This document shows, one piece after another, positions 1 to 64,000 of a stretch of DNA of 64,000 bases (position 1 is the first letter of the stretch; every line of letters begins with the position of its first letter). Below the pieces are notes generated by a model. It did not search any database. It was not told the DNA's origin and worked only from the letters and a program-made list of their open reading frames with translations. This stretch comes from Sphyrna mokarran. Its lineage: Eukaryota. Position numbers and translations under genes: made by a program. The stretch spans positions 38,750,001-38,814,000 of the forward strand of contig JAGIQG010000014.1 of the NCBI GenBank assembly GCA_024679065.1, read 5' to 3'.

Positions 1-24
1 CTTTAAACTTTTTTCTCCTTTCAT

Positions 25-265
25 CCTTAACCTATGCCCTCTTTTTTTTTCTCCCCTAGCCTCAGTGGAAAAAGCCTGCTTGCATTTACTCTATCTATAC
101 CCATCAAAATCTTATACACTTCTATTAAATCTCCCCTCATTCTTCTACACTCCAGGGAATAAAGTCCTAACCAATTCAATCTCTCTTTGTAACTCAGCTT
201 CTCAAGTCCCAGCAACATCCTTGTGAACCTTCTCTGCATTCTTTCAACCTCATTTATATCCTTCC
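25..265 (-). mobile_element. CR1 LINE ORF2 C-terminal fragment
   Basis: Translation ERMQRRFTRMLLGLEKLSYKERLNWLGLYSLECRRMRGDLIEVYKI is typical of the CR1 ORF2 end. Confidence 0.9.
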
Positions 266-555
266 TGTAGTAACCTTCACAACCTTCTGTGAGAAGTATA
301 TTCTCCTTAGCTCTCTCTGTCTTGATCCTTCCTGCTCTTATTCTGCAACTATGACCTCTTGTCCTAGGCTGTTCTAGAAGGGGGAACATTTTGGTTAACA
401 TTTATTTATCAATCCTGGTGCATATTTTACATCCCTCAACCAATTCCCCCTCATTCTTCTGTACTCCAGCAAGTACAAGATCAAACTATTCAATTGCTCT
501 TCATATGATAGCTCCTTCAAACCAGGAATCAATCTAGTGAGTCTCTTCTGAACTC

Positions 556-862
556 AGAGGCAAAAGTCTAGCAGCCTTGACAACAGGAGTAAGCAATTCA
601 GGAGTGAAATGAGGAAAAACTTCTTCTTTGAGAGAGTTGTGATCTCTGGAATTCTCTACCACAGAAGCTGTTGGGACTAGTTTCTTAGATATGTTCAAGA
701 AGGAGCTGCATGTGATCCTTGTGGCTAAAGGGATCAAGGGGCTTGGAGAGTAAACAGAAGTAGATTTCAAAAGTGCATGATCAGCTGTGATCATATTGAA
801 TGATAGTGCAGGTTCGAAGGACCAAATGCTTAGTCCAGCAATTATTTTCTATGTTTATGTTT
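556..862 (+). mobile_element. CR1 LINE 3' end
   Basis: ...GAGAGTTGTG..CTGGAATTCTCTACCACAG...GATCAGC..TGATCATATTGAATG...TTCTATGTTTATGTT tail. Confidence 0.8.
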
Positions 863-2877
863 AAGTCTGTACATAGGCTCAGGGGAAAGGTGGTTGAATC
901 AATCACTTGCTAGGCATTCATGCCCCATGTGGACCTCTGGTCATTCTATCTGTAGTCTTTGTGCATCCCCTTTCTGTAAACAATGTGATATCCCTTTGAC
1001 ACCTTTGTTTGTGAGCTTTTCATGCAGCCTAGTCAGGATTCAACTTCCCTCTCCTTGGACTTCCATTGTTTAGCATCCTCATCCATCTCCTTGTACCTTT
1101 GCTTGCCATAGATTCTTTCACCCTTCCACACCTCTGCCCTAGCAAAGCTTTTCTTCCAAATTGCCCTCCTGGTTTTGTTAGCAATTGCCATTCCCACTGC
1201 ACCCCCAGCCCCTTACCTCCCATCTACACCTTGCACCCCATCTCTGGTTAAACTTCAGACCAGTGAAGTAGAGAGTCTATGATTGCTGCAGTATAACGCT
1301 GTCCATAAAAACCAACCGGCTCCCAGTCTCCCTAGCAGTGTGGTATTTAATTGAACGTGAGAAGTGCAACACCAAGTCAATAGACTATGCTGCGCTCATC
1401 TTGAAGTCTCAAGCAACCTGAGGTCTGTCTTGCGCATGTCACTCTTTTCAAATTAGTTTAACACCACTGTAATATCCAACTGTGTGATGTGAGACTGGAA
1501 GGCCTGACAGCATGTTGTGATTACATGTTTTAATGAACATTCATGACAAATAAATGTGAATTGCATTCATGTCACTGGGTAATGCTATGAACCCGTCACC
1601 GGTGAATTGCAAATTGTTTTATGGCAGGTTTTTGACTTCTCAGCTCTTCCTGGACTTTCCACTTCTGCTTGCCAATAAATTCACCATGGATAAGATAAAA
1701 GGATTCTTTTGATGTCTTTACACTTATTTACATTGACTTGACCAGTTAAGAGGCTATTAAACAAACTGTAAACTGTAATTAGGAGTTCTGATTGTTGACC
1801 ACCATGGCATAAAACTGGCTAAAACAATTGATTAAATTATTCCAACTGAAGATACTGGCTCCCCAATCTGCTCCAGTACAGTGGCAATTAGTGCAACAGG
1901 AACAATGTGCCCCACGGGAGGTAGATTATGTTTCAATCATCTTGAATTCTCAATCAACCTGAGGTCTGTCTTGTGCACATCGCTCTGTCCAAATTGGTTT
2001 GACACCAACATGATATCCCATTTGTTTCCATTTGTTGACGTTAACCTTGTGAATGATAATTTCTAAAAACAATTTGGCAGGTGAGTAGAAATGGACATTA
2101 ATACATCAAAAGAAACATGCACTTTCACAGAAACATACATAGAAAATAGGAGTAGGAGGAGACCATTCAGCTCTTTGAGCCTGCTCTGCTATTCATTATG
2201 ATCATGGCTGATCATTCAACTCAGTAGCTTGATTGCACCCTCCCCTAAATAATTCATAATTGTTTTGCATTAAACAGTGTTAATTTTCAATGATTTTTCT
2301 GATCTGGTTCGGAAGGGGCATGTAAATAAATAGTTTGTTTATTCCAATACTGATGACACTGTAGCAAATTCACATAAAACTGGAGGTTGTAGATATAACA
2401 TTGGCCTGGGTTTTTCAGCCCCACTGCAGAGAGTTTCCACACAGTGGATGCAGCAGGCCATTCAAATCTCCGTTGACTTCAATGAAAACAAAAGATCCTA
2501 CTATTGGGAGGAGCCAGAAAATCCCATCCATCTGAACTCAACTGGCAGGCAAGTTCCAGAAGCCTGCTACAGCTGCTTTACATACAGGTTTTCCTGAAAA
2601 AATAACAGAAACAGCTAAAATTAACAAAATTGTCCCTTTAAAGACAAAAACATGTTAAAATTTTCATAGTATTTTTCCCATACTATTACCTCAAAAATGT
2701 GCAAAACACACATTCAATAATAAAACAAAGTTTATTTAGAAATTACATTCTGACTTTGGCAGTACTTTACAATGGAGACTGGTTTATTTTTTTTTTACAG
2801 GATATCAGCCAATCATCACTAGAAGGGAAATGTGTCATGTTATCCAGTCTTAATTTTGCTTTGAGCAGAGCACATAC

Positions 2878-3141
2878 ACACAGCTCTGATTTAATCATGT
2901 TTTGTTTTGATGTTTTAAGTTTCCTTTGAGATTCCGATTACTTTACTGCATTATCCCTTTCAGGGAACTCCATTCTTAATTTAACCCACATTTTGTTAAT
3001 ATAGTTTATTTGGTTAATGCACAGCTCTGATTCAATCACATTTTGTTTTAATATTCTAGGTTTCCTTTGAGATTCCTTTTTTATTCTTCAATTTGTTGAT
3101 TTAGTTCATTTGATTAACTAAAAGAAGCACACAGCTCTGAT
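2878..3141. repeat. Degenerate ~110-140 bp tandem repeat (2 units plus the start of a third)
   Basis: CACAGCTCTGAT at ~2879, 3019 and 3130; TTTCCTTTGAGATTCC occurs twice. Confidence 0.75.
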
Positions 3142-4194
3142 GTCTTCAAGCTTCATACCTATATACATATATTCTCATGTGCCTAGTCTTAAAGGAACCC
3201 AAAATCTGTTTGCCCAATCCCTCATAACTGTTTGGTATGTTGTGTCTTGTCCAGTAAATAAGCCCAATATAATATAGAATAACGTGACACAGAAAGCATA
3301 TTGCAGAATTACAGGCAGCCTGTTTCTACAATTCTTATAGTCATTAAGTAATAAACATGAAAGTTATTTATCTTTATTTGTTAAATTTATTTGCCAATAA
3401 GGATAATGGCCTGATGCTAATGTGGCAGTTTGAGATTGGAAATCCATTTTTCTGTTTATCCAGCATCATTCTTCTCTGAAGGATAGTGCTATCAGCTTAA
3501 AATACGTAGGTCCAAATAAGGGAGCCTCCTATGTTTCATTAGGAACCTCATGCAATGGCAGTATCATTTTGTGAAAGTCCCAGCATCAAAAATGGTTGGT
3601 TCAGATGGTTTTGATTCGCAACTTCTTCCTTTCCATTGCAACAAGCCCATTGAAACTCTGCCAAACCCAAACTGGCACAACTTCCTGACAAAGGCTCAGT
3701 GACTTCCTCTGGCTTGCAGAAGATCCCAGGAATGGAAATCCAGTAAGAGTCCAAGCCTATTCCAGGGTGGGCAGAAATCCCAACTTTCAGAACTACCTCC
3801 AATTGAAAAACCTAAGGCAATTTTTTATTGTACCAAATCTGTGGTTAGCGGAAATCATTAAAATAAAAATGCAAAAAATATTGTTTGATATTGCAAACAG
3901 CCATGCAAATGAAAATTGACAGCCCAGTTAAAGAATTGTTGAGGAGACTAAGAATCTTTTTCTATATAGCAGACTATTTAACATTACCCTCATTACTTTA
4001 AGAGGATTCATCAAAAATGTGTTGATTTTGTGGTACAGAGTAATTTAATGTACGTATACACACTGACTCATTGACACCATTGCATCATTGTACGACCCCG
4101 CTGTGATTTTCCATCTGATGGAGTCCTTCGCATATTACAGGGAGGTGCCTCCTCGTAGGATGGGAAATAAAATCACCACACATTCTTCGAATAA

Positions 4195-4208
4195 GTTTCC
4201 ATGGTAAC
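4195..4208. promoter_or_regulatory. Consensus RFX X-box
   Basis: GTTTCCATGGTAAC matches GTTNCCATGGNAAC in a non-repetitive stretch; motif match only. Confidence 0.35.
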
Positions 4209-4815
4209 AGTAGCAATAATGGAGGCTGGGAAATAAGCTTTCTATCTGACTTGGCACAAAATATTACTATGGCAAAGCCACCAGACAGGAAAAAATTTGA
4301 AAATGGGGAGAATCGATTTATTTTTGCCTGTTTACAAAATCGTTTTGCAGTATGGCGTGGGAATGACTTCAACTATGTTCAAGTCATTTAATCACTTGTG
4401 AATTATTTGGCAAGCTCACATTATCAGCCATTTGTCAGCCTACATGTGTACCAAAAAGGAGGGTAACAATATGTAATTGTACTCGTGCCAACATACAAGC
4501 ACTCAATTTATCGGCTGTGCTGATCCCGGCCGCAAGTAACTTTATTCAAACCTGCCTGAAATGCACATTGTCTAGTGAGTCTGTTTCAATCTACAGAAAT
4601 GATGGGAGGGATTTTCCATTGCTATCACGATGGATGTCAAGGCAGGTGGGACAGGGAAATGTGGAGGGGGGCCAAATATGATTTCTTGCTGGCATGAAAA
4701 AGATTGTCCACTCAACTTTCATGGTTGTTATCAATTGACTAGCTCCATTCAGTAGAGATTCTACATTTATCTTAAACAACCCACTTTTCTTTTTATATAC
4801 GTTTAGAAACTCTTA

Positions 4816-5561
4816 GGGCCCGATTTTACCATTGCGTTTTCAGAAGCTAAAACTTGGTAAAGTTGAGTGTGAGGCGCTAGTGTGATGCGCACCTGCTTCC
4901 ACGGAGGTGTGGTCTTTGTCAAGGCCCAAAGATGGCCACAATTAGGACCATGCCCGAAGCAGGCAAGATGGCCGCTAAAATGCATCTACATACATTTAAA
5001 TTGACTTAATGGGCTGCATGCCCAACTTTACCAGCACTTTCCCCTTTACCATTGCATTTACCCAACCACAATCAGAACGAAAATAAAAAGCTCCATATAA
5101 GTTGGATTTAGGCGCTCCAGTTAGTGAGGAGGTAAGCGCCAAGCATCTAATGGCTCTCTGCTTGAGATCAATAGGGGAAGGGTGAGGCAGAAATGGGGTC
5201 ACTCTGCCTGAGATCTGTGGGGGGAAGGAGGAAAAGAGAATAAGGGGGTCAGTAATGTTGGGGGTGGGGCAAAGTCTGTGGGGGGCATGGGGAGCCATTA
5301 TCCAACCTGGGAGGGATGTGGTAAGGGATTTTATCATTTTTTTTGCGCATGTGCAGTTGGAGGTGCTGACTGGAGCTGCTGGATTTTGTGTTAAGCCCCA
5401 CCCACAGATTTGTGCAGTGCGATTCGATATCGCTGATTTTTTTTTTTTTGCAGGCAGAGTGTGTGTGGGGACGCCTGAGAACGGCTCCAAAAGTCAGAAC
5501 TGAAACACTCCCAGTTTCAAGTCCACCCAGCACTGAGAATCAAAATGGCAAAATAGGATCC
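4816..5561. mobile_element. PIF/Harbinger-type non-autonomous DNA element
   Basis: Imperfect TIRs GGGCCCGATTTTACCATT / AATGGCAAAATAGGATCC with TTA on both sides; second copy at 56820-57674. Confidence 0.75.
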
Positions 5562-7419
5562 TTACTGTTGCTTTTAATTCTGCATGCAAATTTTCTCTTA
5601 AAGTTCATTTCTTTCACTCTTACGAGCTTTTTAATCTTTTTCTGCTGAATCCTGAAAACTTCCAATCCTCTAGTCTACCACTATTCCTTGCCACTTTATA
5701 CATCCTGCCTTTCAATTTGACATTATTCTTGCATTTGGGGGAACCAGTGAAACCAAAGGATCCCTGAATTCCCACATCACACAACAGCATGGATATGGGA
5801 TCTCCTGCCATGACTTAATCCTTAAGTTAACTGACAACAACTAGTGCAGTGCCAAGTGAAAAAGAAAAACTACATATCAGTCACCAGCCAATCACTTACC
5901 TGCTGGCTATGGTGTCCTGGTTCAATTTTTTATGCTATCACTCGCCCTTGAATCTCCCTCGCAGGTTCACCTCCCCTCTCCTCCCGAAGGTGAGCACCTC
6001 TTCCCCCTCGACACTAAATTCCCACTTAGCTCCAAATTTCCGATATCACCAATCAGCTGCATCCATTGGTCTCACGTTACTTTCTGACCTACAATGTCTT
6101 TTTTGGTCAGAGGAGGTGGAAGAGAGGGAAACCCTCATGTAGAGTTTTGGGCTTAAATGCTCCTTGACATCAGTTCTCCTGTTTCCCGTTTTTCAGTTGA
6201 TGTGACTGCGATGACTACTCCTAGAATGGACAAATAAATGAATAGAATGGGAATAGAGGAATATGGTCCCTGGAAGGATAGGGACCAGCATGATAGTGCG
6301 GCTTGGAGGGCTGAAGGGTCTGTTCCTATGTTGTAATTTTCTTGTAATTTGTTCTTCTGACCATGCGCTACATCCTCTCATGTCCAAGTGCGCCTTCTGA
6401 GGACTTTGCAGTCACATCGTAGGCCACACATTTGTAATTTTTTGACAGAAATTGCAAGACTCAGCATGTTTCTGAGATCATTGGCCTTGCATCATGGAGG
6501 TGGGAAGGTGGGGTCAAATAGTGGGATGATATTCTAATATAGATATGAATCTGAGATAATACTGCAAACGGACAGGAATATAAATGAGCTGTAGATTTTC
6601 ACTTCAAAGTCAAGCAAAATTAAACCTGATGGAAGCTAAATGGCCAATGCTAGATGTACCAACTCTATGCATCCCACCATTAAATCTTCTAAAATACTTT
6701 ATTGAGCGCTCTACAATTTAGAAGCATGGGGAGACTAAAGAAATCTGTACGTTCTGATCTCAAGGTATGGTGAGTTGAACCTGTGAAGAAGAACTCGTTA
6801 ATGCACTGGCCAACCACGTTCATGTTGGCCAGAGCAGGACAGATGCATGTTTAATAAGTATATGTCAAGGGTATACTGCTAAATAATTTGTTAATGTTAC
6901 AGCTATATTTAAGAATGTAAAAGGAACTATAGCCCAGTCAGCATAACATTGTTGATCAGGAAGACAGTGCAATCCAGGCTGAAGGAGAAAATGAAGAAAA
7001 CATCTAGAAATCAAAAATATAATGAATTTTGAAAGGGAAAGTATTGCTTGATCAAACCCATTGGGTGTAATCTTACCTCCCATTCACATCCCACTCCCAG
7101 TGCAGCGAAGTTAGAGAATTTGGTGCCCAGCCAAATCTACTTTCACTGTAGTGAGATGGGAAAATCCCAGTGGCGTGAAAGTCTGTAACATTCTGGCCAA
7201 TGAATTATTTGACGAGGGAACAGAGAGAATAGCGAAAGATATTGTAGTAGATTCAATTGGGGAGGCAGTGGCTGTAGTAGGAAAAGCATTGGTTCTGAGG
7301 AATGACAACACCAGTGGAGAGTGATGGGACTTACCCAGAAGTGATCGTTCCAAAATGATGAATGAGAGCAGATTTAGTGTGTTTGCCGTATCTGTCATTC
7401 TGCTATTTGTCTTGTTTAA

Positions 7420-7592
7420 ACAAATCCAGCTCACTGCTAATTTGTATTTTGTTGTTTTTTTTTAGTGTTTAACTGAATTGTATTGCTGTGTATTTCTTAT
7501 TGCTGTGAGGTTAGACTCTTGGCCAGGTCGGTGTTGTAAATGAGAATTGGTGTTCAATTGACTTATCTGGTTAAATAAAGTTTATATAAAAA
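7420..7592 (+). mobile_element. 3' tail of a non-LTR retrotransposon (teleost L2/Rex-like)
   Basis: CTCTTGGCCAGGTC..TTGTAAATGAGAATT..TCAATTGACTTATCTGGTTAAATAAAG plus an A-rich end; family recalled from memory only. Confidence 0.5.
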
Positions 7593-8089
7593 TATACATC
7601 AATCTATCTGATGAAGAGATCTGAGTTGACTGAGATTAGTGATGATAGGAGAGGTGTTGCGGAATAGAGGTCACAAAGGAGAGGGCTGTAGAATGGTCAA
7701 CAGCAAGGGCACCCTTTTCCTGAAGCCATGTCTCTCAATCAGGCATTGAATGCATGTGACCAAGCGATCCCCATGGAAGACCACAATCTACTTCCACAGG
7801 TTTGCTCATCATGCTCCGTGTGTGGTGACAGGCTCCACCTGCTGCTGTGTGAATACCAGTGATGGTGGAATAAGGCCTGTAATTTGGTATTAATTGCCTA
7901 CTTAAAAATCTTGATGGCAGTGGGACTGCTAAGCTGTCCCTCGGCTTTCCCGTCACAGACTTAACTGGCGTGTAGGCTGGAAGTGGCCGAGTCCCCATCT
8001 GTCGCCATCCCACCCAATTAAAAACATTATCCTCCTCCTAATTCTCTGAGGGGGAGGGCATTTAGTACGTTCCAATGTGTCTTTATTTT

Positions 8090-9190
8090 CCAAAGGCATT
8101 CAACAAGATATTGGATAATAACTCAGTGAAAATGCTCAAAATATACAGAGTCAGGGGACAAGTAGTAGAATAGACGCCAGCTGGATGCAAGAAGGATAAG
8201 GTGAAGCCATCCAAAGTGGGAGGGGAGGAGATGAGAATGAAGTCCCAGAAAGCTCAGAATTAGACCAATCCTCACATTCTATATTAATGATTCAGACTTT
8301 AGAATCAAAAGTGCAATTTCTAAATTTATGAACGGCATAAAATTCAGGGAGATAATCAACAAGAGGAGGAATACAACTAATTACAAGAAGATAATAGAAT
8401 TCTTCCAGAATGTGTACAATATTGGCAAATAAACTTCAACACTGACAAGTGGAGCTGCACATCCATGACAGTCCAGATTTTGATGCAGTCTGCTAATGCA
8501 CACATGCTGCAATAATATAGCCTGTCTGCAGGTACAGTTTTATTAAAATCATTAAGTAACGTATTAGAAAATAAAAATCCGAATGGGGCAGAAAATCAAA
8601 GAGATCTAAGAGTACAAATGAATGTAATAATGGCAGAGTGGGTTAATTAATGCCATAAAGCAGCAACCAAACATTACAGTTTATTTCTAGAGGGATAGAA
8701 TTAGAAAGAAGAAAGAAGCCATGTTAAAATTGTATTGAATCTTGGTTATTATCACACTGTGTACAAGGGTGTGTGGTTATCATACTATAGAAAGATTGTG
8801 AGGCATGGGAAATGGTGTAGAAATATTTAGGAGGATTAAATTGGAGCTGTTAGATTATTCCTATCAGGAGATAATAAACAGGCTGGATCTCTCTTCACTT
8901 GTGAGAAAATAGAGGCATGATACAATATAAATCTTTAAAATTATAATGGACATAGGGCGATGGTTTTCACATGTGAGGAAGAACAAAGCTAGGGACCTTT
9001 AATAGAAGATAATCACCAATATATCAAATGGGGAATTCAAAAAAAAATCTTTAACCAGAGTGCTGGAAATGGGTACTCACTACCCCAGGAAATGTTGAAG
9101 TTTGTAGACCAGCCATGATCATAATGAATGGCGGAACAGATTTGAAGGGCTGAATAGTCTATTCCTGCTTCTATTTTCTGTGTATGTGTT
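8090..9190 (+). mobile_element. Heavily decayed CR1 LINE ORF2 / 3' end
   Basis: Fragmentary CR1 RT-like sequence (TGGCAAATAAACTTCAAC..GACAAGTG; CAGCCATGATCATAATGAATGGCGGA). Confidence 0.65.
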
Positions 9191-10201
9191 GTTTCTAATA
9201 TATAATTTCTAGCATCTGATGAATGAGACAGCAGTTCATGTTATCTACAGCAGATTTTTTGAAAAAGTATTTCATAGGACGTGAGCATTGCCAGCAAAGG
9301 GTTGCAATCATGCAGGAAAGAAATGAGTTATCCTGTTACGAATATATAAACTGGTGTCACTGAGCATTTTCTGGTAAATTAAGTTCCTGGAATTGTGTGT
9401 TTATTGTTTGACTTTTTTGGTTCTGGTTGCATTTGCTCATTAAAATTGTCATTAAGCTTCTGATATCCATATTTGCATGTAATTTGCCATACCTGATTCA
9501 TTTTTATTTCATGTTATCTGACAGAAGGAGAAAAATAAATCTCACTTTTGCAGCTGAAAGGCAAATGAAAGATGGAATATTGAGACAGACAGAATTGAAA
9601 TCTGCCTGGCAGGAAACAGCTATAGGTAGCTCAATGGCTTAATTTTCACCTGCAGCTTCTACAGAACAGACTAGTAGTCATCATCTTCATCCACTTTGCA
9701 CATTCACATCGAAGTAGAGTTTTATATGCAGCATTAGATAAAGGGGAAAGGGGAGGGTAACGGCATACATCAAAGGCCTAAAATAGCAGAAGCTCGAGAG
9801 GATACAGAATATGCAAGAGGGAACTTAAAAGGAAATTAGGAAAGCAAAATGGGGACATGAAAGGATGCTAAAGGTAAAATAAAGGAAAATCCTAACTTGT
9901 TTTACAAGATTAGGGTCCATTAAGGACCCAAGTGGTAATTTCTATGTGGAGCTGAAGGATGCAAGTAGGGTTCTAAATGAATACTCTGTGTTGATGTTCA
10001 CTTGATAGACATCAAGAAGGACTGATGTAATTAAATAAATTAACATAGTCACAGAGGAGGCTCTGAGGAGTCTGGAAGGCTTAAAAGTAGGAACATTTTC
10101 AGGACCGATGAAATATATCCCTGGCTGTCGGATGAAACAAGGAAGAAAATAGCAGCAGCACTGGAAATAATTTTCAATTCCTCTCTGGCAACTGGAGAGC
10201 T

Positions 10202-10248
10202 CAGTAAAGTTTTGCGACACCAATTTTAAATCCAACCATTAATAGTAA
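10202..10248 (-). mobile_element. 47 bp PLE-terminus-only insertion
   Basis: CAGTAAAGTTTTGCGACACCAATTTTAAATCCAACCATTAATAGTAA resembles 37722-37776. It is flanked by a perfect 12 bp TSD AACTGGAGAGCT (10190-10201, 10249-10260) inside CR1 RT sequence. Confidence 0.8.
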
Positions 10249-10621
10249 AACTGGAGAGCTGCCAGAAGATTGGAGGACAACCAACATGGTATCATTATTC
10301 AAGGAGGGAGGAAGGGTTAAACCAGGAAACTACAGGTCATTCAGTGTAACTTCAGCATGGGAAACTTTTGGAAGGAATTCTGAGGGACAGAACTAATCTG
10401 CATTTGGAGATGCAGAGATTAATCAGGAAATCAGCACAGTTTTGTCAAGGGGATATCATGTGTGAGCAGCTTGAATTTTTTGAAGAGGTGATCAGGTGTG
10501 TACATGAGGGCAATGCATTTGATGTTGTATACTTGGACTTCAGCAATACATTTGATAAGATATCTCCTGGGAGACAGGTAGTGAAGGTAAGATCCTCTGG
10601 GATCCAAGTAAATTCAGCAGT

Positions 10622-10781
10622 AGGGGGGCACAGTAGTAAGCATTGCTACCTCACAGCATCAGGGACCCAGGTTCAGTTCCTGGTTTGGGCCACTGCCTGT
10701 GCAGAGTCTATGCGTTCTCTTCAAGTCTGTGTGGATTTCTTCCGGTTTTCTCCCATAGTTATGAAAGATGTGCTGATTAGC
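10622..10781 (+). mobile_element. HE1-like tRNA-derived SINE, 3'-truncated
   Basis: A-box/B-box-like head followed by the HE1-type core. Confidence 0.8.
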
Positions 10782-10880
10782 TGCACTGGCCTAATTGAAT
10801 CCAGAATTGCCTGAGTGGCAGGAAACAGAGACCAATGGTCCAGGGGTGTTTTTCTGAATGTGGGATCCACAGGGATCATT

Positions 10881-11052
10881 TAATTAGCACATCTTTCATA
10901 ACTATGGGAGGAAACTGAGTACTCAGAGGAAACCCACACAGCTTGGAGAGAACGTGTAGACTCCGCACAGGCAGTGATCCAAACCAGGAATTGAACCGGG
11001 GTCCTTGGTGCTGTGAGGCAGCGGTGCTAACCACTGTGCCCCCGTGCTGCTG
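10881..11052 (-). mobile_element. HE1-like SINE, 3'-truncated
   Basis: Reverse complement GGCACAGTGGTTAGCACCGCTGCCTCACAG...GGTTCAATTCC. Confidence 0.85.
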
Positions 11053-11592
11053 CATTCATCATGAGATTCATTCTCATGAAAATATATTGCACTCAAATGA
11101 GCAGCCCCCGCAGTCAATGGAGTCTGAACTACAAAATGGCGACTCTATTCTCAGCTGCAGCTTTGATACCTGCACAAACAAGTTTACCCTTAAAAAAATG
11201 GAATCCCATATCTGTCAGAAATCTCAAACTGGAGATGAATTTTTGCCCCCTCACCGTACTATTGCAATGAGATGGACAGTTAATTAGCTCAATTGCCTTT
11301 TAGATTAATACGTAAATAACGTGGGCAGGTTGCAGATGTTCTGACCTGCCCATGTGCTTCTCAATGTCCTCATGCGTCATAAATTGCTCTGCAAAGCAGC
11401 AACCATTTCAGCCCTTGGAGTGTATTATTCTGTCCATTGTTTTATCAGCTTAGTGCTCAACAGAGGATGTGGTCAACTGGATATAATCAGCTTAAAGGAC
11501 TAATTACTTGGGGTAATGGGTGAATTTGAAGGAATATACTATTGAAGCGATTGCTGATCTGGAGAACATGTTGGTAAAAATTTTTAATAGTC

Positions 11593-11745
11593 ATGATGTA
11601 GAGATGCCGGCGTTGGACTGGGGTAAACTCAGTAAGAGTCTGGTAACGCCAATTTACCTGACGAAGATGAAAGTCGAAAGCTTGCAGATTTACTATCAAA
11701 TAAATCGGTTGGATTTAAAATTGGTGTTGCCAGACTCTTACTGAG
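11593..11745 (+). mobile_element. Miniature PLE-derived inverted-repeat element (subfamily A ends)
   Basis: Inverted tail plus terminus (11593-11655) joined to hammerhead plus sense terminus. The 28 bp IR 11628-11655 / 11718-11745 has 2 mismatches. AAATTTTTAA occurs near both flanks (11578-11587, 11746-11755) as a possible TSD. Confidence 0.85.
11652..11689 (+). ncRNA. Minimal hammerhead ribozyme with shortened helix II
   Basis: ATTTAC-CTGACGA-A-GAT-gaaa-GTC-GAAA-GC-TT-GCAGAT. The core is intact, helix II is 3 bp with a GAAA tetraloop, and helix I has one A-C mismatch. Confidence 0.75.
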
Positions 11746-12109
11746 AAATTTTTAAGGCAGCAATTACTTTATATGTTTTTAGTCTTTGCATAGATTATTT
11801 GCATAGCAAAATCACCAGCGTTAGCACAATTGATACAAAGGAAGGAAATTCAGTTTGTGGACGTGTGTATGCGGGACTCTGAACTGCTATTTGACGGCTG
11901 GTGCTGCTTGATACAATAGCACTTTCTTCGTCTACAATGCTTATGCCTGAACAAAGACTTGGGAAGCTGATTTGTGGGTGTAGTTGATCATAACACTAAT
12001 TTTGTGTATATTAGCTACAGGTTTTTGCAGCAACTTACAGATTTGGTTATCGTTTGAAGCATGGCCGATGTATCCATTTGATTATGTTGTTGCAAGCTAC
12101 TTACAGTAG

Positions 12110-12405
12110 TTTATTTATTTATTAGTTACAAGCTAATTCACATTAGCACTTGCAATAAAGTTACTGTGAAAATCCCCTAATTGCCACCCTCTAGTGCCTG
12201 TTCAGATACATTGAGGGAGAATTTGTCTTGACCTATGCACCTAACCAGCACATCTTTGGACTATGGGAGGAAACTGGAGCACCTGGAGGAAATCCATGCA
12301 GACAAGGGGAGAATGTGCAAACTCCACACAGACAGTGACCCAAGTTCAGAATCAAACATGGTTTCTTGGCGCTGTGAGGCAGCAGCGCTAACCACTGTAC
12401 CATCC
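12110..12405 (-). mobile_element. HE1-like SINE
   Basis: GGGAGGAAACTGGAGCACCTGGAGGAAA...TGTGAGGCAGCAGCGCTAACCACTGT. Confidence 0.85.
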
Positions 12406-13075
12406 CAAATAAATAAGGTTATGATGGTGTCGGCAGCTGGGTGGTATCCACCTTTGATGCAATCTGACTTTCCCAAAAGCGCTCCTTTAATTCTCCTCTT
12501 CTTCCAAAAACCATATCAAAGGAGGATTCTAATTGGCAACCTAATTGCGACAGTGTCATATACAAAGCAGTTGGCAAAACTGCTTGGCCAAAAGAAAGTG
12601 GAAATTGGAAATGTGTGTGTGTGTGTGTATTATGTAGGACTTAGTTCTGCTCTGGAAAAGTTAATAGAGACAACTTGTCTGGGAGTATTGAAAGATAAAA
12701 GGGGTAAAGGTGCTAAATGCAAACATGTGTAGTAAGAGACCATGGTGAAATGGATTTATATCAAAAAAGTTAGGTTTGAAAAAAAACGTTAGTAGATAGA
12801 GACTTGGCTATTTCTAAGGTAAGGAACCTTTATAACTTACAAATTTTTCAAAAGTAAACAAGGGAAAGTTATTATGTTTTATTTGACCTGAAAGGGAAGG
12901 CAATAGGAAAACATGAAAGATTTTTAAATTTTGGAGAAGTTGATTTCAAAGTAGTGCTGAGGACAATGGGATTGAAAATGAAAGGAGAAAAATGATATTT
13001 AAGGAATGATGTTCGACTAAATTTTGTTGAATATATGGAGAAGTTGCCCAGGGATCAACTCTATTCTGAGAGACA

Positions 13076-13235
13076 GGGTGGGATTTTCTGGCCAAGCTTG
13101 CCCAAAAACCAGAAAATCCTGTCAAAGGTCAACAAACTTTTACATAATCTGTGTCCCACCCATTGCAATTCCCACCTGTGGTCTGTTTTCCACCCGCTAT
13201 GATTCCCTTGGGGAAGGATGGGAAAATTCTGGCAA
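13076..13235. mobile_element. Short MITE (Harbinger-like family)
   Basis: GGGTGGGATTTTC...GAAAATTCTGGC termini; relatives at ~2403-2530, 7063-7200, 34470-34597 and 55120-55370. Confidence 0.55.
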
Positions 13236-13742
13236 AAGTGTAAAATGTGAAGCAGCCATCCAGAAACTAGACAAATGTTTCAGAAAGCAGTGTTATTTCT
13301 GAATTTTCTTGGGTTTCCACAACAAAGTGGAAGAGGGTGAGAAACAGCTTGATATACCTTTCCAGTAACCACAGATTTTGCTTTGATTTTTAATAGTTAA
13401 ACATTCGTAAGGGATTATTGTCTAGAAGGTGTTTATTTGTGTATTCTGATCAAGTAAGTTTTTTGGCTGGATGTTGTAAGGCAGTTTTGACTGTGTAACT
13501 TTGATCCTGCGTGCTTCAATTTTATTTTTTTCTTGTTACTAAATCTTTTAAATGTAAAATTCCAAAAACATTGCTAGAGTCCCATATTGCTAGGATCAGT
13601 GGTTCATTCGCTCATTTTCAAAATGTAAAAAATAGGTATGATCAGTAATGATGTGGAGATGCCTGCATTGGACTGGGGTAAACATAGTAAGAAGTCTCAC
13701 AACACCAGGTTAAAGTCCAATAGGCTTATTTGGTAGCACAAA

Positions 13743-13783
13743 CCACTAGCTTTTGGAGTGTTGCTCCTTCATCAGGTAAGTGG
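13743..13783 (-). ncRNA. Degenerate hammerhead motif (subfamily B)
   Basis: Reverse complement: CCAC-ttac-CTGATGA-A-GGAG-caaca-CTCC-AAAA-GC-TA-GTGG. GAAA is mutated to AAAA, so it is probably inactive. Confidence 0.65.
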
Positions 13784-15335
13784 GAGTTCTGTTCACAAAC
13801 AGGGTATATAAAGACACAAACTCAATTTACAAAATAATGGTTAGCGTGTGAGTCTTTACAGGTAATCAAGTCTTCAAGGTACAGACAACGTGAGTGGAGA
13901 GAGGGTTAAGAACAATTTAAAGAGATGTATATTGTCTCCAGCCAGGACAGTTAATGAGATTTTGCAAGTCCAGGCAAGTTGTGGGGTTACAGGTAGCGTG
14001 ACATGAATCCAAGATCCTGGTTGAGGCCGTCTTCATGTGTGCCAAACTTGGTTATCAGTCTCTGCGTTGTCATGTGTTATGAAAGCCGCCTTGGAGAATG
14101 CTTACCCTAAGATCAGAAGCTGAATCCTTGTGACCGCTGAACTGCTCCTCAACAGGAAGAGAACACTTTTGCCTGATGATTGTCGGGCGGTGTTCATTCA
14201 TCCATTGTTGTAGCATCTGCATAGTCTCCCTGCAAGCCCACGGACAACTCCGTGATGCTCCACTTCTCCAGCTTCCACCCTAAACACATATTAAAGAAGC
14301 TGTTCCATACGGACAAGCCCTCTGTATACACAAAATCTGCTCAAATGAAGAGGATCATAATAGACACCGCCAAATGTTGAAAAATGCCCTCACAAGAATA
14401 AGATATGGTGCTCGACTCATCGATCGATAGTTCTGATGCATCACACTGAAAAACTGCACCAATCTCCTCAGAAGACAAATATGGGACATAGCGGACAGAG
14501 TACCAGTCATCGTTCAGTATTTCTCCGGAGTGGAGAAGCTACGACATCTTCTCTGGAGCCTTCAACATGTCATTGACGAAGGCGAACATCTCACCATGGC
14601 CATCCCCACACCTCCACTTTTTACCTTCAAACAACCACACAACCTCAATCAGACCATCATCTGCAGCAAACTAGCCAGCCTTCAGGAGAACAGTAACCAT
14701 GACACGACACAACCCTGCCACAGCAACTCTGCAAGATGTACCAGATCATCAACACGAATGCTATGACCTCAAGTGAGAAACCATTCACCAGGTACACGGT
14801 ACATACACTTGCAACTCTGCCAACGTTGTCTACCTGATATGCTGCAGGAAAGAATGTCCCGAGGCACAGTACATTGGGGAGACCATGCAGAAGCTATGAC
14901 AACAGATGAATGAACAGTGCTCAACAATCACCAGGCAAGATTGTTCTCTTCCTGTTGGGGAACACTTCAATGGTCATGAGCATTCAGTTTCTGATTGTTG
15001 GATAAGCGTTATCCAAGGTGGCCTTCACGACACACGATACAGCAGAGTTGCTGAGCAGAGACTGATAGCCAAGTTCCATACACATGAGGATGGCCTCAAC
15101 CGGGATCTTGGGTTCATGCAACACTATCTGTAACCCCCCCAACTTGTCCGGGCTTGCAAAATCTCACTAACTGTCCTGGCTGGAGACAGTACACACCTCT
15201 TTAACCTGTGCTTAACCCTCTCTCCACTCACATTGTCTGTATCTTTAAGACTTGATTACCTGTAAAGACTCGCATTCCAACCATGATTTTGTAAATTGAG
15301 TTTGTCTTCATATGCACTGTTTGTTAACAGAACTC

Positions 15336-15376
15336 CCACTTATCTGATGAAGGAGTAGCACTTCAAAAACTAGTGG
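15336..15376 (+). ncRNA. Degenerate hammerhead motif (subfamily B)
   Basis: CCAC-ttat-CTGATGA-A-GGAG-tagca-CTTC-AAAA-AC-TA-GTGG; the core is mutated. Confidence 0.55.
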
Positions 15377-17437
15377 CTTGTGCTGCCAAATAAGCCTGTT
15401 GGACTTTAACTTGGTGTTGTGAAACTTTTTACTATGATCAATAAGACAGGTTTCTCTCTGGGATTTGTCTTTCTCAGCGAAGAACCACAGCAGATGTTAT
15501 AACATTACATTCTTGGTGTCCTTTACTTTTTTTTCCCTCTAGATTCACTTTTGCTCTTGTCTCGAACTTCTTGTATAGGCAAGTCCCATCATCTCTCTCT
15601 GACTCTCTTGAGCTGCTGAGATATTCAGCCAACATCAAGAATGCTAATGAATCAGAAGATTTTTGAATTTAATTCTGCTAATTTATTACATAGTCTGCTT
15701 TACACTTTCTTGTCTGTGACAGAATGACTTTCCATTAAACTTTGCCATGAACCTTAACTTTCAAACAGATCATGTTAAGAGCCCCATTGATGTTCAGTGG
15801 AAGGACTTCCGAAACTCCAAACACAAACCTTGGAATCTATTTTTGCGATTTGGGGAAAAAATTGAGAAAAGAAATGAAATCCAGTAAGGAAAGACATCAG
15901 CCTTGTTTTAAATTATTTAAATAACAAAATATTTATTCATTTTTGAAACATAGAGCAAAAAAGACAACAGTTCAGGACAGCATTTATAATTAACTGCAAT
16001 AATAATTACTTAAATAAATATACTTAAATAAATCCCCAATCTAAATCTGCCTACCTTCCTAAACTCAGAATACACTTTCCCCAAAACAGCTTCCCATAAA
16101 TTTTAGCACTATGAGACACATCCAGTGAATAATTAACCACATAGGACGTATAGCTTCCTTTTGAGAAACTTTTCTTCTACTTTAGAGTCGAAGTTGCGGG
16201 CTCTGGCATCGACAGACTTCTGGTTTTTTTTTTTGCACAACAATTTGATTCCCAGAAAGAGCTCTGCTTTGCAACTGGGTGTGGCCATGATCAAGGTCTC
16301 TAGATAGTGGGTTTCCACTTTGCTTAATGCTATATCTGTTTCAGCCTGCCATTAGCCTACTCTGCATCCCACAAGTCCTGAGTGCAGCCAAGTTTTGATC
16401 AGTTTCTTTTTAATTAATTCTTTATTTATATTTCATTTCCAACTTTTCAATGCACTAAATAGTGAAGAATAAATGAATAGTATGAGTAACAAATAGTTAT
16501 TAGGTTTAGTTTACTTCTCTTGGAAGACATAAGCTTTATTCTTAAAAATTTGGCATTTTCTTGATCCCACCATTGTTGAATCTTATTTTGCTTGAAAATT
16601 TGATACAGAGGCTGGATTTTCACAAAGTTGGGATATCTCGGGTGCTCTTTAAAAATGACAGGCAGCTCAGAATTCTGAATTCCCAACACCAATCCTGGGC
16701 TTCTGATTTTCAGGATTTTGTCAACAAAAAAATCTGAATGGAAAACTGTACATGTATTTGATGGGCAAAAGATAGTGGGAGGGTATCTTGTGAGTTTTTG
16801 CAATTGGTATATCCAATTTATTCTTCTCACACACAATATATCAACATATGTACCTTACAATCACTGGGCTGAGCAGCAGAGGCAGATTACACAAATATCA
16901 AGAAGAGAAAAGAAAATACATTAGTTGCTGTGAGACGTTTTTACTCACATGCCTATTGTAAATTGGAGATCTGACAAAATTCTTTCCCCCAAAAGCTCAT
17001 AAATCTTTGGAACTCTTTCTGAAAAGGCAGTGGAAGCAAAGTCTTTGAATGTTTTTTAAGGCAGAGATAGATTTTTATTAAGTAAGGGAGTGATGGGTTT
17101 TCAGGGGTAGGTGGGATGCAGATTTGAAGTTACAATCGGATCAGCCATAATCTTATTAAATGGTGAAGCAGGCTTGAGAGGCTGAATGGCCTACTCTTGT
17201 TCCTTGTTCGTATATTGGAGTTGTTTCCTATGCAACTATCTACAATGTTTGGCAACGTTTCTTGTAATTTGCCCAAACCAATCACTTATTGAACCAAATT
17301 TGTGCAGCATGCTATAAACTATGGTAAATCTGGTGCCCCAAATCCTCCAAATATTTTCTGTAGCTCTCAGAAATGATCAATATCTGTTCTGTTACAATAG
17401 TATCTAACTCTCATATATATCAAAGGTAATTTTTCAA

Positions 17438-17544
17438 TCCACCCTAAACACATTAAAGAAGCTGTTCCATACGGACAAGCCATACGGACACAAGGTCTGC
17501 TCAAATGAAGAGGATCCCAATAGACACCGCCAAATGCTGAAAAT
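17438..17544 (+). repeat. Isolated internal PLE fragment, apparent copy of 14274-14385
   Basis: Shares GCTGTTCCATACGGACAAGC, TCAAATGAAGAGGATC and TAGACACCGCCAAATG with 14274-14385; no PLE termini. Confidence 0.8.
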
Positions 17545-19379
17545 CTTGTGGTCCAGATGGGGAGCCAATTTACCAATGAGCATAAGTCAGAGAAACAAGT
17601 CTGGAATGTTGGGATTGAGGAACTATCTTCTTTGTGACCTTTTTTGATCATGAGTTCTGAGTGTCCAGTTTCTTCAGTGAATTCTTTTCATCTGTACTCT
17701 ATAAGGTATTGTTAATTTTGATTTTTATAAATAATCGTTATGTGCAAAGAGAGGTATCTCTGATACGATATTGAAATAATGGTACACCATAATTCACTCA
17801 GACACACTGTTCAAATAGTTGTTAAAGGCATAATAGAAGCTTTCTAAACAATATGTGGAGCTAAATAAATATTAGTAGTTTAGAATATAAGCAGATGTTC
17901 CATTAAGTTTAGGAATACAAGATGAATTATTCAGTCCATTTATACAAGGTCATTCAACTGAAATCCATCATTTCAGTCTCTGGTTGCCAAGTTGATTTGC
18001 AATGCTAACAAGAAACAACTAACATTAATATATCTCCTAATAGGAAATGAATGTATGTAAACTGCAAAAGGAGAATTTAATGCCCTCCCCTGAGGCAAGT
18101 TTGGAGGCAGGATAATACCAGGTAGAGAGTCTCCTGCCGTCCCACCTCTATCTGCCCCAATTAAGTCAGAGGTGGGAAGCTTGTGAATGTCCTTCTTCTC
18201 CACCAATTGAGGCTTTTAAGTGGACAATTAATGCTCACTTAAGAATGTTATTCTGATGGCATTGGCATTTAGCCAGCAGTGAGTAGCACAGTCCCAATGC
18301 AGGGAGCCAGAAAAGCAAAACCTAGGATATTTGCTTGCAGTTTTCAGGGTCATGATGGGAGACTTTTTGTCAGGTACTCAGCACCTGATTCATCTTTGTT
18401 CTTGGCCTGTCTGTAGGCTATGAGATGGTAGATTACATCAATTATCCTCCAAACTTTTCTACTATCATCTATCTGGATAGGATTGTACATGCCTGATTTC
18501 ATTCTTATTTATCTAATCATAACCACCTACAATTTACCCCTATTGTCTGCAATTATCTATTTCTAATATCTTTATTTTCTGCATCCTAAGTGCCATTATC
18601 CAAAAACACAAGATCAGTATCCACACATAAACTTAAAAATAAACAATACTTCACCATTGCCTCTTCTTTAAACCATGGTGTTTGTAAACTTGGTATCACA
18701 TTTGATTGTGAGATGAATTTTCAGTGACATATTGGTGCCACACTCAAACTATAGGGGCAATCTTACCAAAAGAATTCTAACAGTCAAGCAACAGTAAAAA
18801 TGGAAGAGAATTGTACTTACTATTTGGCGGGATTTCAGATATGATCTTATGCTACTTAGTGCAAAAGTGAGGTAAAGTGTGATTCCCACCAGTAGGAGAA
18901 GTGGATTGAGTCTATTCTTACCAGAAAGCCAGTTGATGACAACTAGATTGTGCTACTGTACATGTGCCTCAATTTCACAGTATTCTGTGTACAAGTGTAC
19001 AGAATACAGTGAGAGATCTATCACCCTCTTTAATACTCCCCTCCCTCCCGAGAAGTCACCCCCACATCACTCCCAGGCATTGCCCCTCCAGTCTCTGGCC
19101 TCTGGCCCAGCACTGGCCTCCCCAGCCAATTGCTGTCCTTGTGCCCCTGCACCCACAATCGATCCCTATCCTGATACTCTCTTTGGTTGATTGCTGCCCT
19201 GATTGATCCAAGATTGCTGAGTGCACAGCTGTCCCCTCACATCATTTTATTCACCTCTCCTTAGGCCTCAACTCTTGGCACTGCCTGGTGCTGTGTGGGC
19301 AATGTCAGTATGCTCAATGGAAAGAGTCAGACTGGCAATGCCAGCTTTGCCTAACTTTACCCATGCCTCAGTTTGTCTG

Positions 19380-19915
19380 CTGTTGAAAATTTTACTCATG
19401 ACTTTGCTGCCTCTCACCTTGATTATTCCAAAGCAATCCTGCCCAGTCTTCCACATTCTTCACTTTACAAACTTGAGGCCTTCCAATACTCATTCCAAAT
19501 GCCGTTTATCCTTCATTCCTATGCTCACTGATCCACACTGACTCCTGGTTAAGCAATGCCTCAATTTGGTTGTAAATCCCTCCATGGCCTCATCCTCTCC
19601 TTATCTCTGTAATCCCCTTCAGCCCAGCAAACTCTGAAATATCTACCCTCCTCTAACCCTGTCTCTGATTTTAAATCCTTGAGAATGCCTGATCGCGAAG
19701 CTTTGCAACTTCTTCTACAAACTTCATTTTTCCACCTTGCTGTCCTCCTTTTAAAACACTCCTTGGAAGTTACCTGTCAAAGTCTGATTTTTCTTTGTAA
19801 TCTTCCCTAATATCTCCTTATTTGGTTCAAAATCATGTTTAATTTGAAAATGCTTCCAAGAGATATCTTGGAGCATTTTATCATTTTAATGGTGCTAATA
19901 AAGTGTAAGTTGTTA
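19380..19915 (+). mobile_element. L2-clade LINE 3' end
   Basis: Homologous to 55370-55990; ends ...GTGCTAATAAAGTGTAAGTTGTT. Confidence 0.6.
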
Positions 19916-22734
19916 TGTCAATCACAAGGTTAACTCTGACCATTTCCTTGTAATGTACGCAATTCCCTTTCGATTCCCAAATTGAAAAAGGCCACTTCTA
20001 AGTAAAAAAAAAGCCATTGGCATTGTTGCACAATGTTAATGGTCATGAAAGTTCCCAATAGTTGAGAATATGAGCCACAGAATAATCAGGGAACCAAGTG
20101 CTTTGTAAAAAGAATGCTTAAGTATGGAAATTAATGTACGTGCATATTGTCAGAGGGGAAAGGTGCTGCTTATTTTTAGTTTTGTTTCACCTCCAGGAGG
20201 CTCCGCCTTTGATGCTAAGCTAAGAAATTATAATATGCCAATACTTAATTAGTCATTGCTTATCTAGTCAAATAAACAAGGTGAGCCAAGCATCACAGGT
20301 ATGCAAAATGCAATAAATACAATGTATGCGGATTTATGGCAAGCATTGCAATTCCAGAAAGTCATTTCTAAGGCAAAAATAGAGCATTCACATAGCACAC
20401 GGTCCAATGCTGCAACTAAGACAATGGGCGCAAATACATCAGGTTGGGGATGGATTCCCCACTTTTTTTAAAACCACCTTTTCCCTCTAATGGTGTAGTG
20501 TGTGTGGAGTTCATTGCTGCTGCACTTTCAGTTTCCTGTTGCAGGACAAAATTGCACATGATGCCTATGAAAGACGAAGGGCAGAAAACTGTATCCTTGA
20601 TATCAAAAATGTCACCTGTTATTGTTATGAGCCCCACTGATATTAAACATGAGGGTATGCCAAAACCCATAAGGTTAACTTGAAACATGGGTTCTTAGTG
20701 GTGTAAATTTTTAATTTGGTATAATGTGTGAAAGATGTGTAAAACAGAAAGGAAAGTTCCAATCTTGTTGTGATCAATTAAAAAAGAATATTTATAAACT
20801 TAAAAGAAAACATCTCACAAGAAAGATTATAAGACTCTACAACAGCACATTAAACTATTAAACTATTAACATTAATATTTACGCCTGCAGTATCTCATCA
20901 AGTCACCCTTTGTTCCCAACTACCTAAGTTTCCTAAACTCTGAAATATTCATTTATTTTTACCAAACAGCATCCAATATTATCCAATAATAGTCCAGCAT
21001 ATGATAACCACTCCCACATGTTATTTGCCAGGTTTGGGAAAACTGTCTTCAGTATTCAGCATAGAGATCTTTCCCTGTTCGAATTTTGTTTTTAAATGGC
21101 AACCTGTCAAAAACACCTTTATTCTGGGAGAGCCTGCTTTCTGGAAATGGGTACGGTTATCATGCTAGCTGCTTCTCTACACTCTTTTCCAGTTGTCTTT
21201 CCATGGTTATATTGCTTTGTGCCTTTGATGTTACCCACACTGTGGACCACTTTTAGCATGTAAATACTGATTTCCTTAACTCCACACTTTGAAATCATCT
21301 CTTCTATACATCATTGTTCTCCCATAGTCACTTAGGTATACACTATTTCACATCTCAAAAACGTCCCTTCAAACAGCTGTATGTATCAGTTCTCCTTTTA
21401 TCCCATTTCCTTATTTTATTTTTATCCTAGTTTCATTTTTAAATCTTGATTTCCCTCAATTCTTAGCAATTATGAAACACAGACTGTAAAAGATACTCAA
21501 GCTGTGGGAAATTGTGCAATTGGTTTCATGAGGAGGGAAATGCCCAGACCATGTGTATGTATATATATTCTTATTTAGGAATGTTGGCTATTTTGTAGAC
21601 TAATAAACGTTAGGCATACCAAGCAATTGCTCTACCACTTCAGTAATGTGAGACTTGATGCAGGATTTGAATGAATAGACAAGAGGTGGCAAACATCCTT
21701 TAGTCAAGGAAATGGCATGCTAGACTAAAAGGGTCAAGCAAGAACGAAATTTCCAAAACAGAGCAGCATGCTAATTATTCAACACACATCTAAACTCACA
21801 TATTAATGCCTTTCTACTCTAAAACATAGTAATCCAATTTTTAGGTGAATATTTAAAAAGCTTTTAGTTTTGTTTCTGTGCATGTATTAACATTTTCAGA
21901 AATGTGATTTGAATCAAATATATTGATGTCCATTATCTTTTCAGACATAATAACATTTTAAATTATGCATAACATTCCTGTTATTAAATTTAACAGGTGG
22001 CTGCACAGTTCAGAAGGGTTGTCCTGTACAGCCAAATTGCTTCAGCAAATAGCAGCAAGTCTATAATGTGCATCAGCAAATGAATTGGAAAATAAATAGT
22101 CTTTGAAGAAGTGAGAAACTATTGAATCGTTCTGTGATTATCTTATAATTGAGATCATTGAAAAGTGTGGTGGTCCATTCTCCCATTTGGTCTCTTTCCT
22201 CCTGTGGCACATTGACATCAATTGATACAGTAAGATTTTTTTCAACTCCACCCTTACTGTGGTTGTCTGAAGCTGTGCAACCATTATTCAAATAATATGA
22301 ATGTTAATAAGGTAACATTCAAAGGTAGAAATAACCCATGATTTGATGAAGTACAAACCTAAGGAGCTGAATAAGCTCGTACTATTCCTCTGCTCCCATT
22401 GATAGCGCTGCATGATAAAACCAAAAATTAAAATCCTGGATCAGTGGGGTGTATACCAAACTGTGTCACTATTTGCACAGGCTGAAAGCTTTCTTTAGAC
22501 GTTACCGACGTCACTGACATCACAAAAGCCCACATGGTACTGTGGCATAATATATATAATCTTTGAATACAACTTCATATTGAACTTGTAATTTTGTTGC
22601 TCAATATCTTAATTCATTGTATATCCATATGCAGATGCCTATGTTAGCAGCAATATAAGATGAGAAAGGGAACTATTGATTGAAGGAAAGTGAATTGTAC
22701 ACATTGAGAATGGAAGATAAGCAAAGTGAATATG

Positions 22735-23088
22735 GAGACGGTGACACAGTAGCAAAACAGTTAGCACTGCTACCTCACAGATCCAATGATCTAGGTTCAA
22801 TTCCAGCCATGGGTGACTGTGTAGAGTTTCACATTCTCCCATGTCCGCGTAGTTTTTCTCCAGGTGCTCTGGTTTCCTCCAAAGATATGCAGGTTAGGTG
22901 GATTAGCCATGCTAAGTTGCCCCTTAGTGTCCCAAGATGTGTAGGTTAGGTGAATTAGTCATGGTAAATATGGTTACAGAGATGGGCCGGAAAGAGGGCC
23001 TGGGTAAGATATCTGTCAGCGAGTCAGTGCAGTCTTGATGGGCCAAATGACTCTTTCAGCACTGTAGAGATTTTATGCTTCTATGATT
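22735..23088 (+). mobile_element. HE1-like SINE, full length
   Basis: tRNA head, core GATATGCAGGTTAGGTGGATTAGCCATGCTAA and CR1-like tail. Confidence 0.85.
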
Positions 23089-24323
23089 GGGTCAGGTGGC
23101 TCATGGGAAGAGACGTAGATTCAGACTTGGGCCCAAATGACATGTTTTTATGCTATACAATTCTGTGATTCTATACAATGCAAGTAAATGCATACTCAGG
23201 TAATTTTTTGATATGCTAAAATTATATTTTGGAAAACTATGAATCAGAATTATTAGCAGCCAGTGAATTGAATTTGATATTTTTGAGCTTTTGCAGAGAT
23301 ACTTTCCTTTAGTTCAAAGGTCAGTTTTAAATCAATAAATTATACCAACATAAAACAATTATGTTTAAGTTAATAGCCCAATGATGTATTTACCTCAGCT
23401 TTATTAAGATAATCTGTTGTTAAGAATAGTCTGATATCTTTGTGCAAATAGTATAAGAGGAATGTGATTTAGTGTGACAAATTGTTATAAAAACGGAAGC
23501 TCACAGATAACTCTCCTTGTTAATTTGTAGCATTGTCAATAGTGCCTCATTTTGTTATGCAGAATTTTTCACAAGCACCACTTGTAAAACTGGCCTAAAA
23601 TTTTAATCTCTTTTTGGAAAACCTATTCTAATAATGCAGTGAAAACATGTATTGAAAAATTAGTCCATAGAAACATATATCCCAGATTTTGCTGAATTTA
23701 ATGGTGCTGCCCATTATTAATATTTAATTTATTCATCAATTTATGACAATAATAAGCTGTCTTCTGAATTGTAAACTATCACAAGTTGCTAAATGATTTG
23801 CGCTGTTCTGCCAAATGGTGAAAATGACAGCTTGTCCCCAACCTCCTCATTGCTTTCACAAAGTTGCTGCATAAAAAAAATTGCAAACTCGCAGCAGAAA
23901 GTTAGAGCTGCTACTCAACCGAGTGAATGCATTTTAATGAGGAATTTTAGGATCTATGACTCAGAAAGGGAGCAATGCAATCTGTGGAAACTCATTCTTA
24001 CATATGACAAATTTGTTGTTAGAATTTTTTTTGGTTTGAATTTAAATGCCAATGAATCATTGAATCTTCCACTACAGAAGATCTTTTGGGCCCCAACTAG
24101 CTCTTTGAAACAATAATCTAATTTAGTCTCATGTTTCAATTTATTCCCCATATTCCAGCAAATTAATCCCCTTCAAGTGTTCACTTAATTGCCATTTGAA
24201 AGTTCCAATGGAAGCTGATTCCACCACCCAGTCAGATAATGCATGCCAAATCTGTGTGAAGAAGTTTCTCATTTTCTTTAGAGTCCATTGGCCAAATATT
24301 TTAAATCTATGACGTCTGATTAC

Positions 24324-24925
24324 TGGAGACCACGCAGATACTACGACAACGAATGAATGAACACTGCTTGATAATCACTATGCAGGAGTGTTCACTTCCT
24401 GTTGGAGAACACTTCAGCAGTCACAGGCATTCAGCCTCTGATCTTTGGGTAAATGTTCTCCAAGGCGGCCTTCGCATCATATGACAATGCAGAATGACTG
24501 AGCAGAAACTGACAGCCAAGTTCTACACACATTAGGATGGCCTCAATTAGGATTTTGGGTTCATGTCACACTACCTTTAACCCCACGATTTGCCTAGGCT
24601 TGTAAAATCTCACTAACTATTCTGGCTGGAGACAATACATATCTCTTTAACCTGTGCTTGGCCCTCTCTCCACTCACATTGTTTGTACCTTTAAGACTTG
24701 ATTACCTGCAAAGACTCGTATTCTAACCATTATCTTGTAAATTAAGTTTATATATGTATAAACTTAATAATATGTATGCCCTGTTTGTAAATACAACTCC
24801 TCATCTGAAGAAGGAGCGAGACTTTAAAAGCCTGTGATACTAAATAAACCTGTTGGACTTAAACCTGATGTTATGAGATTTCTTATTGTGCTTACCCCAG
24901 TCCAATGCCAGCATCTCCACATCAT
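24324..24925 (+). mobile_element. PLE 3' fragment (subfamily B) with full tail and no inverted arm, inserted in a CR1 remnant
   Basis: GIY-YIG C-terminal remnant, 3' UTR, decayed hammerhead at 24801-24837 and tail ...CCCCAGTCCAATGCCAGCATCTCCACATCAT. TACTG occurs at both junctions. Confidence 0.9.
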
Positions 24926-25259
24926 ACTGATCTACTTATCAGAGGAAATAGTTTCTCCCTGCTTGTTTTAACAAAAACCTACAGAATTATTAGACCTCCC
25001 TTTTCTTTCTCCTCCAAGGAGAATGATCCCAGATTCTCCACTCTCTCCACATAATTGAACAGTCTCATCCTTACATTCTCATGTCTGTCTGTACCTCCTG
25101 CAGACCTTTGACCTCCTTCCTACCAACTGGTGCTGGATTTACACAAAACACATCAGCTGAGACCTAACCAAACACAGGTAAGGGTTTAGTGTGAATTGCA
25201 TATTTTGTATTCACTGCCCCTGAACTGCCTTCTCAACTTGCCCTGCCACCAAAACTGAT

Positions 25260-25940
25260 ATGACTATCTGTGAATAAGATAGATGAGCTGAGAGTGAAGG
25301 TAGATTCTCAGAAGGATGTTATCATAGCTATATGTGGCTTAAAATAGGGCAGGAAAGACAGCTCACCATTCCTGATTTCAGGATTTTCAATACAATAAAC
25401 AGAGAGATTGAAAGCAAACGGAGAGGAACACAATAATAGTTAAAGAAAAATTGCACCTGAGAGGGGAAGTGACATGCTGAAAGGGCCATCAAATAAGATC
25501 ACGTGGATTGAACTGAGAAACCAAAAAAGGGAAATGACACCCCTGACTCCAGACAGTCAGAGGGAGTTGGAAGACCAAATATGCAAGCAAAATGCTGAAA
25601 ACTCCCAAACAAGAAGGGCACAGAAGGTGTGGAGAGAGTGGATTTCAAGCACTCTAATATTAACTGTGATAAATTCATTGCAAAATGTACAGAATGGAGA
25701 ATGCATATAAAAAATTCAAGAGAACATTCTTTGCTGGTACATAGAACATCCAACAGGATAAGGTACAGTTCTGGAATGAATTTGGGGAATAAGTCAAGTT
25801 GATGAGAATAGCATGTTTGATGTAGTTTACATGGATTTAGCAAGGCATTTGACAAGGTCCACAATGACAGACTGTTCAATGAGTTAAAAGATCATGAGAT
25901 CCATGGAAAAGTGGAACATTGGACACAAAATTGACTGCAA
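25260..25940 (+). mobile_element. Decayed CR1 ORF2 fragments (EN and RT)
   Basis: WIELRNQK.. and FDVVYMDL.KAFDKV-like remnants. Confidence 0.7.
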
Positions 25941-26004
25941 ACTTCTAAGTTTTATGTATCATAAGAGAAACATTGGTTCTTAACACTTATTACAACATTA
26001 AACA

Positions 26005-26405
26005 AATGTTTTCAATTCATGTAGGATGCGGACATCACTTACAATGTCAGCATTTATTACTTATCTTTCATTGCCCTTGAAAAGATGGTGGTATGGCACA
26101 TTCTGAAATACAACTGAATGGCTTGCTTGGTCATTTGAGGGCAATTAAGAACATACCAAAGAACTGCAGATCTGGTGTCACAAAAAGCTATGTCCTCAAA
26201 AGGAAATTAGAGAACCAGATACATTGCTACAATAATCTCGTAGTCTTATGGTCATCATTATTGACATTAACATTCCTTTCCAGATTTATCTGGAAACTGA
26301 ATTTAAATTCTCCAGCTGCGTGGTGGAATTTGAACTCATGTCTCTGGATCATTACTCTAATTGCCTGGATTACTAGTTGGGTAACATAACCATGATGTTA
26401 CCATT
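26005..26405 (-). mobile_element. SacSINE/Deu-type SINE remnant
   Basis: Similar to 63200-63545. Confidence 0.55.
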
Positions 26406-29049
26406 CCTTTAATGTTAAATTTGCTGGAAATGTAGCAAATTTAATTTGTATCTAACACACAAATACAACAACTTCATATGATTTGATGCAGAGGAGGACA
26501 GTGAGATTCTGTCTTTGTCAACTTAACAACAGACACGCAAACCTAGATAGCGTTTTTGGATATTCATGTTAAACTGTACCTGCTACTTATCCAAAGACCC
26601 TGTACAGTGCAATTTACTTAAAAAAAAACAGCAAACACTGCTTACTTCAGGGTCATTTTGACAGCAAACACTGGCCACTCGAATTTCACTGCAAGAGTAT
26701 AATACTCATATCTTTATCATCTTGACGCAATCCACAGCATTTGCAGTGAAATTCTAAGCGACTAAATAATAAATAGTACAACAGTGCCACCTTTGTTTCA
26801 TTCAAGATTGTTCATCTGAGGTTTATCATGAGATTTCACATCTAATTCCTTGGCAATCCTAGAAGATTGTACTCTATGCACATAGTGCAGCATTCCATTG
26901 GCAACGTGTTTGTACAATTTATGACATTTCTTGTAAATTGAATGAATTGATAGTTTTCTATTTCTTGGGCTCAGAAATCAAGCACAATGATCTTCAGAAA
27001 TCATATTCTTTATCACATGAACGAGGAAATGTACCTTGCTAATCATTATGCTAATCAAGAGAGCTGTTTATTTTTTGGGTTGGCTACCTTTGTCACTTTT
27101 TGTAAAGCACGTTCAGTTGTAATTAACAATGAGGTCCAGTGTGCTACTTCCCAGAATTCAACAATTCAAGAGTTGTTTAAGTAACAAACTGAAATTTAAT
27201 AATGCAGTTTCATGTGAAAATAATTTTACTGATAAAGACTGAGACAAACAGTAACTAAAATGTACAAATAAAGCTGACTATTGGAGAGGACACTGTGAGA
27301 GGGTGGAAAAACGTAGTTGAGGTGAGGAGTCATGTGTCCTAATCCTATTGCTATTTCTTATGATCCCATGAGCAGAATTTTATGTCTTCCGGTTGGTGCA
27401 CATTCTGACATCATCCTACATTACAATATTTTGATCGGCAGGCACAAGCATGAATTGGCAATGTGCCAGCCAATGGTTAATGAGCCAATTATGGGGATTA
27501 TCTACCCTATTGCCTGGAATATTACATTGCTCATATGATTGTTGGGTCATTGCATGGGCAGAACTGGAAGGCGGGCAATACGTTTTCCAAGTATTCTACA
27601 TTTTGGGTGGGAAGGGAGGGTCAGTGCAACAGTCTGAACCCCCCCCCCCTCCCCTCAGGGTACCCCCAACCATCCTGCTCCTGAGATACTAGGATTTATC
27701 TTGGGAATGGTCCTGCACTTTGTTCAAGACAGGGCACTGTAGTACTTCTTTTGACCACTGCACTGCTCTGTCTGGAAGGGTAAGAGAGTTGTTGGCCAAT
27801 CAGATTGGCTGACAGCTCTCATAGGTAGGACTTCCTTCCGAGATGAAAATCCCGCCTACTTCCGATCAATGCTCAATTAAGTTTTAAATACCAGTGGGCT
27901 TCTGAGAGTTAGTTGGAGTGCCTAATGTGTCAACTCTTAGGATTGTGCACAATGATTGTTTGTCATTCTAAAAATTCTATCCTATGAATTTTGATTTAGT
28001 TTTAGATGAACAATCATTATCTGTCACTGAAGAGAAAATTGGGTTTTCTCCATCACTCTATTCTGCTATCCTCACTGAGTAAAATGCAACCTTTCTGCTC
28101 GAACTTGCTTCCCATAGAAAAACGAAAGCAGTTGTGTATCAGGATGATTTCTTTCTCCTATTTGTGATTGCATTTATGGACAGAAACTACAGCTTTAGAA
28201 ACTGGTATAGATAGATACGTTCTCGATTGACAAGTGGATCAAAGGTTATGTGGGAAAGCTGGAGAATGGAGTTGAGAGACTTATCAGCCTTGATTGAATG
28301 GCAGAGCAGACTCATTGGGGCAAATGGCCTAATTCTGTTCCTATATCTTACGGTCTTATGGTATGATCTCATACAACTTTGTTAAAGGAGAATATCATAC
28401 AACTGCAGTAAAGACTTGATTTAGCCACATCAGCCTCTTTTGAGTGGCATGTTTGGAGCCAATAGTTCCATTCTTTATTGTCATATTCAATTTGATAATT
28501 GCTTCGGGATTCCTCTCTAATCAATTGGAGGAGGAAGAAGAAGAAGAAGATGAAAGGAAGAATATGAGAGATGTTCTATTCCACTATAGAACATCTATAG
28601 TGTTTGCCCATTCTGCTAGACTTCCGTATTGTCTAATAAGTGCCCATTGAATGCTGCTTTCACTGGCATTGCTGCACCAAGGGAGCAGTGATTAGTTATG
28701 GTATCTACTGGACATGTTCTTTAAATAGCTCTTTATTGGTAATTCAACCAAAATCATTTTTGGCTCAAAATATTCCATGCTTTTATTCCCTTATATTCGT
28801 TTTCAAATTTCTCAGGACTGTTATTCATGTGATTCCTTCCTGCCATATGTTCCTCTGCAAAAGCATCAGCCTATAGCTTTTTTTTTGATTATTTACGTGT
28901 GGGATACTTACTAATTGAAACTTTTTATTCAGTAAATGCTAGCTGCCAGGGAGGGCATCACATGATTTGAAGGATCTGCCAAAGGAAGGTTTTCTAATGA
29001 AAGGGAAATGAGCAGAAATTTGAATAGACAAACTGGACTGGGTTTAACA

Positions 29050-29256
29050 ACCCCAAGAAGGGAAAGGAACCCTGAGAAAGATGCTCCCGGAGTCTCCTAC
29101 TGTTACCCGAAAGTGTTCTGTTGGATCTTGGGGACTACAGTAAGGTGTGCTGTTATGGAAATAACAGAGGAAGTCAGCAGCATAAGTATGTCTCCTCCAA
29201 CTTGGGGACAATGCACCAAGAGGATCCAGGATCTAACGAGAGTGAGAAAGGTGAGA
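29050..29256 (+). pseudogene. Harbinger Myb/SANT-like accessory ORF remnant
   Basis: AVMEITEEVSSISMSPPTWGQCTKRIQDLTR resembles the W..IA..V......RT..QC.KR..DL trihelix motif and is followed by the splice donor AAG|GTGAGA. Confidence 0.6.
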
Positions 29257-29759
29257 TACATACACTTTTTAATGGCAAATTCTACACTGTGACTTTTCCT
29301 GCATTCTCTTCCTCAGCAATCCTTGGATCAACACTCCATTCAATCCCATTCCCTGAGGCATCACTCCAACTCAGCAGCCATACTCAGCATCATCTTATTG
29401 CCCTCTTGCATGCATGTCTCCCAGTAACTGGGCATAAATGTAGTCCTTCCCTGCCACCCAGACAAGCCTTTACTAACACTCTAACCCTCTTGTCCTTGCA
29501 GCAGAGAGCACAGAATCAGGGAAAGACAGTAACGGGGGGGAGAGCTGGCAGCGACAGGCACATTGACAGACACTGAAAGGCAATATATATCCACGTGGCC
29601 CACTGGTTCCCTCATTCAAATTCTTGATGTATATTATGAATTATAATAAATTGGCTTTCACATCATTCTCTTTCCTCTTCACATTTTAAAAACATGAATC
29701 ACATTCTGCCTAAATCTTCCTGACTTCTGAAAAATAACTTTTTCAGTTTCTCTAGAAGC

Positions 29760-31620
29760 TGATAATCACAATGTTTGTTTCTCTCTTTACCCCTCTTGCC
29801 CAAGTACTGATCCCTGAAGTACCCCACTAGTTATCACTTGCCACTTTGAAAAAGACCTATTTATTCCTACTTTTTGTTTCATATCTGTTACCTAATTCTC
29901 AATCCATGCCAACATAATATCCTCAGTCTTAAGCCCTTTAATCTTGCATATCAAACTCTTACGTGGAACTTCATCAAAAACTCTCTGAAAATACAAACAC
30001 ACCATATCCATTGGTTCATCCTTATCTATTCTACTAATTACGTTCTCAGAAAATTCCAGTCAAACATGATTTCTCTTTCATAAATATATGTTAACTTTGT
30101 TTAATCTTGTTGATATTTTCTAAATGTCCTATTACCTTATCTTTTATAATAGACTCAAACATTTTCCATACTACTGGTGTTAGGTTAACTGGTCTACAAT
30201 TGTCTGTTTCCTCCCTCCTTCCTTTCTTAAATAGTAGGATTACACAATCACCATCCAATATGTCAGTACTGTTCCAGAACTATCAGAATTTACACATCAC
30301 TATTTCAATGGCCACGCACTTTAGTACCCTGTGTTTCAGTTTATCAGGCCCTGGGAATTCATTGGCTTGCAGTCCCATTAATTTCTCTGACACTGTTTCT
30401 AGTAATATTAATTTCCTTCAATTCCTCCTCTTCTTAGAGTCTTGATCACATAGCATTTCTGGGAAATTATTTGTATCTTCTGCGAAGATAGAACTAACAC
30501 ATTTGTTTAATTGCTCTGCCATTTTCTTGTTTTCTATTATAATTCTTCTACTTTGAACATTTGTCTTCACTAATCTTTTTCTTTCTATATACTTACAGAA
30601 GCTTTGCATGCCACTTTTGCGTTCTTGCAAGTTTACTATCCCCTCTAAATTTATCTTTTAGTTTTCCTTTGCTGAATTTGGAACTGCTCCCAATCCTTTT
30701 GCTTGCTACTTTTCCAAGCAACTTTATATTAATTGTCTTTGGATCTAATATCCTTAATTTCTTTTGTAAACTGTGGTTGTGCCATTTTTCTTGTTGTGTT
30801 TTTGCACCAGAAAGAAAACTGCTGCAATTGCATTTGTTTGTTCCTTAAATATTAACTATTGTCTAACTGTCATCATGACTTATAATGAAATTCCTCAATC
30901 TATGTTTGCCTTATCCTTTGAGTTTCCTTTGTTTTGATTTAGAAAGTTGGTTTCAGTTCAGCCTTCTTCACTGTCCATACTCATGAAGAATTCTATTATG
31001 TTATGGTCACTGTGTCCTAAAGGACCCCGCACAACAAAATTATTAATTAATTCCTTCTCATTGTGTAATACCAAATCTAAGATAGAATGTTCTCTAGTTG
31101 GATCCTCAACATACTGATCTAAAAAAAACATCTACACATAGGAATTAACCTGCCACAGTAATGTTGCTAATTTGGTTTACCCGATCTATATGTAGATTTA
31201 AGTCACCCATTATTATTGTAGCACCCTTGTTACATGCATCTCTAATTTCCTGTTTAATACCTGCTACTACTGTTTGGAGTCTTAATGACGACTCCCACTA
31301 ATGTTTTCAACTCTTTGTTGCTTCTTCGCTCCATTCAGAACTGATTTTCTGAGCCACTATCCTCTCTCACTATTGCACCAATTTCATCCTTAACTAACAA
31401 CACCACCCTATCTCCTTTTCCCTTTTTGTCTGCCCTTCATAAATATCTAATACCCTTGGACATTCAGTGCCCAGTGTTGGTCAGCTTGCAGCCTTGTCTC
31501 CATAATCGCAATCATGTCACATCGTTGCATACTAGTTTGCGCTGTTAATTCATCTAACTTATTACAAATGCATTCAGACATAGTTTGTTTTTTAACATTT
31601 TTACACTTTTTTTGTATCAT
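29760..31620 (-). mobile_element. Decayed CR1 LINE ORF2 (~1.9 kb, internally deleted)
   Basis: Reverse-strand NYRPV.LT-like motif at ~30170-30200; ORF 30418-30630 SFCKYIERKRLVKTNV...MAEQLNK. Confidence 0.8.
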
Positions 31621-32379
31621 GGCCCTATTTGGTGCTACCCTTATTTTCTCTGCTTTTCATTTTTGCTTTTCATTTTTGCTTTCTATTTTTGTTTCTATGT
31701 TATATTTCTATTTTTGTATGTTGTTCATTTCTATCTTTGTTTCTCTCTCTTATGTTTTCCTACTCAGGTTCTCAATCTGAGAATCTAGTAAATACTCCTG
31801 TGAGGATATTGGTCCCAGTCATATCACATCATGTATATTCGTAATTATTGAAGTTGTCATTAAAGAATTACATTGAAATAAGGATTTCTTTACTTCAGGA
31901 GATGATTGAAGTAGAGTTAATTGCATTTCTTAAAGTATAAGTTGTTATATTTTTAAAGTGATGGAATGAGCATGCCTATGGAGAGGACAGCATGTTTGGA
32001 TTAGTTTTTGATTGCCCTGGTAGAGTTGGCCAATTGTCTTTAATAATACACCTCTATATTTCAGGAACGTTTGTTATTATTCAAACAAACAAAATTCATG
32101 CTGGTGTACCAGAGCTTTTATCATTAAATTAACTCTTTATGATCTGTGCCTAATGATGACAAATCTGCTGCACTTCTGTGGCAAGCATTCAGTGGAATAA
32201 CTATGTACTAGGCCTGGACTTGAATATATCAACTCCAAGCCAGTGCACCAAGTTTTCAAATTACCATATAATTAATTAAATCTTCATTGGGCTTTTTATA
32301 AAGCCAACAGCATAGTGAATGTAAAGAATCCAGTTTTGATAGGGCTTCTTGATGCCACACCTGGTCAAATGGGCAGGTT

Positions 32380-32800
32380 ATCACTGCGAAAGTGCCGCTT
32401 GATAGCACTGTCGGCAACGCTTTTCTTCACTTTTCTGAAGATTGAGAGTAAACTGACTGTGTGTGTTGAATATGTTTTGCTTTTTGTGGACTGTCTGAAC
32501 AGTTTCCCACATTGCCTGGTTGATGCCAGCGTTGTAGCTGTACTGGAACAGTTTGACTAAGAGCATAGCAAGTTTTGGCATCTTCAAGTCTTCATTATTC
32601 TTGCTGAAATGTTGTTAAGACCTGTAGGCCTTTAAGTGTCCAGTGTCTTTTGCTGTTTCTTGATACCTACATGAGTGAACTAAATTGGCTGAAAACTGGT
32701 ATTTGTGATGCTTGGGCCACAGGAGGATACTGAAATGGATCATCCACTTAGTACTTCTGACTTAAGATTGTTGCAAATGCTTCAGCCTCATCTTTGGCCT
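32380..32800 (-). mobile_element. CR1/L2-type RT fragment
   Basis: LVKLFQYSYNAGI...WETVQTVHKKQ (ORF 32381-32587); same family as 48950-50200. Confidence 0.7.
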
Positions 32801-35169
32801 GCAGCAATGTCAGTGCCGGAGATCACTGTCAAGTGTAATCCTAACATTATCACATCATGAAGGAGTTTCAGACCACCCAGTATCTCCATTAATGATCTTT
32901 AACTTTATTGGATTTGAGCATGTCTTTACATTTTACTTTTTATTAGGAGAGTACCATTTATACATGGGAGAAAATAGCGAGTTTGGCTAAGCTTGTGAAA
33001 TGCAAAGGTATTAATAGTTGCTGAATATTAGCAAATAATAATACTGAAAACTTTGATAGAACATATGGAAATAATGAATTGTGTAATGAATAACAGAATC
33101 AAACTTTGTCAGAGACAGGTTCCCTACCAGTGTGCTAAAGCTGTAAACAAATCCCTTTAGGAGATAATCCCTGTTTTTGCATATTTTGGGTGCACTTCAG
33201 TACTGTCACAACTACTTAGTTAGTAGCTTACGTTTCAGGAATCCTCTTATTTTAGCTTTACTTTTAATTACTACTGTTCAGTACTGTATAGGCAGCACAT
33301 TATTCATGTCATTATTATTGTTATTATGTGTTTCTTTGAATGGGCATTCATGATGTCAATGTTCAGTGATATGCTAATCAGAGATACTATTTATAACGAC
33401 TGTTTTGGATTCTTTTATTTATTTTCTGGTGACTTTCCTCAATTGTTCCTCTATGTTTGAGCATTCTTTATTTCCAAGAGAAATTTTTCCTCAGGGCTAT
33501 AATTCCAGAAACTGCGATTAGGAATCAACATATTGGGCTGAATTTTCTGGTCCTTACTGTTAGCGGTATCTTCTGGCCTCGCTGATGCCAGTTTTCTGTG
33601 ACAGGTTCCCCAGTGGCATGGATAGCAAACAACCCAAAATGCCATAAGTGTTGGCAGGACTGAGAGATTCAACCATTAGAAAACACATCACTTGGAGGGG
33701 GGGGCGGGGAGTTTGAGTTGGGCATTTGTGGAGAATCCACCTCCATAGTCAGGTCTTGAGGTCCTGATCTATTGTGCATACATGGTTTTAATCAGTCCAC
33801 CATTAATAGTCACGCCTTGGCACTAAGCTCTGGAATTCGCTCCCTAAAACCCCTTCTCCTACCTATTCCTACCTTCTCTTTTAAGATGCTCCTTAAACCT
33901 TACACTTTGATTACCTGCCCTAATACCTGATTTTGTGGTCCAATGTCAAATTTATTTGATAAATCTAGTTGTAAAGCACTTTGAGATTTTTTACCACATT
34001 AAAGGCATTGTGCAAATGCAAGTTATTATTCTATATTGCTCTCAGAACTAATCTGCACATAATATGGTATGGAATTGTTTTAATTTAGTTTCAAGCAACA
34101 AAGGACAAAGAAAATTACAGCACAGGAACAGGCTTTTTGGACTTCCAAGCTGCACTGACCATGCTGCCTGACTTAACTAAAACCCCCTACCCTTCCAGGG
34201 ACCATATCCCTCTATTCCCATCCTATTCCTGTGCTTGTCAAGATGCCCCTTAAAAGTCACTACTGTTTCCTTTACACCTCAGGTCAAATGCTGAGATCAT
34301 AAACAGATAGGGAGTGGAAACATGATGCAGTGATTTGAAAATGAGGATGGCAATGTTAAAATCATGAAACAAAAGTAGGTCAGTGAACTCAGGGGTTCAT
34401 AGAACTTGATGTGAGTTTGGATATAGTGCAAAGTTTCCTTTTCGCAATGGAGCTAGCTAGAAATGTAATGAGTGGAACTTTCCAGCTGCGCTCATCCCAA
34501 AGCTGGAAAACTAAGCCCGAGGTAAACGGACCTTTTCATGGCCCATAGCCCATGTCCCATCCACCATGTGGCAGGCATGATGGTAAAATTCCAGTGGAGA
34601 TATCAACAATCCAATGCTTCCAACAAGGATCAGCATTCATAAGCTGTGAACTTTAGGAAACTATGCAGTCAATGAAATTCTAGCCATTTATATCCATAAA
34701 TATGAAATCACTAATAGTGTGCCTGTAATATCCAATTTCTGGCTCTGGGATCACAGAATTGCCTTGATGGGCTATAGTTATTTGTATTAACTCCGATATC
34801 ATCAAAATGTGTTGGACAGCATTCACTTATTTCAAGTTGCTAAGTGGGGTCCGTTCATAATCACAAATTAATATTTAATAAAAATTTTATAGGATTTAAA
34901 AGTATGAGGTAGCTTGAAGAGGAAGAAGTGCAAAAAAGCAGGTAAATACAGCATTTCTAATATTGTCGAATTGGATTCTGATCCTTATCGTTAATCTCAA
35001 AGAGAAGGCACAGCATCTATTTCTGAACGTCAATAGAGTGCCATCAATCATGGCAATGCCATTTTCAGGAATCCCAGCAGCATCAATAAAGTGAATGGCG
35101 GAAATAGGACCATTCAAGCAGCCTGCCTCCAATTCTTCAGATATTGGCCGTACCTCATATTAAAAGAGA

Positions 35170-35420
35170 AAACGTAATGGAGGGGGGAACCTGCTGTCAC
35201 TCGGGGTGGGAAATGAAGATGGTGGCATAGGCCAGATGGAGGAAGGTGGCAAGAGTTGTGAATGCCACTCCAGTCACAGTCAGGATGACTGTGTGTAGTA
35301 GCATGGCCCCTTTAATGAGTGAGATTTTGTGAGTCACATAACTGTGCATGAACCAATGGAGCACAAGCACATGAACCAGGGCCAATCAGGAGCACAGATG
35401 CAATTCCTGGTGCTGGAAGG
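35170..35420 (+). pseudogene. Second Harbinger Myb-like remnant
   Basis: ARWRKVARVVNATPVTVRMT resembles W..VA..VNA.....RT. A weak DDE-like ..GIP....MIDGT motif lies on the minus strand at ~35030-35090. Confidence 0.4.
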
Positions 35421-37775
35421 ATTCACTTGGAGTCTAGGCATTGTCTGAAATATGACAGCATTTGTTGTGCTGTTAAGCCCTTAGTTGTACATACTGCTTT
35501 TTAATTGACAAATCTTTTAATTTGTTACTTGTTACGAGTTACTAAACTTTGCAATACCAGAATGCATTTAATGGTCTGACAAAATGAGGATAAATAAAAA
35601 TAGAGCATCCTGGCCCTCCCTCAGTGATCTACAACACAACGGGGCAACATTCCCCAAAAAAAGTCAGTGTCCAATGTGCAGAAAAATGGGAGGTTTTCCT
35701 GCCTATTTTTGGGGAGAGCTGAGTTTTGTGAATTTATGGCACTCTGCAAGACAGGGGTTATCAGGCGATTCATGCCAGTGAAGGGGGACTGGAACCTAAA
35801 CCTGCTGGAGAGGCCAGCAACAGACTGCTCAGGCAGCCATTGGACGTGTGCCAATCTCCCAGTATACTGGAAGATGGGTTGACATCTCATCCCCACAGTT
35901 GCCTCGGGCAGGGTTTTCCGGGCTTGGGATGAGCAAGGCTGGAAAATCCCTCTCCTTATATTTCTGGCTAGCTCCATTGCATTACTCTGTATCCGAACTC
36001 GCATCAAATCCCATGAACCCCTGAGTTCACCGATCTATTTCTGCTTCATAATTTTAATTGCTGGTTCTGACCCCACCCCTCAACCATCACTTCTCTCCCA
36101 GCCCCAGGAAGCAGCAACAGAGATGCAACAAATAATAAACATACCCACATTTGTACAACATTCAGCCATCAGTTAGCATCTAAACATGGACCAGACAGAT
36201 GGCAGGTGGTCATAAAGTAGCTCCCAGGGAATATAGAGTGACTAGCACTGGTCAGGAATGGTTCCATTTCATACTATAGTGTCCAGGTGATATCTTTGAT
36301 TATTGCAATACTGGTAGAATAGACTCGGTTCTCTAAGAAATCATTCTTGAAAGTTTAGATCTTTTAGAATTTAGATCTGTTGCTTGGGAATATAAAGAAA
36401 GACCAATGTAGACAGGAGAGCATTGCAATTCCTGGAGAGGATTTTATGCATGGCCTTTCTACATATTTCCAAGTCAACCATGATTGCCGACTGCTCTGAT
36501 CAATTCTTCAATTTGATGGGCTTTGTGCCTTTCTGACAAACCAGACTGCCTTTTCTCCTCCTCCAATTCTTTATGGAAACAGAAGTTGTGTAATAATACA
36601 GAAAACCATCACAAAGTGCAGAATTCAACTTGCAGCATTCTGCAATGTTTTTCTGGATTGATCAAACTTCCATATGACGATTTGATAACTGCAATTAGCT
36701 TTCTGTCTTGAAGTTCTGTTTAGAGGCAGGCACTCATGGTGCTATCATTACCTGGGGAAGCAAAAGGAAGGCTTTGTTGTTGAACATCAGATAGCTCTAT
36801 ATCTGATAAAAGGAACTGGATTGTTGCAAAATTATTACAGCTCCAAGCAAAGTGGACATTGACACATGGGATTCATTGCTGCTGATTATAGGCCAGCTGT
36901 TCATTGATTGCGTGAAGTCCTTTCTCTGTAAGGAAATTCATGTGGTTTATAGATGAAACTAATTAATACCATGATAATTATCATTATACCCTGAGGGAAA
37001 TCAACCTTTCAATGGTTGTATAGCGGTAATTGTACTGATGCATGCTGGGATCTCTCCACAGTGCTTATTGCCATGACTGTGGAATTCTGGGATTTATAGT
37101 CTTATGCATACTTCTCACGTATCCAATGCCATAAAATATCAGCAAATGTGTACATTATTCTGAAATATGAAATTGTCATATTTTTATGTTACAAACTTTA
37201 TTTGTAGCATTAAAAATTTCAATTGACAGCTGAAAGGATTTTGTATTTTATTTCTGAGTGATTTAGTTTCATTATTGTTCTTATCCCCATTGCCAGATTT
37301 TTGTTACTATTCATAGTTATAGGTTTGCTGTTGTTTTCAAAATATGAGAAGTGAACCAATTATACTCATGTCTAGGCTTCCATGATGGGATAGTCTTGCT
37401 TTCCTTTTTGCTCACAGTGTGAGTTAATTGACTTTTATAGGACATTACTATATTATATAATGAAAAATATATTATTTTGGTAGCATGGTGCAACTTAAAG
37501 GATGCCAAATCTAATAATGTTAAGTAACACAGGTTCAGATCAGATTGGTTTTTGGTACACAGGTATTAGCTTCCGTTTTTAAAGGCGCAGTCACTCAAAA
37601 AGTACAGATTATGTTGAAACTGAGTTGATTGTCTTTGTTTCCTTGACACTTTTTTGGAGCTGTACTAGGAAAAAAAAGGAACAGTGAGATAGATTGGAAA
37701 TGCCTATTGGACATAAGAACTCAGTAAGAATTTAGCAACACCAATTTTAAATCCAACCGATTTATTTGATAGTAA

Positions 37776-37817
37776 ATCTGCAAGCTTTCGACACTCTTGT
37801 GCCTTCGTCAGGCAAAT
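37776..37817 (-). ncRNA. Minimal hammerhead ribozyme, inverted-arm copy
   Basis: Reverse complement reads ATTTGC-CTGACGA-A-GGCAC-aaga-GTGTC-GAAA-GC-TT-GCAGAT (cleavage-site base U instead of C). Confidence 0.85.
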
Positions 37818-38031
37818 GCAGTGTTCTGGTCTGCAATTGCACACATATCAACACAGACAGTCACAGATTGCTGATTAGAATGCGAATCCTAACATCTAAC
37901 CTGCTATTCAAGTGTTCAAGTGGCTAACAATGTGTGTGAAGGGAATCCTGAGCATTGGTTAGAGAATTGTGTATTTTCTCCAGACAGCACAGTAAGTGAG
38001 GTTTTTTGCTAACCCAGGCAAGTTACGGGGG

Positions 38032-38530
38032 TTACAGATAGTGTGTCATGAAGCCAAGATCCCTATTAAGACCGTCCTCATGTGTGCGGAACTTGGCTAT
38101 CAGTCTCTGCTCAGCGACTCTGCGCTGTCGTGTGTCACGAAGGCCCCCTTGAAGAACATTTACCCGCAGGTCGGAGGCCGAATGCCCATGACTGCTGAAG
38201 TGTTCGCCCACAGGAAGGGAACTGTTTTGCCTGGTGATTGTTGAGCGATGCTCATTCATCCGCTGTCGTAGTGTCTGCATGGTCTCCCCAATGTACCATG
38301 CTTCGGGACATCCTTTCTTGCAACGTATTAGGTAGACAACGTTGGCCGAGTTGCAAGAGTATGTACCGTGTACCTGGTGAATGGTATCCTCACGTTTGAT
38401 GATGTCGTCCATGTCTATGATCTGGCATGTCTTGCAGAGGTTGCTGTGGCAGGGTTGTGTGGTATTGTGGTCACTGTTCTCCTGAAGGTTGGGTAGTTTG
38501 CTGCGAACAATGATCTGTTTAAGGTTGTGC
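38032..38530 (-). pseudogene. Inverted duplicate of the PLE GIY-YIG C-terminal coding region
   Basis: ORF 38032-38598(-) matches 40096-40476(+) with about 9 amino-acid differences over 126 residues. Confidence 0.9.
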
Positions 38531-40476
38531 TGCCCCCGACTGGACATGTATGCCCAAGCCATCAGGAGGTGCATGAACACCAGATTCATCAACCGCACTT
38601 ACAGGACAGTCCCGAACATCACCCAAGCACAAAGCAAGGCCATCCGTGCTCTCAAGACCAACCGCAACATTGTCATCAAACCAGCAGACAAAGGAGGCGC
38701 CACCGTCATACTGAACAAAACGGACTACTGTGAAGAAGTGTACCGACAACTAAACAACGTGAGACACTACAGACAGTTATCAGCGGATCCGACCAAAGAA
38801 CACACTCGTCAACTCAATACTCTGATCAAATCCTTTGATCCGGACCTTCAGAACACCCTCCGGGCTCTCATTCCACGTACTCCCCGCATTGGAGATCTCT
38901 ACTGCCTCCCAAAGATACACAAGGCAAACATACCCGGCCGTCCCATCGTATTGGGCAATGGGACCCTGAGTGAGAACCTCTCCGGCTATATCGAGGGCAT
39001 CCTGAAACCCATTGTACAAGAACCCCCAGCTTTTGTCTTGACACTACGGACTTCCTACAGAAACTCAGCATACATGGAGCAGTTGAACCAGGGACACTCC
39101 TTGTCACAATGGATGTCTCGGCGCTCTACACCAACATCCCCCACGATGATGGTATTGCTGCAACTGCCTCAGTACTCAATGCCAACAACTGCCAGTTTCC
39201 GGATGCAATCTTACAACTCAATCGCTTCATCTTGGACCACAATGTCTTCAACTTCAACAATCAGCTTTTCATCCAGACACACGGAACAGCCATGGGGACC
39301 AAATTCGCACCTCAGTATGCCAACATCTTCATGCACAGGTTCGAACAAGACTTCTTCACCACACGAGCTCTTCAACCAAGGTTATATACTAGATACATTG
39401 ATGACATCTTTTTCCTTTGGACTCATGGTGAACAATCATTGAAACAACTGTATGATGGTATCAACAAGTTCCATCCCACCATCAGACTCACCATGGACTA
39501 TTCTCCAGAATCAGTTGCATTCTTGGACACACGCATCTCCATCAAGGACGGTCACCTCAGCACCTCACTGTACCGCAAACGGACAGACAACCTCACAATG
39601 CTCCACTTCTCCAGCTTCCACCCTAGACACGTTAAAGAAGCCATTCCCTATGGACAAGCCCTCCGTATACACAGAATTTGCTCAGATGAGGAGGATCGTG
39701 ACAGACACCTCCAGCCGCTGAAGGATGCCCTCGTGAGAACAGGATATGGCGCTCGACTCATCGATCGACAGTTCCGACGTGCCACAATGATAAACCGCAC
39801 TGACCTCCTCAGAAGACGAACACGGGACACGGTGGACAGAGTACCCTTTGTTGTTCCAGTACTTCCCCGGAGCGGAGAAGCTACGACATCTTCTCCGGAG
39901 TCTTCAACATATCATTGATGACGATGAACATCTCGCTAGGGCCATCCCCCCCTCCCACTTCTTGCTTTCAGACAACCGCACAACCTCAAACAGATCATTG
40001 TTCGCAGCAAACTACCCAACCTTCAGGAGAACAGTGACCACAATACCACACAACCCTGCCACAGCAACCTCTGCAAGACATGCCAGATCATAGACGTGGA
40101 CGACATCATCAAACGTGAGGATACCATTCACCAGGCACACAGTACATACTCTTGCAACTTGGCCAACGTTGTCTACCTAATACGTTACAAGAAAGGATGT
40201 CCCGAAGCATGGTACATTGGGGAGACCATGCAAACACTACGACAGCGGATGAATGAGCATCGCTCAACAATCACCAGGCAAAACAGTTCCCTTCCTGTGG
40301 GCAAACACTTCAGCAGTCATGGGCATTCGGTCTCCGACCTGTGGGTAAATGTTCTTCAAGGGGGCCTTCGTGACACACGACAGCGCAGAGTCGCTGAACA
40401 GAGACTGATGGCCAAGTTCCGCACACATGAGGACGGTCTTAACAGGGATCTTGGCTTCATGACACACTATCTGTAA
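38531..40476 (+). pseudogene. PLE reverse transcriptase-GIY-YIG endonuclease ORF, 5'-truncated, ~3 frameshifts
   Basis: Motifs IVIKPADKGGATV, LYCLPKIHK..PGRPIV, MDVSALYTNIP, QTHGTAMGT, RYIDDIF and NVVYLIR.KKGCPEAWYIGET are spread over ORFs 38489-39442, 39109-39918, 39848-40093 and 40096-40476. Frameshifts fall near 39020, 39855 and 39955. Confidence 0.92.
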
Positions 40477-40690
40477 CCCCCGTAACTTGCCTGGGTTAGC
40501 AAAAAACCTCACTTACTGTGCTGTCTGGAGAAAATACACAATTCTCTAACCAATGCTCAGGATTCCCTTCACACACATTGTTCGCCACTTGAACACTTGA
40601 ATAGCAGGTTAGATGTAAGGATTCGCATTCTAATCAGCAATCTGTGACTGTCTGTGTTGATATGTGTGCAATTGCAGACCAGAACACTGC

Positions 40691-40732
40691 ATTTGCCTGA
40701 CGAAGGCACAAGAGTGTCGAAAGCTCGCAGAT
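40691..40732 (+). ncRNA. Minimal type I hammerhead ribozyme in PLE 3' UTR
   Basis: ATTTGC-CTGACGA-A-GGCAC-aaga-GTGTC-GAAA-GC-TC-GCAGAT. Helix I is ATTTGC/GCAGAT, the core is intact, helix II is GGCAC/GTGTC and helix III is the palindrome AGCT. Predicted cleavage is after C40726. Confidence 0.85.
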
Positions 40733-41369
40733 TTACTATCAAATAAATCGGTTGGATTTAAAATTGGTGTTGCTAAATTCTTACTGAGTTCTTACTACCC
40801 CAGTCCAATGCCGGCATCTCTACATATTGGACATAGGGACAGGGAATGAATGGAGGAAGGATATTTTAGTGGGTAAATATGCTGCTGCTGATCTCAATCT
40901 AGTAAACAGGATCCAAAACTATCAAAGAGCAATTGGAAACTCCAGTGCTAATAAAATGTTACTTGTTCCCAATCTTAAGTCTAGTTCTATAGTAGAACTT
41001 TACAGCCAGGTGGCACTGTCAGGTTGACACTGCCTGGGCATGTCCTTGTTCTACCAATGTCCATATTTATGTTGGAGCCCGTGGCAGGACCCCCTTCAAC
41101 TGTTTCCCGGTTTCACAAATCTGTTGCAAACTTTGCAGATGCGGCATCATGTTTCAATACTGTCTCGGGTGGATAATGTGGAAGGAGGATCTTTAAATGT
41201 ATTAAAATGAATTTAAATGTGGAAAGGTTGGGAACCTCATTAATTCACCAGTGGGAGGTGGAGAAAATCGTTTCCCAAATCTCATGACGTTTTCCCATGT
41301 GGACATTCTCGCTGATGTTGACAATTAATCAGCTTGTGAATGTTGGTGCGAAATCACCCCTCTGGCCTG

Positions 41370-42560
41370 GATTTTCATTTGTGAATCAGTTGCGCAGAGT
41401 CCAGAAAAATACCCGACTCCACAAACGCGACTTCTGAAAATGACTGCCCAGATGTCAGGGGGACAGGCTATATTAGTGTCCCTGGAAGTAGGTAGGAAGA
41501 TTCTCACTGTGGAAATGGACTGCACAGAAGACCTGCCTCAAGGCCTTGGCACTGCATCAAAAATTTAAAAAAATCATATCCCTCTAGCTCTCACTCCCCA
41601 CATCCTCTCATCCCTTACACTTTCATGCCCTATTCAGGCCAACACATGTCACCACATACCCTGTACCAATATCCCAAGGCCCCTTGTACCCTCAATTCCA
41701 ACCTGTGTCCATTTACTCACCCATGCTGAGATTAGATAATATAAAGTTCTCTTAAATATACTTCGACGTGTCTATTGCAGACTATGCTAAATTGAAAAAA
41801 CTCATTTATCAAAAGCCATTTGCTGTAAATACATTCCTTCCACTATATGATGCTTTATAACAACAAACATTGGAATTCATTGTCCCACATCAAGAAGTCC
41901 AGAATCATTTCTTTTTGTCAATCTGTGCAATAGTAGGCATTCTATTGAGATAGTGAATGGTTGTGAATCAGGCATACAGCACTAACCCAATAATTGATAC
42001 CCTCAGACTTATGCAAACAAGTTGAGTGGAATAGCAATCAATGAATCAATGATTATTTTAATATGTTTTATATTTATTCAACGATTTAAACACAAGGACT
42101 TTTAAATGCCTTGGCATCATGACAGCTCTCTTGACAGTTGCTTCTGAAAGTTCCTATTAACATTTTTGATAAGTGTCCTCTTGACACTTTTCACAATTGA
42201 TGTTGACAATTAATCAGCTTGTGTACATTTTTATGCACGTTCATTTCCAAAAGGCAGCTTACCTCTCCCAAAAGTCATTTGATTACCCCCAAAACATGTC
42301 CTTGGGCCATATATAATGAGATAACATGCAACTCTAAAGGGGCACCCTGGCTCTTCAAAGAATGGAGAAAGTTCAGACCTATTCTTACCAAGTCTGATCT
42401 GCGCACCTTTGGTTTCATATTCCCTGGCTACCAAAATTCAACTTTAGCAGAGAAACTGCTGAATCAAATGAATTTAAAAAATAGACGCACATACAAGGCA
42501 CAAACATTCCCCACTCCCAATCCCACAAACATGGAAAGTGCCACGTTTGGGGGTGGAACT
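41370..42560 (-). mobile_element. ~1.2 kb interspersed element, three decayed copies (also ~45640-46930 + and ~51000-52140 +)
   Basis: Shared blocks GAGAGGTAAG.TG.C.TT, AAGGGATTAAGCAC..ATGAAATG (plus-strand copies) and a purine-rich GGCATG tract; boundaries approximate. Confidence 0.5.
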
Positions 42561-45186
42561 TACAGTTTTTAGGCATTTCTTCCATTTTTATCAGGAAGGA
42601 GAGACTGTCTGTCATGGCAAAATTCAGTATTGTTGCATTTTTTGTGGAAAAAATGTAGGAGGTCATCATTTGATTGCTGACACTAAAGTTTGTGCAACAA
42701 TCATCAATATTCGAGTATTTGAAGTAAACACTTTTTTGGTGGGTTTGGGAAGGAAGTGGGAGAATGGGAATATCTCTGGTAGTAAAATACTTAACTAGTC
42801 ACAGCTGATCATGAGAATATTGTGATGATACCTTGCCCGTAAAAAAAAAATGTATTGTCATGTTCTTTGTGCTGTTTCGATTTTTTTAAAAAAAGATGCC
42901 ATTTTATCTATATTAGTAGCCCTGTATTGTTTTACAGCAACTTTCTAATTGCTAGAATGTTTCTTTTTATAATCTGGACTAATATTGTTGTGCTGTTTTT
43001 AGTGGTTCTATCCTAGGTTTTTGCAGACAGGGACTTGATTAGGTTGATTGAAAGCTAAGGTCTTATGCTTTGGTGGAGTAGGCTTACACAGAGAATTCAA
43101 ACTTAGTTATTGTTTAGATACTGGTCGGAAGCTGCAGAGAGAGATAGTTCTTTCCGTGTCTGAGATCTATAGACTGAAGCTTCCAGAGACTAAGTTTAGT
43201 TCTTTGAAATTCTGCTGTTTGAGGATGTATCTTTTTCTGGAAACTGTTGTCTGGATCTCTGCCCAGAGGTGTCAAAAGGCTGGAAATCGAATATCCATGT
43301 AAGCATCTTTTCTTTCTGTATTAACTGATTCTAAAGAAGGGATTTATGTTTATGGGAGACACTGCTAAATTGGAACAAAAGCAAAAGCTGGCCATGAAGA
43401 ATTCTTTGTAATTTTTAAGTATTTTAATCGGTAAAAATAATGCTGATTCTTTTTGTTATATTCTGACTGTGTTCTTAAATAAAGTTTTCTTTAATAAAAG
43501 CTTGCTAGCATGTCGAGTAAAACACCTTATGCTCACCGTAATGCCAAAATCAAATGTAAAAATTGGGGTCTTGTCTAACTGCATAATATATCTTAGAGTT
43601 TCTGATCTTGTTCTTAAAGTATAATAACTTCAGTCTCATTTATATGTCCCTGTGGTAGGTCTTATTTTATCAGTGCTATTAAACTAATGCACAATTTTCA
43701 CTTAAGGAATTATTTATAAAGATGCCGTATTTTTAAGAATGTGTCATTCTACATGAAATTATTGTATAACTTTATTCTGTACCTTCCATTTTTTTAAGGC
43801 ACCAAAGTGGTTATTTTCTTACAGTAGGGGAAGCCAGAACAGATTTACTGTCCACAATGTTGTTTAGGTCAGATACTATCCAATAATTTTTAGATTTTGT
43901 GGTTGAAATGTCTAATTTTACTTTTTCTTTTAGGATTGCCTAATTGCTATTTGCATTGTTTGAAACTGAAATAGTCTTTTAATTACTATGTACCACAGAC
44001 CAACATTCTAACCTCTGAATCAGAAGTTTATTTAGACTCAGATTTAATAACACATCGGCCTGGATTTTAACAGTAATTGAGAGCCACTCCTTTATAGCAA
44101 AAATGGTGAAAGTGGCTGAAAATTGGAAGGCTAGCCCAAGAACACAGTATTTAACATTTTTGCAGGGGCGGGGATGGGCTGAAAGGCTGCGGCCAGGATG
44201 TGAGCATGCTCGGTTCACAGAGATAGTTGCCCATATAAATTAACAGCTGTCTTCTGCCATGTCTAATTTTGTGACCCAGCGGTGTGAAATATGTTATGCA
44301 GAGCTAGACCTGGTGGAAACAGATCAAAGCAAGATGAAGTTTTTGAAGAGGTGGGACACCCCTTTGGATATTATTGCAGGATTTAGGTATCGCTAAAGGC
44401 TTCAGCCAATACAAAGATTCATGAAAGCCAGTCTCCTGGTTAAAGACGTATCTTTATTGACAAACAATTGATGGGGAAATGAGTATTGAGCAGTCCAATG
44501 CCTTACTAAAAGAAAAAGCCTTGAGCATTCAAAGTTACAGTGCATTGGATACATCAATTATATATTTCTCAAGCTTACTTTTCCCACCTTCTGTTAGTTA
44601 TGAACCAGTCATTTTTCAATACAAGTCAATCAATGCTACCTGTCATATATTTTAGCCAATTACATTTTACCCTCTGGCATCATGAGATTTCATTGTTACA
44701 TAGAATCTGGATGCTTACTCCCTCATTGCTGAGCAACTTCTGATGCTTAGCTAAAAGGTCAAAGTTAATGTTCCCACTAACTTTTGCTTACTTCAATGTG
44801 CATTTGGCTGGTTCAGCCATTCTCGTAAATGAGAAAACCTGCATTATCTGGACAGTGTGAACAACTCTATTCATAAAGGAGCTCTGAGATCTTTACTGTT
44901 AGTAGCTTCCACTAATAAGAACTTGCAGGTTCCGTAGTTTCATTGTTCTAAAGATTGTGGTTTGCTTCAACATGCCTCTTATTCCATTAGACTTCACAGT
45001 AATCTGCTTTGGCTACAGCTAAAATACATTAAAAAACCAAAATACATGTTTAAATTAGATTTTTGTTTCAAATCTCATACTTAGTTAAATCTCTTACTGT
45101 GTTCATACTGTTTTCATGTGGACAGTTCCCTGGTTAGACTGAGAGACTGATCTGCGATCATTTCATTTATTTCCAGTATATTATTA

Positions 45187-45502
45187 AAGAACAAAGAACA
45201 AAACAGCATGGGAAACAGGCCCTTCGGCCCAACGAGCCTGCGCCACCACCCCGATGTTCCCACCTCTACCTGCGATCCCTGTCCATGTTTATTGATCTAC
45301 AGATTAAAGACCAAATTTGAGACAATTTAGGGAGAATTTGTTTTGCCAATTAGCTTAAGAGCACATCTTTGGGATGTGGGAGGAAACTGGAGCACCTGGA
45401 GAAAACCCACATAAGCACAGGGAGAATGCACAAACTCCTACAGACACAGGCCCAAATCCATGTATCTGCACAGCACAGCGATAGTCACTGAGCTGTTGTG
45501 TC
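45187..45502 (-). mobile_element. HE1-like SINE
   Basis: TGTGGGAGGAAACTGGAGCACCTGGAG core plus AAAGAAC tail repeats. Confidence 0.8.
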
Positions 45503-47351
45503 GTGGATCAAATGGTCCAGGTCAAGCGTACACTAATGACGTGAAGCACTAGGATACTCTCAAAAAAGATCCAAAAGCAGCCCTCTCACGACCCATCGCG
45601 TGTATGCCTCTTGTTAGACAACAAGGTGGACCAAAGCACCTGTAGGATAAATTATTAGTGACTTAAATCCTGATTATTTGAAATTTTTCTAACCTACAAT
45701 GAATTTCTCCAACAGAAAGAATGCTGGTTCATCTTTGGTGGAGATCAGATGCTCTTGGTAAGGTCAGTTGTCCCTTGGGAGAGGTAAAGTATCACTTTTG
45801 ATTGTTAAAAAAAGGCACAAATGTGCGTAAGAAGTACATAAACTCATAACTGTCAATTCTATTAGAATTGCCAAAAGTGTTCAAATGTTCTATTAAATGC
45901 AACTGTCAAACATTTTAAAATGAAGTGTCAAAGGCAATTGGAAAGCTGTCAAGGCTTTTGAAAGTCTTGACTTTTAAAACTTTGAAAACACTTCTGGAAT
46001 GTTTTTTTAATGCTTATTATTTCACTCTATCTGTTCACATAAACTTAAGGATAATATAGGGAAAGGAATAGACCATTCATCACATCAAGCTTGCTCTGCC
46101 ATTTAATATGGCTGATCAGACACTTCAATGCTTTTTACACTCAATATCCCCATAATCTTTTACGTTATTGTAACACAAAATGTTACCATTACAAAGTTGC
46201 CTTCTCAAACTCAATTAGGGATGGACATGAATGTTCGTCCAGCCAGCAAAAGCTGTATCCCTTGAAAATACAAACAATTGTGTTGCATTAGTAATTTCAC
46301 AACTTGCTGTTATCACCTTCTAACTCACAGTTTGATTGACAGCTGCAAGTGCTCTTAACTTTTTGCTGTTGGGCTATAAATGCCAATTTGCTTTTTTATA
46401 TAAGGGATTAAGCACATGAAATGTTTGTTTTTATAAGGATATAATTGATGGAATATAAATATGGTCAATGTTTTTTCATGAAAAAGTATGTTGTTTCAAA
46501 TTAAATCTACAATAGACCATAACAGTTTCATTTTAATCTCAGCATGGATCCGAGGTCTGTCCATGTTAGATACGAGATCAAATAGCATAGTAGTCGTACG
46601 GATAAATGGTGGTGGGAGAGGTAGCGGTTTGCCTGAGCTGGTACTAAGTTAGGATGGGAGAAGTCAGGGTTACGGGGTGAATGGAGAGGCATGGATTGGC
46701 TTGGAGGGCATGAAGAATGATAGGGGTTGGTTAAAGTGCATTACGAGGCATGCATTGACATTAATAGAGCATGGAGAGTGTGTATGGGGTGTGAAAGATG
46801 AGAGTAGAAGGCCTGTTTTTTAAAACCTTGGACATTGTACCAGAACACAGAGGCAGGTCCTCTCCACAGCTCAACTTCACACCCAGCAGCCTATGCACTC
46901 ATTCAGAGAGAAAATGAAGAAAATTTGAAAGAATGTAAGTAATCCAGGACACTAAGAGAATTATTTACTTCACTGAGAGAGATGTGGAGGCAATGCAGCA
47001 GGAGGATAAACAAAGGAAGATTCCCATTTTTCTAATCACATTCCAGATAGGAAGTAGCAAGAAGATAAAACAAAACCCCATTTGGAGAGGAAATCCATAC
47101 TGGTAAATGTTCCTGCTGTCACTATCAGGAGGTTTACAGTGATAGGAGTCCATTACATTTGCTGCCTTCAGTGGATTGGCAGACAGGCTTGAAAGCAACA
47201 CTTATATTTCAAGGAGCTGCACATTTCATTTATTTGTTGAAAATCTTGCCGTTTTTCAGATGATCATATGCACATTCAGTGTACATTAGTGCATCATGAT
47301 GCATTCACCATGTGTAAAATATCCTATGATAGATTCTGCTCTACTCACTGC

Positions 47352-47605
47352 ATAGAATCCGTACATTGTAGAAGAAGATTATTTGGCCCACTGAACCTGC
47401 ACCGACAATATTCCCACCCAGACCTTATCCTCCTAACCCCATGTATTTACCCTGCTAATCCCCTGACACTAAGGATCAACTTAGCATGGCCTGTGGGAGG
47501 AAACCCATGCAGTCACAAGGAGAATGTGCAGACTCCACACAAACAGTTACCCAAAGCTGGAATTGAACCAGGTCCCTGGCGTTGCGAGGCTTACCGCTGT
47601 GCTGT
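47352..47605 (-). mobile_element. HE1-like SINE
   Basis: CATAGAATCC tail, core and B-box reverse complement GGAATTGAACC. Confidence 0.8.
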
Positions 47606-48949
47606 GATTTTTGACAGATATTGTTCTCTTTGGCATTTTTTTATGGACAAATTTATTTCAAAACATAAATTGAGAATAGATCCTACATAAGTTTGCCAAC
47701 TTTTCCTTTTGTGATTATATAATCAATATAAAATTCAAGGCATGTCATGGCATTACTGATGCATTGACTGGAATGTGTGATTTGCTGGATATCCACTTCC
47801 TTTAATGACTTCCTTGTTAAGTGTTTGTACAATAATGATAATGCACTATTTAAATTAACTGTACAAAATACAATGAGCCTAAGGAGTAAAAGCAAGATGA
47901 TGATGCCATTCCATAAGCTTTCTACTAAATACATTTCCTTATGAGCATGCAGCAAAGAGTCTGGCCTGGTATTTTTGTTGGGCCAACTGGATTGCAGTCA
48001 AGTGGGAAATAAACCATCACTAATGTGCAGCAAGGATATGTCCAGTACTGGATTGTGCTCTGGGTCTAGAAATGCCTATAAATACTGATTTCTACAAGTT
48101 GCAGAGCACTCTGAGGAAAGTATATGCGATGGTTTCGAAATAAGAAAAAGCAATGCATTTCCAGAAATTGCGCTTGAATTAGTGGGCTAGATTGAGAATC
48201 TTGGGCTAGATTGAGAATCCCAAATGCGTATGTGTTTGACCACTGTGAATACCCAAACAGCACCAGTCATATTTCATTCTAAATGGAATCAGGCAAGTCG
48301 CCAATACCAAGTAGTTTAGCCTTTTTAATACTTGCACAAAATATTCTGCTGCTACTTAGTATTGATGGCACAGTTCTTTGTAATAATTTTTCATGAGAAA
48401 TATAAATTGCATGCAGGTGAAAATGTTTTCAGACCTATATGAAAAGCATTTATGTGGCAATCTAACTCAAATTCTTTGTTACCATTCCCAATGAAAAGAA
48501 TGATTAAATTGTTATAACTATTTAGAACATCTAAATGGCCAGTACTTGATAAAATGGAAGTGTTATTATTACCTTACATGGGTGGTCAGGGACAGGAAAG
48601 TGTGATTTGAGTGAGGCAGTTATGGGAAACCAGAAGGAGTCTCAGCCTCTGAAATCATCCAGCAATTTTGAATTTGTCACAGCCTGGGCAAGAGAAGGAA
48701 CAGCAGAATGGATAAGCAAACTGACCACAGCACTGTTGTGCAAGGAGTCAATCAAGATGGGAGGGGTGGGTTTAGTAAAAAGGAATGTTGTTGCAGCTGA
48801 CAACAGTAAGTCAGGAGGATAGATATTACTCTCTACAGTGAAGAGCATAATTCTTGAATACATGTTATCTGCCTGGTGCAAGATCTGGAGGGGAACTTGG
48901 AGTGCAAGAAAGATCCAGCTGTCAAGATCACATAAGTAGCAATGGCTTT

Positions 48950-50200
48950 TTAAAATTCAATTTTACAGGATATGGGCTTCACTGACTAGTTTATTTATTG
49001 TCTATTCCTAATGGTCCTATATATTTCCAAGTCAGGATGATGAGTGACTTGAAGAGGAATCTTCAAGTGGTGGAGTTCCCAGGTATCTACTGTTTTTGTC
49101 CATCTAGATGGTAAGGGCTATGGGTTTGTAAGGAGATGTCTAAGTTTCTGCAACGTATCCTACAGGTGCTGCCACTGTTCATTTGTTTGAATGTTTGCGG
49201 AAGAGGTAGCAATCAAATGAGATGCTTAGTCCTCTATGATGTCAAGCTTCTTTAATGTTGCTGGAGCTGTACTCATCCAGGTAACCAGACAGTATTGCAG
49301 TCTGCTGACTTGTCTTGCCTGACTGACCTTATAGATGAGGGACAAGTGTTGGGGAGTCAGGAAGTGAGTTACTCACTGCAGGAATCCCTAGCTTTGACAT
49401 GCTACATTAGTCATAGTATTTATATGGCTAGTCCAGTTTAGTTTCTGGTCAATAGTAACCTAAGGATGTTGATGGGTTTGCGAGGGTGCAGTGTTCTCAG
49501 CAATGGTAGTGCCAATGAATATCAAGGGCCAATCGTTGGATCCCCTCTTGTTGAGATGGCCACTGCCTGGTACTTGTGTGGTGCACTTATCAGCCCAAGC
49601 CTGAATATTGTCTAGATCTTGCTGCATTTAGACATAAACCCCTTTGGTATCTGTCACAAATGATACTGAATGTGTGCGAACAACCCCATTTCTGACCTTA
49701 TGATGAAAGGGAGGTCATTGATGGTTGATCCTAGGACAATACCCTGAGGAACTCCTGCAGGGGTGTCCTGGAAACTAAAATGATTGACTTCCAATCATCA
49801 CAACATCTTCCTTTGCATCAGGTATCCCTGATTCCTATCCAATTGTACTAGGGCTACTTGATGCCATACTCAGTTAAATCCTGCCTTGATGTCAAGGACA
49901 GTCATTCACGCCTCACCTCAGGCTTTCAATTCTTTAATCTATGCTTGAATCAAGATTGTAATGAGGTCAGTAGCTCAGTGACCCTGGCAGAACCCAAACT
50001 GAACGTCCATGAGCATGTCATCTTTGAATAGTAAAATTTGATAACACTTTTGATGACCCCTTCCACCATGGTACGAATGATTGAGAGTAGACTGTAGGGG
50101 CAGTAATTGGCTGGGTTGAATTTCTGTTTCTCGTGTACAGGACATATGTGGGCAATTTTCCACATTGCTGGGTAAATATCAATGTTGTAGCTGTATTAGG
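48950..50200 (-). mobile_element. CR1-group LINE RT to 3' end, nested in an older plus-strand CR1 (48560-48950, 50480-50900, 52150-52640)
   Basis: WKIAHICPVHEKQKFNPANYCPYSLLSII and VQFGFCQGH motifs. Confidence 0.8.
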
Positions 50201-52739
50201 CATAGGTAGAACCAAATTAAAAAACACAATCACAAAGGTAACGAAGCACAAGCAAATTGCCATAGGGTAAATAAGATCTGAGAGTTAAATGTGAGGCTCG
50301 AAGGTAGGTTTGGAAGAAATGGGTTTTGGCTCAGGAACACTGGAATCTTTACTGGAAAAAGAGGAAGCTGAACTGGGATATTCTTCAATTAAACTATACT
50401 ATGATCAGTGCCATTTCATGCCTTATAACTAGGACTGTAGAGAGCGTTTTAAAGTAAATGGTCAGGTATATGGTTCAAGGAGTTACTGGAAAGTTAGAGA
50501 GAAAGGACAAGCAGTTGTCCATGGCAGCGATTTGGGTATAGTAACCACAGTGTGACTAGAAGGGAACAAATGTACAAACATAACAGTGCACCAGCAGACA
50601 TGATTACAGCAGGGAAATATGGCTTTAAATTAACAGTCGGAGAGAAGAGTTAAGGTAATAGTGCTTCAGAGAGTAAGATCCATACTGGGAAAAGTAAGAA
50701 AAAAAATAACATTGAAGTCACTTTATCTGAATGCATGGAGCATCTGCAATATGTTAAATGAACTAGTGGCATAGAAAGAGACTGAATTGGGAATAAATAT
50801 ACCACACTGCACAACATTTTGAAAGTATGGAAAAGGAGGAAGGATAGGATGACAAGAAAAGTTCTAAGTTTAGAAATCAGGAAATATAATCAGTAGAGAC
50901 TAAGAATTGCAAGGGACAGAAAATGCTGACAGGAGTAGTTTATGCCCCCTAACAATAAATGTTAGGTCATGCATTATACAGCCATGGCTCATGGCAGATG
51001 CAATTTTCATTAGTGAGATGTGCAAAACACAGCTTATGGGCTTTGGATATTTGAAGGAAAGATCTAAAGCTGCCGGAATCATTTTGCAGAATTAAAGAAC
51101 CCTTTGAATGGGTCCAAGTGCACTTTGGGACAAGTAAGATGCCCTGTGGATGAGGTTAAATGCTCTTTGAGAGAGGTAAGTTGTCCTTTCAATTATTAAA
51201 GAATTATTAAGGAACATGTATAAAACATGAATACATTCTTTGGAGTTGTCAAGGAATTTAAATTTCCTAGATCTTGTAAAATAAGCAGCCTGTTGTGACT
51301 ACTTGCAATTTCACCACGTTTGTCAGAAAAAAACCTGTGTGTTATAATTATAGGATTAGTGCTGCATGACTGATTCCTCAACCTAACATTATCAGAATGT
51401 GGGGCCTGGATGTTCAGTGTTTGATTGACTGCTCCAAGTGGTTATAAATTATTTGATGTGGGGTTATGGTTACAAATACTTGTTTTCAAAAGGGATTAAG
51501 CACTTGCATGAAATGCTAGTTTCCATAGGATATTGACCCCAAATCAACATCAGGGATACATATAGCTATGGGGATGATTTGGGGACTCAGGAGTTGGTCT
51601 GACTTGGCACTGAGCTGGAATAGGGCCATAAGAGCATGGGATTTGGTTGTAGAGCCATGGTTTGACCTTGAAGGTCTGTCATGGGGTGAGTTCAAGCTCA
51701 TAGACTAGCATTAGGTACAAGGTGCCATTAGAGGTACGTAGGGGGTTCATGAGGTAACATGAGTTAGTATGAATGGGGCTTGGGGAGTGTGCTTGGCAGA
51801 TGAAGCAGTATGAGGACTGAGAGTTAGAAGGCTATTTTCTTTGTTTTTATGGCTGGAATGAGGTCCCAGAGCACTGAGTTGGGCCTTTTAAATAGCCTGA
51901 CCTGACATAAAACAACCCCTGCAGCTGGCTCCATGTTATTGTGAGGGTGACAGGCCCAGCTCTAGCTATCACCCACTCCCTCCACATCTCTCTCTCTCTC
52001 TCTCCCCCCCCCCCCCCCCGAATGAAAATTCAACTGTCCTGGGCACTTTCTCTTGAGTCTGTTAACGGAGTTGGGAATTTTCCCAAATATGTACTCCTGA
52101 CTCGAAAACACAAATGGAACCTCATGTTTGAAAATAACATGTTTTAATCAAGACTCTTAAAGAAAATCAGATTGCGTAGATTTGAGTGAAGAGAGATCGA
52201 GTAAATAGACCAAAAGATATGGTCATAAATAAACAGTAGGAAACGTATAGAGAAGTAATTCAAAATGTTGAACAATAATATATTTCATTAATAAACAAAA
52301 ACTTTGAGCAACAGACAAATCCATAGCACCCTAAGGAAGTTAAGGACAGTATTAAATTAAAAGAAGAGACTCATGATGTTGCATGGAATAGTAGTAAGTC
52401 TGAGGAATAGGAGTGTCTTACAAACCAACAAAAGCCACCATAAAATTGATAAAAACAAAACAAAACATAGAGTATGACATTAAAGTAACCAGGAATATAA
52501 AAATGGTTTGTAACAGCTTTTACAAGAATATATGAAGCAAGAGAGTAGCTAAGCTACATATTGATCTCTAAGAAGCAGATGCTGGAGAAATTATTATGTG
52601 GAATGAAGAAATAATAGAGACATTGAACAAATATTCTGAGTGGAATTTTCCACTCTGTGCACAGAGTGTTCTCTGAAGTGAGAAAGCTGGTGTGCAGCTT
52701 TTCTGCTGCACAGTTGAACTTTAGCTCCAGATTTAGTCC

Positions 52740-52907
52740 AAAGATGTGTGGATTAGGTTGATTAGTCATGCTAGTGTCAGAGGAATTAACAGGGTAAATG
52801 TGTGGGGTTACGGGAATAGGGCCTGGGTGGGAATGTTGTCATTGCGGAGTCAATGGGCCAAACGGACTCCTTCTGTACTGTTGGGATTCCATGATTCTAT
52901 GATTCTT
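52740..52907 (+). mobile_element. HE1-like SINE 3' half
   Basis: CCAAAGATGTGTGGATTAGGTTGATT...GATTCCATGATTCTATGATTC. Confidence 0.75.
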
Positions 52908-54305
52908 TGGCATTCTGGGCATAAAAAAATCTGGGGACATGGTTTTCACCATCACATGCGCAAGGTAGGGCCTGAACAAGTCCACAATACTATCTCCACA
53001 GAGATGAGGGCTGACTTTTTAAAATGTATCCCAATATTCACTACATAAAAATATTCCCCCCACTCCATGTATATGCACACAACATGGGGGAATCATTGAC
53101 ATATAAGTAGCGGGGTAACCCGTCCTGTCCCACACATAAGAAAAATCCCCCAACAGTGCTCCCCAGAGGGCTTGCTGAGATTCCCCTTTCCGCAGACCCA
53201 CAAGATTTCTGCTCACATCACTATTTTCATCCGTGGCAGAAATTGAAACTGGTTAAAGCACAAAATAAGGTGTCATGGAGTCCAGGATTTTATATTAGCA
53301 TCAACAGAGGATTGTTTAACATTCAGGAGTTAGAGATTAGGGATCACCATGATCATGCTGAATGGCAGAGCAGGTTCGATGGGCTTTGTGGTCTTCTATT
53401 TCTTATGTTCTTTAAAACCTGTATTTTATTTGAAAAGACGACACAAAAATGTGGCATACATTGTTATTACCTTGCAAATGCATTCATTCAGTCTTCATTT
53501 ACATCTAAGGCTTATTGTCTACCTCAGTTGACACGCTAAATAAGCTAGAATTGCAAATCAGCTCCGGTAGTTATTTCAATTTGCATAGTACCAACAATGT
53601 GCAGTGTTTCTGAGATTTTTGATTAAGTCAGTGAACAAGCACGTTCTGTATGAAATTGCGCAGGATGCATTGTGAAAAATACATGTAATTCTTTGGAAAC
53701 ATAGCTGGAAGCTTCTTAGCTCACTATTTCTATTACATTATTCCTGTCACTAGGATCTGTTGAAATGTTATTTCCTTGTGGGGTATTTTTTTGCGGAAAA
53801 AGTCTAATACTGCCACACTTTGAGATTGATACGATACTCAAATTTTCATGTGTTTTTGACAAGATCTATTATCACTTACATATGTCTTATTCTGCATTCA
53901 TGAACTTTTTTTATTTCCTTTATGGTTTATTCATCGCTAACACGTGACATGATTTGAACCAAACCTGACTGAAACAACAATTTTGCATTAATATTATCTG
54001 AATGAAATTTGTAGTTTTTCTTTTTGGTTCAGATTAAAATACTTCGAAAGATGTCTGTTTAATGGTTTACAGAATGATGCTATATGTCACGGATAATCTT
54101 TAAAATAAGATATAATTAACAGAATAAATGAAATATTTGGGTATGTGTTTCTTGACAGTAAGACTTCTCTTGTTGATTATTGCAGCAAAGAAGTTTCCAG
54201 ATATATATCTTATTTTGCCTACTAACATAATACATTTGCTTAATATCTATAAACCCAGGTTATGCCAAGGTTATGAATTCAGGCTTCACCTGCGACAGAT
54301 ATTAA

Positions 54306-54622
54306 GGGGCAGCATGGTGGCATAGAGGTACCTTGCTGCCTCATAGCACTAGGGCCCGGCTTCCATCCTGGCCTCGAGTGACTGTTTGTGTGAAGTCTGC
54401 ATGTTTTCCCTGTGTCTGCATGGGTTTCCTCCGGGTGCTCCAGTTTCCTCCCACAATCTAAAGATGTGCAGGTTCGATTGATTGGATATGCTTAAGTACC
54501 CCTTAGTGTCAGAAGGATTAGTAGGGTAAATGTGTGGAGTCCCTGGGATAGGGCATGGGTGGGATTGTTGTCAGTGCAGGCTCTTTAGGCCTCCTTCTGC
54601 ACTATAGGGGCTGATTGATTCT
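54306..54622 (+). mobile_element. HE1-like SINE, full length
   Basis: GGGGCAGCATGGTGGC head; GGGTTTCCTCCGGGTGCTCCAGTTTCCTCCCAC core. Confidence 0.85.
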
Positions 54623-55369
54623 TAGTTGTTTGGAACTATTATTCATGACATAATGTTAAGAAGATGATTGACATGATAATTGATAAAATAAATTAGGCTT
54701 GAGCTGGATGTGGCCATGGTGTAAAGGCAAAACCATGAAAATTGGTCCGTTGGCCTCATTTATTCATTACCAAGAGGCGGTCAGCTCCAGATGACAGCTA
54801 GATCATCTGGTGCCTGATGTTATTGGTTTCACAGTAAAACAAGTCATTAAAAAAAATTCAATTTAGCTTTCTAGTCACAGCCTCCAGAGATACATTTAAG
54901 GACTAGTAGTTTTGATGTCTAGTACCTGGAAAAACTGATTGTCTCAAGGGTTATGTATGTTGCATTTAAGTGCATTACATTTATAAAGAATATTCTCAAA
55001 TGAGTATGATGTCTACTACTCACTCTTTGAAATTTTAGTAATTTGCTCACAACCCTGGTGTTCTGAAATTTCTGTATCTGTGTCATCATTATGACTGCCT
55101 ATTTCCACTTCTGTAACATTGGGCAAGATTTTCCAGTTCTACCATGGTGTACTTTCCAGTGGCAGATGTGATTCACCATTGGCTACTGGTGGGATCTTCG
55201 TGTTCTGGCAAAGTCCACGGTGTTTCACATGTCTTGCCGCTGGAAAGCATGGCACTAGTCAGCCAAACTACTAGTCCTTAAATGGAATCTTACCAGAAAG
55301 CTAAATTTAAAATTGTTTTACTTGCCTGACTGGAAGGTCCCACTGGCAGGAAGGATTAGAAAATCCTGC

Positions 55370-55995
55370 CCATTGTCTCTGTCTCAGCTTGTTTGCTGCA
55401 AAACCCTCATTCATGCTTTTGTTACTTGTAGACTCGACTATTCTAATGTTCCCCAGCTCATACCTCATCTTGGATTCTCTACGGTACATTGTACTCATTT
55501 TAAAATTCTGCTGAGCATATCCTATCTTGCACCAAGTTTCTTTCAGCTAACACCTCTATGCTCCCTGAACGACATTGGTTTCCAGTCCAACAACACCATG
55601 ATTTTAAAACTCATCTTCCTATTTTCAAATCCCTCCATGACCTTGCCCTCTCCATCTCTCTGCAACCTCCTCCAGGGCCAAACAGTATCTCTGATCACTG
55701 TACTCCTTCACTTCTGGCATCTTGCGCATTTCTTTTCTTTGCTCTACCACTGGTGGTTGAACTTTCAGCAGCTGAGATCCAAAGCTCTGGAATCCATTCC
55801 CTCAACCTTTTTATTGCTCTCGTGTCTCTCCCCCTTTAGGATGCTCTTTAAAACCTAGATTTTTGGCCAGGTTTTTTTCTCACCTGTCTCAATATTGCCT
55901 TATGTTGCTTGGTGTTAAATTGTGCTTGATTGTGCTCCTCTGAAACATCGTGGGATGTTTTATTACATTAAAAGTATCATTTAAATGCAATTTGA
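55370..55995 (+). mobile_element. L2-clade LINE 3' end
   Basis: KTLIHAFVTCRLDYSN and LPERHWFPVQQHHDFKTHLPIFKSLHDLA are characteristic of the L2 ORF2 end. Confidence 0.85.
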
Positions 55996-56065
55996 TGTCA
56001 TATTTGCAAATGCAAAGAGCCCGATGCAGATTTAGTCACATCCCCTGGTGACTGAATGAAGGAAA

Positions 56066-56190
56066 CTTTACCAGTAAGACCCATGTGGACAGGAGGAGAA
56101 CATGCAACCTCTACACAGACAATGACCCAAGCCAGTATTCAAATCCAGGCCCTTGGCACTGTGAGGCAGCAGTGTCAGCGAGCTGCCCAC
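56066..56190 (-). mobile_element. HE1-like SINE 5' fragment
   Basis: GGCACTGTGAGGCAGCAGTG head in reverse orientation. Confidence 0.7.
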
Positions 56191-56819
56191 GGGTTTTGGT
56201 GAAATATTTGAAAAAATTGATTGATTAGAGTGAGAATAAAACAGCATGCACTGAGCGTACGTCGAGTATTGACGCATAAGCTGAACAAACATTTCCATTC
56301 TATTGCACAGCTTTCCAAATGTTGAGTCTATTGAAGTTTTTATATCTACATAAATATTAATAAAATGATCAGTTGTTCTCTCAGTATTGTTAAATATTAA
56401 TGCTCCTTCGAAAATCCTCACTGTTACTTTGGCATTTTCTTTGACGTGAAGATCTTTGATGTCTGTTTTTGTTTATTGCCTTTGAAAGGCAAACATCAAA
56501 GGTGATTTCAACACTTCAAAATTAGAATTTTAAGATGAATGGAATCGACAAATTCATCTCAGCAAATTGTTTAGTATGCTGATGGATTTGAATAGTGGGG
56601 GATAATTAAAAATTTAGAGGCTAGAATAAGAAGGATGGGCAGGAAGAACTCACACGACCAGAGGGTATTAAAGCTGTGGAATAATTTGCTATGGATAGTT
56701 ATCGCAATGAACAATAGAAGTAAATTCAAAAGATAATTGTACGTATGCAATTCTGAGGCAGGAGGTGGACTGATAAAGCAGGTAGATGGGGTGATTTGAT
56801 TTAAAAAGACTAGCTTATT

Positions 56820-57674
56820 AGGTCCAATTTTACCATTGTGTTGCACTGATTTTCAGATGTGGAAATGTGGTAAAGTTGGGTTTGAGGCGAATAGTGCAAT
56901 TTGTGCCCACTTCTGTGTCGGATCCCCCCTTTATCAAGGCTCGGAAATGGCCATGATCGGGATAGCATCCGAAATGGGCGTGACGGCTATCTAAATGCAT
57001 TTGCATGCATTTAAACTGCATGCATTTAAATTGACTTAATGGGCTGCACAGCCAACCTTATTGGCACTTCCCCTTTTACCATCGTGTTCGCCCATCCAGA
57101 ATTACCATGGAAGAGACAGGCCCCATAAAAGTCCTATTTGGGCACTGCACTTAGTGAGGAGATAGATGTCTAGTATCTGACAGCTCTCTGCTTGAAATTG
57201 GTGGAGAGGACGGGGGACTGGAGGGTGGGAGGGGGGGAGTTTGCTGCCGCTTTGCCTGAGATCAGTGGAGGAGATTGAGGGGAGGGGGTATTTGCTGCCA
57301 CTCTGCCTGAGATCAGTGGGGAAGAGGGGAAGGGCCCGCAATTGGTCTGGGTGGCAGGGGTGGAGGATAAAGGGATCAGTAAGGGTGGATGGCACATTGT
57401 CTGTGGGAGTCAGGGGGGAAGCATTTTTTTGCCTGGGAGCAATGTGGCAGGGGAATGGCATTCAATCATTTTTTGTCTGCATATGCGCAGTTGGAGGCTC
57501 AGATCAGAGCTGCAGGATTTTGGGTGTGTTAACCTGCCCACAGGCTTGTGCAGTGCGATTCAGAACTGCTGGTATTTTTGCAGGCAGCGTGCATATGGGT
57601 CTAAACGTTGGATCTGAAACATCCCAGTTTCAAGTCCATCCAGCACTTAAAATCAAAATGGTAAAATAGGGCCC
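56820..57674. mobile_element. Second copy of the Harbinger-type element
   Basis: Colinear with 4816-5561 (e.g. CATTTAAATTGACTTAATGGGCTGCA); TIRs AGGTCCAATTTTACCATT / AATGGTAAAATAGGGCCC. Confidence 0.75.
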
Positions 57675-57739
57675 AATAGTCTTATATTCTGTGAATAAAA
57701 GTTCTTGCTGCCATAAAATAAGCACTGTAAACCTTGTTA

Positions 57740-58165
57740 TTTCAAGTGTATCAGCTCCACTGGGTGGGATATGTCGCTCAATTACCTGACACGAGACTTC
57801 TGAGACAAATGTTCTGAGGCAATTGTGGCAGGAGACTCCCAGATAGGCAGTGGAAACATTTACAGCTGTCCTCAAAGCATTCCTGAAGAGATCAAACATC
57901 TCCATTGACTCATTGGAGTGCCTTGCTTGTGAACGAACAGAACGGAGAACTCCCTCAACAGGAGCACACTGAGGCAAAGTCAAGATGTTGAGGCAGCACA
58001 CAAACCACTAAACAACTCTTCTATCCTAGTCTTCAAACACTACCTAACTTGCATGTGGCAAAGTCTGCAGATTGTATATTGTACTTATCAGCCATCTAAG
58101 AATCCATCAAAACAGAGTGGAAAGCAAATTATACTCGATCATGAGTTATTACCCAAGGAGAAGAT
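57740..58165 (+). mobile_element. RTE-clade LINE 3' end
   Basis: Translates to ..QWKHLQ/VLKAFLKRSNISIDSLECLACERTERR, resembling RTE G.Q.KR.KD.LK.SLK...I....WE.LA.DR..WR. Confidence 0.65.
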
Positions 58166-59199
58166 AGGTAAGTTTTAATATCTCCTGAGCACAAGCACAC
58201 AGCTTATGTACCAGTATAATCTGGAGAATGTTTAAAAAATGAGTACTGTTAATTTAAGGAATAACTTGTTCATCACATTTTACAATGATGGTTTGATTGA
58301 AAGCCAGTTCCACAGTTGGGTTGCATTCTTTAGCAAAATTACATTTCTTTTCTTTCATGTCTTTGAAGCTACTATCCCACTTTCGGAGAACCTGAAACGT
58401 GCTTTTCATTTGGAGGAGATGTTTAATTTTGAATAGATTTGAGCAAGTTGAATTCAGAAGTAGTTGGCTAGAATCATTTGAATTCATATGTAAACTCTGT
58501 CATTTAAGTATCATTATAGAAAACAAGGCAGCTAGTTTACTTATTATGCAGTAAAATAGTTATATACTCAGTACTATGATACCAATTTTCTCCAAAATAT
58601 TGCAGATAGAATGGAGTTGAAAAATAATGTCCAGGTGTAGGTGACAGGTGCAGACAGCTTAGCTTCTTATTCCACAGTCTGACTTCAAGTGAGGTCAGTT
58701 TACATGACAGCTTTGCAATCCCTACTATTCATTATTCTAACAACATGATAACAAGAATGATTCAAACTTGCCTATAGGCATCTCAAATATGTCCAAATCC
58801 ATTATTGCTTTGCATTTATTTAACATAATTATTTTTTATCATGTAGACGGGTTTACTTTGAATGAAAGTTAATGTTCACAGGGCTATTCATGCTTACAAG
58901 AACTTAACCCTTTCTTTAACTTAGTCATAGAGTCAGAGATATACAGCATGGAAACAGGCCCTTCAGCCCAACTCATCTATGCTGACCAGGTTTTCTAAAC
59001 TGAACTAGTCCCATTTGCCTGTGTCACCCGTTTGCTTTCATTGAGTGGAATTTTCTGCCAGTGGGATTTTCTGTTCCTGCCAAAGTCGATGGATTTTTGA
59101 ATGGCTCGCCACATTTTCCAACTCCATCCTTCATAAAATTTGGTCCATTGTTTCAATGTCATATATCCCACAGGGGAAAATCTGTACCATTTATAAAGA

Positions 59200-59525
59200 A
59201 GGCAGCACAGTAGTACAATGGTTAGCACTGCTGCTTCACAGCTCCAAGGAGCTAGGTTCAATTCCCAGTTTGGCTCACTGTCTGTGTGCAGTTTGAACAT
59301 TCTCCTTGTATCTGTGTGAGTTTCCTCCAGGTGCTCTGGTTTCCTCCCACAATCCAAAGATGTGCAGGTTAGATAGACTGGCCATGCTAAAATTGCCCCA
59401 TAGTGTCCTGAGATGTGTGGATTAGCTGTTGGATATGGGGATAGGGCCTGAATGGGATTATGGTTGGTGCAGACTCGATGGGCCAAATGGCCTCTTTCTG
59501 CACTGTACAGTTTCTATGATTCTTC
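59200..59525 (+). mobile_element. HE1-like SINE, full length
   Basis: GGCAGCACAGTAGTACAATGGTTAGCACTGCTGC head, GGTTCAATTCCC B-box and TTCTATGATTC tail. Confidence 0.9.
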
Positions 59526-62500
59526 TAATTATGATATCAGTTCATTATTCAAAATCAATAGAGGGGTTCATGTTTTATCTTGTATTCAGGAGAAAGGACT
59601 TTATGGATTGAGATAAATGATATAAGCCGATGGTGTTTCTTTGCAAAAGTTAATATACAAAACCAGATTAGCTAGTCAACCTATCAAATTAAAGGATTAG
59701 AAATTTGGCTCTGTTCCATAACCTGGCATTATGGAAGCCAGAACGCCTCCAAATGGTGTGAGCAATGGTCCAAGCTGCTCCTGGCTTCGTCTGTGTGGTG
59801 CCTCATGGTGAAAGGAATGCTGGTATGAGTGTGTTGTGTGGCACTGGAAGCTTCCCAATTGACCAGATTATGACATCAAATAGATATGCTCACTGATATA
59901 AATGCAATCTAGACCATACATCACACTCATCACACGTTCATTTGTCACTCACCGACATGCATTAAGTTGCAAGAGGGCCCCGCCGTATCTGGTGATATTT
60001 AAATATCAGGCATCCAACTTGCAGGTCAGATGAATTGGAAAACTTCCATTATTACAAAGCTTTATAAAAGTAGTTTCTGTATTGAGTTGTTGAATTTAGC
60101 AGGGAGTGTTATGGTAGGAGTAGAGAGAATTTGATGACCTATTCACATAAAAGGCCCATAACAGTTATAGGGACTTCAGGTGCAGTACCTCAGGGTATGC
60201 AGCATGATAGGGGGATGGAGCAGAGGCATGAGGAGAAGGAGAAAGATGAAGATGTACCAGAATACCTTCACTCTGGACACATTGCCTGTGAGTGCTTACT
60301 CAAACTTTGGTTTTCTTAGGATCGCATCACTTTTCCACAATTCCCCACCTTTCCATTTATCTGTCACTTCCACTTACAGACTTCTTTTGATAAAAATCCT
60401 GCAATAGAAGCCATCCACAAAAATGTTGCAATGAGGTCTTTATCAAATAACATATCCAATCATACAGCTAAAATTAACTTCACTCTTGGCAATCCTGTTG
60501 GCGCTTATTTTACATTTGCCTTTTGTAATGTTGCTGCACAATGTTACCCTAATGGCTGCAATATGCCTCATCAAAGGCTGCCGACTTTCACTGGGGACAA
60601 CTTTGCAGTTCACTCACCACAAGCACCTCTGGGCCTTGAGGTTTCTGCTTCAAAATATATCATTTTGCTTGGCACAGGTAGTGGCAGTCTGGATTGGCTG
60701 ACCTTGGAAAAAGGACAAGAACACCAGCAGAATGGTAATAGTGGAAATGCTGCCAACCTGTGAGGGGACTGAGTGTTCATGTAGCAGGATGCCACTGCCC
60801 TTGCAATATGGAACACTTTGCCTGCAAAGGAGAAAGTGAAAGGTTAATGATGGTGTTGCACTGTATTTGGCTGATGTGCTTGCCACACTCAACTCAAATG
60901 AGGTAAATGATGTAAACACCAAGAGCTGGGTATCAGTCTGGAATGTATAAGGGAGAGGTGGACTCCATGGATGCTCATGTAAGTTCTGAGCGTTATGGTG
61001 GATAATGGGGTGTTTTGAACAACATAAAAGATTGAATGTATGATGGGTAGGAGATGTCCTTTAAAGATACATTAATTGAACTTGGCAACCTGCATGAGGT
61101 CAAGGAACATTTCATGGCATTGAGCTAGGTCTTCAGGACTCAATTATACTACAAATATTCAAACTATCACAAATGTCCTAAATATTACCAATTAAAATAT
61201 TTCACTTCAAGGAACAGAGTATGAATCACAAAACAAACGAGCTTTTCCTTTTGAGGAGTGTACAGGATTATAAATGCTTTTGAAATCTAAGGAAGAAAGA
61301 AAATTTCATATACTAATAAATGAACTGGCAAGCTTTGAATTTTGCTTACAAACATAAAACCAATAGATTTTCAGGTATTCCAATGTATATGCAGCCCCTG
61401 GAACCTGAGCATTGCCAGAATGTGCATATACCATAAAGGTTTACTGAGAAAATAAAATGCCACACAAAGATATTAGAAACATTGTCAGCAAGCGACAAAA
61501 ACAGCAGCATCACTAGTGATGAAGGTGCAATAATCTCAGAAACATTGACAATGAGTGAGAGCAAAAAAACAATAGCAACAGTGACAAAAATAGAAAATGC
61601 TAGAAATACTCAGCAGGTTGTGAGAAAACACAATGAAGATAACAATGTTTGCTCAGCTCAGCTATAACCACAGATAGCCAGCATTTTGCTTTGTTCATAA
61701 ACAACATTTCTATATTTTGAAATTTTAGGATTACTGCACAATGTTAAAAAGAATTAATTGAGAGTAACATATACGTCTGAGTGACTTGCACGGATTTAAA
61801 CAAATTAACAAGTGTGAAGAAAAGTCTTGCATCTAATGTGCGTCCATCATACATCAGACATCACATTTTGTCATGAATCAAGGACAATCCAAAATGAAAA
61901 GAGAAAGAAATCCAATCTCTGATTTGGAACTTGACATTTAAAAGAATCCTGGACTGCATCTTGACTGACCTCAATTACTTACAATTGCTTACTTAGAGCA
62001 GTTAACTGTGCCGGCCATAATAGAGTTGGTTATCATAACCACTTACCTATTTAATTGAACTGTCTGTATTTAGATTCACTGCCAGGCACTGCATCCATCC
62101 CAAACGTTCACGAGCATATATCTTACTTTGTTATGATATATTTTATATAGCATATTTAGATTTACAGCTTTCTGTACTATTTGTCAAGGTATTAGTGATC
62201 AACTTAAACAAAAAAAAAATTATTTAGACATAAATTAAATCATTCAATTATTTTGCATCAAGGAAACAGCACAAGCAAAGCTAAGTAATCATTATTTTCA
62301 TTTACAGTTTTTGGGGAGTTTTAATGAATCACATAAATGAGTGTTATGCTGTTAAATTGCAAACTTAGCTGTCTTTAAATATTTAACAGTTAATTCATTT
62401 CAAAGAGAACTGTTTTTAATTCTGTATTTGCAACATTCAGTTGGTCGCTTTGTATGAAATTATTATTTTACTATGATTGTGGTTTGGGCTGTGAAGGGAG

Positions 62501-63199
62501 TGACTAATTAAAACCTTGAAAAATAAAATAGTGCTAAAGCTGCTTTGCAGCTTTTCTCGTAGTCTGCTGAAGCTGAAAACAAGGTTTGGAGCTGAACAGC
62601 TGTGACACCAGCTGTTAGACTGTCAGAAGTATCTCACCATGTTGAATATTATCAGAGTGGGAAGTATGGTTCAATTGCTTCAGTCCATCCATATCAAATT
62701 ATAGCAAACTGTCCCTTGGAAAAAAACAGGCTATGCTATTAGTTCTCATAATGCTGTTACATTGGCTCGATTTGACAATGGTTAAACAATGCACCAAATT
62801 GATTTTACAAGGGTATTTCCTGCATTAAGGGCTGGATTCTTCCGGCAGGTGTTGAGCCCAAATATAGATGCTGAGCCTGCCTGTGCCATCAACATGCCCT
62901 CTCACCTTCTGGGAAATAGTCTCCAAATTGGCTGCCTCCGTGCTCGCCATCCAATTAAGGACGGTGAGCAGGCCCCCAAGCCCAGAGGCATAACCAGTGA
63001 GCCAAAGCAAAGTCAGGCCGGCGGCTTCATGGGTCAGGTGGGTGCTTTTGAGATAAGCAGGTCATTATCGATGCGCCCTCATTGGCCTCCACAAAGATAA
63101 TAAAATAAAGACATCCTAAGCTGGTAGGGCCATTGGTGTATAGAGGAAGCTCCCCTTATGCATGGCCATCAACAGCTGGCCAGACGTTGTGGCGAAGAA

Positions 63200-63545
63200 T
63201 CTTTTTTTTAATTCATTCATGGTACATAAGCATTGTTGGCTAGCCAGCATTTATTTCCCATTTGTAGTTGCCTTAGGGCACTTGAGAGTCAACCGTTTTG
63301 CTCTAGCTCTGGAATCATATGTAGGACATATAGGATTTCCTTCCCTAAAGGGCATTAGTGAACCAGTTGAGTTTTTCTGACAATCAACAATTGTTTCATG
63401 ATCATCAGTAGGTTCTTAATTCCAGATATTTTTTATTGAATTCAAATTCCACCATCTCCCATGGGATTTGAATCCTGGTCCCTAGAATATTAGCTGAGCT
63501 TCTGGATTAATAGCCTAGCGATAATACCACTAGGCCGTTGCTTTC
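63200..63545 (-). mobile_element. SacSINE1/DeuSINE-type SINE
   Basis: Reverse complement GGCCTAGTGGTATTATCGCTAGG..ATTCAAATCCC head and Deu-like CTGGTTCACTAATGCCCTTTAGGGAAGGAAA. Confidence 0.75.
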
Positions 63546-64000
63546 CCTGGGAGATTGCCTTGCTTGAAATGGAACTTCTATACGTGTTTTAAAGGCAGTA
63601 AAATATCCACCTGGTTACAAAATGGACCTATTTGTGGATCTTAATTGTATCCACAATCCAGTTCGAGACTTAATCTTGGGAATCTTCCCAGAGATCAAAA
63701 CGCGTGTGGGAGCCATGTGAACCCCCCCCAGCATTCATTTCCTCCTTCCATTGCCTACAACCAGCATCTCCCTGGGGCTTGGTAAATTCAGTCCTGAGTG
63801 TGAAATGCCTTTAAAGTCAGGAAATAAATAATACATGAATATCTGCAAATTGTATTAACCATTTGGGACTGCATGTGGTATTGACATTTGTGAGATAATA
63901 GAACTTTCATAATCAGCATGGGATTTAAATATTGCATGAAGGTGACTAGTCTTTCCATTTCTCTGCAGACATTCTTAAACACACAATTTACCTTGCCAAA

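What the first reader, a model, noticed from the sequence alone, without database searches (positions are those of the whole stretch)
40691..40732. Intact minimal, dimer-type hammerhead ribozyme in a shark PLE, supported by covariation across six copies in this window
Seen: a complete hammerhead core with helices I and II, but helix III reduced to the palindrome AGCU. Helix sequences differ yet still pair between copies. Helix I is ATTTGC/GCAGAT (subfamily A) versus CCAC/GTGG (B); helix II is GGCAC/GTGTC, GAT/GTC or GGAG/CTCC. The cleavage-site base varies among C, U and A but is never G. Established: PLEs carry minimal type I hammerheads that cleave as dimers, so the class is not new. Inference: this shark family uses the ribozyme to process its RNA, and the young copies at 40691 and 37776 may still be active.
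Basis: partly seen in the sequence, partly recalled or inferred. Interest (0 to 1): 0.7.

Follow-up and report, generated by a model that had tools for sequence, protein, structure and literature searches.

The report
Known-type hammerhead in shark Penelope retroelement
This is a real, intact copy of the small self-cutting "hammerhead" RNA motif already known at the ends of Penelope-type jumping genes, here in a broken shark copy and one of about 28,000 in the genome; it likely cuts only in pairs, and the copies tend to begin just in front of it rather than at its predicted cut.

Summary
The motif at 40691-40732 is real: a complete minimal type I hammerhead (helix III reduced to AGCU) in the 3' pseudo-LTR of a 5'-truncated, frameshifted Penelope-like element. 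The class is published (Cervera and De la Pena 2014). The six-copy support is overstated. 40691 and 37776 are two arms of one insertion (11-bp target duplication), 11652 has a helix I mismatch, and all three subfamily B copies have lost G12. B's helix I is mis-registered. Genome-wide evidence is stronger: 28,340 exact cores against 1 in the control, with two-sided helix changes between subfamilies. Inserted copies decay at CpG rates; only 84 of 157 sampled cores are intact. Activity at this locus is unlikely, because the arms lie on opposite strands. Copy 5' ends do not pile up at the predicted cut (3 of 206, 5.5 expected). They pile up 5-12 nt upstream of the core (32 against 6.6 expected; also in subfamily B), which may mark the RNA's start. 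RNA ends could not be tested. The scan has noted this class and this lead before, in other shark genomes.

The parts
40691..40732 (+). Minimal type I hammerhead: helix I 40691-96/40727-32, CUGACGA 40697-703, extra A 40704, helix II 40705-18, GAAA 40719-22, palindrome AGCU 40722-25, predicted cut between 40726 and 40727
   Evidence: sequence
40685..40692 (+). Position where 5' ends of genomic copies of this family pile up (candidate RNA start; inferred)
   Evidence: 32 of 161 arms at risk end here, 6.6 expected
40742..40747 (+). AATAAA 15 nt behind the predicted cut; possible poly(A) signal, untested
   Evidence: present within 45 nt in 199 of 218 intact cores (many loci were selected on an anchor that holds it)
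40477..40794 (+). 3' pseudo-LTR of the direct arm
40795..40824 (+). PLE 'tail'; 3' ends of 206 arms fall in two groups, 93 at or before 40800 and 102 at or after 40815 (87 at 40825)
   Evidence: in L261 the tail runs into the ORF's ATG
38531..40476 (+). 5'-truncated, frameshifted PLE ORF: RT (RVT_1), C-x4-C-x2-C linker, GIY-YIG
37716..38530 (-). Inverted, 5'-truncated arm of the same insertion (98% identical over 817 nt)
37776..37817 (-). Second intact hammerhead (U17), in the inverted arm
37705..37715 (+). Target-site duplication, left copy (TATTGGACATA)
   Evidence: sequence printed
40825..40835 (+). Target-site duplication, right copy
   Evidence: sequence printed
11652..11689 (+). Hammerhead of a ~150-bp inverted mini-insertion; core intact, helix II 3 bp, helix I with an A.C mismatch
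13739..13781 (-). Subfamily B copy, G12 lost (approximate ends; C3 at 13775)
15338..15380 (+). Subfamily B copy, G12 and the palindrome lost (approximate ends; C3 at 15344)
24799..24835 (+). Subfamily B copy, G12 lost, deletion after AGC (approximate ends; C3 at 24805)

Best explanation
The motif is an intact minimal type I hammerhead in the pseudo-LTR of a broken copy of an abundant shark Penelope-like retroelement; in the element's source copies it likely cuts the RNA after position 17, slowly and only when two hammerheads pair through AGCU, while this copy is likely inert. Shown: the anatomy, the PLE context, about 28,000 exact cores, compensatory helix changes between subfamilies, and decay of inserted copies at CpG rates. 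Inferred: selection acts on the source elements, not on inserted copies. A tandem element (pseudo-LTR, ORF, pseudo-LTR, as in L261, with two motifs 3,024 nt apart on one strand) would put two hammerheads on one transcript and allow a 4-bp intermolecular helix III, probably with help from the element's protein as in the anole PLE. Most new copies appear to come from uncut RNA.
For: Anatomy matches the published min-HHR point by point (PMC4209133). 28,340 exact cores versus 1 in the reversed control; 28,340 of 31,374 cores with any two bases there carry GC. Among 212 intact-core motifs, helix II pairs 1-3 are 97%, 97% and 94% paired, with G-C/G-U/A-U (78/68/60) at pair 2 and C-G/A-U (166/15) at pair 3; helix I pair 2 is G-C/A-U (164/29). 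22 distinct helix II arm pairs form 52 of 66 pairs against 41.2 in 5,000 shuffles, none reaching 52. Decay: G12 to A in 30 of 157, G8 to A in 32 of 157, other core positions 0-4 of 157, like flanks (0-3); two tail CpGs are changed in 20 and 26 of 83. Dimers cleave weakly (PMC4209133); the anole PLE hammerhead cleaves only with protein (PMC11167929).
Against: No cleavage was measured for this family. No excess of copy 5' ends at the cut: 3 at 40725-29 against 5.5 expected. The AGCU duplex is weak (-2.5 kcal/mol), the two-strand MFE is not the active dimer, and with flanking sequence a competing hairpin (UGCCU/AGGCA) leaves the hammerhead helices at 7% or less pairing probability. Helix I pair 3 is a C.A mismatch in 44 of 212 motifs. 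The shuffle control ignores relatedness and the sample over-represents one subfamily (38 of 212 share one helix II), so the covariation rests on a handful of independent changes. The motifs were selected on the core boxes, so core conservation is built in.
Confidence: 0.75

Rival explanations
1. The fold is conserved as a binding or folding element of the RNA-protein particle, or as part of the internal promoter, and cleavage is incidental.
For: No 5'-end excess at the cut. In the anole PLE, catalytic mutants still insert and no RNA-seq reads began or ended at the cut (PMC11167929). Naiads proliferate without canonical hammerheads (PMC8557442, passages). The motif sits directly behind the 5'-end pile-up.
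Against: Every catalytic residue, the palindrome and the avoidance of G17 (4 of 212) are kept while helix II varies in sequence and length (94 distinct strings), which is what selection on chemistry predicts.
Confidence: 0.17
2. The copies at 40691 and 37776 are active ribozymes at this locus.
For: Both cores are intact and fold correctly in isolation. Pairing in trans with transcripts of other copies is conceivable, given 28,340 cores.
Against: Opposite strands of one insertion; a read-through RNA would carry 817 nt of self-complementary sequence that buries the motif. No upstream pseudo-LTR, broken ORF. Intact cores are the expected state of about half of all copies (84 of 157).
Confidence: 0.06
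3. The resemblance to a hammerhead is chance, amplified by transposition.
For: One ancestral sequence copied many times gives high counts without function; Rfam gives no hit.
Against: Two-sided changes between subfamilies with a fixed core, and the same motif at the same place in PLEs across animals (PMC4209133).
Confidence: 0.02

Closest known systems
Minimal hammerheads (min-HHR) in pLTRs of metazoan PLEs, including fish Xena, Poseidon and Neptune (Cervera and De la Pena 2014, PMC4209133)
   Same: Type I, in the pLTR, extra base between 9 and 10.1, G10.1-C11.1, palindromic 15.2-16.2, short helix I, many variant families, mostly single copies in truncated elements.
   Different: Host is a shark (the word does not occur in that paper's main text; supplements not seen). 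28,340 cores against about 4,000 in coelacanth and 9,000 in Xenopus there (different search rules). Helix II is 3-5 bp here, against 7-8 bp in the Schistosoma families.
PAc (Poseidon of Anolis carolinensis) hammerhead (Frangieh et al. 2024, PMC11167929)
   Same: Hammerhead near the pLTR-ORF junction; two groups of 3' ends that bracket a tail, as for PAc's two reverse-transcription start sites.
   Different: In PAc the ORF starts in stem II and the cut lies 26 nt inside the ORF; here the ATG lies about 95 nt behind the cut (L261). This element has the zinc-finger-like linker that Poseidon lacks.
Neptune/Nematis clades of EN+ PLEs (Craig et al. 2021, PMC8557442)
   Same: RT, CX2-5CxxC linker, C-terminal GIY-YIG, inverted 5'-truncated arm, tail at one end only.
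   Different: Clade not placed by a tree here.
Non-LTR retrozymes (bioRxiv 10.64898/2026.07.22.740005)
   Same: Type I hammerhead related to PLE pLTRs; reported in one chondrichthyan.
   Different: Those are non-coding head-to-tail repeats; this is a coding PLE end in an inverted pair.

Membership tests
min-HHR of metazoan PLEs | Core boxes CUGANGA and GAAA, U16.1, non-G at 17 | tested here: met
   (40691 and 37776)
min-HHR of metazoan PLEs | Helices I and II form and covary; type I topology | tested here: met
   control ignores relatedness
min-HHR of metazoan PLEs | Helix III reduced to a palindrome | tested here: met
   AGCU at 40722-25; 28,340 of 31,374 cores
min-HHR of metazoan PLEs | Extra base between 9 and 10.1; G10.1-C11.1 | tested here: met
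   A at 40704 (A in 155 of 157); G-C in 170 and G-U in 36 of 212
min-HHR of metazoan PLEs | Lies in the pLTR of a PLE | tested here: met
   220 nt behind the ORF stop; same motif in both pLTRs of L261
min-HHR of metazoan PLEs | Self-cleavage as a dimer, not as a monomer | not testable with these tools
   bench assay; folding is neutral to unfavourable
EN+ PLE | RT with C-terminal GIY-YIG in one ORF | tested here: met
   809-aa natural open frame in L227: RVT_1 E 1.4e-8, GIY-YIG E 3.7e-4, below its curated cut-off; GIY-YIG above cut-off in the inverted arm
EN+ PLE | pLTRs, inverted truncated arm, 30-40 bp tail | tested here: met
Neptune clade | CX2-5CxxC linker between RT and EN | tested here: met
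   CHSNLCKTC; shared with Nematis
Neptune clade | RT groups with Neptune references in a tree | not tested
   no labelled references held
Non-LTR retrozyme | Non-coding head-to-tail repeats, a hammerhead in each unit | tested here: not met
   coding element; the two motifs are inverted

The most novel reading that the evidence does not exclude
The element's RNA starts at the 5' edge of the hammerhead and is polyadenylated just behind the hammerhead of the next pseudo-LTR, so the ribozyme lies in a terminal repeat at both RNA ends. Reverse transcription that begins in the tail then runs to the RNA's 5' end like a retroviral strong-stop cDNA, and is either inserted as a 100-135 nt copy or jumps to the 3' repeat. 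The genome would thus hold a fossil map of PLE RNA ends showing that uncut RNA is the usual template.
Probability: 0.3. Interest if true: 0.55.

Novelty: new member of a known kind. Interest (0 to 1): 0.22.

Why it matters
The ribozyme itself adds a shark example to a class described in 2014. Two things have some use. A young family with about 28,000 intact cores in many subfamilies is a good data set for covariation and for bench tests of the dimer model. And what the hammerhead does for PLEs is an open question (PMC8557442, PMC11167929); the 5'-end pile-up in front of the motif, with none at the cut, gives one direct test (cap and cyclic-phosphate mapping) of whether cut or uncut RNA is copied.

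Tried and rejected
Rfam scan at E<=10: no hammerhead family. Loose pattern in the window: 11 hits against 5.8 expected, too weak alone. RNA ends: the two raw-read RNA runs laid 0 reads, so no test; six contig runs (X1, X19; X2, X3, X6, X10) hold related sequence but cannot show starts, ends or poly(A). No run of 10 or more A behind any of 206 arms. Explanations of the 5'-end pile-up considered: (a) the TGCA palindrome at 40687-90, which cannot be the whole cause because host-joined arms (8 against 2.1 expected), CCTCATT subfamilies and subfamily B lack or do not need it; (b) endonuclease preference for ATT (PMC11167929), which fits A (ATT at 40691, and smaller groups at 40731 and 40671-72) but not B (ACTCAC); (c) a 3' splice site, but there is no AG before 40690; (d) reverse-transcriptase stalling, expected (own knowledge) on the 3' side of a helix, not the 5' side. 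None is fully excluded; (a) and (b) may add to the A peak. Recombination at the repeat boundary (strand-transfer test) was not attempted: too few long copies. Pfam on six other long frames of the window gave nothing. Lunse et al. (PMC5785218) is not held; only its title in a reference list was seen.

Full report
Observation. The window at 40691-40732 holds a full hammerhead core with a 6-bp helix I, a 5-bp helix II, an extra A after position 9, and AGCU in place of helix III; the predicted cut lies between 40726 and 40727. The 42-mer folds into helices I and II on its own. A strict core pattern occurs 3 times in the window and never in 200 mononucleotide shuffles. Rfam has no matching hammerhead model at E<=10.

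Context. The motif lies 220 nt behind the stop codon of a PLE ORF with RT and GIY-YIG domains. The insertion runs from 37716 to 40824: an inverted, truncated arm (37716-38530, 98% identical), then the direct arm with pseudo-LTR and tail, flanked by an 11-bp duplication (read). The direct arm lacks about 245 N-terminal codons relative to L261 and breaks into at least three reading-frame pieces. The best named protein hits are sharks: Mustelus asterias 89%, Scyliorhinus torazame 82%, Heptranchias perlo 81% (120 of 1,208 hits listed). The C-x4-C-x2-C linker points to Neptune or Nematis (PMC8557442, passages); no tree was built. L261 shows the tandem form: pseudo-LTR, tail, ATG, ORF, pseudo-LTR, with two motifs 3,024 nt apart on one strand, both mutated.

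The six copies. All six exist. Two are arms of one insertion. One (11652) has a helix I mismatch. The three B copies have all lost G12, the general base (own knowledge), and two have further damage. The window therefore offers about two lineages, not six independent tests.

Genome-wide. The pattern CCTGANGAAGN{6,16}CGAAAGCT has 28,340 exact matches in the 2.77-Gb genome against 1 for the reversed control; with any two bases in place of GC there are 31,374 against 42. In all 370 stored loci plus the window, 212 distinct motifs had intact core boxes and a downstream AATA(A/C)A. Helix II pairs 1-3 are 94-97% paired, with two-sided changes at pairs 2 and 3; helix I pair 2 changes from G-C to A-U between A and B. 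Pair 4 of helix II is only 69% paired and helix I pair 3 is C.A in 44 of 212. Distinct helix II arms pair better than all 5,000 shuffles, but this control ignores relatedness and the sample is uneven. Position 17 is C 122, U 44, A 42, G 4.

Decay. I took arms by an anchor downstream of the motif, so that they were not chosen for an intact core: 99 arms from the first 100 of 17,206 matches and 107 arms from loci around the first 92 or so of 1,773 matches to a CpG variant of the anchor, all on contig C1. Of 158 arms that span the motif, 157 parsed and 84 are intact. G12 and G8, both in CpGs, are lost in 30 and 32 of 157, near the rate of two tail CpGs (20 and 26 of 83); other core positions change no more than flanks. 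Inserted copies thus show no sign of selection. Conservation of the core belongs to the source lineages (inference).

5' ends. If cut RNA were often copied, arms should begin at 40727. They do not: 3 of 206 begin at 40725-29, 5.5 expected. Instead 32 begin at 40685-40692, 6.6 expected. The interval was chosen on the first set (15 of 78 at risk) and held in the second (17 of 83). 24 of the 32 are inversion junctions, where the two arms of one insertion are not independent; 8 are joined to host DNA (2.1 expected, p 0.002). In 50 subfamily B arms (first 50 of 16,597 matches), 14 begin 2-12 nt upstream of C3 (p about 2e-6 against a flat background; B copies are older and ends are less sharp). Both subfamilies have a CA dinucleotide at -7/-6, in an initiator-like context (motif recalled). 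Drosophila Penelope has an internal promoter with an intron 46 bp behind the start (PMC2377424, passages), and that intron ends at helix I (PMC4209133). 3' ends fall in two groups that bracket the tail, as in the anole element. AATAAA lies about 15 nt behind the cut in most cores (199 of 218, partly by selection of loci). These facts fit an RNA that starts at the hammerhead and is mostly copied uncut; they do not show it. RNA runs gave no test.

Mechanism. Most likely the source elements use the motif as a weak, pair-dependent, probably protein-assisted ribozyme on tandem transcripts, and this locus is an inert fossil. Against easy activity: the AGCU duplex is worth -2.5 kcal/mol and a competing hairpin dominates in context.

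What is known. Cervera and De la Pena 2014 (PMC4209133; read parts 1-2 of 4, no supplements) describe this class, including fish Neptune elements, and report low dimer activity. Frangieh et al. 2024 (PMC11167929; parts 1-2 of 4) show protein-assisted cleavage that is not needed for insertion. Craig et al. 2021 (PMC8557442), Schostak et al. 2008 (PMC2377424) and the review PMC6765202 were seen as passages; the 2026 retrozyme preprint as part 1 of 5 plus passages. Four searches listed no paper on shark PLE hammerheads or on a 5'-end pile-up at the motif; subscription papers and supplements were not seen, and Lunse et al. was not available. The scan's own notes (22 findings, 8 shown, other genomes) report the same class and the same 5'-end lead; I had the lead before that look-up, and those notes are not independent support.

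Verdict.

Noticed in passing
window 11596-11745: A ~150-bp palindromic mini-insertion: inverted tail plus end, then a direct arm that starts at the hammerhead; AAATTTTTAA appears on both sides. Such back-to-back short pairs are common genome-wide (97 of 206 arms end at inversion junctions).
   Followed up: partly
window 13632-15436: Older subfamily B PLE insertion, also an inverted pair (13632-14230 minus, 14232-15433 plus), about 77% identical to the young element.
   Followed up: partly
window 10196-10237 and 17404-17572: Small PLE fragments: a 3' end without the hammerhead, and an RT piece.
   Followed up: no
window 40692-40708: Competing hairpin UGCCU-GACGA-AGGCA buries the first core box in subfamilies whose helix II starts GGC; it is broken in those that start GAC.
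   Followed up: partly
L096 (C446:20.0 Mb), minus strand near offset 8578: A different hammerhead-like motif with palindrome ACGU and unrelated flanks, probably another repeat family.
   Followed up: no
L228 and L229 (C335:51.64-51.66 Mb): A ~10-kb region with two near-identical clusters of nested A and B PLE pairs in opposite orientation; several same-strand hammerheads 1.3-2.8 kb apart.
   Followed up: no
window 10627-11050, 12210-12401, 22745-22952, 45325-45455, 47351-47590, 52772-52893, 54338-54591, 56081-56172, 59202-59484: A dispersed ~150-250 bp repeat family in at least nine copies, SINE-like by size; not identified.
   Followed up: no
window 27-401 (minus): Frame that resembles the C-terminus of a CR1/L2-type LINE ORF (recalled likeness; no Pfam hit).
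   Followed up: partly
window 4986-5557 and 57016-57670: Two ~70% identical copies of a further repeat.
   Followed up: no
L227 2567-5059: An 830-codon natural open frame of the young family, fused at an inversion junction; indicates recent activity of the family.
   Followed up: partly
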